Source of the DNA: Eledone cirrhosa
Taxonomy: Eukaryota
Assembly (NCBI GenBank): GCA_964016885.1
Contig: OZ024740.1
Coordinates: forward strand, 341,310,001-341,374,000
Reading direction: 5' to 3'
DNA: 64,000 nucleotides
Shown here: one piece after another, positions 1 through 64,000 of the stretch
Numbering within the stretch: the first letter of the stretch is position 1
Layout of the letters: every line of letters begins with the position of its first letter
Notes under the pieces: generated by a model
The model's database searches: none
What the model was told of the DNA's origin: nothing
Seen by the model: only the letters and a program-made list of their open reading frames with translations
Position numbers and translations under genes: made by a program

Positions 1-3000
1 TGAGCGCCTGAGCGCATTCAATGTGCCAGGTGCCCATCGTTTTCGGTCATTTCTTGACCCAGGACTGCAGCTCCGTCAGTGACACGAGCTGTGGGAAAGC
101 CTGTCTCACAAACGGTGCCCACACCGGTTGGGGGTCGGTGAGGAATACCTGGAGATGTCGGTGAGGAATACCTGGTGAGGTGTTCACGGGGACAAGGCAT
201 GACAGTCAAGCGGTAGTAGATGACGGACGCTATGAAAGTGTACGCCACCTCCGCTCGACTTTTCAAGGACAGTTTGCACTCTGCCCACTTCTGGGTGAGT
301 GCAAACACTTTGGCCGTGACCTCGTTTCAGTTTTTCTCCACCTGGAGGTCTGGACCGAACCAGACCCCGAGCAATTTCACCGGTCCGTCCGTCCAGCGTC
401 CAACGACGCTGTCGGACGTCATCGGTTTGCCTCTCCATGTACCGAGTTGCAAACTGACAGACTTGTCCGGGTTTAGTTTTGCTCCCGTCAGCGTTTCGTA
501 TTCTTTCAGTAAGTTGCCGATCACCCTGATTTCCGAGGTGCTCGGCACCATTACCGTCACGTCGGCATAAGCCGACACTGCTTTGCACAGTCCCGGTTCT
601 AGAGGGATGCCCTGCAACAGCTCCAATTTCCGCAGTAGTGGCTCTAGAGTCAATACATACAGAATGGAGGAAGAGAGAGGGCACCGCTGTCTAATGGAAC
701 GCGTAATTGCGAATGGCTCCAATAGGTAGCCGTTCACTTTGACCCTCAAGCAGATGCTGGTGTGCATTGCCTCGATCCAGCCTCTGAAAACGGGACCGAA
801 ACCGGCTGCCTTCAGAACCGCTTCCAAGTATCGATGGTCGATCCTATCGAATGCCTTAGACTGATCCAAATTGATCAGAGCCCCACCGAAGCCGGGTTTA
901 CTACCCACCCTCTCTATGATGTATCGCATGAGGTGGAGGTTGTCGTGTATGGATCTGGTCGGAATTGCACACGTTTGCGCTTTCCCTACCAGGTTCTTGA
1001 CGACAAGCACCAACCTCGTCGCTAGCACTTTGGCCAAAATCTTTAACTCTGTGTTGAGCAGAGTTATGGGCCTGAAGTTGTTAATTTTGTTCCCCTTGAT
1101 CTCGTCTTTCCTGATCAGCGTTACTACGCCCTTGCCTGCAGAACTGGGAATTCTCCCGTTCTGCTGCTAATTGCAGTAGACGGCTTCGAGGACGCCAGAG
1201 AACAAGTCCGGTATGCCTATGTAAAACTCATAGGGTAGACCATCTAGACCGGGTAACTTGCGTTTCCCGCAGCAGCACAGAGTGTCCTGTATCTCAGTGT
1301 CCATGATCGGTCTTTTGCAGAACTCGGCGTCCATGTTCGAGAGACGCGGCAGGCCGTTGAGGTATGTACTAAAGTCCATTGCCTCGTTCGGCTCACCGTC
1401 ATTCTGCTCAAACAGTCATGCAAAGTGCTGCTGAAAGGCCGCGCACATTTGCTTGTGGTCAAGTAGCACGCGTCCGTTTTGGTCTTTCAAAGACCGAATC
1501 GTGGACTTGTTGCCACTTTTCGCCTCCGCCACTCGGGCCCAGCTGACAGCTTTCGCTCCTTCGTTTCCTAGAGCACGTGTTTTGCTTCTGACCACGCAGC
1601 CTTCATGTTTTGCATCGAAGAACTGGTCCAGTTCCGTTCTCAACGCTAACACTCTAGCCGCGTTGCCACTGCTAAGTGCCTCCTCTACCTTGGCTACTAG
1701 TTCTCTTTCTATTTTGTTTTTCTCTAAGGCTAACTCTCTGCTAAACCCTATCGATTCTATTCTAATTGCTTTCTTGAGAGAGTACCACCATTTATTGTTG
1801 ACGATGGCTCCCGTTAACTGTTGCTTGACTAGTCTACTTATCCGTTCACTGTAAGCTTTACGTGCCGGGAATGACACGTTCAGCTTCCAGTATCCAGGTC
1901 CTTGTCTATGTGTTCTATCATGGTTGACTCAGCAGACGACTAATTTGTGATCTGAATAGGCAACCATGTGCCTTCGTGGACAGCTTAACATTTCCTTGTC
2001 TCTTTCTCTAATGAAGAACCTATCTAAATACGATCTAGATGTCCCGCTGCGGTTTGCTCACGTCCAGTGTGGTGCAGTCGATACCTATCGGCCAGTTGGA
2101 ATTGGCCGATTAAAGTTTTGAGGCTGTTGTCACCCCCCACTCTACTGGGACATGCTCCCACATAGTCCCATCGTGCATCTAGAATACCATTCCGTCCCCC
2201 ACTAAAATTAAGGAGCGAGACGTTCCTAGTTAAAGAAGTCTGGCCATGATTGCGATTGCCCGGTTGGGGCATAAACGGCCACCAGTCTGAAGGCTCCACC
2301 TCCAATACTGTTCACATCTAGGACTACCAGTCTACCCTCCGGGTCCAAGTGTACTTGCTGTACCTCGACGTCCAGGTTCTTCCAAAACATGACAGCCACT
2401 CCCCCTCCACCTCCTGGCTGACAGAGATGCATAGATCTCAAAGTCGTCGAAGATGGGGGTTAGTTGCTGCCTGTTGTGGATCCTGGACTCGGTGATGGCT
2501 ATCACATCCATACTGTGTGACCTAAGGTTGTTTAAAAGTTGGCCCTCTTTCCAGAGCATCCCTAGGCCATGCCCATTCACGCTTCCAACTCGTAAACTAG
2601 CCAATGTTGGTGAAGAAGAGTTGGAGAAAAAGGACGAAAGGTGCACTTACCTTTTCGTTTCCTGGAGATCGGGTTGTTCAATCTCAATTTGGGTGCTGGA
2701 TGGGGTGTTGGGTGGGGTGGGGTAACATTTTAACAGGACACGGTTGATGGGTTTCTGGCAGGGGTTGCCCACGTCCTGTGAAATATTTATTTTTCAGGTC
2801 ATTATAGGTTTCCATAGAAACCCTTATAAGTTTAAGGTGTGGAGACGATTCTGCCTTGACGAAAGTTTTGCCCTCCGTCTCCACCTTGGGGTTTTGGGAG
2901 ATGACCTCCATCAAACTCTTGTTATTTGTGTTGATGTATGTGTATTGTTGTTTGTGTTTTTGTTGTGTTGTTTTAGTTTGTTGTTCATCCGGGAGTTTTC

Positions 3001-4157
3001 TTTTTATGGTGGGTGCTTGTGTTTGGGGTGGTGTTGGTGTTGGTTTTGCTGGTAGGGGGATGTTTGACTGTGGTGTTGTTTGTGTTGTTGTTTGTGTCTG
3101 TGGTTGTGTGTTGGTGTTGGTGATTGGAGTTTTGTGGGTTTTGTGGTGTCTCTTTTTTTGTTTTTTAGATTTCCGCGGCTCTCCCTCTTCTTCACTTAAA
3201 GAAGGAGAAGCAGCTTCATCCGTCGATGAATAATCATCGTCAGGAGTGTGGGGTAGGGGTATGTTGTGTGGTGGTGGTGTTTCGGTGTGTGTGTTTGTGG
3301 TAGTGTTTGATGGAGTGGGATGGGGTGGGGCTGTGTTCTTCAGGGGTGTTGTCTCTGTTTTCTCTATTGTTGTTGTTGGTTGAGTGGCTGTTTGTTTTGG
3401 TGTGGTTGCTTGCTTCGTCTGTTGTTGTACTTGTGGTGGTGGTGGTTGTGTTGGTGTTGGTAATAGTGTTTTTTTAATGATGTTGTTGTGGTGTGTTTGT
3501 GAAGCGGGCTTTTAGGTGTGCTGTGCTACCACAGTGAAAGCAATGAAATTTTCGCCCTTCTACCGAAATGTTTATTTTGTTGTTGTCGTCAATGTCTTTT
3601 TCGGGTATTTTGGAGATTCTCTCCGGCCTCATTTGCAACAGAATCTTCAAATCAGTACCCGCCCACCATTGTCGAATAGACTTTCGTATAAAAAGAATCA
3701 TATCAGTTTCCAGCTCTACGAAGCTAGCCAAGGTCCACCAGATGTTAATGTTTGGTGGTATATTTTATTTTTTTATTTTTTGTGTCCTTTTTCCCATGTA
3801 TGTAGGAAAAAAGGTGAATGCTTTTGGGCGAGTGCCTTGCTTTTAAACAGTACGGAAACACTTCCGTACTGTTTTCCTCGTTGGAGAAATTCGATATTTG
3901 CTAGAATTTCCTTCAAGGTATCTTCTATATCTCCTTGACTAACAAATATCGGCTTTCTCGTGGTATTGGATACAGTCCTAAAGGTCACTGTCCTGCGAAC
4001 TGCGTCTTCTTTTATTTCGAGGGGGTGAGTTAATTCTAAACCCACCCTTCTCTTCGAAAGTTACGAATTTTCTCCCTTGCTGGAGCATATCTCTTGCATT
4101 GGAGATGTCAAGATTTATAAAATCTTGTTTTTTGTTCACTGTTTCAGCGAAAGACAT
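1..4157 (-). mobile_element. Degenerate L1/Tx1-clade LINE (ORF1 + ORF2 EN-RT), runs off the left window edge
   Basis: Minus-strand fragments in the expected order: ORF1 with probable ATG at 4157 (MSFAETV) and zinc knuckle CFHCGSTAH; APE endonuclease (VGSVNGHGL, VIAITE, LVAVYAP, LDRI); RT (LPGLDGLPYEFY, INLDQSKAFDRI, SIRQRCPLS, AYAD). Many stops and frameshifts. Confidence 0.9.
327..2646 (-). pseudogene. L1/Tx1 ORF2 (APE endonuclease + reverse transcriptase), disrupted
   Basis: ORFs 2332-2646, 2226-2441, 2024-2305, 1416-1877, 1167-1379 and 327-1037 tile EN, linker and RT motifs. Confidence 0.9.
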
Positions 4158-5122
4158 TTTTTTTGTGTGTGGTGTTGCTGTTGTTGTTGTTGTTATCGTT
4201 GTTAGCCTCGGTTTTGGAAATCTCAGTTCCTTGACGAGGTGAAACTTTATGTGTAGATGTATCTGTGGAGTTGTTGTTGATGTTTTTTTTCATGTGTATG
4301 TATGTTAATGGGTTTAATTCCTGTTTTCATTTTTCTCCGCTTCGACGGTAGAAATTGTACAATCTTCAAGTGGCATTGTTTTTTCCACTTTGTTGACAGT
4401 CGTATCTATGGCGACGTCCATAGTAGCAGAAGCAGATATAACGTTAAAATCTGCCTCTTTCTCTCTCTCTTTTCTCTGTCGACGTTCTCCAGCGTTCTTT
4501 TCGTGTTATTCAAGTTGGCAAAATTTGATATTTTAAAACAATTTTTAAATTAAATTTTCGCCCCTAAAGGAGCGAAACATGGGATTTCCACCCAGATGAC
4601 AATTCGGCTTGGGGGTTAATCTACAAAATAATATGTTTTTTCAAACAATTTGTTCTGTTTTTCGTATATAAATTTACAAAAAATCTTACCCGCGATGTTC
4701 CACGCGTCAGGCAGATAGAGAGATATATAGATAGATATGTGGGTAGGTAGATAGATACAGAAACAGTTATACATAGAGGTACACCTCAATGTGTGTGTGT
4801 TGTAGAAGCTAAGGTTTATTTTGCTGTCATATCTAACAAGACAGGTTACCACAACGTGGACCTTTGCGCCGTGTAAGACAGATAGATAAAGGGCCAACTT
4901 CAGTCATTCTACAGATGAATACACACATACACACATTGGTGTAATGACTGCGACATTATAGTTCTCTGTCTATCTAATCTCTTTCTATAACTCTCCCACT
5001 ATCTCTCTATCTCTCCCGTTGGCGGCCCTGTTTGCTATGTTACCATGACGTCGTCGCTCTCTCTCTATATATATATATTATAACCCCCCTCTCTCTCTAT
5101 ATATATATATATATTGTAACCT

Positions 5123-5196
<74 letters not shown>

Positions 5197-5200
<4 letters not shown>

Positions 5201-5763
5201 CAGGGCGATCAAAATTGATGGTAGTTACGGAGTAGGTAGACCCAGAAAAACCTGGGACGATCTGATAAATTCCTACCTTACACACTTGCACCTCTCTAAG
5301 ACAATGTTACTGGACGGGGATCTTTGGCGCTACGCAGTAATACAGAAGACCCGCCTTGCCTATGTACAAAGCGAAACCTACAGCCAATAGGCACCTCTTA
5401 ACCAAATATACACCCCAATCCACTACCCCTACCCTATCCTCCCATTCCCACCAACACCACCCCTCTCTATAAAGTTGGTACCACAACATCCAGTCCAAAT
5501 AAATGAGATAATGAGATCGAGATCGTGTAGGTGTCACGAGAAAAAAACACAGTCCACGCTGTAATGTGGTCGTGTAGGTAGCACGGTAAAAAGTTCCCAG
5601 TTCCACACTATAAATGTGGTTGGTGTTAGGAAGGGCATCCAGCCATAGAAAACCTGCCAGATAGTCCTATATGAGCGAGACACGGTCACCCGACCAACCT
5701 TGTGGGACAACTCCCGTCTAACCCATGCTACCATGGAAAGTGGACGTTAAACGAGGATGATGA
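5197..5763 (+). mobile_element. 5'-truncated RTE LINE 3' end (diverged relative of family B)
   Basis: Encodes [19 protein letters not shown], then the 3'UTR motif GGAAGGGCATCC and a (GAT)n tail; starts inside (TA)n. Confidence 0.85.
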
Positions 5764-5928
5764 TATATATATACACAGAGGTATCCACTGTAAGTTGTGG
5801 GGTCTATTCTGTATGAACAGATCAATAACTGAATATAGATACAATGTATTATCACCATCTAGAAACGATCGTAAAGCAGTGAAGTATATCTCTAATGACT
5901 TGATTTTTTATTTCATTGTTTTAACTTA

Positions 5929-6764
5929 TAAATTATTGACGTATTGTTTTATTGATATTTTTTATCTGTTTGTCCCGAATCTTCCTTTATCGATTTTTTA
6001 TCGTATGGTTGATTGTAGACTTGTTCTATATGTGACGGTATTTTAACGATAGTTATAGCTCTGATTCATCTGAATTATTGAGCCCTCTGCCGCTCATTTC
6101 GAATCTTGTTTATCGTGAACTCGTGCGCCGATTTTTCGATACTCGATCTTTCTAATATATTTAGCTCTGGACATAGCTATCCACCAGTTAATTTTATTGC
6201 TCATTTTTTGTCGATTCTATTGAGTGATGAATAGCTTTTGTTTTATTTTAACATGTCTATTGAGCACTCTTATTCGATATGTGTATTTCCACATTCCCTC
6301 GAATTGTTTTCGCGGATATAGAGGTTATCTCCCTTGTCTAATGCCATGTGCGTTTTTCACTGGTAGTTAGCCCCTCTACCGCCATGAAAAAAGCTCGTTG
6401 AGAAAGTAAACTCCGTTCCGCTTACTCTAGTAGGCTTTTATATTTATATGTGAGCTGATAGAGTACAGTCTAAGGATTTACAGAAACCCATGAAGCTAGA
6501 TTTAACACCTGTCTAGTGGGTCCGGGTATGATTTTACATTCATTTAAATTATTGACGTATTGTTTTATTGATATTTTTTATCTGTTTGTCCCGAATCTTC
6601 CTTTATCGATTTTTTATCGTATGGTTGATTGTAGACTTGTTCTATATGTGACGGTATTTTAACGATAGTTATAGCTCTGATTCATCTGAATTATTGAGCC
6701 CTCTGCCGCTCATTTCGAATCTTGTTTATCGTGAACTCGTGCGCCGATTTTTCGATACTCGATC

Positions 6765-6776
<12 letters not shown>
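5929..6776. repeat. Partial tandem repeat, period 616 bp (232-bp direct repeats 5929-6160 and 6545-6776); Penelope pseudo-LTR-like layout
   Basis: Apparently identical 232-bp segments read directly; the second ends in (TA)n. Confidence 0.8.
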
Positions 6777-6808
<32 letters not shown>

Positions 6809-6863
6809 GTATATTTTTTAATATAAGGGATTGTTTCTTTGTTTTTATTCATTATTTTTATTA

Positions 6864-6919
<56 letters not shown>

Positions 6920-7218
6920 AAACAAAATGAAAACGAAATTTCATCTCTCACTCTTAGTATGGCACTTACTTAAATGTAAGTATGCATGTATACGTACATA
7001 CATATATGTATACAGACGTACAGTAGCATGCACATATATATATATATATATATACATATATACATACATATGCATACAGGTACACATACATATATGCACG
7101 TATCAGTTTAGCGGCGCTAACGTCGCTTTGTTCGTTTGTAAACAAACTGAACAGCCTGAATTTATGCCATACGGTGTTAAGGCAACCACGTCACCTTTTT
7201 GTTCAACACTGACACAGG

Positions 7219-7263
7219 AACGATGTACTAGTTTCAAGCTTGTTAGCTATCATCAGCACCGTT
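7219..7263 (-). ncRNA. Minimal type I hammerhead ribozyme (array unit 1)
   Basis: Minus strand: AACGGUG CUGAUGA U-AGCU-AACA-AGCU-U GAAA CUAG UA^ CAUCGUU. 7-bp stem I, canonical core, palindromic stem III ACUAGU, GUA cleavage triplet. Confidence 0.85.
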
Positions 7264-7688
7264 TACCCATCTGCCAGATAGTTGAACGTTCGAAAGTATA
7301 TACTTTCCTTATGAAAATTAACGGCTGAGCAGCCTAATTTGCATATTGAGTGAGTTAAATCGGTCAGGCATACCGAAAACGATAAATTGAAACAAAATGA
7401 AAACGAAATTTCATCTCTCACTCTTAGTATGGCACTTACTTAAATGTAAGTATGCATGTATACGTACATACATATATGTATACAGACGTACAGTAGCATG
7501 CACATATATATATATATATATATACATATATACATACATATGCATACAGGTACACATACATATATGCACGTATCAGTTTAGCGGCGCTAACGTCGCTTTG
7601 TTCGTTTGTAAACAAACTGAACAGCCTGAATTTATGCCATACGGTGTTAAGGCAACCACGTCACCTTTTTGTTCAACACTGACACAGG

Positions 7689-7733
7689 AACGATGTACTA
7701 GTTTCAAGCTTGTTAGCTATCATCAGCACCGTT
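7689..7733 (-). ncRNA. Minimal type I hammerhead ribozyme (array unit 2)
   Basis: Identical to 7219-7263. Confidence 0.85.
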
Positions 7734-8158
7734 TACCCATCTGCCAGATAGTTGAACGTTCGAAAGTATATACTTTCCTTATGAAAATTAACGGCTGAGC
7801 AGCCTAATTTGCATATTGAGTGAGTTAAATCGGTCAGGCATACCGAAAACGATAAATTGAAACAAAATGAAAACGAAATTTCATCTCTCACTCTTAGTAT
7901 GGCACTTACTTAAATGTAAGTATGCATGTATACGTACATACATATATGTATACAGACGTACAGTAGCATGCACATATATATATATATATATATACATATA
8001 TACATACATATGCATACAGGTACACATACATATATGCACGTATCAGTTTAGCGGCGCTAACGTCGCTTTGTTCGTTTGTAAACAAACTGAACAGCCTGAA
8101 TTTATGCCATACGGTGTTAAGGCAACCACGTCACCTTTTTGTTCAACACTGACACAGG

Positions 8159-8203
8159 AACGATGTACTAGTTTCAAGCTTGTTAGCTATCATCAGCACC
8201 GTT
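8159..8203 (-). ncRNA. Minimal type I hammerhead ribozyme (array unit 3)
   Basis: Identical to 7219-7263. Confidence 0.85.
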
Positions 8204-8628
8204 TACCCATCTGCCAGATAGTTGAACGTTCGAAAGTATATACTTTCCTTATGAAAATTAACGGCTGAGCAGCCTAATTTGCATATTGAGTGAGTTAAAT
8301 CGGTCAGGCATACCGAAAACGATAAATTGAAACAAAATGAAAACGAAATTTCATCTCTCACTCTTAGTATGGCACTTACTTAAATGTGAGTATGCATGTA
8401 TACGTACATACATATATGTATACAGACGTACAGTAGCATGCACATATATATATATATATATATACATATATACATACATATGCATACAGGTACACATACA
8501 TATATGCACGTATCAGTTTAGCGGCGCTAACGTCGCTTTGTTCGTTTGTAAACAAACTGAACAGCCTGAATTTATGCCATACGGTGTTAAGGCAACCACG
8601 TCACCTTTTTGTTCAACACTGACACAGG

Positions 8629-8673
8629 AACGATGTACTAGTTTCAAGCTTGTTAGCTATCATCAGCACCGTT
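8629..8673 (-). ncRNA. Minimal type I hammerhead ribozyme (array unit 4)
   Basis: Identical to 7219-7263. Confidence 0.85.
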
Positions 8674-8797
8674 TACCCATCTGCCAGATAGTTGAACGTT
8701 CGAAAGTATATACTTTCCTTATGAAAATTAACGGCTGAGCAGCCTAATTTGCATATTGAGTGAGTTAAATCGGTACATATATATATATATATATATA

Positions 8798-9296
8798 TGT
8801 ACAGCCACCGGAAATAACATCTGTGAAATATACAGCGCCATCTACCTGTTAGCTAGCTACTTCAACGTGAAACAAAAGAACCCTTAAAGCCTACCAGAAT
8901 AAACGCCTACACATCGGCTAAACATCAAACTATTGTTTCTGTATAAATAGAGTGGTTCCAAACACTTCGCCAGTCAACATTTGGCAGAGTCAACTCGCGT
9001 ATCATTGTTCCTCGCCTCTGCCAGGCTTTGTCACTCACACACGCCTTGTACCTCGTATCGTCGCTTCATGTGAAAATAAATAGCTGATCGAATTTACATC
9101 TCGCCTTGCTTCGTCCTTTCAACTTGTGCTTTCGTCTGTCCATCCTCAACAGTTCTTTTAAAGGCTATATGCGACAACAGTCCTTTTAAGGGCTATCTTC
9201 AGATCTGATCAGACCGTATGCGATAAGAGTTCTTCTAAGGGCTATTCTCGGATCTGATCAGAAGTAGTGACTAGACTGACTAACCACGTCGCTACA
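8798..9296 (+). mobile_element. 5' LTR of Gypsy/Ty3 element
   Basis: TGTA...TACA ends, TATAAA at ~8942, AATAAA at ~9076, followed after 2 nt by a primer binding site. No second LTR is present to confirm the left boundary. Confidence 0.75.
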
Positions 9297-9298
9297 AT

Positions 9299-9315
9299 TG
9301 GTGACCCGAACGTGA
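9299..9315 (+). promoter_or_regulatory. Primer binding site, tRNA-Trp-like
   Basis: TGGTGACCCGAACGTGA directly after the LTR end; close to the complement of the tRNA-Trp 3' end (TGGTGACCCCGACGTGA). Confidence 0.75.
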
Positions 9316-9355
9316 GTCGAACGCGCAACCAGACAGCACCTAAGAAAATATCAAC

Positions 9356-11533
9356 ATGGACATGTCACAAACGACAGAGGCAGAGATTTCAGAGCTGCGG
9401 GCTATGATCAGAGAGCGGGCTGGTCAAATTGAAGCCCTCTCGAATCAAGTAGAGAACTTGACCTTTCAAACACACCGGCGACGCAGCAACAGTCGATCCA
9501 GGCCTGTTCACAGTCAAAGATCCAGTAGTCCCAGTCAAAATCGTGCGCCTGGCAACCTCTGCTGGTATCACACAAATTTCGGCGCACAGGCATCTAAGTG
9601 CAAATCCCCGTGCTCTTTCCGGAATGCCACCCAGGGCCTGGCGACGACGTTCACCCCTGGTACTGAAAAGAAAAGTCGTTTATTTTTTATTAACGACCAG
9701 GCGACAGGCATCCGTTACCTCGTGGATACAGGAGCCCAAGTTAGTGTTATTCCGGTTTCACTAATCTCGGGCAAAAGACACCCAACCCCGTCCTTTCTGC
9801 AGGCAGTGAACCAATCGTCAATTCCGACTTTTGGGGAGAAGTCTCTGACCCTTAATTTAGGCCTGAGGCGGCGTTTTCAATGGGTGTTCGTCGTGGCAGA
9901 CCTGCCGACCCCTATCCTAGGAGCCGATTTTTTCCACCACTTCAACCTTCTGGTGGATATGAAGAACCGGAGGCTTATTGACACCACCACAAACCTCACT
10001 GTGAGAAGTATATTTACCATGCAATCCACAGTGAGCCCTGTAATTTGCCAGTCAGAGCCTTCGCGGTACAGCGGCATTCTCCAGAAATACCCAGACACCA
10101 CTCGCCCGGTATTTAAGGATGGTCCTATTAAGCATAGTGTCACGCACCACATCGAGACAAAGGGACCACCCACAGCTGCCCGACCAAGGAGACTGCCTCC
10201 AGACCGATTGAGAATCACCAAGCAGGAGTTCCAACACATGGTGAACCTCAGAATCATTCGCCCTTCCTCCAGCAACTGGTCTGCACCCCTACACCTTGTT
10301 CCCCCCCAAAAAACGAGAATGATTGGCGACCATGTGGGGATTATCGTGCACTTAACAATTCTACAGTGCCCGATAATTACCCTGTACCTCACCTGCAAGA
10401 TTTTTCTGCCTCTCTGCAAGGCGCACGCATCTTTTCCAAGGTAGATTTGGTGCGTGCATATAACCAGATACCTATGGAGCCTGCAGACATTCCGAAAACC
10501 GCAATCACAACACCGTTCGGTTTATTCGAATTCCTGCGAATGCCGTTCGGTCTGCGCAACGCTGCACAAACTTTTCAGCGGTTTATTGACACCGTGTTAC
10601 GTGATCTACCCTTCTTATACGCGTATATTGACGACGTACTGGTAGCAAGTACTTCCGAGCATGAACACGAGAAGCACTTAGATCTCCTTTTCCAACGTTT
10701 GGCTGAGTACGGTATCATCATCAACCCCAGCAAGTGCCTTCTCGGCGTTCCTTCACTGTCCTTTCTCCTTTCTCGGGCACATCATCGATAAAGACGACAT
10801 TCGTCCACTTCCCGAGAAAGTAGAAGCTATCCGCAGTTTTCCCGCACCTACATCACTTTGGAAACTGCGTGAATTCCTCGGTCTGGTGAATTTTTATAGG
10901 CGGTTTATCCCTCATTGTTCCGACGCAGCCAGACTCCTCACGGACCTTTTTCGTAACCGGACTCGCAAAAACGAAGAGATCACTCTAAACGAGGAAGAAT
11001 TAACATCTTTTAACCGCCTGAAGGAAATGTTGGCAAACGCTTCCATGCTCGTTTTCCCCAGGTCTGGCGCTCCTCTTTCGCTGCTAGTGGACGCATCAGA
11101 CACGGGGATTGGAGGCGTTCTACAACAACATGTCGACGGCGTGTGGCAACCCTTATCCTTCTTTTCTAAGCGGTTGCAACCGGCAGAAACGAAATACAGT
11201 ACCTTTGGCCGCGAACTCTTGGCAACCTATCTTTCGGTTAAGCATTTTCGGCAGATGCTCGAAGGATCAGATTTCGTGATCTACACGGACCATAAATCAT
11301 TAATTTATGCGTTCCGTACCAAACCTGATCGACATTCACCGAGAGAACTCCGACACCTGGATTTTGTCTCCCAATACTCAACTGATATTCGGCATATCAA
11401 GGGATCAGACAACGTAGCAGCCGACGCCCTGTCCCGAATCAGATCGCAGCTGACCAATAGACTGACGAAGAGTTTATCAAGCTCCGAGATTCGCCATTCC
11501 TCAAGTTTCAGCAAGTTCCCATTCCTTCTTCTG
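9356..11533 (+). pseudogene. Gypsy gag(partial)-protease-RT-RNase H, frameshifted, truncated before integrase
   Basis: CWYHTNFGAQASKCKSPC (Gag C-terminus), LVDTGAQVSVI (protease), [23 protein letters not shown] and YIDD (RT), VDAS...RELLA...TDH...ADALSR (RNase H); frameshifts near 10300 and 10770. Confidence 0.95.
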
Positions 11534-11558
11534 ATATATATATATAGGAACCAGTAAG

Positions 11559-11652
11559 ACCCCGACGGCTGAGCTCAAGCCGTTTCGACGGCTAATTTTG
11601 GACTAAATGAAAATTTATCCTGGTATTTAAATAGCCGAGCTTCTCAAGGGGT
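11559..11652 (-). ncRNA. Type I hammerhead ribozyme, U3-A8 core variant, in the Penelope 3' pseudo-LTR
   Basis: ACCCC UUGAGAA [G..CGGCUA...UAGCCG.C] GAA ACGGCU..AGCCGU C^ GGGGU. 5-bp stem I, extended stem II, 6-bp stem III, GUC triplet; same strand as the ORF. Confidence 0.85.
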
Positions 11653-12793
11653 AATTCCATATATGGTCAAAGTGATTGTCACAAGGATTGGTCACAAGTT
11701 AGTAGTAATTCTGTGATGGCAAATTAGTGGGGTAAGGGGTAGCTAAACCTGCCAGTAGGAGAAAAAGGGGAGGGGTGGAGTAGACCCATTCATGCGTTGG
11801 TGGTGCCGGCTACAGCTGGGCGTGAGGTCAAAGAAGATACTAGGGAGGGGGAGGGGGAGGAAGTCGAAACGGTAAGTAGAACAATGAAGGGTAAAAATAT
11901 ACTGAGAGTGAAGCGAATAAATGTAAAGAAAAGAAAAAAATAAGCAATTTCTACGACCTAAGTCTCTCGCTATTGCTAGGCTAAATAAATAAATAAATAA
12001 ATAAATAAATGAATAAATAGATAAAGAAATAAAAAAATAATAAATAAATAAACTAGGTGGGACGGAATAGGAAAGGACCCTTTTAAGAGGTATAAGTACG
12101 TATATCATACAGTGACGGGTCAACAAAGGGGGAGGGGGGGGGCAAAATACTAAAGAAACTACCACGAAATAATTAATAAAGGTTTCTATCCCGGGCACAA
12201 GGCCAGCAACCACCCAGTGCAGAAAAGTAAACTAGTACGAAATAATAATTCAGAGTCCCGAAAAAAATATACTAATGCTAACTCTAAGGATACCGCCACG
12301 CTACAAAAGTTCTTATACAAGCTACATGAAAGTTTGTACGAAGTAAAAGTAGAATACGGAAAATTAATTCAGAATCCACCCCGCCCAAAAGAAAAGAGAA
12401 GAAAAGAAAGAAAAACTGAATAAACGAGAAACAAAGCAGAGATGCCACTAAGAAATATAGAAGGTACGGAAAAAAGGGGGAGCGGTCGGATAAGGGGGCA
12501 AGTATCCGAGGTCTAACACAACTGCTATAGAAAGCGGAGTCCGCCAAATCTAACATAGACTAGGGGAGGGGGTGGGGGTACTGAGGCTACAAGGGGCCGA
12601 GGGGCTACCTCGGGTGGGCGAGAAAAAGACGCCGACAAAGAAAAAGAACTGGGGTAGAAGGACTAGGGAGGGATGGGGGAAGAAGGAAATATAGAGGAAG
12701 CGATAAAAGAATATAAAAGAAGATCTTACGTCTCCCTTGGCAAGCAGGGGTTACCCATTACAAAATTGGCAAGTGGGGTGTTATAGCCCTAGT

Positions 12794-13765
12794 CTACCCC
12801 CGCGGGTCATTATGGGGTTTGAGGGCGAGGTAAGTCCTACGCAATCTGTGTTTACATGCAGTAACCAGTTCATCTTTCTTGTTTAGGAGTTGGTCCGTCG
12901 AAAACAGCATTTGTAAAGTTTCCTCCGAGCATAAATTGCACGGACGGCGTCCTCCCGTGTAAGAGTTGGCTCTGGACAGTAATCTCCAAGTGAGATCATA
13001 GGTGATGTTGTTGTCCTTGAGGTGCCATATGTGGCCCGAAAGTGTAGTGGCGTGACGCCGGGCCGGGTTTTGGAAGGTATGTCTGTGTTGGTATAGCCGG
13101 GTCTTGAAGTCACATGCGGTTAATCCTATATAAGTTTTGTTGGAGGTGTCCGTCCACACGTTGCACTGGTAGATCACATTACGGTCTCTGCATCTGTTGT
13201 CGAGGAGGCAAATGGATCTATCAGGACAGTTGCACCTCCTGGTCGGCTCTCCACTGCTATTTAGGTTATTTCTTCCATCGGGGTTGAGTTTTTTGTTGTT
13301 GGAGGAGGCGATGTTTTGTGCGAAGTTTGGTGTAGTGCTGTAAGAGAGTTTGATGGTATTTTTGTTAATTATGTTGTGGTAGCGGTGTTGTAGTGGGAGG
13401 TGTTTTTCAATGAGCCTAAAGAATATTTTCCCGATGGGAGTTGTCACCTCTGCGTTGTGGGGAGGATTGAACCATGTTACATTGCGTGAGCGGCGATGTC
13501 ACCTGCTGGTTCCGCTAATGGGAGCTGGACAGTAGGATATTTCCTCCCGGAAACCACTCCGCTTGCGGGCCTGATTGTAATAAGGCGCATATTCATCGAA
13601 TATCTGCTCATTAGCTGACAAACGGGATATGCGGAGGGAGATGTTTTTGACCAGGTTGTTGGTGATGTTCCTAGGATGGTTTGAATGGCGGTGGATGTAG
13701 TGCAGGTTGTCATTAGGTTTCCTGTATGGGTAGTACAGGTCGTTTTCGAGGTCGAGGGTAACGTC
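12794..13765 (-). pseudogene. Penelope RT C-terminus + Cys-rich linker + GIY-YIG endonuclease (one in-frame TGA at 13501-13499)
   Basis: DVTLDL..YYPYRKPN..YIH..SNHP; TWFNPP; CNCPDRSICLLDNRC; VIY...YIG...R..QH; CNLCSEE. Confidence 0.9.
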
Positions 13766-14485
13766 TGAATTAATTTTCCGTATTCTACTTTTACTTCGTA
13801 CGAACTTTCATGTAGCTTGTATAAGAACTTTTGTAGCGTGGCGGTATCCTTAGAGTTAGCATTAGTATATTTTTTTCGGGACTCTGAATTATTATTTCGT
13901 ACGAGTTTACTTTTCTGCACTGGGTGGTTGCTGGCCTTGTGCCCGGGGTAAAAACCTTTATTAATTATTTCGTGGTAGTTTCTTTAGTATTTTGCCCCCC
14001 CCCCCCCCCTTTGTTGACCCGTCACTGTATGATATACGTACTTATACCTCTTAAAAGGGTCCTTTCCTATTCCGTCCCACCTAGTTTATTTATTTATTAT
14101 TTTTTTTATTTCTTTATCTATTTATTCATTTATTTATTTATTTATTTATTTATTTAGCCTAGCAATAGCGAGAGACTTAGGTCGTAGAAATTGCTTATTT
14201 TTTTCTTTTCTTTACATTTATTCGCTTCACTCTCAGTATATTTTTACCCTTCATTGTTCTACTTACCGTTTCGACTTCCTCCCCCTCCCCCTCCCTAGTA
14301 TCTTCTTTGACCTCACGCCCAGCTGTAGCCGGCACCACCAACGCATGAATGGGTCTACTCCACCCCTCCCCATTTTCTCCTACTGGCAGGTTTAGCTACC
14401 CCTTACCCCACTAATTTGCCATCACAGAATTACTACTAACTTGTGACCAATCCTTGTGACAATCACTTTGACCATATATGGAATT

Positions 14486-14579
14486 ACCCCTTGAGAAGCT
14501 CGGCTATTTAATTACCAGGATAAATTTTCATTTAGTCCAGAATTAGCCGTCGAATCGGCTTGAGCTCAGCCGTCGGGGT
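14486..14579 (+). ncRNA. Hammerhead copy in the inverted arm, core mutated (GAAA>GAAU)
   Basis: Same fold as 11559-11652 but A15.1 is replaced by U (cgaatcggc). Confidence 0.7.
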
Positions 14580-14670
14580 CTTACTGGTTCCTATTACCCA
14601 CTCTACTACCCTAAGTATTGAGTACTTTGGTGCGTTATGGTCCACCTGGTTCCTTACCACATTTTCTTCG

Positions 14671-14746
<76 letters not shown>

Positions 14747-15213
14747 AGCCAGAATCAGTAAGTGGTTATTATTTACATTTAAATAGCTTTAGAGGGTGTC
14801 ATTGTACTTAATAAAGACTTAAGAATTAAGAAAATTAAAAAATTTAGAAAAAATGTAAAAAAAGAATTTTTTTTTAAATTTAAAAATAAAAATTTTTTTT
14901 TTATTTTTTAAAAATTAAAAATTAACATAGAAAAAAAAATAATTTAAAAAATTTAAAAATTAGAATTATATACGTACATATAAGAAAGAAATTTTTTTAA
15001 AAAGTGGAAGTACAGCAAATGTTAGAGATATCAATATATTAAAAATAAAGTAGATGAGATTGTTATATCTGTTAGACACGAAGTGACTAACAACAGAATG
15101 TTTAGTCACTTTAGTGTTCTAACATTTTTGGGTGTTTACATACAATTGAATTTTTTTTTTTGAACCTCAAACATGTTTATTTAACTCTACTGGGATGAAA
15201 GAATGGTATTTAA

Positions 15214-15655
15214 CTAATGTAATGGTACGCGATGGGGCCCATCCACAGGCCCGGCGGACAGAATGGAGAAGGCGTTTCCCCGGAGGACGGCAAGGGAGAC
15301 GCGCTGGAAAAGCCACTCCAACTCGGGGGGCTCACACCTACGGCTGGCCAGCTCAGCGCCTATGGTGGTGAGTAAGGAGGTAGTCCAGGGGCCGAGGACA
15401 CCAGAAGTTTCCACTGCCAGGGGAACGACCGCAAACCTGTCAGAGAGCGACCGGTATTTGAGGAGTTTGGCCCCCTCAGCCCGACGTACAGCAGAACCTG
15501 GGTCAGTCGCAGACTGCACCAGGTTGCGGCTGCAGAAAGTGTCGGTGCAAGTGGCATCCCAGACGAGGGGTTTGCCACCGCGGAACGGGAAGATGGTCAT
15601 GCCATCTGGCCTTTTGCCGTCCCTTCGATCCAGCCCCACCGGCTCGAATGTGTAG
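15214..15655 (-). pseudogene. Restriction-like endonuclease (RLE) C-terminus of a CRE-type non-LTR retrotransposon, 5'-truncated
   Basis: DGKRPDG...GKPLVWDAT..DT...AE..K..KY..L..VPLAVETSG..G...LFQRVSLAVLRGNA. Confidence 0.8.
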
Positions 15656-16650
15656 ATCGTCAATTTTTTTTTCGAGGTCTGACCGTGGCCATGGTGATTA
15701 CATGCCATTGACTAATTTTCAACCAATCAGAGTAAGTGTTGCTCAAAAGCATCCGCCATGTTTTTTTGTTTGTAATCCTAGTTAATTTATTTTTGTTATT
15801 TCGTCGTTCTATTTTTAAAACAAATATATATTGACGTTAGGGTTAGGGTTATGCGGTCAATAGATAAGATGAAAGTCTATAGTAAAAGTTTGTACAAATA
15901 TTTTTTAATTTATCGTTTGTACAAAACGATTCTAAATTTTTGTTTGTAAAAAATGTTTAAACACTTCAAAATAGCGTATATTCATGTTCTGTAATGTCCC
16001 ATTTTTGTGCGCCCTTGTGCCAAATAAAGAAATATATCTTTGTATTTTGTTCCTCTTTATATATTACAATCGAGTATAGGCAGAGTTCCGATTGTAATAC
16101 AAACGGCACTTTGTTTGTAAATATTTGTAAAAATAATTTTTCTAAAAACATTGTAAAAATTTGTGTCACACGCGTTTAAAAATCTTTGATATGTATTATT
16201 ATATATATATAAAACTGAGGTTGTCTGCCTCTCTACTAAAACAGTCGCCACACATCTAAACTTATAGATTAAGCTCCAGCGGAGAGATCGGTCAAAAAGA
16301 ATTTCAAATCGAATGTGTAATATTGATGTTTCAGTTAAAATGTATAAATACAGTTGAGAGACGAGTTATTTCCCTTTAATGAAACGTGAGCAGACGATAA
16401 ATTATTGAAAAGGCGCAAATTTTTACTATTACACATTTGCATTATTGTCAGTATTAACTTTGCCTTTCATCCTTACGGGGTCGATAAAATAAAGTACCAG
16501 TAATACACTGTCACTATAAGTAGATGCCCATTCACAAACAGTATTGAAAATATGTTCTTTGACAAATAAAAATGTTTTGTTCATACTATTTCGACTAGCG
16601 CTTGTTGTTCTACTCCACGCACGACCACCACAAATTGGTGACCAGCTCAA

Positions 16651-16820
16651 CAAGTATTGGTAGAGCGTCAGACACCATGCTTTGCAGCATTGTTATGGCC
16701 CTTCGCGTTCTAAGTTCAAATCCCGCCTAGGTTAACTTTGCCTTTCATCCTTACCAGTTCGATAAAATAAAGTACCAGTAATGGACTGCGGTAATGGCTT
16801 GGTGCCGAAAAATAGAAACA
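16651..16820 (+). mobile_element. tRNA-derived SINE (same family as 60367-60548); core fragment also at ~16453-16510
   Basis: B box GTTCAAATCC, core TTTGCCTTTCATCC..CGATAAAATAAAGTACCAG, tail GTGCCGAAAAATAGAAAC. Confidence 0.75.
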
Positions 16821-17362
16821 CTATTAATGTGCAATAAGAGGAAAATCTCACGACATTGCTCAATTATTTTATCTAATGTTGCAACAATACAGGGAAATGT
16901 AATTTGTGTATTTTTTTAATATTTGCTCATAGGCTTTTCCAATTTCGCTCAGCCAAAAAGAGAGTTGCTTAAGATAACAATTTAATCATAAATTGTTATC
17001 TTTTAATACACTCCAAAAAGTCATCAAATTATGTGCAATAAGAACAAATCTCATTAATTTGCTCAGGGAATAAAAAAAAAATGTATATAGACTGATAATT
17101 GCAATTGTATGTAAATATTTTAGTTTTATATTGTTTATTTATTTTATGTTTTCTATTATGTATAATATATTGATTTAATATTGATTGTTTTTTGTTGTTT
17201 ATATTAAAAGTCTGAAAAAATTTGTATACATCTTACACTAATATTTATAAGATCATTTATAATAACAATTATATAATCTAATTACATTACAACGATAATT
17301 TATTATTAATATATATCATGTTTAACTAGAGTTATTACAAGCGTTGCCTTAAAAAATATTAA

Positions 17363-17742
17363 ACTAGACATGAAAAATGCGCAAGCTCAAAAGAGCCACA
17401 GAATGTTATAATAAACCTTCAAAAGTGTGGGACTAGAGTTGTTACTCAAAAATATTGTAATCATTATCTATCGTACATTCTGTGGCATCCTTTATAAAAA
17501 TATCACAATAAATACATCTAATAAATACATAAATACATTTAATGTAATAACAGCTATAAATAATTACGTAATATTATTAAAGATAGGTGTATTTATTGTG
17601 ATATTTTTTATAAAGGATGCCACAGAGTGTACGATAGATAATGATTACAATATTTTTGAGTAACAACTCTCGTCCCACACTTCTGAAGGTTTATTATAAC
17701 ATTCTGTGGCTCTTTTGAACTTGCGCATTTTTCATGTCTAGT
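17363..17742. repeat. Long inverted repeat (~158-bp arms, ~63-bp AT-rich spacer)
   Basis: 17363-17520 is the reverse complement of 17584-17742 with a few mismatches. Confidence 0.9.
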
Positions 17743-17899
17743 ATATATATATATAATCAAAGATTAGTATGGTTCGTTGATTACTCAACGAATACAATAT
17801 TACAATAGATTAGAAGCACTCAACAAAGATTTTCCTTGAGTTTTTAATATTATTCAAAATGTTAATAAATGAAAAATATTCTCATAATCAAAATATATA

Positions 17900-17958
17900 T
17901 TTTATTATACATATTTCAGAGGTACTATGGTGTTTAAGTACGTTTTCATCAGACAAAA
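17900..17958 (-). ncRNA. Minimal hammerhead, diverged copy of the 29.2-29.4 kb family
   Basis: UUUUGU CUGAUGA ..GUACU..AGUAC.. GAAA UAUGUAUA^ AUAAAA; flanks 17880-18020 resemble 29175-29320. Confidence 0.65.
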
Positions 17959-18830
17959 TATATGATTTGATATGTGACATACCGCTACGGTTTTGATTAT
18001 TCAATTCCAGTATTGGCAGTGATTTATTTCATCAAATCTCAACGTTTTTATAAAATAATATGATAAACTTAAAGAAGAAAAGGACGTAGAGCAAGTTAGA
18101 AATATAAGAGAGGGGTGCAAAGAAGAGGAAAAGGCAATAAATAAATAAATAAATGGATGAATAAATAAAAGAAGAAAAGAAATATATAAAAGAAAAGAGG
18201 AATAAAGACAAAGGAGAGGGAATATGTGGGGAGAGTAAAGAGGAAACGAAGGGGAATAAAGAACAACGAAGAAAAAGAAGAAAATATGAAATAGAGGGGA
18301 ATAAAAAAACCGTTGTATTCAAATGCTAGATAAAATGAGAAATCAAAAATCTATTCACATATATCAATGAATATCGATTATGTTTTAGCTAATTATACTT
18401 TTATATTATATCTAGATTATTAGGTATAGATTACTTTCTATAGCAATCACATATTTAAGTTAATTACAAATTTATATAATTTAATTTAGCTCATAGATTA
18501 TAATTTTTAATTTTAAGGTAAGATATTCTATTAATATTTTACTACAACTTTAAAAGAATTAATCTTTAAAGCGTATTTAAATAATTATTAAATATGTATT
18601 AAAATATAATACCATGCATATATCCCCATCAATACATATAATATATTTTGTTCATTTATTACCCGAATTAATTTATTTTAATTTAGAAATTCGCTTTACT
18701 ATTCTTTAATTTTCATTTATTTCTTAGAATCGAACTGTGGTTATATTTACTCTCTATAATTTTATTTCATTTATTTAATTAACCCTAACCCCTCAAATGT
18801 CAGGAAAGTGAACACTGTATGAGTCATGGT

Positions 18831-19100
18831 CAAGGGCTTTGTTTCAGGGGGGTACCAGGGGACAAGTCCCCCCACCACCTTTTCAAATGTCTATATTTCA
18901 TTTTTTGTTTATTTGATATAAATTCTTTTTAAGCTTATTTCTTTATATCTGAACTTCATTTGAATATATAAAATTTAATTAGGGTAACATTTTACTTATG
19001 TGATAGGTCTGGGAAAGGCACCATAAGCAATTTATGCTCCTTTAAGAATCAACAAATGTTGGTTTGTCCCCTCACATTTTTAAGGCAAACGAGGCCTCTG
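18831..19100. mobile_element. hAT-type MITE (270 bp)
   Basis: Imperfect TIRs CAAGGGCTTTGTT / AACGAGGCCTCTG; 8-bp TSD GTCATGGT / GTCATGAT. Confidence 0.65.
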
Positions 19101-19147
19101 GTCATGATATACACTCAGACACATGGAGGGGAATATCAGGTGTAGTG

Positions 19148-19270
19148 TTATCGAATTTCGGGAAGCATGGACATTTTGAAGGATGCAGCGTCCCGATAGC
19201 TAACAACTGATGTAGGTAGTTTGTTCCATGCTGAGTATGAAAAATGTTTCCGAAAGTCGATGCGGGACAA
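19148..19270 (-). mobile_element. CR1/L2-type LINE 3' end remnant
   Basis: FRKHFS..AWNKLPTSVV..AASFK matches the WN.LP..VV...FK C-terminal signature. Confidence 0.55.
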
Positions 19271-19585
19271 AAAAAGAAAAACATCAAAGATATAGTTAAA
19301 TTTTAAATTCCTTAATCGTTTAAAAATTATATTTCTTACAAAATACATTGTCCATCTGTTCAAGTTAATTGTTTTAAATAATGAATTAAGGATTTGGAGA
19401 GATTTAATAAAACAACTGCTATATATACTTGTGTATAAATAGAGAAATATGACAAAAGAAAATCAATGAGAAAATGGAGAATATTCGAGGGTTAATATTT
19501 TGCAGATTTTCATCATCTTCAACAATGATGTAAAAAGGCACAGAAATATCTAGTGATTGCTTTACTCTCTTTACACCTACTAATT

Positions 19586-19800
19586 TGTACTTTCAGGTCC
19601 CAAATAATAGGGTGGGGTGGAAAATCGGTAATTTTTCTAGGTTGTCTCGATTGATTTTTTTAAAAACCAGCATTAGTCGTTTAGTTTACATATTGAGACC
19701 CCCAACCCATCTTATTTATTTATAACATGGAATTTTTAGTAATGTAGTTTTTTTTTCATGTATGATGTTTTTTAATGTATAAAGAAGATATATTATGTAC
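19586..19800 (+). repeat. Dispersed unclassified repeat (second diverged copy at ~24321-24515)
   Basis: Both copies share TGTACTTTC.G.TCCCAAATAATA.GG..GGAAAATCGGTAATT...ATTAGTCGTTTAGTTTACATA. Confidence 0.6.
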
Positions 19801-20259
19801 GCCATCATCATCATCATCATATGTCCACTTTCCCTGCTAGCAAGGGTTGGACGGGTTTTTACAGACTGAGTCAGTACTGAAGCAGGGTTACTGACCTCTC
19901 AGACTGGCCAGGAGTCTGCATCTTGCTTGAGGATGGTCCCACTTTCTACCAATGAAATGGTAATAAATTCATTATGTAATGGTATTGTGAAACAAAAACT
20001 GTATTCTAAATGACACTTTAAAACGTTTTAGGTATCAAAATATAAAACTTCATAAAAATATTTTCCACTCATGGAAATTTACCAAACCACCCCATCTAAA
20101 TATGTGTTGAGTAGCTGCCTCGGCTTACATATGTAATTTAGATTTTTGCCCATTGCTCAGACTAAATTTGGGGAGTTGGCTTATATTCAGATGAACTTAT
20201 ACACGAGTATATATGGTAATTCCTCCATTATAAAGCTGCACTAGGAGAAGGTTCTTGCA

Positions 20260-20463
20260 TTAACCCTTTAGCATTTACAGTACTCTATATATACTATTGT
20301 ATTTTAGCAGTAAATGGTTTATCTCACATAATACCAAATCTATGAGATTTTGATATTATTTATTTTGAGAACAATACCTTAACATCACTATGAGTGACCA
20401 GTTAACAGAAAGAGGTGAGAGAATTCTGGCTGGATACACCCAGTTTAAATGCTAAAGGTTTAA
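20260..20463. mobile_element. piggyBac-type MITE (~200 bp)
   Basis: TTAA-CCCTTTAGCATTTA ... TAAATGCTAAAGG-TTAA. Confidence 0.8.
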
Positions 20464-20982
20464 ACATCTGAGAGTAAGTTTAAATTTGAATAAAATACTT
20501 TAAATTGATGGTTTCAGACAGATTAGCATCAAACCAATGAAAGACAAATAATATTACAATTAAGAAGCATTTTTCACCCTATTATTTAATAATAAAAGTG
20601 AATAAATTAAATCAAGAGACAATTCTATTTTTTACATTTTAGTCATTGTTTAATTGTATTTTGTACTAGTATGATGGACACCAATAGCTACTATAGTAAC
20701 CACCGAGACTAAGATGCCAATGAGGAAGTCTCTATGTGATTGCATGACATGGTAGAAACAGCAGCTAAATATATTTCTCTAAAATCACTCCACTATCATC
20801 TTCTAAGAGGAAGAACACACACAAAAAATGTAGTTCTTGAAATACTGAATAAACGAGTTGTGTTAATTTTGAACACAGTTCTGCTTTATTGACCCCAGAA
20901 GGTTGAAAGGTTTGGACTCAGAAGGTAAATAGCCAGAACAAATACTCCAATAATTCTGCCAATCTCTACATAATATTTCTGT

Positions 20983-20984
<2 letters not shown>

Positions 20985-21013
<29 letters not shown>

Positions 21014-21190
21014 CACTGTTTAGCATCTATTCTTCCATGCTTGCATGGGTTAGACAGGTCATCCATGTTGGGAGACATGTCTGGCCAGAATTGGCCAAAT
21101 AGCACCTTGCTCCGACAAGGACTGTAATTTGACTGGGGATTTTACAGCTGGATGCCCTTCCTAACACCAACCACATTTACAGTGTGGAAC
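20985..21190 (-). mobile_element. Old RTE/SINE 3' tail fragment
   Basis: (CAT)n tail, TTCCATGCTTGCATGGG, GGATGCCCTTCCTAACACCAACC. Confidence 0.7.
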
Positions 21191-21360
21191 TTCATGGCAC
21201 CGTTATGAAGAAGGACAAGCCAGTTGGCCGCGCCAAACACATTTCACAGCAGAACCATAGTTTTGTACTGGATGGCACTGATATGATATATATATGTATG
21301 TGAGTGTATAAGTCTCTCTTTCTATATATGTGTGTGTATATACAGATATTTATGATATAG

Positions 21361-21449
21361 CCGTCCAACCTTCGCACATGCGCAGTACGCTCCAACCTCC
21401 GCGCATGCGCAGTCCGGTCCAACCTTTGGGCATGCGCAGTACGGTCCAA
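21361..21449. repeat. 27-bp minisatellite x3.3 containing (GC)GCATGCGCAGT
   Basis: Units start at 21361, 21388, 21415 and 21442. Confidence 0.8.
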
Positions 21450-21658
21450 TCACCCTCTTGCAAATTTTAGCATTTTCATTCTCAGAAACAAAGACTCCAA
21501 AACCAACAGATAGTAGAGAGGAGAGTGAGGTCATCCCTAATGGACCAAGTGTTTGATAAATGGCTGTTAAGTTTGACCACTAAACAGATGCCTCAGTAGA
21601 ACATGGTGTTCCAGCTTCTAAAATTAGCTGTTTACTGATACTGCTTTAATTTCACTCT

Positions 21659-21851
21659 TTAACCCGTTAGCATTTATATTAATCTATATAAACTGTTGTA
21701 TTTTCACTGTAAAGGCTTTACCTCATATAATTATCTCACATAATGAATCTAGGAGATTTTGATATTATTTATTTTGAGAACAATACCTTAATATCAGTAT
21801 GAGTGGCTGGTTACAGCTGGATTGAACAAAGTTTAAATGCTAATGTGTTAA
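21659..21851. mobile_element. piggyBac-type MITE, copy 2
   Basis: TTAACCCGTTAGCATTTA...TAAATGCTAATGTGTTAA; internal similarity to 20260-20463. Confidence 0.75.
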
Positions 21852-22974
21852 TGAAACCTACCACCTGTTGTTTGATAGCCACCATTTAATGAGTTCATTA
21901 ATCCTTTCTCTGAAATCTTTTTACACAGGGAAGGATGCACTTAGATTCCAGTAACTAGGATCCTGTCTATTAGTTTGTTCTAAGTTGACTGTATAGGTCA
22001 TAAATTGTGGTCTGTATATCCCAAAACCTAAAACTGTGGACAACTAATGCTGATTCTATCTACTACTCTGATGTAAACTGTATCTAAATATAACCTGGAT
22101 GACCCACTGGAATTTGTCCAAGTTGACAGTGGCATATTAAAAAAGGGCCTGTGTAGGGCTTTTACACCCCCTCTCTCCTGTTGGTTACTCCTACATAATT
22201 CTTTCAGACATCCAAAATGCTATTCCCATCTCCCACTAATACTAATGAGTGAGATGTTCTCAGGAAAATATCTAGATGTCTAAAGATGTCTCATCTTCCA
22301 GCTTCTGTTGGCACATAAACTGCTACCAGTCTGAAAGCACTTCATCTCTTTCACTACTGCTCATTCTTACCTCTGGGTTCAGACCCTTCTGAAAGAGTAA
22401 AGAGTAGTCTTACATCACTTGAACCAAGCCGACCCCCCCCCCCCCCCCTCCCCCGATTTTGTAGTCATCCAAGGATGGAGCCAGAGAGTGCATCTTGGAA
22501 ATACTGATCTCATTAATAGCTACCACATCCAGACTAGACTGGTACAGTTGTTGAGTAGGTGTCCCTGTTTCCAATTTCACTCTAGTTCATGTACATTTAT
22601 ACAACTTTTTTTAGTATGGCCATTTGAAGACAATCTTGTCTCCTTCAAAAGAATAACCACTATGTATATCAACAAAATAATCTTGTACTCCACCTCCTCT
22701 AATCTTAGATATTACACAACTAACCCCTTTGGTACCATCCCATCCAAAACCACCTCTGGTTCTATGAAACAACCACTCATTTTAAATTAAACTCTTTCAA
22801 CATCACTGGTAATGGATGGTCCCATAACTCATGAGGGCAATTCTAGGGCATTTTAAAACCTGGCAGAGCCCATTTCCCTCCAGGTTTGAATATAGCAGAT
22901 TTCTTTCAGAGAAGAATAGAGAGTGAGAGAATGGAAGTGAGAAAGAGACACAGAGGAAGAATTGACCCCAGTAG

Positions 22975-23112
22975 TAGACTGGTACATTTTTTAGTAACCT
23001 GGAATGGATGAAAGGCAAAGTTGACCTTGGCAGGAATTGAACTCAGAGAGCAGAGAGCCAAAACGAATACCACAAAGCATTCTATCCGACATTCTAATGA
23101 CTGCCAATTCAC
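22975..23112 (-). mobile_element. tRNA-derived SINE, diverged
   Basis: Reverse strand shows A and B boxes (GAGTTCAATTCC) and the CTTTGCCTTTCATCC core. Confidence 0.7.
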
Positions 23113-23333
23113 TGCTTATAACAAACTTGATATAAGAACCTTTTTATTATGTTACAAATACTATCGAAATAATGAAATATTTGATAATTCTAGTAAATCC
23201 AGGTGAGTGGATAACATCCATGAGCTTGGTTGGTCTTACTTGGGGATCCAGTCAGATTAATTGGAGATGGTTGCTTCCCTCCCAGGAATAAGTGGACAAA
23301 GAAGAAGAAACGAAAAAGAAGTTGTAAATTCAT

Positions 23334-23549
23334 TCAACCCTTTAGCATTTAAACCGGCTGTATCCAGCTAGAATTCTCTCACCTCTTTCTGTTCAAACTG
23401 GTTGTAACCGGCTGCTCATACTTATGTTAAGGTATTGTTCTCAAGATAAATAATATCAAAATCTCGTAGATTCCATATTATATGAGGTAAAGCATTTACT
23501 GTGAAAATATAATAGTATATATAGAGTAATGTAAATGCTAAAGGGTTAA
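23334..23549. mobile_element. piggyBac-type MITE, copy 3 (opposite orientation)
   Basis: CCCTTTAGCATTTA ... TAAATGCTAAAGGG-TTAA. Confidence 0.8.
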
Positions 23550-23673
23550 TTCAAATACAGTGTATTTCATGAGAAATACAGTAATAAAAGGATTATCACC
23601 CTGTAGGTCTCTATAAGTGCTAGACCTCGCAATCTTTAATAGTATCTTCTGCTAATATCATATTCACGGTGGA

Positions 23674-39790: not shown

Positions 39791-40132
39791 TCATTCATTT
39801 TCATCATTTCATTTTACGTCCGCTTTTCCCTGCTTGCAAGGGTGGGACGGGAACTGATTCTGGCTTTGATTTCTACAGCTGGATGCCCTTCCTAACACCA
39901 ACCTCATTTACAGTGAGTGCTGGGTGCTTTTTTGCCGTGGCACCTCCACGACCACTTTGCAGTGGAATGATAGGGACACCAGTCCCTATCATCTCATTTC
40001 TACAGCTGAGTAAACTGGAGCAATGTGAAATAAAGTGTCTTGCTCAAGGAAACAACACATCACCCGGTCTGAGAATTGAACTCACAACCTTTCGATTGCA
40101 AGGCCAATGCTCTAACCACTAAGCCATGTGCC
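39788..40132 (-). mobile_element. tRNA-derived SINE with RTE family A 3' tail
   Basis: Head GGCACATGGCTTAGTGGTTAG...GAGTTCAATTC, core CCTTGAGCAAGACACTT, tail matching the RTE-A 3' end. Confidence 0.85.
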
Positions 40133-41503
40133 AAGGCTTTCTCCAAGTCAACAAAAGCTAAGTATAGGGGTTTACTTTTAGCTAGGTACTTCTCCTGTAG
40201 TTGTCGTACAATGAAAAGAGCGTCTGTGGTACTTTTGCCTGACACAACACCGAACTGCATTTCATCTAGATCAATTCTCTCTCTGATTAGTTGCGCTATA
40301 ACTTTTTCCGTGACCTTCATGACCTGGTCGATTAATTTAATGCCTCTATAGTTACTCCTATCTAGGGCATCTCCTTTACCCTTGTAACAGTTAATGATGA
40401 TGCTGCTACGCCAGTCCTTCGGAACAACCCCATTCTGTATGACTTGGTTAACTATCCGGGTGACCATGGTGTGTCCCACCGTTCCAGAGGCTTTCAGCAT
40501 CTCAGCAACTATTTCCGAAGGCCCAGCCGCCTTACCCATCTTCATATTTTTTGATTGCCTTACTTATTATAGTACCTTCGACTAACACTGCCGGTCCCTC
40601 TATTGGGTCGATGTGGGGGAGACTGTCTTTCTCCCATTTATTCTCCTCATTTAGAAGCCTTTCGTAGTGACACTTCCAAGCTACCTTCTTATCAGCGTCA
40701 GTGATGGCAAGTACACCATCATCATTAAGTACACACTACTCCCCGACAATATCACAGTTTTCCTTGACACATTGCCTAGCAATCCTGAACACCTCACGTT
40801 TTTGGTCCTCACGTTGTAGAATATGCTTGAAACGACAGCTGTATAACAAAGTGCAGGGCAATAAAGATAGACGGTAGCTACGGAGTAGGCAGACCCAGAA
40901 AAACCTGGGACGAGCTGATAAATTCCGACCTCACACACTTACACCTCTCCAAGACAATGTCACTGGACCGAGACCTTTGGCGGTACTCAGTAATAAAGAC
41001 CCGCCTTACCTAAATACAAAGTAAAACCTACTACAGTCAGTAGGCATCTCTAACAAAATACCCCCCCCCCCCCACCCCATCCACACCGCCCCTTTCAATG
41101 TAAAGTTATGTTGGTGCCACAACATCCAGGCCGAAACAAATGAGATCGTGTAGGTGTCACGACAAAAAACACACAGTCCACGCTGTAATGTGGCCGTGTA
41201 GGTAACATGGTAAAAACCTCCCAGTCCCACACTGTAAATGTGGTTGGTGTTAGGAAGGGCATCCAGCTGTAGAAAACCCGCCAGACAGTCCACGCTGTAA
41301 TGTGGCCGTGTAGGCAACACGGTAAAAACCACCCAGCCCCACACTGTAAATGTGGTTGGTGTTAGGAAGGGCATCCAGCTGTAGAAAACCCGCCAGACAG
41401 TCCTATGCGAGCAAGACAATCACTCTTGCCTCAAGTGGGAAAACCCCCGTCCAAACCCATGCAAGCGTGGAACACGGACGTTAAACGTTGATGATGATGA
41501 TGA
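40133..41503. mobile_element. RTE (family B-like) with inverted 5' part: RT fragment on - (40133-~40838) joined head-to-head to the 3' end on + (~40832-41503)
   Basis: Minus: RFKHILQREDQ..MKMGKAAGPS..FVDLEKA. Plus: [10 protein letters not shown], 3'UTR with a ~120-bp internal duplication, (GAT)n tail. Confidence 0.85.
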
Positions 41504-41511
41504 TACATACA

Positions 41512-41940
41512 TATCATCATCATCATCATCAACGTTTAACGTCCGTGTTCCACGCTTGCATGGGTTTGGACGGGGGTAGTCCCACTTGAGGCAAGAGTGA
41601 TTGTCTTGCTCGCATAGGACTGTCTGGCAGGTTTTCTACAGTTGGATGCCCTTCCTAACACCAACCACATTTACAGTGTGGGTCTGGGAGGTTTTTACCG
41701 TGTTGCCTACACGGCCACATTACAGCGTGGACTGTGTGTTTTTTTGTCGTGACACCTACACGATCTCATTTGTTTCGGCCTCGATGGCGCGGCACCAACA
41801 TAACTTTACATAGAACGGGGTGGTGTGGATCGGGTGGGGGTGGTGGGACGGGGTGTATTTGTTAGAGATGCCTACTGGCTGGAGTAGGTTTTACTATATA
41901 TTTAGGTAAGGCGGGTCTTCTCTGTTACTGAGTACCGCCA
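41512..41940 (-). mobile_element. RTE family B 3' end, tail-to-tail with the preceding copy
   Basis: (CAT)n AACGTTTAACGTCCGTG... 3'UTR consensus. Confidence 0.9.
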
Positions 41941-41949
41941 TATGTATAT

Positions 41950-42023
<74 letters not shown>

Positions 42024-44064
42024 GTTTTCGAAGGAAATTAAACGATGCTGATATCAATAATAATTAAAAGGATGGTATATCAATAATATGAAAATTTATT
42101 ATAATGTTTTCCATTCCGACATAGCTTCAAACCAATTGTATATTTATGTGTAACTGTTCACTTAGACTTTATTCCATAATCTCTTTATTTACTTTGTTAT
42201 CACCTAATTACCCCCCCCCCCCTCCGCAAACCAGCTCTGTTTAATATCTCTTCCTTAATGTAACAACTGGTAGCTCACATAACTTTGTTTGCTAAAGTGA
42301 CACCCTACTCGATCTCTGATTCACATCATACACCGATTAGGGTCATTCTAAAATCGCTGCTCTTGTTTACTGGTTACTTACATAAGCACAAGGATCTAGG
42401 ATACAGGCTACTGAATTATCCTTGTCGTATTACTGGTTCATATTGACTCTAGTGGTAAGAAAGACAAAAATCAACCATAGTAGGATTTGAACTAAGAAAT
42501 CCAGCAATGTAATGAATTTAAACTGATACTTAAATATCTCATCTATCCTAATCAAAGTATTTATTTACAGATTAACTCTAAATTATTAATTAGCAGCTTA
42601 TTCCTTTATACATTTTAAGTCTTAACTTACGAATTTTAAGAATCTTACACCTCAAAGAAGGCGTGAGTTCGATTCCCAGACCGAGCGATGCGTTATGTAA
42701 CGTTGCTCCTTCTGCCTGGATTTACGACCAGTAGATAGTATTAGCAATTGGAAAGACCAATGGAAACATTGTTTTCTTGGTCCGATTTAACGAGCTCCAC
42801 CCCACTTGTTAAGTGAATGAGGTTTGGGATCTTGTCGATCAACTGTTATACCTCAAATTCTATATACTATAATGGTAACATCTATTTCATGTTTAATTCT
42901 CTAAAAACTTTCTATTTGGCATTTGAATCAATGATAATTTCAACATATGTTTCAAGAATTTCTTACACAAAGCCTTTTTTAATAGATGGGTCTAAAAAGG
43001 AAAGGGCTTGCCTATATTCTATTAGAACTCATGAGGTTAGATCCTCCCCCGCCACCTAAAATCACTGTATTTCAAGTAATTAGTTCATTAAGATGGTATT
43101 TGTAATATAATCTAAAAAAAAGTCTTATATTAATTTATTTATGTTAGAAGATATTAATTTAACTAGGAAGCCTCTAAAATGGGTTGTTTTGTTTTATAGA
43201 ACCAGAAGTGGTTTGGGCAGACTGGTACCAAAACGGTTCTGACTCGCACATCTCTCGCTTTCTCTCCCCATTAGTATTTTGGTTTCATTCACACTTATAT
43301 TAACCATATTGATGTTGCCAGTCTAGGAGGTCCTGCAAAATTCATGGGGCATTGCTTTTTCTCTGTCTAAATTACCCAATTCTTTCTTCATAACACTGGT
43401 TTATTGAAATTAAAAAAATTAAATTTACAGCTCATACCTATGTAGGTTTATTTGGCCTCTTTTGAGGTGACATCCTATCGGAGGTTTCTTGGCTGTTTTA
43501 ATGATAGAGGGCCCAGTCCTATCATGAAAACTAACATAAAATGGAATGTCTTGTTCAGGTTCACAATGCACTGCCTGGCTCAGGAATTGAACCCATCACC
43601 TTATAATTGTGAGTCCAACAACCCAACCACTGAGCCACTCAACTTCACATTATCATATTGGACAACTTATATTTGAAATTGTTTGCTACTTTGCCAGATG
43701 GATAAACCTGTTTCCAAGCTCTTCACCTCTATCCCATTCATATCACATTGACTCCTGTTATAGCTATCTCTCTTCTCTCACTTGACAACACACTGTGTTC
43801 ACATCAATATATTTCAATTACACTAACTTCATTAGCTACTTTATATTATTTAATATTGTTTGCATGTAAAAGCTATTTGAGCAAGTTATACACCTATTCC
43901 ACTAGGTGCTGATAGATATAGACAATGCCCATTGTAACTATCCTTGATAATGAAAACCATGATTACATACACATACTAAATATAGCCAATGACAGAGCTT
44001 CCACATGGTCATATGTTATGCTAGGAATAGCAATCACACCTCTTTCAAATTATACTCTTTCATC

Positions 44065-44396
44065 TTAACCCTTTTGATACCAATCAATCCAAAAGTGGCT
44101 CTTGTTCTATGAAACAAAAACTACTCTATGTTAATGTTTTTGTAATGAAATACTCAATTTTAATAAATCCTTCAAAATTCATTGAAATAGAATAGACATA
44201 GGCAACTTTTTTGAGCAGTGAACTGCATGAGGTATGACTCATCATAAGGTGGGCCACATTACTAAAAAATTAAAGGTAATTTTTCATTTGACATGCCATC
44301 CAGAAAACTAAATGGGTCACATGTGGTACTCGGGCTGTAGTTTGCCCATGACTGTAATAGTGTATTTCATTAGAAACACGGTCACAAAAGGGTTAA
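44065..44396. mobile_element. piggyBac-type MITE (second family) with a probable nested hAT-type MITE (~44193-44354)
   Basis: TTAA-CCCTTTTG...CAAAAGGG-TTAA; inner TAGACATAGGCAAC...TTGCCCATGACTG. Confidence 0.65.
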
Positions 44397-44932
44397 ACAA
44401 AGAGGAAGGACATATTAGATGATATTGTCCTAGATATATATATTGTCTGAAAATAAATCAGAGTGGTTACAGCTGGGATACCTTTGGCCATAGGTCTCCT
44501 TGATCAGGGCCACTTGGGAGTTAAATAATAACAACTATCAGTCAGTATTTTAGTAAACTAGTTAATAATACAGTGAGTAACAGTCAGTAATGGAAGGAAC
44601 AACAAGTGGGTACATGTGTGGCTTTGTAGTTCCAGAGTAGATAGCACTGTGCATCACCTTGGACAAGTGTCTTCTACTATAGCTTAGAATAGACCCAAGC
44701 TTTGTGAGTAAAATTAGCTGGCTGAAAACTGTGAATTGTAACTGTTCTTGGGTTAGCACAATCACTCAGCCATTAGGTGCCTTTAATGGAGTCCAATCTG
44801 CTGGAAGTATTTGAACAAGGTTTCTAATCTGAGGATAACCAAGAGGTTATGATTTCTTCCTCTCTACTAGTCTTGTAGAGCCTGTAAAAAGGTCATGAAT
44901 ACTGCCCGCCCTCTTTTGACTGTTATAGAGAG

Positions 44933-45128
44933 GTGAACAGTTAGTCATGTAGTGAACACCAGTTAGTCATGTAGTGAACACCACTCAGTGTTGTAGTGAA
45001 CACCACACAGTGATGTAGTGAACACCACACAGTGATGTAGTGAACACCACACAGTGATGTAGTGAACACTATTCGGTGTTGTAGTGAACGCCATGCAGTA
45101 ATGTAGTGAACACTACTCGGTGATGTAG
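44933..45128. repeat. 22-bp minisatellite (~9 copies, GTAGTGAACACCACACAGTGAT)
   Basis: Read directly. Confidence 0.85.
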
Positions 45129-45162
45129 AAAATAATGAGAGAATATAATAGATAAGAAAATT

Positions 45163-45387
45163 GTGGTCGTACCACTGGCAGTGGAGACTTCTGGTGTCCT
45201 CGGCCCCAGGGCTACCTCCTTACTCACCACCATAGGCGCTGAGCTGGCCAGCCACAGGTGTGAGCCCCGCGAGTTGGAGTGGCTTTTCCAGCGCGCCTCC
45301 CTTGCCGTCCTCCTGGGAAATGCCTTCTCCATTCTGTCCGCCGGGGCTGTGGGTGGGCCCCATCGCATACCATTGCAGTTGTTGTAG
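45163..45387 (+). pseudogene. Second CRE-type RLE fragment
   Basis: VVPLAVETSGVLGP...LEWLFQRASLAVLLGNAFSIL, homologous to ~15214-15430. Confidence 0.8.
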
Positions 45388-45702
45388 AAGAAACAGGAAG
45401 ACAACAACTGGAAACCTAAGAAACAGTAATGGAAGAAAGATAGTATTGGAGGGAATAATAGTTGGTGATAAGAAAGTGTGATAGGTGGTGGAAGACAAAG
45501 ATGAATGTCAAATGGATGTACTAATTTACATATCATTAATGCTCATGTTGGTTGTTAATTATAGTATATATTAATCTGTCTGCTACACAACCAAAATATA
45601 TACACAGCATAGAAGTAACTGAGACTGTAAATGTGTATAAGAAATGTGTAAATCGATTAAAGGTTTTTTTATACATATTTACTTGGCTGCTTAGTGCACA
45701 AT

Positions 45703-45783
<81 letters not shown>

Positions 45784-45846
45784 GTATATATATATGTATA
45801 TATATATGTATATATATGTATATATATATGTATATATATATATATA

Positions 45847-46683
45847 ATTAGCTGCTAAAGGGTTCTCCCTAAAAATGAAAGGCAGGTTGTACGATGCCTG
45901 CATACGAACAGCAATGTTGCATGGTAGTGAGACCTGGGCATTGTGTGCAGAGGATATACGCAGACTAGAGAGGAACGAAGCTTGCATGCTCCGCTGGATG
46001 TGTAACAGTAATATACGTGAACGGCAAAGCATAAACGAACTAAGGAAAAAATTAGAGATAAGAGGGATCAGATGTTGTTTACTCGAGAGAAGGCTGCGTT
46101 GGTATGGACACGTGATGCGCATGAAAGTCGATAGCTGTATTACAAAGTGCAGGGCAATAAAGATAGACGGTAGCCACGGAATAGGCAGACCTAGAAAAAC
46201 ATGGGATGAGCTGATAAACTCCGACCTCACACACTTACACCTCTCCAAGACAATGTCACTGGACCATGACCTTTGGCGGTACTCAGTAACAGAGAAGACC
46301 CGCCTTGCCAGTAGGCATCTCTAACAAACTACACCCCGTCCCGCCACCACCCCCACCCCATCCACACCACCCCGTTCCATGTAAAGTTATGTTGGTGCCG
46401 CGCCATCCAGGCCGAAACAAACGAGATCGTGTAGGTGTCACGACAAAAAAACACACAGTCCACGCTGTAATGTGGCCGTGTAGGCAACACGGTAAAAACC
46501 TCCCAGACCCACACTGTAAATATGGTTGGTGTTAGGAAGGGCATCCAACTGTAGAAAACCTGCCAGACAGTCCTATGCGAGCAAGACAATCACTCTTGCC
46601 TCAAGTGGGACTACCCCCGTCCAAACCCATGCAAGCGTGGAACACGGACGTTAAACGTTGATGATGATGATGATGATGATGAT
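45847..46683 (+). mobile_element. 5'-truncated RTE family B
   Basis: [20 protein letters not shown]...RLRWYGHV...GRPRKTW, 3'UTR, (GAT)n; embedded in (TA)n. Confidence 0.95.
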
Positions 46684-47529
<846 letters not shown>

Positions 47530-47683
47530 GGGAGGAGGTTATAGTTCACTTGAAGCATTGTGTAATGAGGTATAAACGTTACAATATGTGTAATAAGGCC
47601 AAGACAATGCAGATATGGACATAGAAAAAAGAATGCAATAGTGAGAGATATTGATGAGAATTCGTCTATCACCTTGAATTTAT

Positions 47684-50600
47684 TTAAATGTCCTTAATTT
47701 TCGAGATAATATCTCTTCTTCGGAGGGAAGTAAAAGTCTCAGACCACCGTCTTAAATTTCCAATGAAGCCATGCATGGATAACAAGGTGTCGAGATGTTT
47801 CTTAAAGACATCCACCTCCACGTCATGCAAGTCTCGCAGATGCCTCGGCAGCCTGTTGAAGAGTTGAGGGCCCTTGAATCCCAGGCTATTGCAATACCTG
47901 CTCCTTATTCTAGATGTGGAAGACGGGACCTTTGGCACCACACAGTGACGTCCTGTTCGACGGTTGGTCCAGCTCCCAATGCCAAAGTTTGGTGCTAGTC
48001 CCTCCAGGATTTTCCACATGTAGATCACTGCGTATCTCTCCTGTCTTCGCTCCAAGGAGTAGAGGTTCAGTTCCTTTAGCCTCTCCCAGTAGCTTGTCTC
48101 CCTCATCTTGGCAATCCTCTTGGTGTAGCTTCGCTGGATTGCCTCAAGCTCCGTGGTTAGTTTGACACTATGGGGTGACCACAGCTGGGAGCAGTAGTCC
48201 AGGCGGCTTAGGACAAAAGTCCTCCACAGTGTCAACATGGTGTCTCGATCTCTTGTACGGAAAGTCCTCAAGATCCAGCCAGCGAATCGTCTACATGTTC
48301 TCGCCACCTTCATGATGTGTGAAGAAAAAGATGCATCATCGCTCATGTCTATGCCCAGGTCTCGTATCGATTTTGACACGGGGATATCGGTCCCTCCTGG
48401 TCCTGTGTAGCTGTGTTCCGCTATATTTGTGTTTGTGTTTGCAGGTTTGTATTGTAGGGCTTGGAATTTGCCAGCATTAAACTGCATGTTGTTTTCTTCC
48501 GCCCATCTGTATATGGCATCCAGATCCTGCTGTAAGAGGGCAGCGTCAGCCGGGTTTTTGATTGCCTGTGCTACCTTAGTGTCATCAGCATAGCTAGTGA
48601 GGGATGTTGTTGCATGCACCACAGAGGGCATGTCCGAGAGAGCCACCAAAAACAGTAGTGGTCCCAGGACTGTCCCCTGGGGCATCCCACTTGTTATCGG
48701 TGTTTCCCTCGAGAGGGCCCCATTTGCTGTGACTGCCTGGCTTCTGTCCCTTAGGAAGCCATGCAGCCACTCACCTACTTTTCCAGTTATGCCGAGTCCG
48801 TGTAGTTTGTGACATATCATTCCGTGGTCGACCTTGTCAAAGGCCTTCGCAAAGTCAAGATATATCACGTCTACATGTGAGCTGTCTAGTAGTTGTCTCA
48901 GTACCCAGTCGTAGTGATGTAGCAGCTGTGTAAGGCAGCTTCTTCCTGGGCGGAAGCCATGTTGCGTGCTAGTCAGGCGGTCATTTTCTTCGAGGAAAGT
49001 GATTAGTTTCTTTCTGACGACTCGCTCCATGACCTTACTGATATGCGACGTCAGAGAGACTGGCCTATAGTTCTTGGCCTCCGCTCTACTACCTCCTTTA
49101 TGGATAGGGCATATTGTGCCTTCTTTCAGCTCCCTGGGTAGTACACCGCTAGCCAAGGAGCTTCTGAAGAGCATCTTCAGTGGAGTTGCTAAGGCCCGCT
49201 TACATATTTTTAGGAGAACTGCTGGGAATCCATCAGGTCCAGCAGCCGAGTCTGTTCTAATTTCATCAATGGCGTACACCACATCCTCCTCCGTTATGTC
49301 TATGTGGTTGATGGTTGCCATTTCTTGATGTAGTGTTGTGGCATCAAAGAACTCCTCTGGCTTCGTTATTTGCATGTGCCTCAGTGGACATGTGAAGACA
49401 CTTTTGTACTGTTCGTTCAGTATTTCACATATCTCTTGGGGATTTTCGGTTAATGAACCGTCCGTGTGGAAGAGTGGTCCAATCTTGCAGTGTACTGTGG
49501 CAGTTTCTCTTGCAAATTTAAAGAAGGCCTTAGGGTTTGTTTTAATGTTTTCTATGGCCCTGTTCTCTTTCTTTGCCCTCTCATTCTCATGTGAAAGTTT
49601 GAGTGCAATCTCGGTGTCAAGTAGTGCACGTTTCAAATAGGATTCCTTCTTGTTTTGGTTTTGTTGACTATTCAACTGGTTTGAGAGTTTAGTTCTACGT
49701 CTCATAAGGATTTTCCTATCTCTGGGAATAAGATTTTTGTGTCTGTTTGCCTCTTTCTCCGGGACACACTTTTTGCATATGGTGTGTATCGTTGTCATGA
49801 AGTGTTGAAATTGTGTGTTAGTGTCTTGTGTGGCGATGTTTTCACTCCATGTTTGCTTCCGGATTTCACTCTTAATCTTTTTCCAGTTAGCCTTGTAGAA
49901 GTTAAGGTTGGATAGCGTCCCGGAGCTTCTTGGTGGTTTTGTCTCTGTTGGTTCTCTTGGACCACATATCATTAGCTCTACTAAGTTATGATCCGAGAGA
50001 ATTGTTGGTGTCACCTTTACATTGTGGATGAGCACTTCGTTGTTTGTAAAACAGAGGTCCAGGACATTTTCGCCTCTTGTTGGGAGGAGTATTGCTTGCT
50101 CCATGAACAGCCTGTGTGTGAGGGCCAGCAGGGATTCCGTCTGTCTCTGTTCTATTGACGTCATTCCAGGGAGGAGGTGGCCCTCAGGCCATTTGTCCTT
50201 TGGTAGGTTGAAGTCTCCCAGCAGTAGGATGTTGAGACCCTGGTCCAGTTTGTCAAGGACCTCTTCTATCCTACTTAGGCTATCCTCAAATTTACCCTCA
50301 TGACTGGGGGCATCGGGCGGCCGATATGTGACACATATTACCGTCTGTAGTTGCTTCATATGTATTATCAGTGTGTCACAGACTGAGTTTGAATATGTCA
50401 ACAGTACAATTGGTGTGACATCTTCACGGATATACAGAGCAACCCCACCATGAGTTCTCTCCTTCCTGTCTGAACGAAATACAGTATATTTCGGTATATG
50501 TATTTCTGCATCTGCTATACTGCTTGTCAGGTGTGTTTCGGTTAGTGCCATGCATAGTGCTTGATTGCTTATGGCTAAGTCTCCCAGGTAGGAAATTTTA

Positions 50601-50716
50601 CTCATGTTGCTGAGTTTCACCAGGCCCCTGACATTCAGCAGCAGCACTGGTGTGACTTTTGGGGTGCCAGTAATGGCTGTCGGTATGACACCTGGTCTGG
50701 TGTCAACGGCGGCCAC
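47684..50716 (-). CDS. CR1 LINE ORF2 (APE endonuclease + RT), open for 1010 aa; the last ~30 aa read through a 3' truncation at ~47776
   Basis: LLNVRGL, ALTETHL, YRPP, LGDFNLP, LDL, SDH; GPDG, YRPVSL, QHGFR, YLDFAKAFDKV, PQGTVLGP, YADD. Confidence 0.92.
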   Translation of the reverse strand: MAAVDTRPGVIPTAITGTPKVTPVLLLNVRGLVKLSNMSKISYLGDLAISNQALCMALTETHLTSSIADAEIHIPKYTVFRSDRKERTHGGVALYIREDVTPIVLLTYSNSVCDTLIIHMKQLQTVICVTYRPPDAPSHEGKFEDSLSRIEEVLDKLDQGLNILLLGDFNLPKDKWPEGHLLPGMTSIEQRQTESLLALTHRLFMEQAILLPTRGENVLDLCFTNNEVLIHNVKVTPTILSDHNLVELMICGPREPTETKPPRSSGTLSNLNFYKANWKKIKSEIRKQTWSENIATQDTNTQFQHFMTTIHTICKKCVPEKEANRHKNLIPRDRKILMRRRTKLSNQLNSQQNQNKKESYLKRALLDTEIALKLSHENERAKKENRAIENIKTNPKAFFKFARETATVHCKIGPLFHTDGSLTENPQEICEILNEQYKSVFTCPLRHMQITKPEEFFDATTLHQEMATINHIDITEEDVVYAIDEIRTDSAAGPDGFPAVLLKICKRALATPLKMLFRSSLASGVLPRELKEGTICPIHKGGSRAEAKNYRPVSLTSHISKVMERVVRKKLITFLEENDRLTSTQHGFRPGRSCLTQLLHHYDWVLRQLLDSSHVDVIYLDFAKAFDKVDHGMICHKLHGLGITGKVGEWLHGFLRDRSQAVTANGALSRETPITSGMPQGTVLGPLLFLVALSDMPSVVHATTSLTSYADDTKVAQAIKNPADAALLQQDLDAIYRWAEENNMQFNAGKFQALQYKPANTNTNIAEHSYTGPGGTDIPVSKSIRDLGIDMSDDASFSSHIMKVARTCRRFAGWILRTFRTRDRDTMLTLWRTFVLSRLDYCSQLWSPHSVKLTTELEAIQRSYTKRIAKMRETSYWERLKELNLYSLERRQERYAVIYMWKILEGLAPNFGIGSWTNRRTGRHCVVPKVPSSTSRIRSRYCNSLGFKGPQLFNRLPRHLRDLHDVEVDVFKKHLDTLLSMHGFIGNLRRWSETFTSLRRRDIISKIKDI

Positions 50717-51218
50717 TCTGGGTCCCTTAACTGCGGTGGTCTCGAGTGCTGGTGTGGATGACCCTGGCTCTGGAGACGATGCAGCCAGGTCAGCTGTCCC
50801 ACAATCTTCTCTGCCATCACTAAAAAATTTTTCTGATCTGCTGCTGCCATCTGTATCTCATCGGCATGTGCGTGCCTTCTCCTTGTTGGTGCAGCACGCG
50901 CGACATCAGCATACTTCTGGAGCGGCTTTTTTCGGCTTTGGCTGGGGCATGTTGCGCGAGTATGATGGGCATAGTTCGTTTGAGACCTAGGGTGGGCGAA
51001 TCTGCATCCCATCCCTGTCTCTCCATGCCAGCATGTCCCGTTCTTGAAAAACTTGCACATTACTTGGGGTTTTTTGCTCCCAGTGTCTCGGTGCTTTCTG
51101 TTCTTTCTTTGAACAGTTGTCCACTGGTCCCTCTGCGCTTGGTTCTCCTTCGGAAGGTGATTTCGCTTTTCACCCTTGCCCTTAGCTTGTTGGTTGCCCG
51201 GCCTGCCCTCCCTGCCTG
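50635..51218 (-). pseudogene. CR1 ORF1 C-terminal part with CCCH zinc finger, cut by an RTE tail
   Basis: CKFFKNGTCWHGETGMGCRFAH; stop at 51062-51060; overlaps the ORF2 start. Confidence 0.65.
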
Positions 51219-51219
51219 T

Positions 51220-51562
51220 ATCATCATCATCATCATCATCAACGTTTAACGTCCGTGTTCCACGCTTGCATGGGTTTGGACGGGGGTAGTCCCACTTGAG
51301 GCAAGAGTGATTGTCTTGCTCGCATAGGACTGTCTGGCAGGTTTTCTACAGTTGGATGCCCTTCCTAACACCAACCACATTTACAGTTTGGGTCTGGGAG
51401 GTCTTTACCGTGTTGCCTACACGGCCACATTACAGCGTGGACTGTGTGTTTTTTTGTCGTGACACCTACACGATCTCATTTGTTTCGGCCTGGATAGCGC
51501 GGCACCAACATAACTTTACATAGAACGGGATGGAGTGGGGGTGGTGGTGGTGGGACGGGGTG

Positions 51563-51565
<3 letters not shown>
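51220..51565 (-). mobile_element. RTE family B 3'UTR fragment
   Basis: Consensus 3'UTR with (GAT)n tail. Confidence 0.9.
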
Positions 51566-51653
<88 letters not shown>

Positions 51654-51908
51654 TACATATATATGTATATATATACATACATATATATATATATATATAA
51701 TATATAAGATCAAAAGATGGTTAAAGGAGTTCCTTGTATTTTATTATGCGCATCTTATATATTATGTATACTCCAGTCCTACAAACTGTAGAGTGCTTCT
51801 TATCCGATATCTGCATTGCTTTATTGTACTACAATAAAACTCACCTCCTACATTATATATATATAAATATATATATATATATACATACATATATATATAT
51901 ATATATAA

Positions 51909-52617
51909 CCGTAATAGACGAGTTACTTGGTATAATGCTCCATTTAATTTACAAATTAAGGATAATATTGCTAAAAAATTTTTTTATATCCTAGAGAAAA
52001 ACTTCCCGCCAAACCACAAATACCATCAAATCTTAAATAGATCAACAGTTAAATTCTCATACTCAACAACCAAAAACATAAAACAAAATATAAGTGCCTA
52101 TAATGCATATAAATGTAAAAAAACCATAAGTATACCACCAATACATCAAACTAACCATAATATCTCCTCAAATACAGAATTAACGAAAGGTTGTAACTGT
52201 AGAAAGAAAGCAAACTGCCCATTAAAAGGAAATTGTCTTGTTAACAACATAGTTTATAAATGTAAAGTTAAAACTAAAGATTCTATTTGCTCATATATAG
52301 GAGCTACTTCTAACAATTTTAAGGTAAGGTTTAATACCCACAAACATAGTTTTAAAAATGCCGCACTGGCTAATACAACATCTCTAGCAGAAAAAATTAA
52401 TAGTTATAGAAATAAGAATATAGAATATGATATGACCTGGAGTGTGCTCAAAAGAGCCACCCCTTATCAAAATAATAGAAATGAATGTAGATTATGTTCC
52501 CAAGAACTATTTGAAATAATGAAATCTAAGGATATCCTATTAAATAAGCGACAGGAATTAATTATATCGTGTAATCATAAACTGAGAAAAACATTTAAAT
52601 ATTATAAACCTAATTAA
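51909..52617 (+). pseudogene. Second Penelope-like (Naiad-type) GIY-YIG fragment, AT-rich family
   Basis: RRVTWYNAPF, KNFPPNHKYH, CNCRKKANCPLKGNC, IVYKC..SYIG, CRLCSQE, LNKRQEL..CNH; one frameshift near 51980. Confidence 0.85.
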
Positions 52618-52640
52618 TAATATATATTTTAGAAATTAAT

Positions 52641-53897
52641 ATCATCATCATCATCATCATCAACGTTTAACGTCCGTGTTCCACGCTTGCATGGGTTTGG
52701 ACGGGGGTAGTCCCACTTGAGGCAAGAGTGATTGTCTTGCTCGCATAGGACTGTCTGGCAGGTTTTCTACAGTTGGATGCCCTTCCTAACACCAACCACA
52801 TTTACAGTGTGGGTCTGGGAGGTTTTTACCGTGTTGCCTACACGGCCACATTACAGCGTGGACTGTGTGTTTTTTTGTCGTGACACCTACACGATCTCAT
52901 TTGTTTCGGCCTGGATGGCGCGGCACCAACATAACTTTACATAGAACGGGGTGGTGTGGATGGGGTGGGGGTGGTGGTGGTGGGACGGGGTGTATTTTGT
53001 TAGAGATGCCTACTGGCTGGAGTAGGTTTTACTATATATTTAGGTAAGGCGGGTCTTCTCTGTTACTGAGTACCGCCAAAGGTCTCGGTCCAGTGACATT
53101 ATCTTGGAGAGGTGTAAGTGTGTGATGTCGGAGTTTATCAGCTCGTCCCAGGTTTTTCTAGGTCTGCCTATTCCGTGACTACCGTCTATCTTTATTGCCC
53201 TGCACTTTGTTATACAGCTATCGACTTTCATGCGCATCACGTGTCCATACCAACGTAGCCTTCTCTCGAGTAAACAACATCTGATCCCTCTTATCTCTAA
53301 TTTTTTCCTTAGTTCGTTTATGCTTTGCCGTTCACGTATATTACTGTTACACATCCAGCGGAGCATGCAAGCTTCGTTCCTCTCTAGTCTGCGTATATCC
53401 TCTGCACACAATGCCCAGGTCTCACTGCCATGCAGCATTGCTGTTCGTATGCAGGCATCGTACAACCTGCCTTTCATTTTTAGTGAGAACCCTTTAGCAG
53501 CTAATAGTGGTATAAGCTCTCTGAACTTTTTCCAACCAGTTCTGACTCTAGCTACAGTACTTTCAGAGCACCCTCCCCCACTGCTGATTTTATCGCCCAG
53601 GTAACGGAAGCTGTCCACTATTTCTATAGAACCCTCTGCGCAATTGAAAGAGCTAGTAGTTTGTGGGCACTTGCTGCTACTTATTGCACCAGAGCACCGG
53701 CCACATGTAAAATCTATGTTCTTAGTTAGCTTACCTGTGATCCCACTACATCTTTTATGCACCCATACTTTGCATTTAGGACATAAAATGGAGTTTCTAC
53801 CTACGCCTTTCCTACACACCGAGCACGACCATTTCCCAGAAGGGACCGCCGCCTTGTTTTCTTTCCTACAAACTAGTACTTTGGTCTTAGCCAGGTT
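52641..53897 (-). mobile_element. RTE family B, 5'-truncated, inserted in the Penelope 3' region
   Basis: [25 protein letters not shown]; possible TSD TTAATAT at 52636 and 53896. Confidence 0.95.
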
Positions 53898-54820
53898 AAT
53901 ATAATTTAATTTAAATGTAGTTAACCTATAACTTTAATTTAATTAAAATTCTACTACAGATGAGATTAAAAAATATTGTGTAATCATAAATTGTGAAAAA
54001 CTTTAAAATATTATTAACATAATTAATATATACTTTGTAAATTAATTTATAGATTAATTTTAGTTTATTTAACCTTTTATTAAAATTCCTTTACAGATGA
54101 AATATAACAAAATATCGTGTAATCAATAACAGAGAAATATTTTTTAATATTATAAACCTAATTAATGTACAATTTAGAAATTTATTTATAAATTAATTTT
54201 AATTTAGTTAACATATAATTTTAATTTAATTAGCTTAAAATTAAAATTCTAATACAGATGGATTGCAGAATATCATGTAATCATAAACTGAGATAAACTT
54301 TTAAATATATACCTAATTAATATATTCTTTACAATTAAATATATATATATATATATTAATTTTAATTTTTGTTAACCTATAATTATATTCTACTATAGAT
54401 AAAATACAAAATCTGCTTTAATTATTATAAACCTAATTAACATATACTATAGAAATTAATATATAATTTTTAATTTAGTTAACCTATAATTTATATTCTA
54501 CTACCGATGAAATACTTGATTTGGTTTTCCCTATTACTAAATTCATTTCCTAAAATTGATACCATAATGTTAATATTTTTAATTTAGTTATGCTATAATT
54601 AATACTCTACTACTGTTTAACTTCAAAATTCCGCTTTAAATATTATAAACCTAAGTAGTATACACCTTAGAAATCAATATATTAACTATTTTTAATTTAG
54701 TTAACCTATAATTAATAGTCTACTTATATTAAAATGCATAATTTTGCCTTCTTTCTTACATTTCCTAATACTGAAACTACTATGTAAACACATATTATGA
54801 TCTAAATGCAGATTAATATT
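53898..54820 (+). repeat. Degenerate AT-rich tandem repeats derived from the 3' end of the Penelope ORF
   Basis: ATATCGTGTAATCATAAACTGAGA...TATTATAAACCTAATTAAT recurs, progressively decayed, at ~52563, 53972, 54112, 54270, 54420 and 54640. Confidence 0.7.
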
Positions 54821-55007
54821 CTATGTTCCTTGAAACCTATATTTACTATTTCCCACTAATAATTTTAATCCCCCCCCCCCCCTATAATTATTCGTATTTG
54901 TAAGCGTGGATGTATGTATGTGTATGTAAGTATGTATGTATGTTTGGGTGTTTGTATGTGAGTATAAAAATACATATGTGCACATGTAAATAAGTGTGTA
55001 TGATTGT

Positions 55008-55770
55008 ATCATCATCATCATCATCATCATCAACGTTTAACGTCCGTGTTCCACGCTTGCATGGGTTTGGACGGGGGTAGTCCCACTTGAGGAGAGAGTG
55101 ATTGTCTTGCTCGCATAGGACTGTCTGGCAGGTTTTCTACAGTTGGATGCCCTTCCTAACACCAACCACATTTACAGTGTGGGTCTGGGAGGTTTTTACC
55201 GTGTTGCCTACACGGCCACATTACAGCGTGGACTGTGTGTTTTTTTGTCGTGACACCTACACGATCTCATTTGTTTCGGCCTCGATGGCACGGTACCAAC
55301 ATAACTTTACATAGAACGGGGTGGTGTGGATGGGGTGGGGGTGGTGGTGGTGGGACGGGGTGTATTTTGTTAGAGATGCCTACTGGCTGGAGTAGGTTTT
55401 ACTATATATTTAGGTAAGGCGGGTCTTCTCTGTTACTGAGTACCGCCAAAGGTCTCGGTCCAGTGACATTGTCTTGGAGAGGTGTAAGTGTGTGATGTCG
55501 GAGTTTATCAGCTCGTCCCAGGTTTTTCTAGGTCTGCCTATTCCGTGACTACCGTCTATCTTTATTGCCCTGCACTTTGTTATACAGCTATCGACTTTCA
55601 TGCGCATCACGTGTCCATACCAACGTAGCCTTCTCTCGAGTAAACAACATCTGATCCCTCTTATCTCTAATTTTTTCCTTAGTTCGTTTATGCTTTGCCG
55701 TTCACGTATATTACTGTTACACATCCAGCGGAGCATGCAAGCTTCGTTCCTCTCTAGTCTGCGTATATCC
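55008..55770 (-). mobile_element. RTE family B, 5'-truncated
   Basis: Near-identical to ~52641-53400. Confidence 0.95.
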
Positions 55771-58700
55771 TTGCTGTATTAGCGATAAATTTTCTAGGGT
55801 TTCTCTTAGTAGTTTTTTCATGACGTTATTATTGTTAATTTTACTGATGTAGTATTAACTTGGATATTTACCATGCGGTATTCTAATCCTATTGTATCTC
55901 TCTCAGTTATTTACCATGCGACCCTCAGTTCCTACCCCCCCTCTCTATGCACTTCTTTAAGGCTTACTACCCTGTCTTTAACCTAATTCATTCAATCTGA
56001 AAATATTGAAGAGATAAGATACTTTCCCATTCTTCTCTGCTAAAATGTATCACTAGAGCTGATTCCAATTATTCCAGCCATCCATCTAATCTACGAAGGT
56101 ATTTTAGCCTACATATTGTCGTTAATATTATGATGTTCCCTGCTGTATTAGCGTTAAATTTTCCCTGCTGTATTAGCGATAAATTTTCTAGGGTTTCTCT
56201 TAGTAGTTTTTTCATGACGTTATTATTGTTAATTTTACTGATGTAGTATTAACTTGGATATTTACCATGCGGTATTCTAATCCTATTGTATCTCTCTCAG
56301 TTATTTACCATGCGACCCTCAGTTCCTACCCCCCCTCTCTATGCACTTCTTTAAGGCTTACTACCCTGTCTTTAACCTAATTCATTCAATCTGAAAATAT
56401 TGAAGAGATAAGATACTTTCCCATTCTTCTCTGCTAAAATGTATCACTAGAGCTGATTCCAATTATTCCAGCCATCCATCTAATCTACGAAGGTATTTTA
56501 GCCTACATATTGTCGTTAATATTATGATGTTCCCTGCTGTATTAGCGTTAAATTTTCCCTGCTGTATTAGCGATAAATTTTCTAGGGTTTCTCTTAGTAG
56601 TTTTTTCATGATGTTATTATTGTTAATTTTACTGATGTAGTATTAACTTGGATATTTACCATGCGGTATTCTAATCCTATTGTATCTCTCTCAGTTATTT
56701 ACCATGCGACCCTCAGTTCCTACCCCCCCCTCTCTATGCACTTCTTTAAGGCTTACTACCCTGTCTTTAACCTAATTCATTCAATCTGAAAATATTGAAG
56801 AGATAAGATACTTTCCTATTCTTCTCTGCTAAAATGTATCACTAGAGCTGATTCCAATTATTCCAGCCATCCATCTAATCTACGAAGGTATTTTAGCCTA
56901 CATATTGTCGTTAATATTATGATGTTCCCTGCTGTATTAGCGATAAATTTTCTAGGGTTTCTCTTAGTAGTTTTTTCATGACGTTATTATTGTTAATTTT
57001 ACTGATGTAGTATTAACTTGGATATTTACCATGCGGTATTCTAATCCTATTGTATCTCTCTCAGTTATTTACCATGCGACCCTCAGTTCCTACCCCCTCT
57101 CTCTATGCACTTCTTTAAGGCTTACTACCCTGTCTTTAACCTAATTCATTCAATCTGAAAATATTGAAGAGATAAGATACTTTCCCATTCTTCTCTGCTA
57201 AAATGTATCACTAGAGCTGATTCCAATTATTCCAGCCATCCATCTAATCTACGAAGGTATTTTAGCCTACATATTGTCGTTAATATTATGATGTTCCCTG
57301 CTGTATTAGCGTTAAATTTTCCCTGCTGTATTAGCGATAAATTTTCTAGGGTTTCTCTTAGTAGTTTTTTTAAACGTTATTATTGTTAATTTTACTGATG
57401 TAGTATTAACTTGGATATTTACCATGCGGTATTCTAATCCTATTGTATCTCTCTCAGTTATTTACCATGCGACCCTCAGTTCCTACCCCCCCTCTCTATG
57501 CACTTCTTTAAGGCTTACTACCCTGTCTTTAACCTAATTCATTCAATCTGAAAATATTGAAGAGATAAGATACTTTCCCATTCTTCTCTGCTAAAATGTA
57601 TCACTAGAGCTGATTCCAATTATTCCAGCCATCCATCTAATCTACGAAGGTATTTTAGCCTACATATTGTCGTTAATATTATGATGTTCCCTACTGTATT
57701 AGCGATAAATTTTCTAGGGTTTCTCTTAGTAGTTTTTTCATGACGTTATTATTGTTAATTTTACTGATGTAGTATTAACTTGGATATTTACCATGCGGTA
57801 TTCTAATCCTATTGTATCTCTCTCAGTTATTTACCATGCGACCCTCAGTTCCTACCCCCCCCTCTCTATGCACTTCTTTAAGGCTTACTACCCTGTCTTT
57901 AACCTAATTCATTCAATCTGAAAATATTGAAGAGATAAGATACTTTCCCATTCTTCTCTGCTAAAATGTATCACTAGAGCTGATTCCAATTATTCCAGCC
58001 ATCCATCTAATCTACGAAGGTATTTTAGCCTACATATTGTCGTTAATATTATGATGTTCCCTGCTGTATTAGCGTTAAATTTTCCCTGCTGTATTAGCGA
58101 TAAATTTTCTAGGGTTTCTCTTAGTAGTTTTTTCATGACGTTATTATTGTTAATTTTACTGATGTAGTATTAACTTGGATATTTACCATGCGGTATTCTA
58201 ATCCTATTGTATCTCTCTCAGTTATTTACCATGCGACCCTCAGTTCCTACCCCCCCTCTCTATGCACTTCTTTAAGGCTTACTACCCTGTCTTTAACCTA
58301 ATTCATTCAATCTGAAAATATTGAAGAGATAAGATACTTTCCCATTCTTCTCTGCTAAAATGTATCACTAGAGCTGATTCCAATTATTCCAGCCATCCAT
58401 CTAATCTACGAAGGTATTTTAGCCTACATATTGTCGTTAATATTATGATGTTCCCTGCTGTATTAGCGATAAATTTTCCCTGCTGTATTAGCGATAAATT
58501 TTCTAGGGTTTCTCTTAGTAGTTTTTTCATGACGTTATTATTGTTAATTTTACTGATGTAGTATTAACTTGGATATTTACCATGCGGTATTCTAATCCTA
58601 TTGTATCTCTCTCAGTTATTTACCATGCGACCCTCAGTTCCTACCCCCCCTCTCTATGCACTTCTTTAAGGCTTACTACCCTGTCTTTAACCTAATTCAT

Positions 58701-61700
58701 TCAATCTGAAAATATTGAAGAGATAAGATACTTTCCCATTCTTCTCTGCTAAAATGTATCACTAGAGCTGATTCCAATTATTCCAGCCATCCATCTAATC
58801 TACGAAGGTATTTTAGCCTACATATTGTCGTTAATATTATGATGTTCCCTGCTGTATTAGCGTTAAATTTTCCCTGCTGTATTAGCGATAAATTTTCTAG
58901 GGTTTCTCTTAGAAGTTTTTTCATGACGTTATTATTGTTAATTTTACTGATGTAGTATTAACTTGGATATTTACCATGCGGTATTCTAATCCTATTGTAT
59001 CTCTCTCAGTTATTTACCATGCGACCCTCAGTTCCTACCCCTCCCTCTCTATGCACTTCTTTAAGGCTTACTACCCTGTCTTTAACCTAATTCATTCAAT
59101 CTGAAAATATTGAAGAGATAAGATACTTTCCCATTCTTCTCTGCTAAAATGTATCACTAGAGCTGATTCCAATTATTCCAGCCATCCATCTAATCTACGA
59201 AGGTATTTTAGCCTACATATTGTCGTTAATATTATGATGTTCCCTGCTGTATTAGCGATAAATTTTCTAGGGTTTCTCGTAGTAGTTTTTTCATGACGTT
59301 ATTATTGTTAATTTTACTGATGTAGTATTAACTTGGATATTTACCATGCGGTATTCTAATCCTATTGTATCTCTCTCAGTTATTTACCATGCGACCCTCA
59401 GTTCCTACCCCCCCTCTCTATGCACTTCTTTAAGGCTTACTACCCTGTCTTTAACCTAATTCATTCAATCTGAAAATATTGAAGAGATAAGATACTTTCC
59501 CATTCTTCTCTGCTAAAATGTATCACTAGAGCTGATTCCAATTATTCCAGCCATCCATCTAATCTACGAAGGTATTTTAGCCTACATATTGTCGTTAATA
59601 TTATGATGTTCCCTGCTGTATTAGCGTTAAATTTTCCCTGCTGTATTAGCGATAAATTTTCTAGGGTTTCTCTTAGTAGTTTTTTCATGACGTTATTATT
59701 GTTAATTTTACTGATGTAGTATTAACTTGGATATTTACCATGCGGTATTCTAATCCTATTGTATCTCTCTCAGTTATTTACCATGCGACCCTCAGTTCCT
59801 ACCCCCCCTCTCTATGCACTTCTTTAAGGCTTACTACCCTGTCTTTAACCTAATTCATTCAATCTGAAAATATTGAAGAGATAAGATACTTTCCCATTCT
59901 TCTCTGCTAAAATGTATCACTAGAGCTGATTCCAATTATTCCAGCCATCCATCTAATCTACGAAGGTATTTTAGCCTACATATTGTCGTTAATATTATGA
60001 TGTTCCCTGCTGTATTAGCGATAAATTTTCTAGGGTTTCTCTTAGTAGTTTTTTCATGACGTTATTATTGTTAATTTTACTGATGTAGTATTAACTTGGA
60101 TATTTACCATGCGGTATTCTAATCCTATTGTATCTCTCTCAGTTATTTACCATGCGACCCTCAGTTCCTACCCCCCCTCTCTATGCACTTCTTTAAGGCT
60201 TACTACCCTGTCTTTAACCTAATTCATTCAATCTGAAAATATTGAAGAGATAAGATACTTTCCCATTCTTCTCTGCTAAAATGTATCACTAGAGCTGATT
60301 CCAATTATTCCAGCCATCCATCTAATCTACGAAGGTATTTTAGCCTACATATTGTCGTTAATATTACGGTGGATTGGCAGTATCGGTAGAGGGTCGGACG
60401 CCATGCTTTCCAGCATAGTTACGTCCCTTTACGATCTGAGTTCAAATCCCACCGAGGTTGACTTTGCCTTTCATCCTTACGGGGTCGATAAAATAAAGTA
60501 CCAGTAATGCACTGGGTAATTGCTGGCCTTGTGCCTAAAGTAGAAACAGTTAATATTATGATGTTCCCTGCTGTATTAGCGTTAAATTTTCCCTGCTGTA
60601 TTAGCGATAAATTTTCTAGGGTTTCTCTTAGTAGTTTTTTCATGACGTTATTATTGTTAATTTTACTGATGTAGTATTAACTTGGATATTTACCATGCGG
60701 TATTCTAATCCTATTGTATCTCTCTCAGTTATTTACCATGCGACCCTCAGTTCCTACCCCCCCCTCTCTATGCACTTCTTTAAGGCTTACTACCCTGTCT
60801 TTAACCTAATTCATTCAATCTGAAAATATTGAAGACATAAGATACTTTCCCATTCTTCTCTGCTAAAATGTATCACTAGAGCTGATTCCAATTATTCCAG
60901 CCATCCATCTAATCTACGAAGGTATTTTAGCCTACATATTGTCGTTAATATTATGATGTTCCCTGCTGTATTAGCGATAAATTTTCTAGGGTTTCTCTTA
61001 GTAGTTTTTTCATGACGTTATTATTGTTAATTTTACTGATGTAGTATTAACTTGGATATTTACCATGCGGTATTCTAATCCTATTGTATCTCTCTCAGTT
61101 ATTTACCATGCGACCCTCAGTTCCTACCCCCCCCCTCTCTATGCACTTCTTTAAGGCTTACTACCCTGTCTTTAACCTAATTCATTCAATCTGAAAATAT
61201 TGAAGAGATAAGATACTTTCCCATTCTTCTCTGCTAAAATGTATCACTAGAGCTGATTCCAATTATTCCAGCCATCCATCTAATCTACGAAGGTATTTTA
61301 GCCTACATATTGTCGTTAATATTATGATGTTCCCTGCTGTATTAGCGTTAAATTTTCCCTGCTGTATTAGCGATAAATTTTCTAGGGTTTCTCTTAGTAG
61401 TTTTTTCATGACGTTATTATTGTTAATTTTACTGATGTAGTATTAACTTGGATATTTACCATGCGGTATTCTAATCCTATTGTATCTCTCTCAGTTATTT
61501 ACCATGCGACCCTCAGTTCCTACCCCCCCCTCTCTATGCACTTCTTTAAGGCTTACTACCCTGTCTTTAACCTAATTCATTCAATCTGAAAATATTGAAG
61601 AGATAAGATACTTTCCCATTCTTCTCTGCTAAAATGTATCACTAGAGCTGATTCCAATTATTCCAGCCATCCATCTAATCTACGAAGGTATTTTAGCCTA

Positions 61701-62615
61701 CATATTGTCGTTAATATTATGATGTTCCCTGCTGTATTAGCGTTAAATTTTCCCTGCTGTATTAGCGATAAATTTTCTAGGGTTTCTCTTAGTAGTTTTT
61801 TCATGACGTTATTATTGTTAATTTTACTGATGTAGTATTAACTTGGATATTTACCATGCGGTATTCTAATCCTATTGTATCTCTCTCAGTTATTTACCAT
61901 GCGACCCTCAGTTCCTACCCCCCCCTCTCTATGCACTTCTTTAAGGCTTACTACCCTGTCTTTAACCTAATTCATTCAATCTGAAAATATTGAAGAGATA
62001 AGATACTTTCCCATTCTTCTCTGCTAAAATGTATCACTAGAGCTGATTCCAATTATTCCAGCCATCCATCTAATCTACGAAGGTATTTTAGCCTACATAT
62101 TGTCGTTAATATTATGATGTTCCCTGCTGTATTAGCGATAAATTTTCTAGGGTTTCTCTTAGTAGTTTTTTCATGACGTTATTATTGTTAATTTTACTGA
62201 TGTAGTATTAACTTGGATATTTACCATGCGGTATTCTAATCCTATTGTATCTCTCTCAGTTATTTACCATGCGACCCTCAGTTCCTACCCCCCCCTCTCT
62301 ATGCACTTCTTTAAGGCTTACTACCCTGTCTTTAACCTAATTCATTCAATCTGAAAATATTGAAGAGATAAGATACTTTCCCATTCTTCTCTGCTAAAAT
62401 GTATCACTAGAGCTGATTCCAATTATTCCAGCCATCCATCTAATCTACGAAGGTATTTTAGCCTACATATTGTCGTTAATATTATGATGTTCCCTGCTGT
62501 ATTAGCGATAAATTTTCTAGGGTTTCTCTTAGTAGTTTTTTCATGACGTTATTATTGTTAATTTTACTGATCTAGTATTAACTTGGATATTTACCATGCG
62601 ACTCTCAGTTCTTAC
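55771..62615. repeat. Satellite array, ~17.3 units of ~369 bp (S) or ~394 bp (L, with a 25-bp internal duplication)
   Basis: Unit starts at 55773, 56167, 56561, 56931, 57325, 57693, 58088, 58482, 58876, 59246, 59640, 60009, 60595, 60965, 61361, 61756, 62126 and 62496. Confidence 0.95.
60367..60548 (+). mobile_element. Young tRNA-derived SINE inserted in the satellite, 10-bp TSD
   Basis: TSD GTTAATATTA (60357-60366, 60549-60558); A box TGGCAGTATCGG, B box GAGTTCAAATCC, core GCCTTTCATCCTTACGGGGTCGATAAAA. Confidence 0.92.
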
Positions 62616-62858
62616 CTCACAATTTCCCTCCCCCCCCACCCCCCCCACACCACCATAGTCTATTCGACCAATCAAACCTAGCATGCCATTTCCACTGCTG
62701 CTGCTACTACCTGCCTAACTAACTCTCTCCTCCTCTGGCGCATCCCAACACACCCTGCCATTACCCCACCACCACTGTTCTTCTAGCCCTCAATTTTCCC
62801 ACCGTTATGGATGGATGAGCTGGGAATACACGAGCAACTCTGAATCAATAGATGAAAT

Positions 62859-64000
62859 ATGAATCTGCGAGCTACCAAGCACCCACGTGAAGCGCCAACC
62901 CAGAGACCCTCCCCTACGAGTGTCGACAAATGCCCAAAACTCCGAGTTGGTACCATCAATGTAGGCTCAATGAAAGGAAGAGCAGGAGAAATCGTAGAAA
63001 TGCTAGAGCGAAAGGAAGTTGATGTATGCTGTGTGCAAGAGGCTAGATGGAGAGGAGGGTCTGCTAGAGTCCTTGTAGGAAAAAGCCAGTGCTACAAATT
63101 TTTCTGGGTGGGAAATGACGATGGGATGGGTGGTGTAGGTATACTATTAGCTGACAAGTGGGTAGATAAAGTAATCTCAGTGTACAGGGTAAATGCAAGA
63201 ATCATTAAACTCAGACTAGTCCTGAATAAGACAATTACCACAATAATATCAGCTTACGCACCCCAATCGGGGCTGCCAGACGAACTTAAGGATAGGTTTT
63301 ACGAGTCCCTAATGCACACTACTGCTCTAACAGACGACAAGGACTTCCTAATCATTGCAGGAAATTTTAACGGACACGTAGGTAAACACTGCGACGGCTT
63401 CAATAGAGTACATGGAGGCCATGGAGTTGGCACAAGGAATGAGGAAGGATTCAGACTTCTAGAATTCTGCGACGCCAATGACATGTCGATATGTAACACA
63501 AACTTTAAAAAACCCGACAACCACCTGATCACCTATAGATCAGGGGAGCACTCCAGTCAGTTAGATTTTATCCTCATCAGAGGACGTGACAGATGGACGG
63601 TCGTAAACACAAAAGCCTTCCCTAGTGAGGAATGTACATCCCAACATAGCTTAGTTGTCAGCGACCTCACGGTCAGAACTAGACGAGCCCTGAAACAGAG
63701 GCCAACCTGGAGAAGAAAGATCTGGAAGCTGAAAGTCCCCTCAACCAGTAACAGATTTAAAGATATTTTACTCAACGCCTACGACAGTAAAGGAGAACAG
63801 ATAAAGACATTTAACGTAGAAGAGAACTGGGAGTTCCTAAAAAATAACTTACTAGAGGCGACGGATGAGGTTTGTGGCTGGAGTAAGACCTCAAGCAGGA
63901 GGAGAGTGACTTGGTGGTGGAACAATAAGGTAGATGAAGCAGTCAAGGCCAAGAGACAGGCATGGAAAGAATGGAAGAACGGGGGGAGCAGGGTACATTA
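62859..64000 (+). CDS. RTE LINE 5' end: endonuclease ORF running off the window
   Basis: [56 protein letters not shown]; no stop seen. Confidence 0.88.
   Translation, partial: MNLRATKHPREAPTQRPSPTSVDKCPKLRVGTINVGSMKGRAGEIVEMLERKEVDVCCVQEARWRGGSARVLVGKSQCYKFFWVGNDDGMGGVGILLADKWVDKVISVYRVNARIIKLRLVLNKTITTIISAYAPQSGLPDELKDRFYESLMHTTALTDDKDFLIIAGNFNGHVGKHCDGFNRVHGGHGVGTRNEEGFRLLEFCDANDMSICNTNFKKPDNHLITYRSGEHSSQLDFILIRGRDRWTVVNTKAFPSEECTSQHSLVVSDLTVRTRRALKQRPTWRRKIWKLKVPSTSNRFKDILLNAYDSKGEQIKTFNVEENWEFLKNNLLEATDEVCGWSKTSSRRRVTWWWNNKVDEAVKAKRQAWKEWKNGGSRVH

What the first reader, a model, noticed from the sequence alone, without database searches (positions are those of the whole stretch)
11559..11652. 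Penelope (Naiad-like) pseudo-LTR ends in a full-length U3-A8 hammerhead
Seen: ACCCC-UUGAGAA-[CGGCUA/UAGCCG plus inner hairpin]-GAA-ACGGCU..AGCCGU-C^GGGGU on the sense strand of the GIY-YIG ORF; the element ends about 18 nt after the predicted cut. Known: Penelope pseudo-LTRs carry HHRs that define transcript ends. Inference: the same uncommon core variant occurs here in an RT-bearing family and at 36.8/37.4 kb in an ORF-less repeat with unrelated stems. This suggests a lineage-wide U3-A8 hammerhead class and a possible helper/parasite pair.
Basis: partly seen in the sequence, partly recalled or inferred. Interest (0 to 1): 0.82.

Follow-up and report, generated by a model that had tools for sequence, protein, structure and literature searches.

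The report
Jumping-gene ribozyme with fossil core mutations
A jumping gene in this animal genome ends in a known variant of a self-cutting RNA motif, and its thousands of copies preserve a series of changes in the motif's catalytic core, including about 1,600 copies with a mismatch that would be expected to cripple cutting, which suggests the element likely spreads without needing to cut its RNA.

Summary
The U3-A8 type I hammerhead is real (minus strand, 11652-11559), but the host is not Naiad-like. It has a C-terminal GIY-YIG domain and the Hydra-clade motifs. U3-A8 in Penelope hammerheads is published, and earlier notes of this scan found this family and the 591-bp retrozyme on other DNA. 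U3-A8 is not lineage-wide: canonical cores are about twice as common here. Insertions end 20 or 100 nt past the predicted cut, one end per arm (21 of 21 classifiable two-armed loci), so the ends look like reverse-transcription starts, not cut sites. The new part is the core history. Family copies number 5,074 U3-A8, 1,588 C3·A8 mismatch, 35 U3·G8 and 8 C3-G8. Trees and copy ages suggest the order U3·G8, U3-A8, C3·A8 through several subfamilies, then U3-A8 again; the root is uncertain. Insertion geometry stayed the same throughout. A sister family reached 26,438 copies with a U4A core. Cleavage therefore looks dispensable for spreading, though the fold is kept. No cleavage or RNA data were available. 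The retrozyme shares Hydra-type start hairpins but no sequence with this family, so its helper is unassigned.

The parts
11559..11652 (-). Type I hammerhead fold: U3-A8 core, long branched stem II, palindromic stem III, C17 at 11564
   Evidence: folds
11641..11647 (-). Core UUGAGAA (U3 U4 G5 A6 G7 A8 A9)
11544..11563 (-). Short 3' tail (+17 element-specific, +20 with TAT shared with the target)
11534..11546 (.). (TA)n target remnant at the left end
11653..12793 (-). 3' UTR / pseudo-LTR body, 84% identical to an intact young copy
12794..13765 (-). 5'-truncated ORF remnant: RT thumb, linker with CxCX5C, C-terminal GIY-YIG with CxxC and CxH; one in-frame stop at about 13500
13764..14674 (+). Inverted second arm (3' part of the same element), ending in (TA)n
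14486..14579 (+). Second hammerhead copy, U3-A8, with A15.1 changed to U
14575..14674 (+). Long 3' tail (+100), containing the first RCTC..GAGY start hairpin
36529..37724 (-). Two-unit array of the 591-bp ORF-less retrozyme (family B)
36768..36853 (-). Family B hammerhead, U3-A8 core UUGAUAA
37358..37443 (-). Family B hammerhead, second unit

Best explanation
The motif is a U3-A8 hammerhead fold at the 3' end of a Hydra-type Penelope-like retroelement whose insertions end 20 or 100 bases past the predicted cut, and self-cleavage is likely weak, likely needs two copies, and is likely not required for the element to spread. Shown: the unit is 3,531 bp with a 717-aa RT plus C-terminal GIY-YIG frame. 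Insertions go into (TA)n, and two-armed insertions pair one +20 end with one +100 end, each just upstream of an RCTC..GAGY hairpin. Inferred: the protein cuts both strands in (TA)n and starts reverse transcription inside an uncut RNA at those two hairpin-marked sites, as reported in vitro for a Poseidon element. Shown: the family holds four states of the 3-8 core pair. Inferred order in time: U3·G8, U3-A8, C3·A8 through several successive subfamilies, then U3-A8 again. Ends and tails did not change during the mismatch phase. The fold is probably kept for RNA handling or for a modest benefit from cleavage, enough to favour return of the pair. The 591-bp repeat is probably a retrozyme moved by some Hydra-type enzyme, not shown to be this family's.
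For: Ends: of 94 copies, 40 end at +20 to +23, 32 at +96 to +103, 19 run into the next unit, 2 end at +53 and 1 is cut by the locus edge (this search needed bases past the cut). 0 of 38 pattern-picked copies end at the cut. Of 23 two-armed loci, 21 have one short and one long arm and 2 were unclassifiable; four of the 21 are C3·A8 insertions. Run X1 shows loose (TA)n ends at +19 and +99. Core counts are 5,074 / 1,588 / 35 / 8; background is 12 C3 variants against 7,286 in family B. DNA trees with positions 3, 7 and 8 masked put C3·A8 rows between two U3-A8 groups. The AU test rejects one U3-A8 clade (p 0.005 and 0.033). Within-subfamily divergence falls from 0.146 (U3·G8) to 0.05-0.08 (C3·A8) to 0.002 (youngest). 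Sister family E has 26,438 CAGANGA against 908 CTGANGA matches. In a pairwise mutant scan, all C3/G8 changes except the G:C swap had low activity (PMC9901934 passages). Hammerhead mutants did not impair insertion by a Poseidon element in vitro (PMC11167929).
Against: No cleavage assay or RNA-end data exist for any variant. The pair was restored, and the hammerhead block is more conserved than the upstream UTR (0.8-0.9 against 0.6-0.7 identity), which points to selection on it. The youngest subfamily is predicted to fold into the active monomer best (P 0.47-0.57 against 0.01-0.03 for the window type), although a 450-nt context abolished this. Protein outgroups gave unstable roots (against 118), so the direction rests on copy ages. 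One U3-A8 side branch (divergence 0.058) overlapped the mismatch phase in time and could have cut in trans. The dimer preference is not exceptional: 8 of 100 shuffles did as well. RNAfold does not recover family E's hammerhead, which I read by hand. Patterns fixed the other core bases, so subfamilies with other changes are missed.
Confidence: 0.6

Rival explanations
1. Cleavage is needed and never stopped: the C3·A8 core stays active, either in a shifted register (G7 pairing with C3, no N7) or through a C·A wobble stabilised by the long stem II or by the protein.
For: Position 7 is G in 94 of the 100 listed C3·A8 copies but is G, U, A or C among U3-A8 subfamilies. The Poseidon hammerhead needs its protein to cleave. 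The fold stayed conserved.
Against: The constant G7 may simply be inherited by one lineage: the U3-A8 rows directly flanking the mismatch grade also have G7. Backbone changes at A6-N7 are reported as harmful (PMC3088659 section 8). Insertion ends do not coincide with the cut.
Confidence: 0.2
2. Mismatch-core RNAs were cut in trans by contemporaneous U3-A8 RNAs through the palindromic stem III dimer, so the family as a whole always had cleavage.
For: The cofold minimum for two copies is a double hammerhead with exchanged strands. A U3-A8 side branch overlaps the mismatch phase in age.
Against: It needs two rare transcripts to meet. The mismatch lineage, not the intact side branch, left the descendants. 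It does not explain family E, where 97% of matches are U4A.
Confidence: 0.08
3. One reading: the hammerhead sets transcript ends, U3-A8 marks a lineage-wide class, and this family is the specific helper of the 591-bp repeat.
For: Both young families have U3-A8, (TA)n targets, two-ended insertions and RCTC..GAGY hairpins. Among the three Hydra-type families sampled, only this one showed many identical intact frames, which matches the near-identical retrozyme copies.
Against: No A-B sequence similarity better than E 0.19. Start-site spacing is 80 nt against 165 nt. The hairpins are shared by families C and E too. Canonical cores outnumber U3-A8. The retrozyme lineage has old U3-A8 relatives at 63-66% identity and shows no mismatch phase, so the two cores have separate histories.
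Confidence: 0.12

Closest known systems
Hydra clade of C-terminal EN+ Penelope-like elements, e.g. Hydra-1_Obim, Hydra-2_Amil (Craig et al. 2021, PMC8557442; passages, section 11 and supplement part 2 plus passages read)
   Same: Single ORF with C-terminal GIY-YIG, DKT, CxCX5C, CxxC and CxH, no CCHH; (TA)n target; 3' hammerhead; inverted 5'-truncated arms.
   Different: Unit is 3,531 bp (they report generally under 3 kb). RWR instead of RWK. The hammerhead has U3-A8, a 54-nt stem II region and a 19-nt stem III. All Hydra rows in their File S2 have C3-G8 and short stems. Not the same family as Hydra-1_Obim (different hammerhead and N-terminus, compared by eye).
U3-A8 minimal hammerheads of Schistosoma mansoni Cercyon elements (Cervera and de la Pena 2014, PMC4209133; parts 1-2 of 4 read)
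   Same: Same core covariation in a Penelope pseudo-LTR (about 1,300 hits there); palindromic helix III and proposed dimer activity.
   Different: Theirs are minimal motifs; this one has a stable stem III and a decoy hairpin. The parts read describe no mismatch or wobble subfamilies.
PAc, Poseidon element of Anolis (Frangieh et al. 2024, PMC11167929; parts 1-2 of 4 read)
   Same: Two internal RT start sites give a genomic tail; both DNA strands are cut and extended; hammerhead mutants do not block insertion in vitro.
   Different: Different clade. Here the tail is 80 nt and lies in the 5' UTR, and the evidence is genomic rather than biochemical.
Animal non-LTR retrozymes (Cervera and de la Pena 2020, PMC7229834, passages; Li et al. 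2026, bioRxiv 10.64898/2026.07.22.740005, part 1 of 5 and passages)
   Same: The 591-bp repeat is ORF-less, tandem, carries one type I hammerhead per unit and co-occurs with Penelope elements.
   Different: Longer than the 170-400 nt RNAs quoted; U3-A8 core; no homology to the neighbouring family's pseudo-LTR.

Membership tests
Naiad | N-terminal GIY-YIG upstream of RT | tested here: not met
   The endonuclease follows the RT in intact copies
Naiad | No canonical-order hammerhead | tested here: not met
   Type I hammerhead present; Naiad trait
Hydra clade PLE | Single ORF, RT then C-terminal GIY-YIG | tested here: met
   717 aa; YRDDG and IY..YIG motifs read directly. Pfam and PDB gave no match
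Hydra clade PLE | DKT, CxCX5C, CxxC and CxH present; CCHH absent | tested here: met
   (loose CCHH pattern negative for this protein)
Hydra clade PLE | RWK motif | tested here: inconclusive
   RWR at the matching place
Hydra clade PLE | (TA)n insertion preference | tested here: met
Hydra clade PLE | Generally under 3 kb (a tendency, not a rule) | tested here: not met
   3,531-bp unit with a long 3' UTR
Hydra clade PLE | RT tree placement with named Hydra, Neptune, Poseidon and Naiad references | not testable with these tools
   Reference sequences were available only as printed text and were compared by eye. The tree has unnamed homologs only.
Hydra clade PLE | No IFD and no Naiad CxC domain | not tested
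   no alignment to Naiad RTs was made
Type I hammerhead ribozyme | Core plus stems I, II, III and H17 cleavage site | tested here: met
   the 3-8 pair is U-A
Type I hammerhead ribozyme | Active fold is the preferred fold | tested here: inconclusive
   Window monomer P about 0.007; young monomer 0.47; dimer minimum is the double hammerhead
Type I hammerhead ribozyme | Self-cleavage | not testable with these tools
   needs an assay
Non-LTR retrozyme (591-bp repeat) | ORF-less tandem units with one hammerhead each | tested here: met
   Longest ATG frame 75 codons; tandem arrays
Non-LTR retrozyme (591-bp repeat) | Expressed as circular RNA | not testable with these tools
   no RNA data laid on this repeat

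The most novel reading that the evidence does not exclude
This genome holds a datable fossil record of a ribozyme's catalytic base pair walking from C-G through a U·G wobble to U-A, into a C·A mismatch and back to U-A inside one retrotransposon lineage. The element kept multiplying with a dead ribozyme, and a sister family reached over 26,000 copies with another core lesion. Penelope hammerheads would then be optional passengers or structural handles, and the insertion ends would be set by twin start hairpins.
Probability: 0.42. Interest if true: 0.72.

Novelty: new variant of a known kind. Interest (0 to 1): 0.52.

Why it matters
What Penelope hammerheads do is an open question: Craig et al. 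2021 call their function unclear and raise the possibility that they are parasites of the element. The one direct test I read is in vitro and on a single element. Here natural alleles of one ribozyme (U3·G8, U3-A8, C3·A8) and a U4A sister core come with copy numbers, relative ages and unchanged insertion geometry. A few cleavage assays would therefore show whether cutting matters for spreading in a real genome. The series also appears to be a directly observed path of compensatory change in a catalytic RNA core, with both intermediates preserved. The U3-A8 motif alone, the clade and the retrozyme are known.

Tried and rejected
Pseudoknot between ACCAG in loop II and CUGGU after stem I: rejected, because the 3' partner changes across subfamilies while ACCAG stays. 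The 8 C3-G8 copies as an ancestral subfamily or as compensatory evidence: rejected, because they scatter among C3·A8 rows. Two independent gains of U3 from an ancestral C3·A8 state: favoured by the trees, then made less likely by the older U3·G8 subfamily; not excluded. Sequence homology between the retrozyme and families A or E: none found. No RNA holder listed for the family; contigs of two runs of unknown kind were laid. Rfam found no hammerhead. Pfam and PDB found nothing for the proteins. The pattern was mis-spaced for family B and was corrected. Monomer probabilities had an index error and were replaced; the dimer folds are unaffected. DNA around the closest database proteins (P0002, P0091) could not be fetched, so their hammerheads are unknown. 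Metagenome relatives that showed a clear hammerhead (6 of 8 loci) all had C3-G8. The kinetic papers on 3-8 exchanges (Przybilski and Hammann 2007, Nelson and Uhlenbeck 2008, Martick and Scott 2006, Lunse et al. 2017) were not held. Searches for a printed report of C3·A8 or wobble subfamilies found none, in a library that lacks most subscription journals. bioRxiv supplements were not seen.

Full report
Observation. The motif is present as described, on the minus strand at 11652-11559, with stem I, core UUGAGAA, G10.1-C11.1, GAAA, stem III and C17. A strict descriptor finds 5 motifs in the window against a mean of 0.05 in 40 shuffles. The insertion has two arms pointing outwards: a minus arm at 13765-11544 with a truncated ORF, and a plus arm at 13764-14674 with a second hammerhead in which A15.1 is U. 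Both arms end in (TA)n.

The element. The window lies in a 3.0-Gb genome. A protein search with the endonuclease part returned many identical 784-codon frames and head-to-tail arrays with a 3,531-bp period. An intact copy encodes 717 aa with the RT first and the GIY-YIG domain last. It has DKT, CxCX5C, CxxC and CxH and lacks CCHH. These are the Hydra-clade traits of Craig et al. 2021 (PMC8557442 section 11). Naiads have an N-terminal endonuclease and lack canonical hammerheads, so 'Naiad-like' is wrong. I could not run a tree with named references. A database search gave 2,049 homologs among 8,000 scored candidates, mostly about 700 aa at 38-43% identity among the 120 listed.

What is already known. 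U3-A8 is reported in about 1,300 Schistosoma Penelope hammerheads (PMC4209133) and as a natural, active covariation (PMC3088659). Retrozymes as non-autonomous Penelope partners are proposed in PMC7229834 and in bioRxiv 10.64898/2026.07.22.740005. All Hydra hammerheads in Craig's File S2 have C3-G8 and short stems, so a large U3-A8 form in this clade is a variant. Earlier notes of this scan had already reached Hydra, U3-A8, dimers, the retrozyme and start hairpins on other DNA. Word searches for a mismatch series returned nothing.

Ends. Of 94 family copies, 40 end at +20 to +23 past the predicted cut, 32 at +96 to +103, 19 run into the next unit, 2 end at +53 and 1 meets the locus edge. That search needed bases past the cut. 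Among 38 copies picked by a pattern that stops before stem III, none ends at the cut. Of 23 two-armed loci, 21 pair one short with one long end and 2 could not be classified. Contigs of run X1, which may be the assembly's own sample, show loose (TA)n ends at +19 and +99. An RCTC..GAGY hairpin begins 3-7 nt beyond both ends in families A, B and E and beyond the one family C end that could be tested; 2-4% of random positions would pass (lead from earlier notes). This matches the two internal RT starts and double-strand priming reported for a Poseidon element, whose hammerhead mutants still inserted in vitro (PMC11167929). I infer that the ends are RT starts on an uncut or circular RNA.

Fold. 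The window copy's monomer prefers a decoy hairpin that hides GAA (P active 0.007, P decoy 0.60). The youngest subfamily has two changes that make the hammerhead its minimum (P 0.47), though not in a 450-nt context. For the window copy, the young copy and family B, the two-copy minimum is a double hammerhead joined through the palindromic stem III. The energy gain alone is matched by 8 of 100 shuffles, and dimer action is the published rule for these motifs.

Core history. Exact patterns over the genome give family A 5,074 U3-A8, 1,588 C3·A8, 35 U3·G8 and 8 C3-G8, with reversed-pattern controls of 0. Family B gives the background: 12 C3 variants against 7,286. The C3·A8 copies therefore descend from source elements that had the mismatch; they share diagnostic loop sequences, and both arms of an insertion carry it. 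About 14 of the 35 U3·G8 copies form their own subfamily; the one frame recovered is 67% identical to the young protein. With positions 3, 7 and 8 masked, DNA trees place the C3·A8 rows as a grade between an older and a younger U3-A8 group (78 rows after thinning near-identical young rows, 59 rows, at most 5-8 per subfamily). Protein trees give the same unrooted order, and the AU test rejects a single U3-A8 clade (p 0.005; p 0.033 after dropping two long rows). The root is not settled. Distant outgroups attached at a basal polytomy with C3·A8 rows, and beside the youngest rows. Copy age gives the direction: mean within-subfamily divergence is 0.146 for U3·G8, 0.114 and 0.058 for the old U3-A8 groups (the first is mixed), 0.079, 0.072, 0.052 and 0.049 for C3·A8, and 0.027 to 0.002 for the young U3-A8 groups. 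The simplest series is C3-G8 (kept by families C and E), U3·G8, U3-A8, C3·A8, U3-A8. Short and long ends occur in every subfamily.

A second case. Family E, 51-54% identical to A and grouped with it at modest support, ends in a Hydra-style hammerhead layout whose core reads CAGAAGA in 33 of 35 matches. Genome-wide there are 26,438 CAGANGA against 908 CTGANGA matches. I read this fold by hand; RNAfold does not recover it. In a pairwise mutant scan of one hammerhead, every single and double change in this region except the G:C swap had low activity (PMC9901934 passages). That predicts poor cleavage for C3·A8 and U4A, and in that construct for U3-A8 too. Against full dispensability, the pair was restored and the hammerhead block is better conserved than the upstream UTR.

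Lineage-wide class and helper. Family C, another Hydra-type family, has short canonical hammerheads (8 of 30 loci). Its pattern gives 24,859 matches, some counted twice, and three such motifs lie in this window. U3-A8 is thus confined to family A and the B lineage among those sampled. Family B is a 591-bp ORF-less tandem unit; 11 of 27 distinct ends are at +80 to +85 and 15 at +243 to +250. Old relatives at 63-66% identity show paired changes in stems I, II and III. It has no similarity to family A beyond E 0.19. It is probably moved by a Hydra-type enzyme. Family A fits best by age, but this is not shown.

Verdict. The reported motif, clade and retrozyme are known kinds. The core-state series, with a long mismatch phase and unchanged insertion geometry, was not found in my searches (the library is incomplete). 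It turns an open question into a short set of assays. Interest 0.52; new variant of a known kind.

Noticed in passing
window 17902-17956 (-), 29199-29256 (-), 29376-29433 (+): Three short canonical C3-G8 hammerheads of family C type; the 29.2/29.4-kb pair is a small fold-back insertion.
   Followed up: partly
window about 9300-11533 (+): Ty3/Gypsy-type fragment (protease, RT, RNase H by Pfam) that stops at the (TA)n target; it does not visibly resume in the 700 bases after 14.7 kb.
   Followed up: partly
L050 (G000:C1:342066000-342075999): A copy of this same insertion, 100% identical over the 176-nt query, about 750 kb from the window; probably a segmental duplication or an assembly duplicate.
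   Followed up: no
L264-L283: Family E: Hydra-type, 713-codon frames, about 97% alike, ends at +25 and +114, hammerhead-like core with U4A in about 26,000 copies.
   Followed up: yes
L163-L165: Old relatives of the 591-bp repeat with an unbulged stem II and paired stem changes; only three found with the pattern used.
   Followed up: partly
L274:508 and L279 (-)959: Another large canonical hammerhead (CUGAUGA, about 90-nt stem II region) from an unrelated repeat, seen twice.
   Followed up: no
window 47684-50857 (-), 38687-39787 (-), 327-1166 (-), 53040-53933 (-): LINE-type frames, including a 1,057-codon endonuclease plus RT frame; read by eye only.
   Followed up: no
window about 6800-8740: Four near-identical 470-bp tandem units; no hammerhead found by my descriptor.
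   Followed up: no
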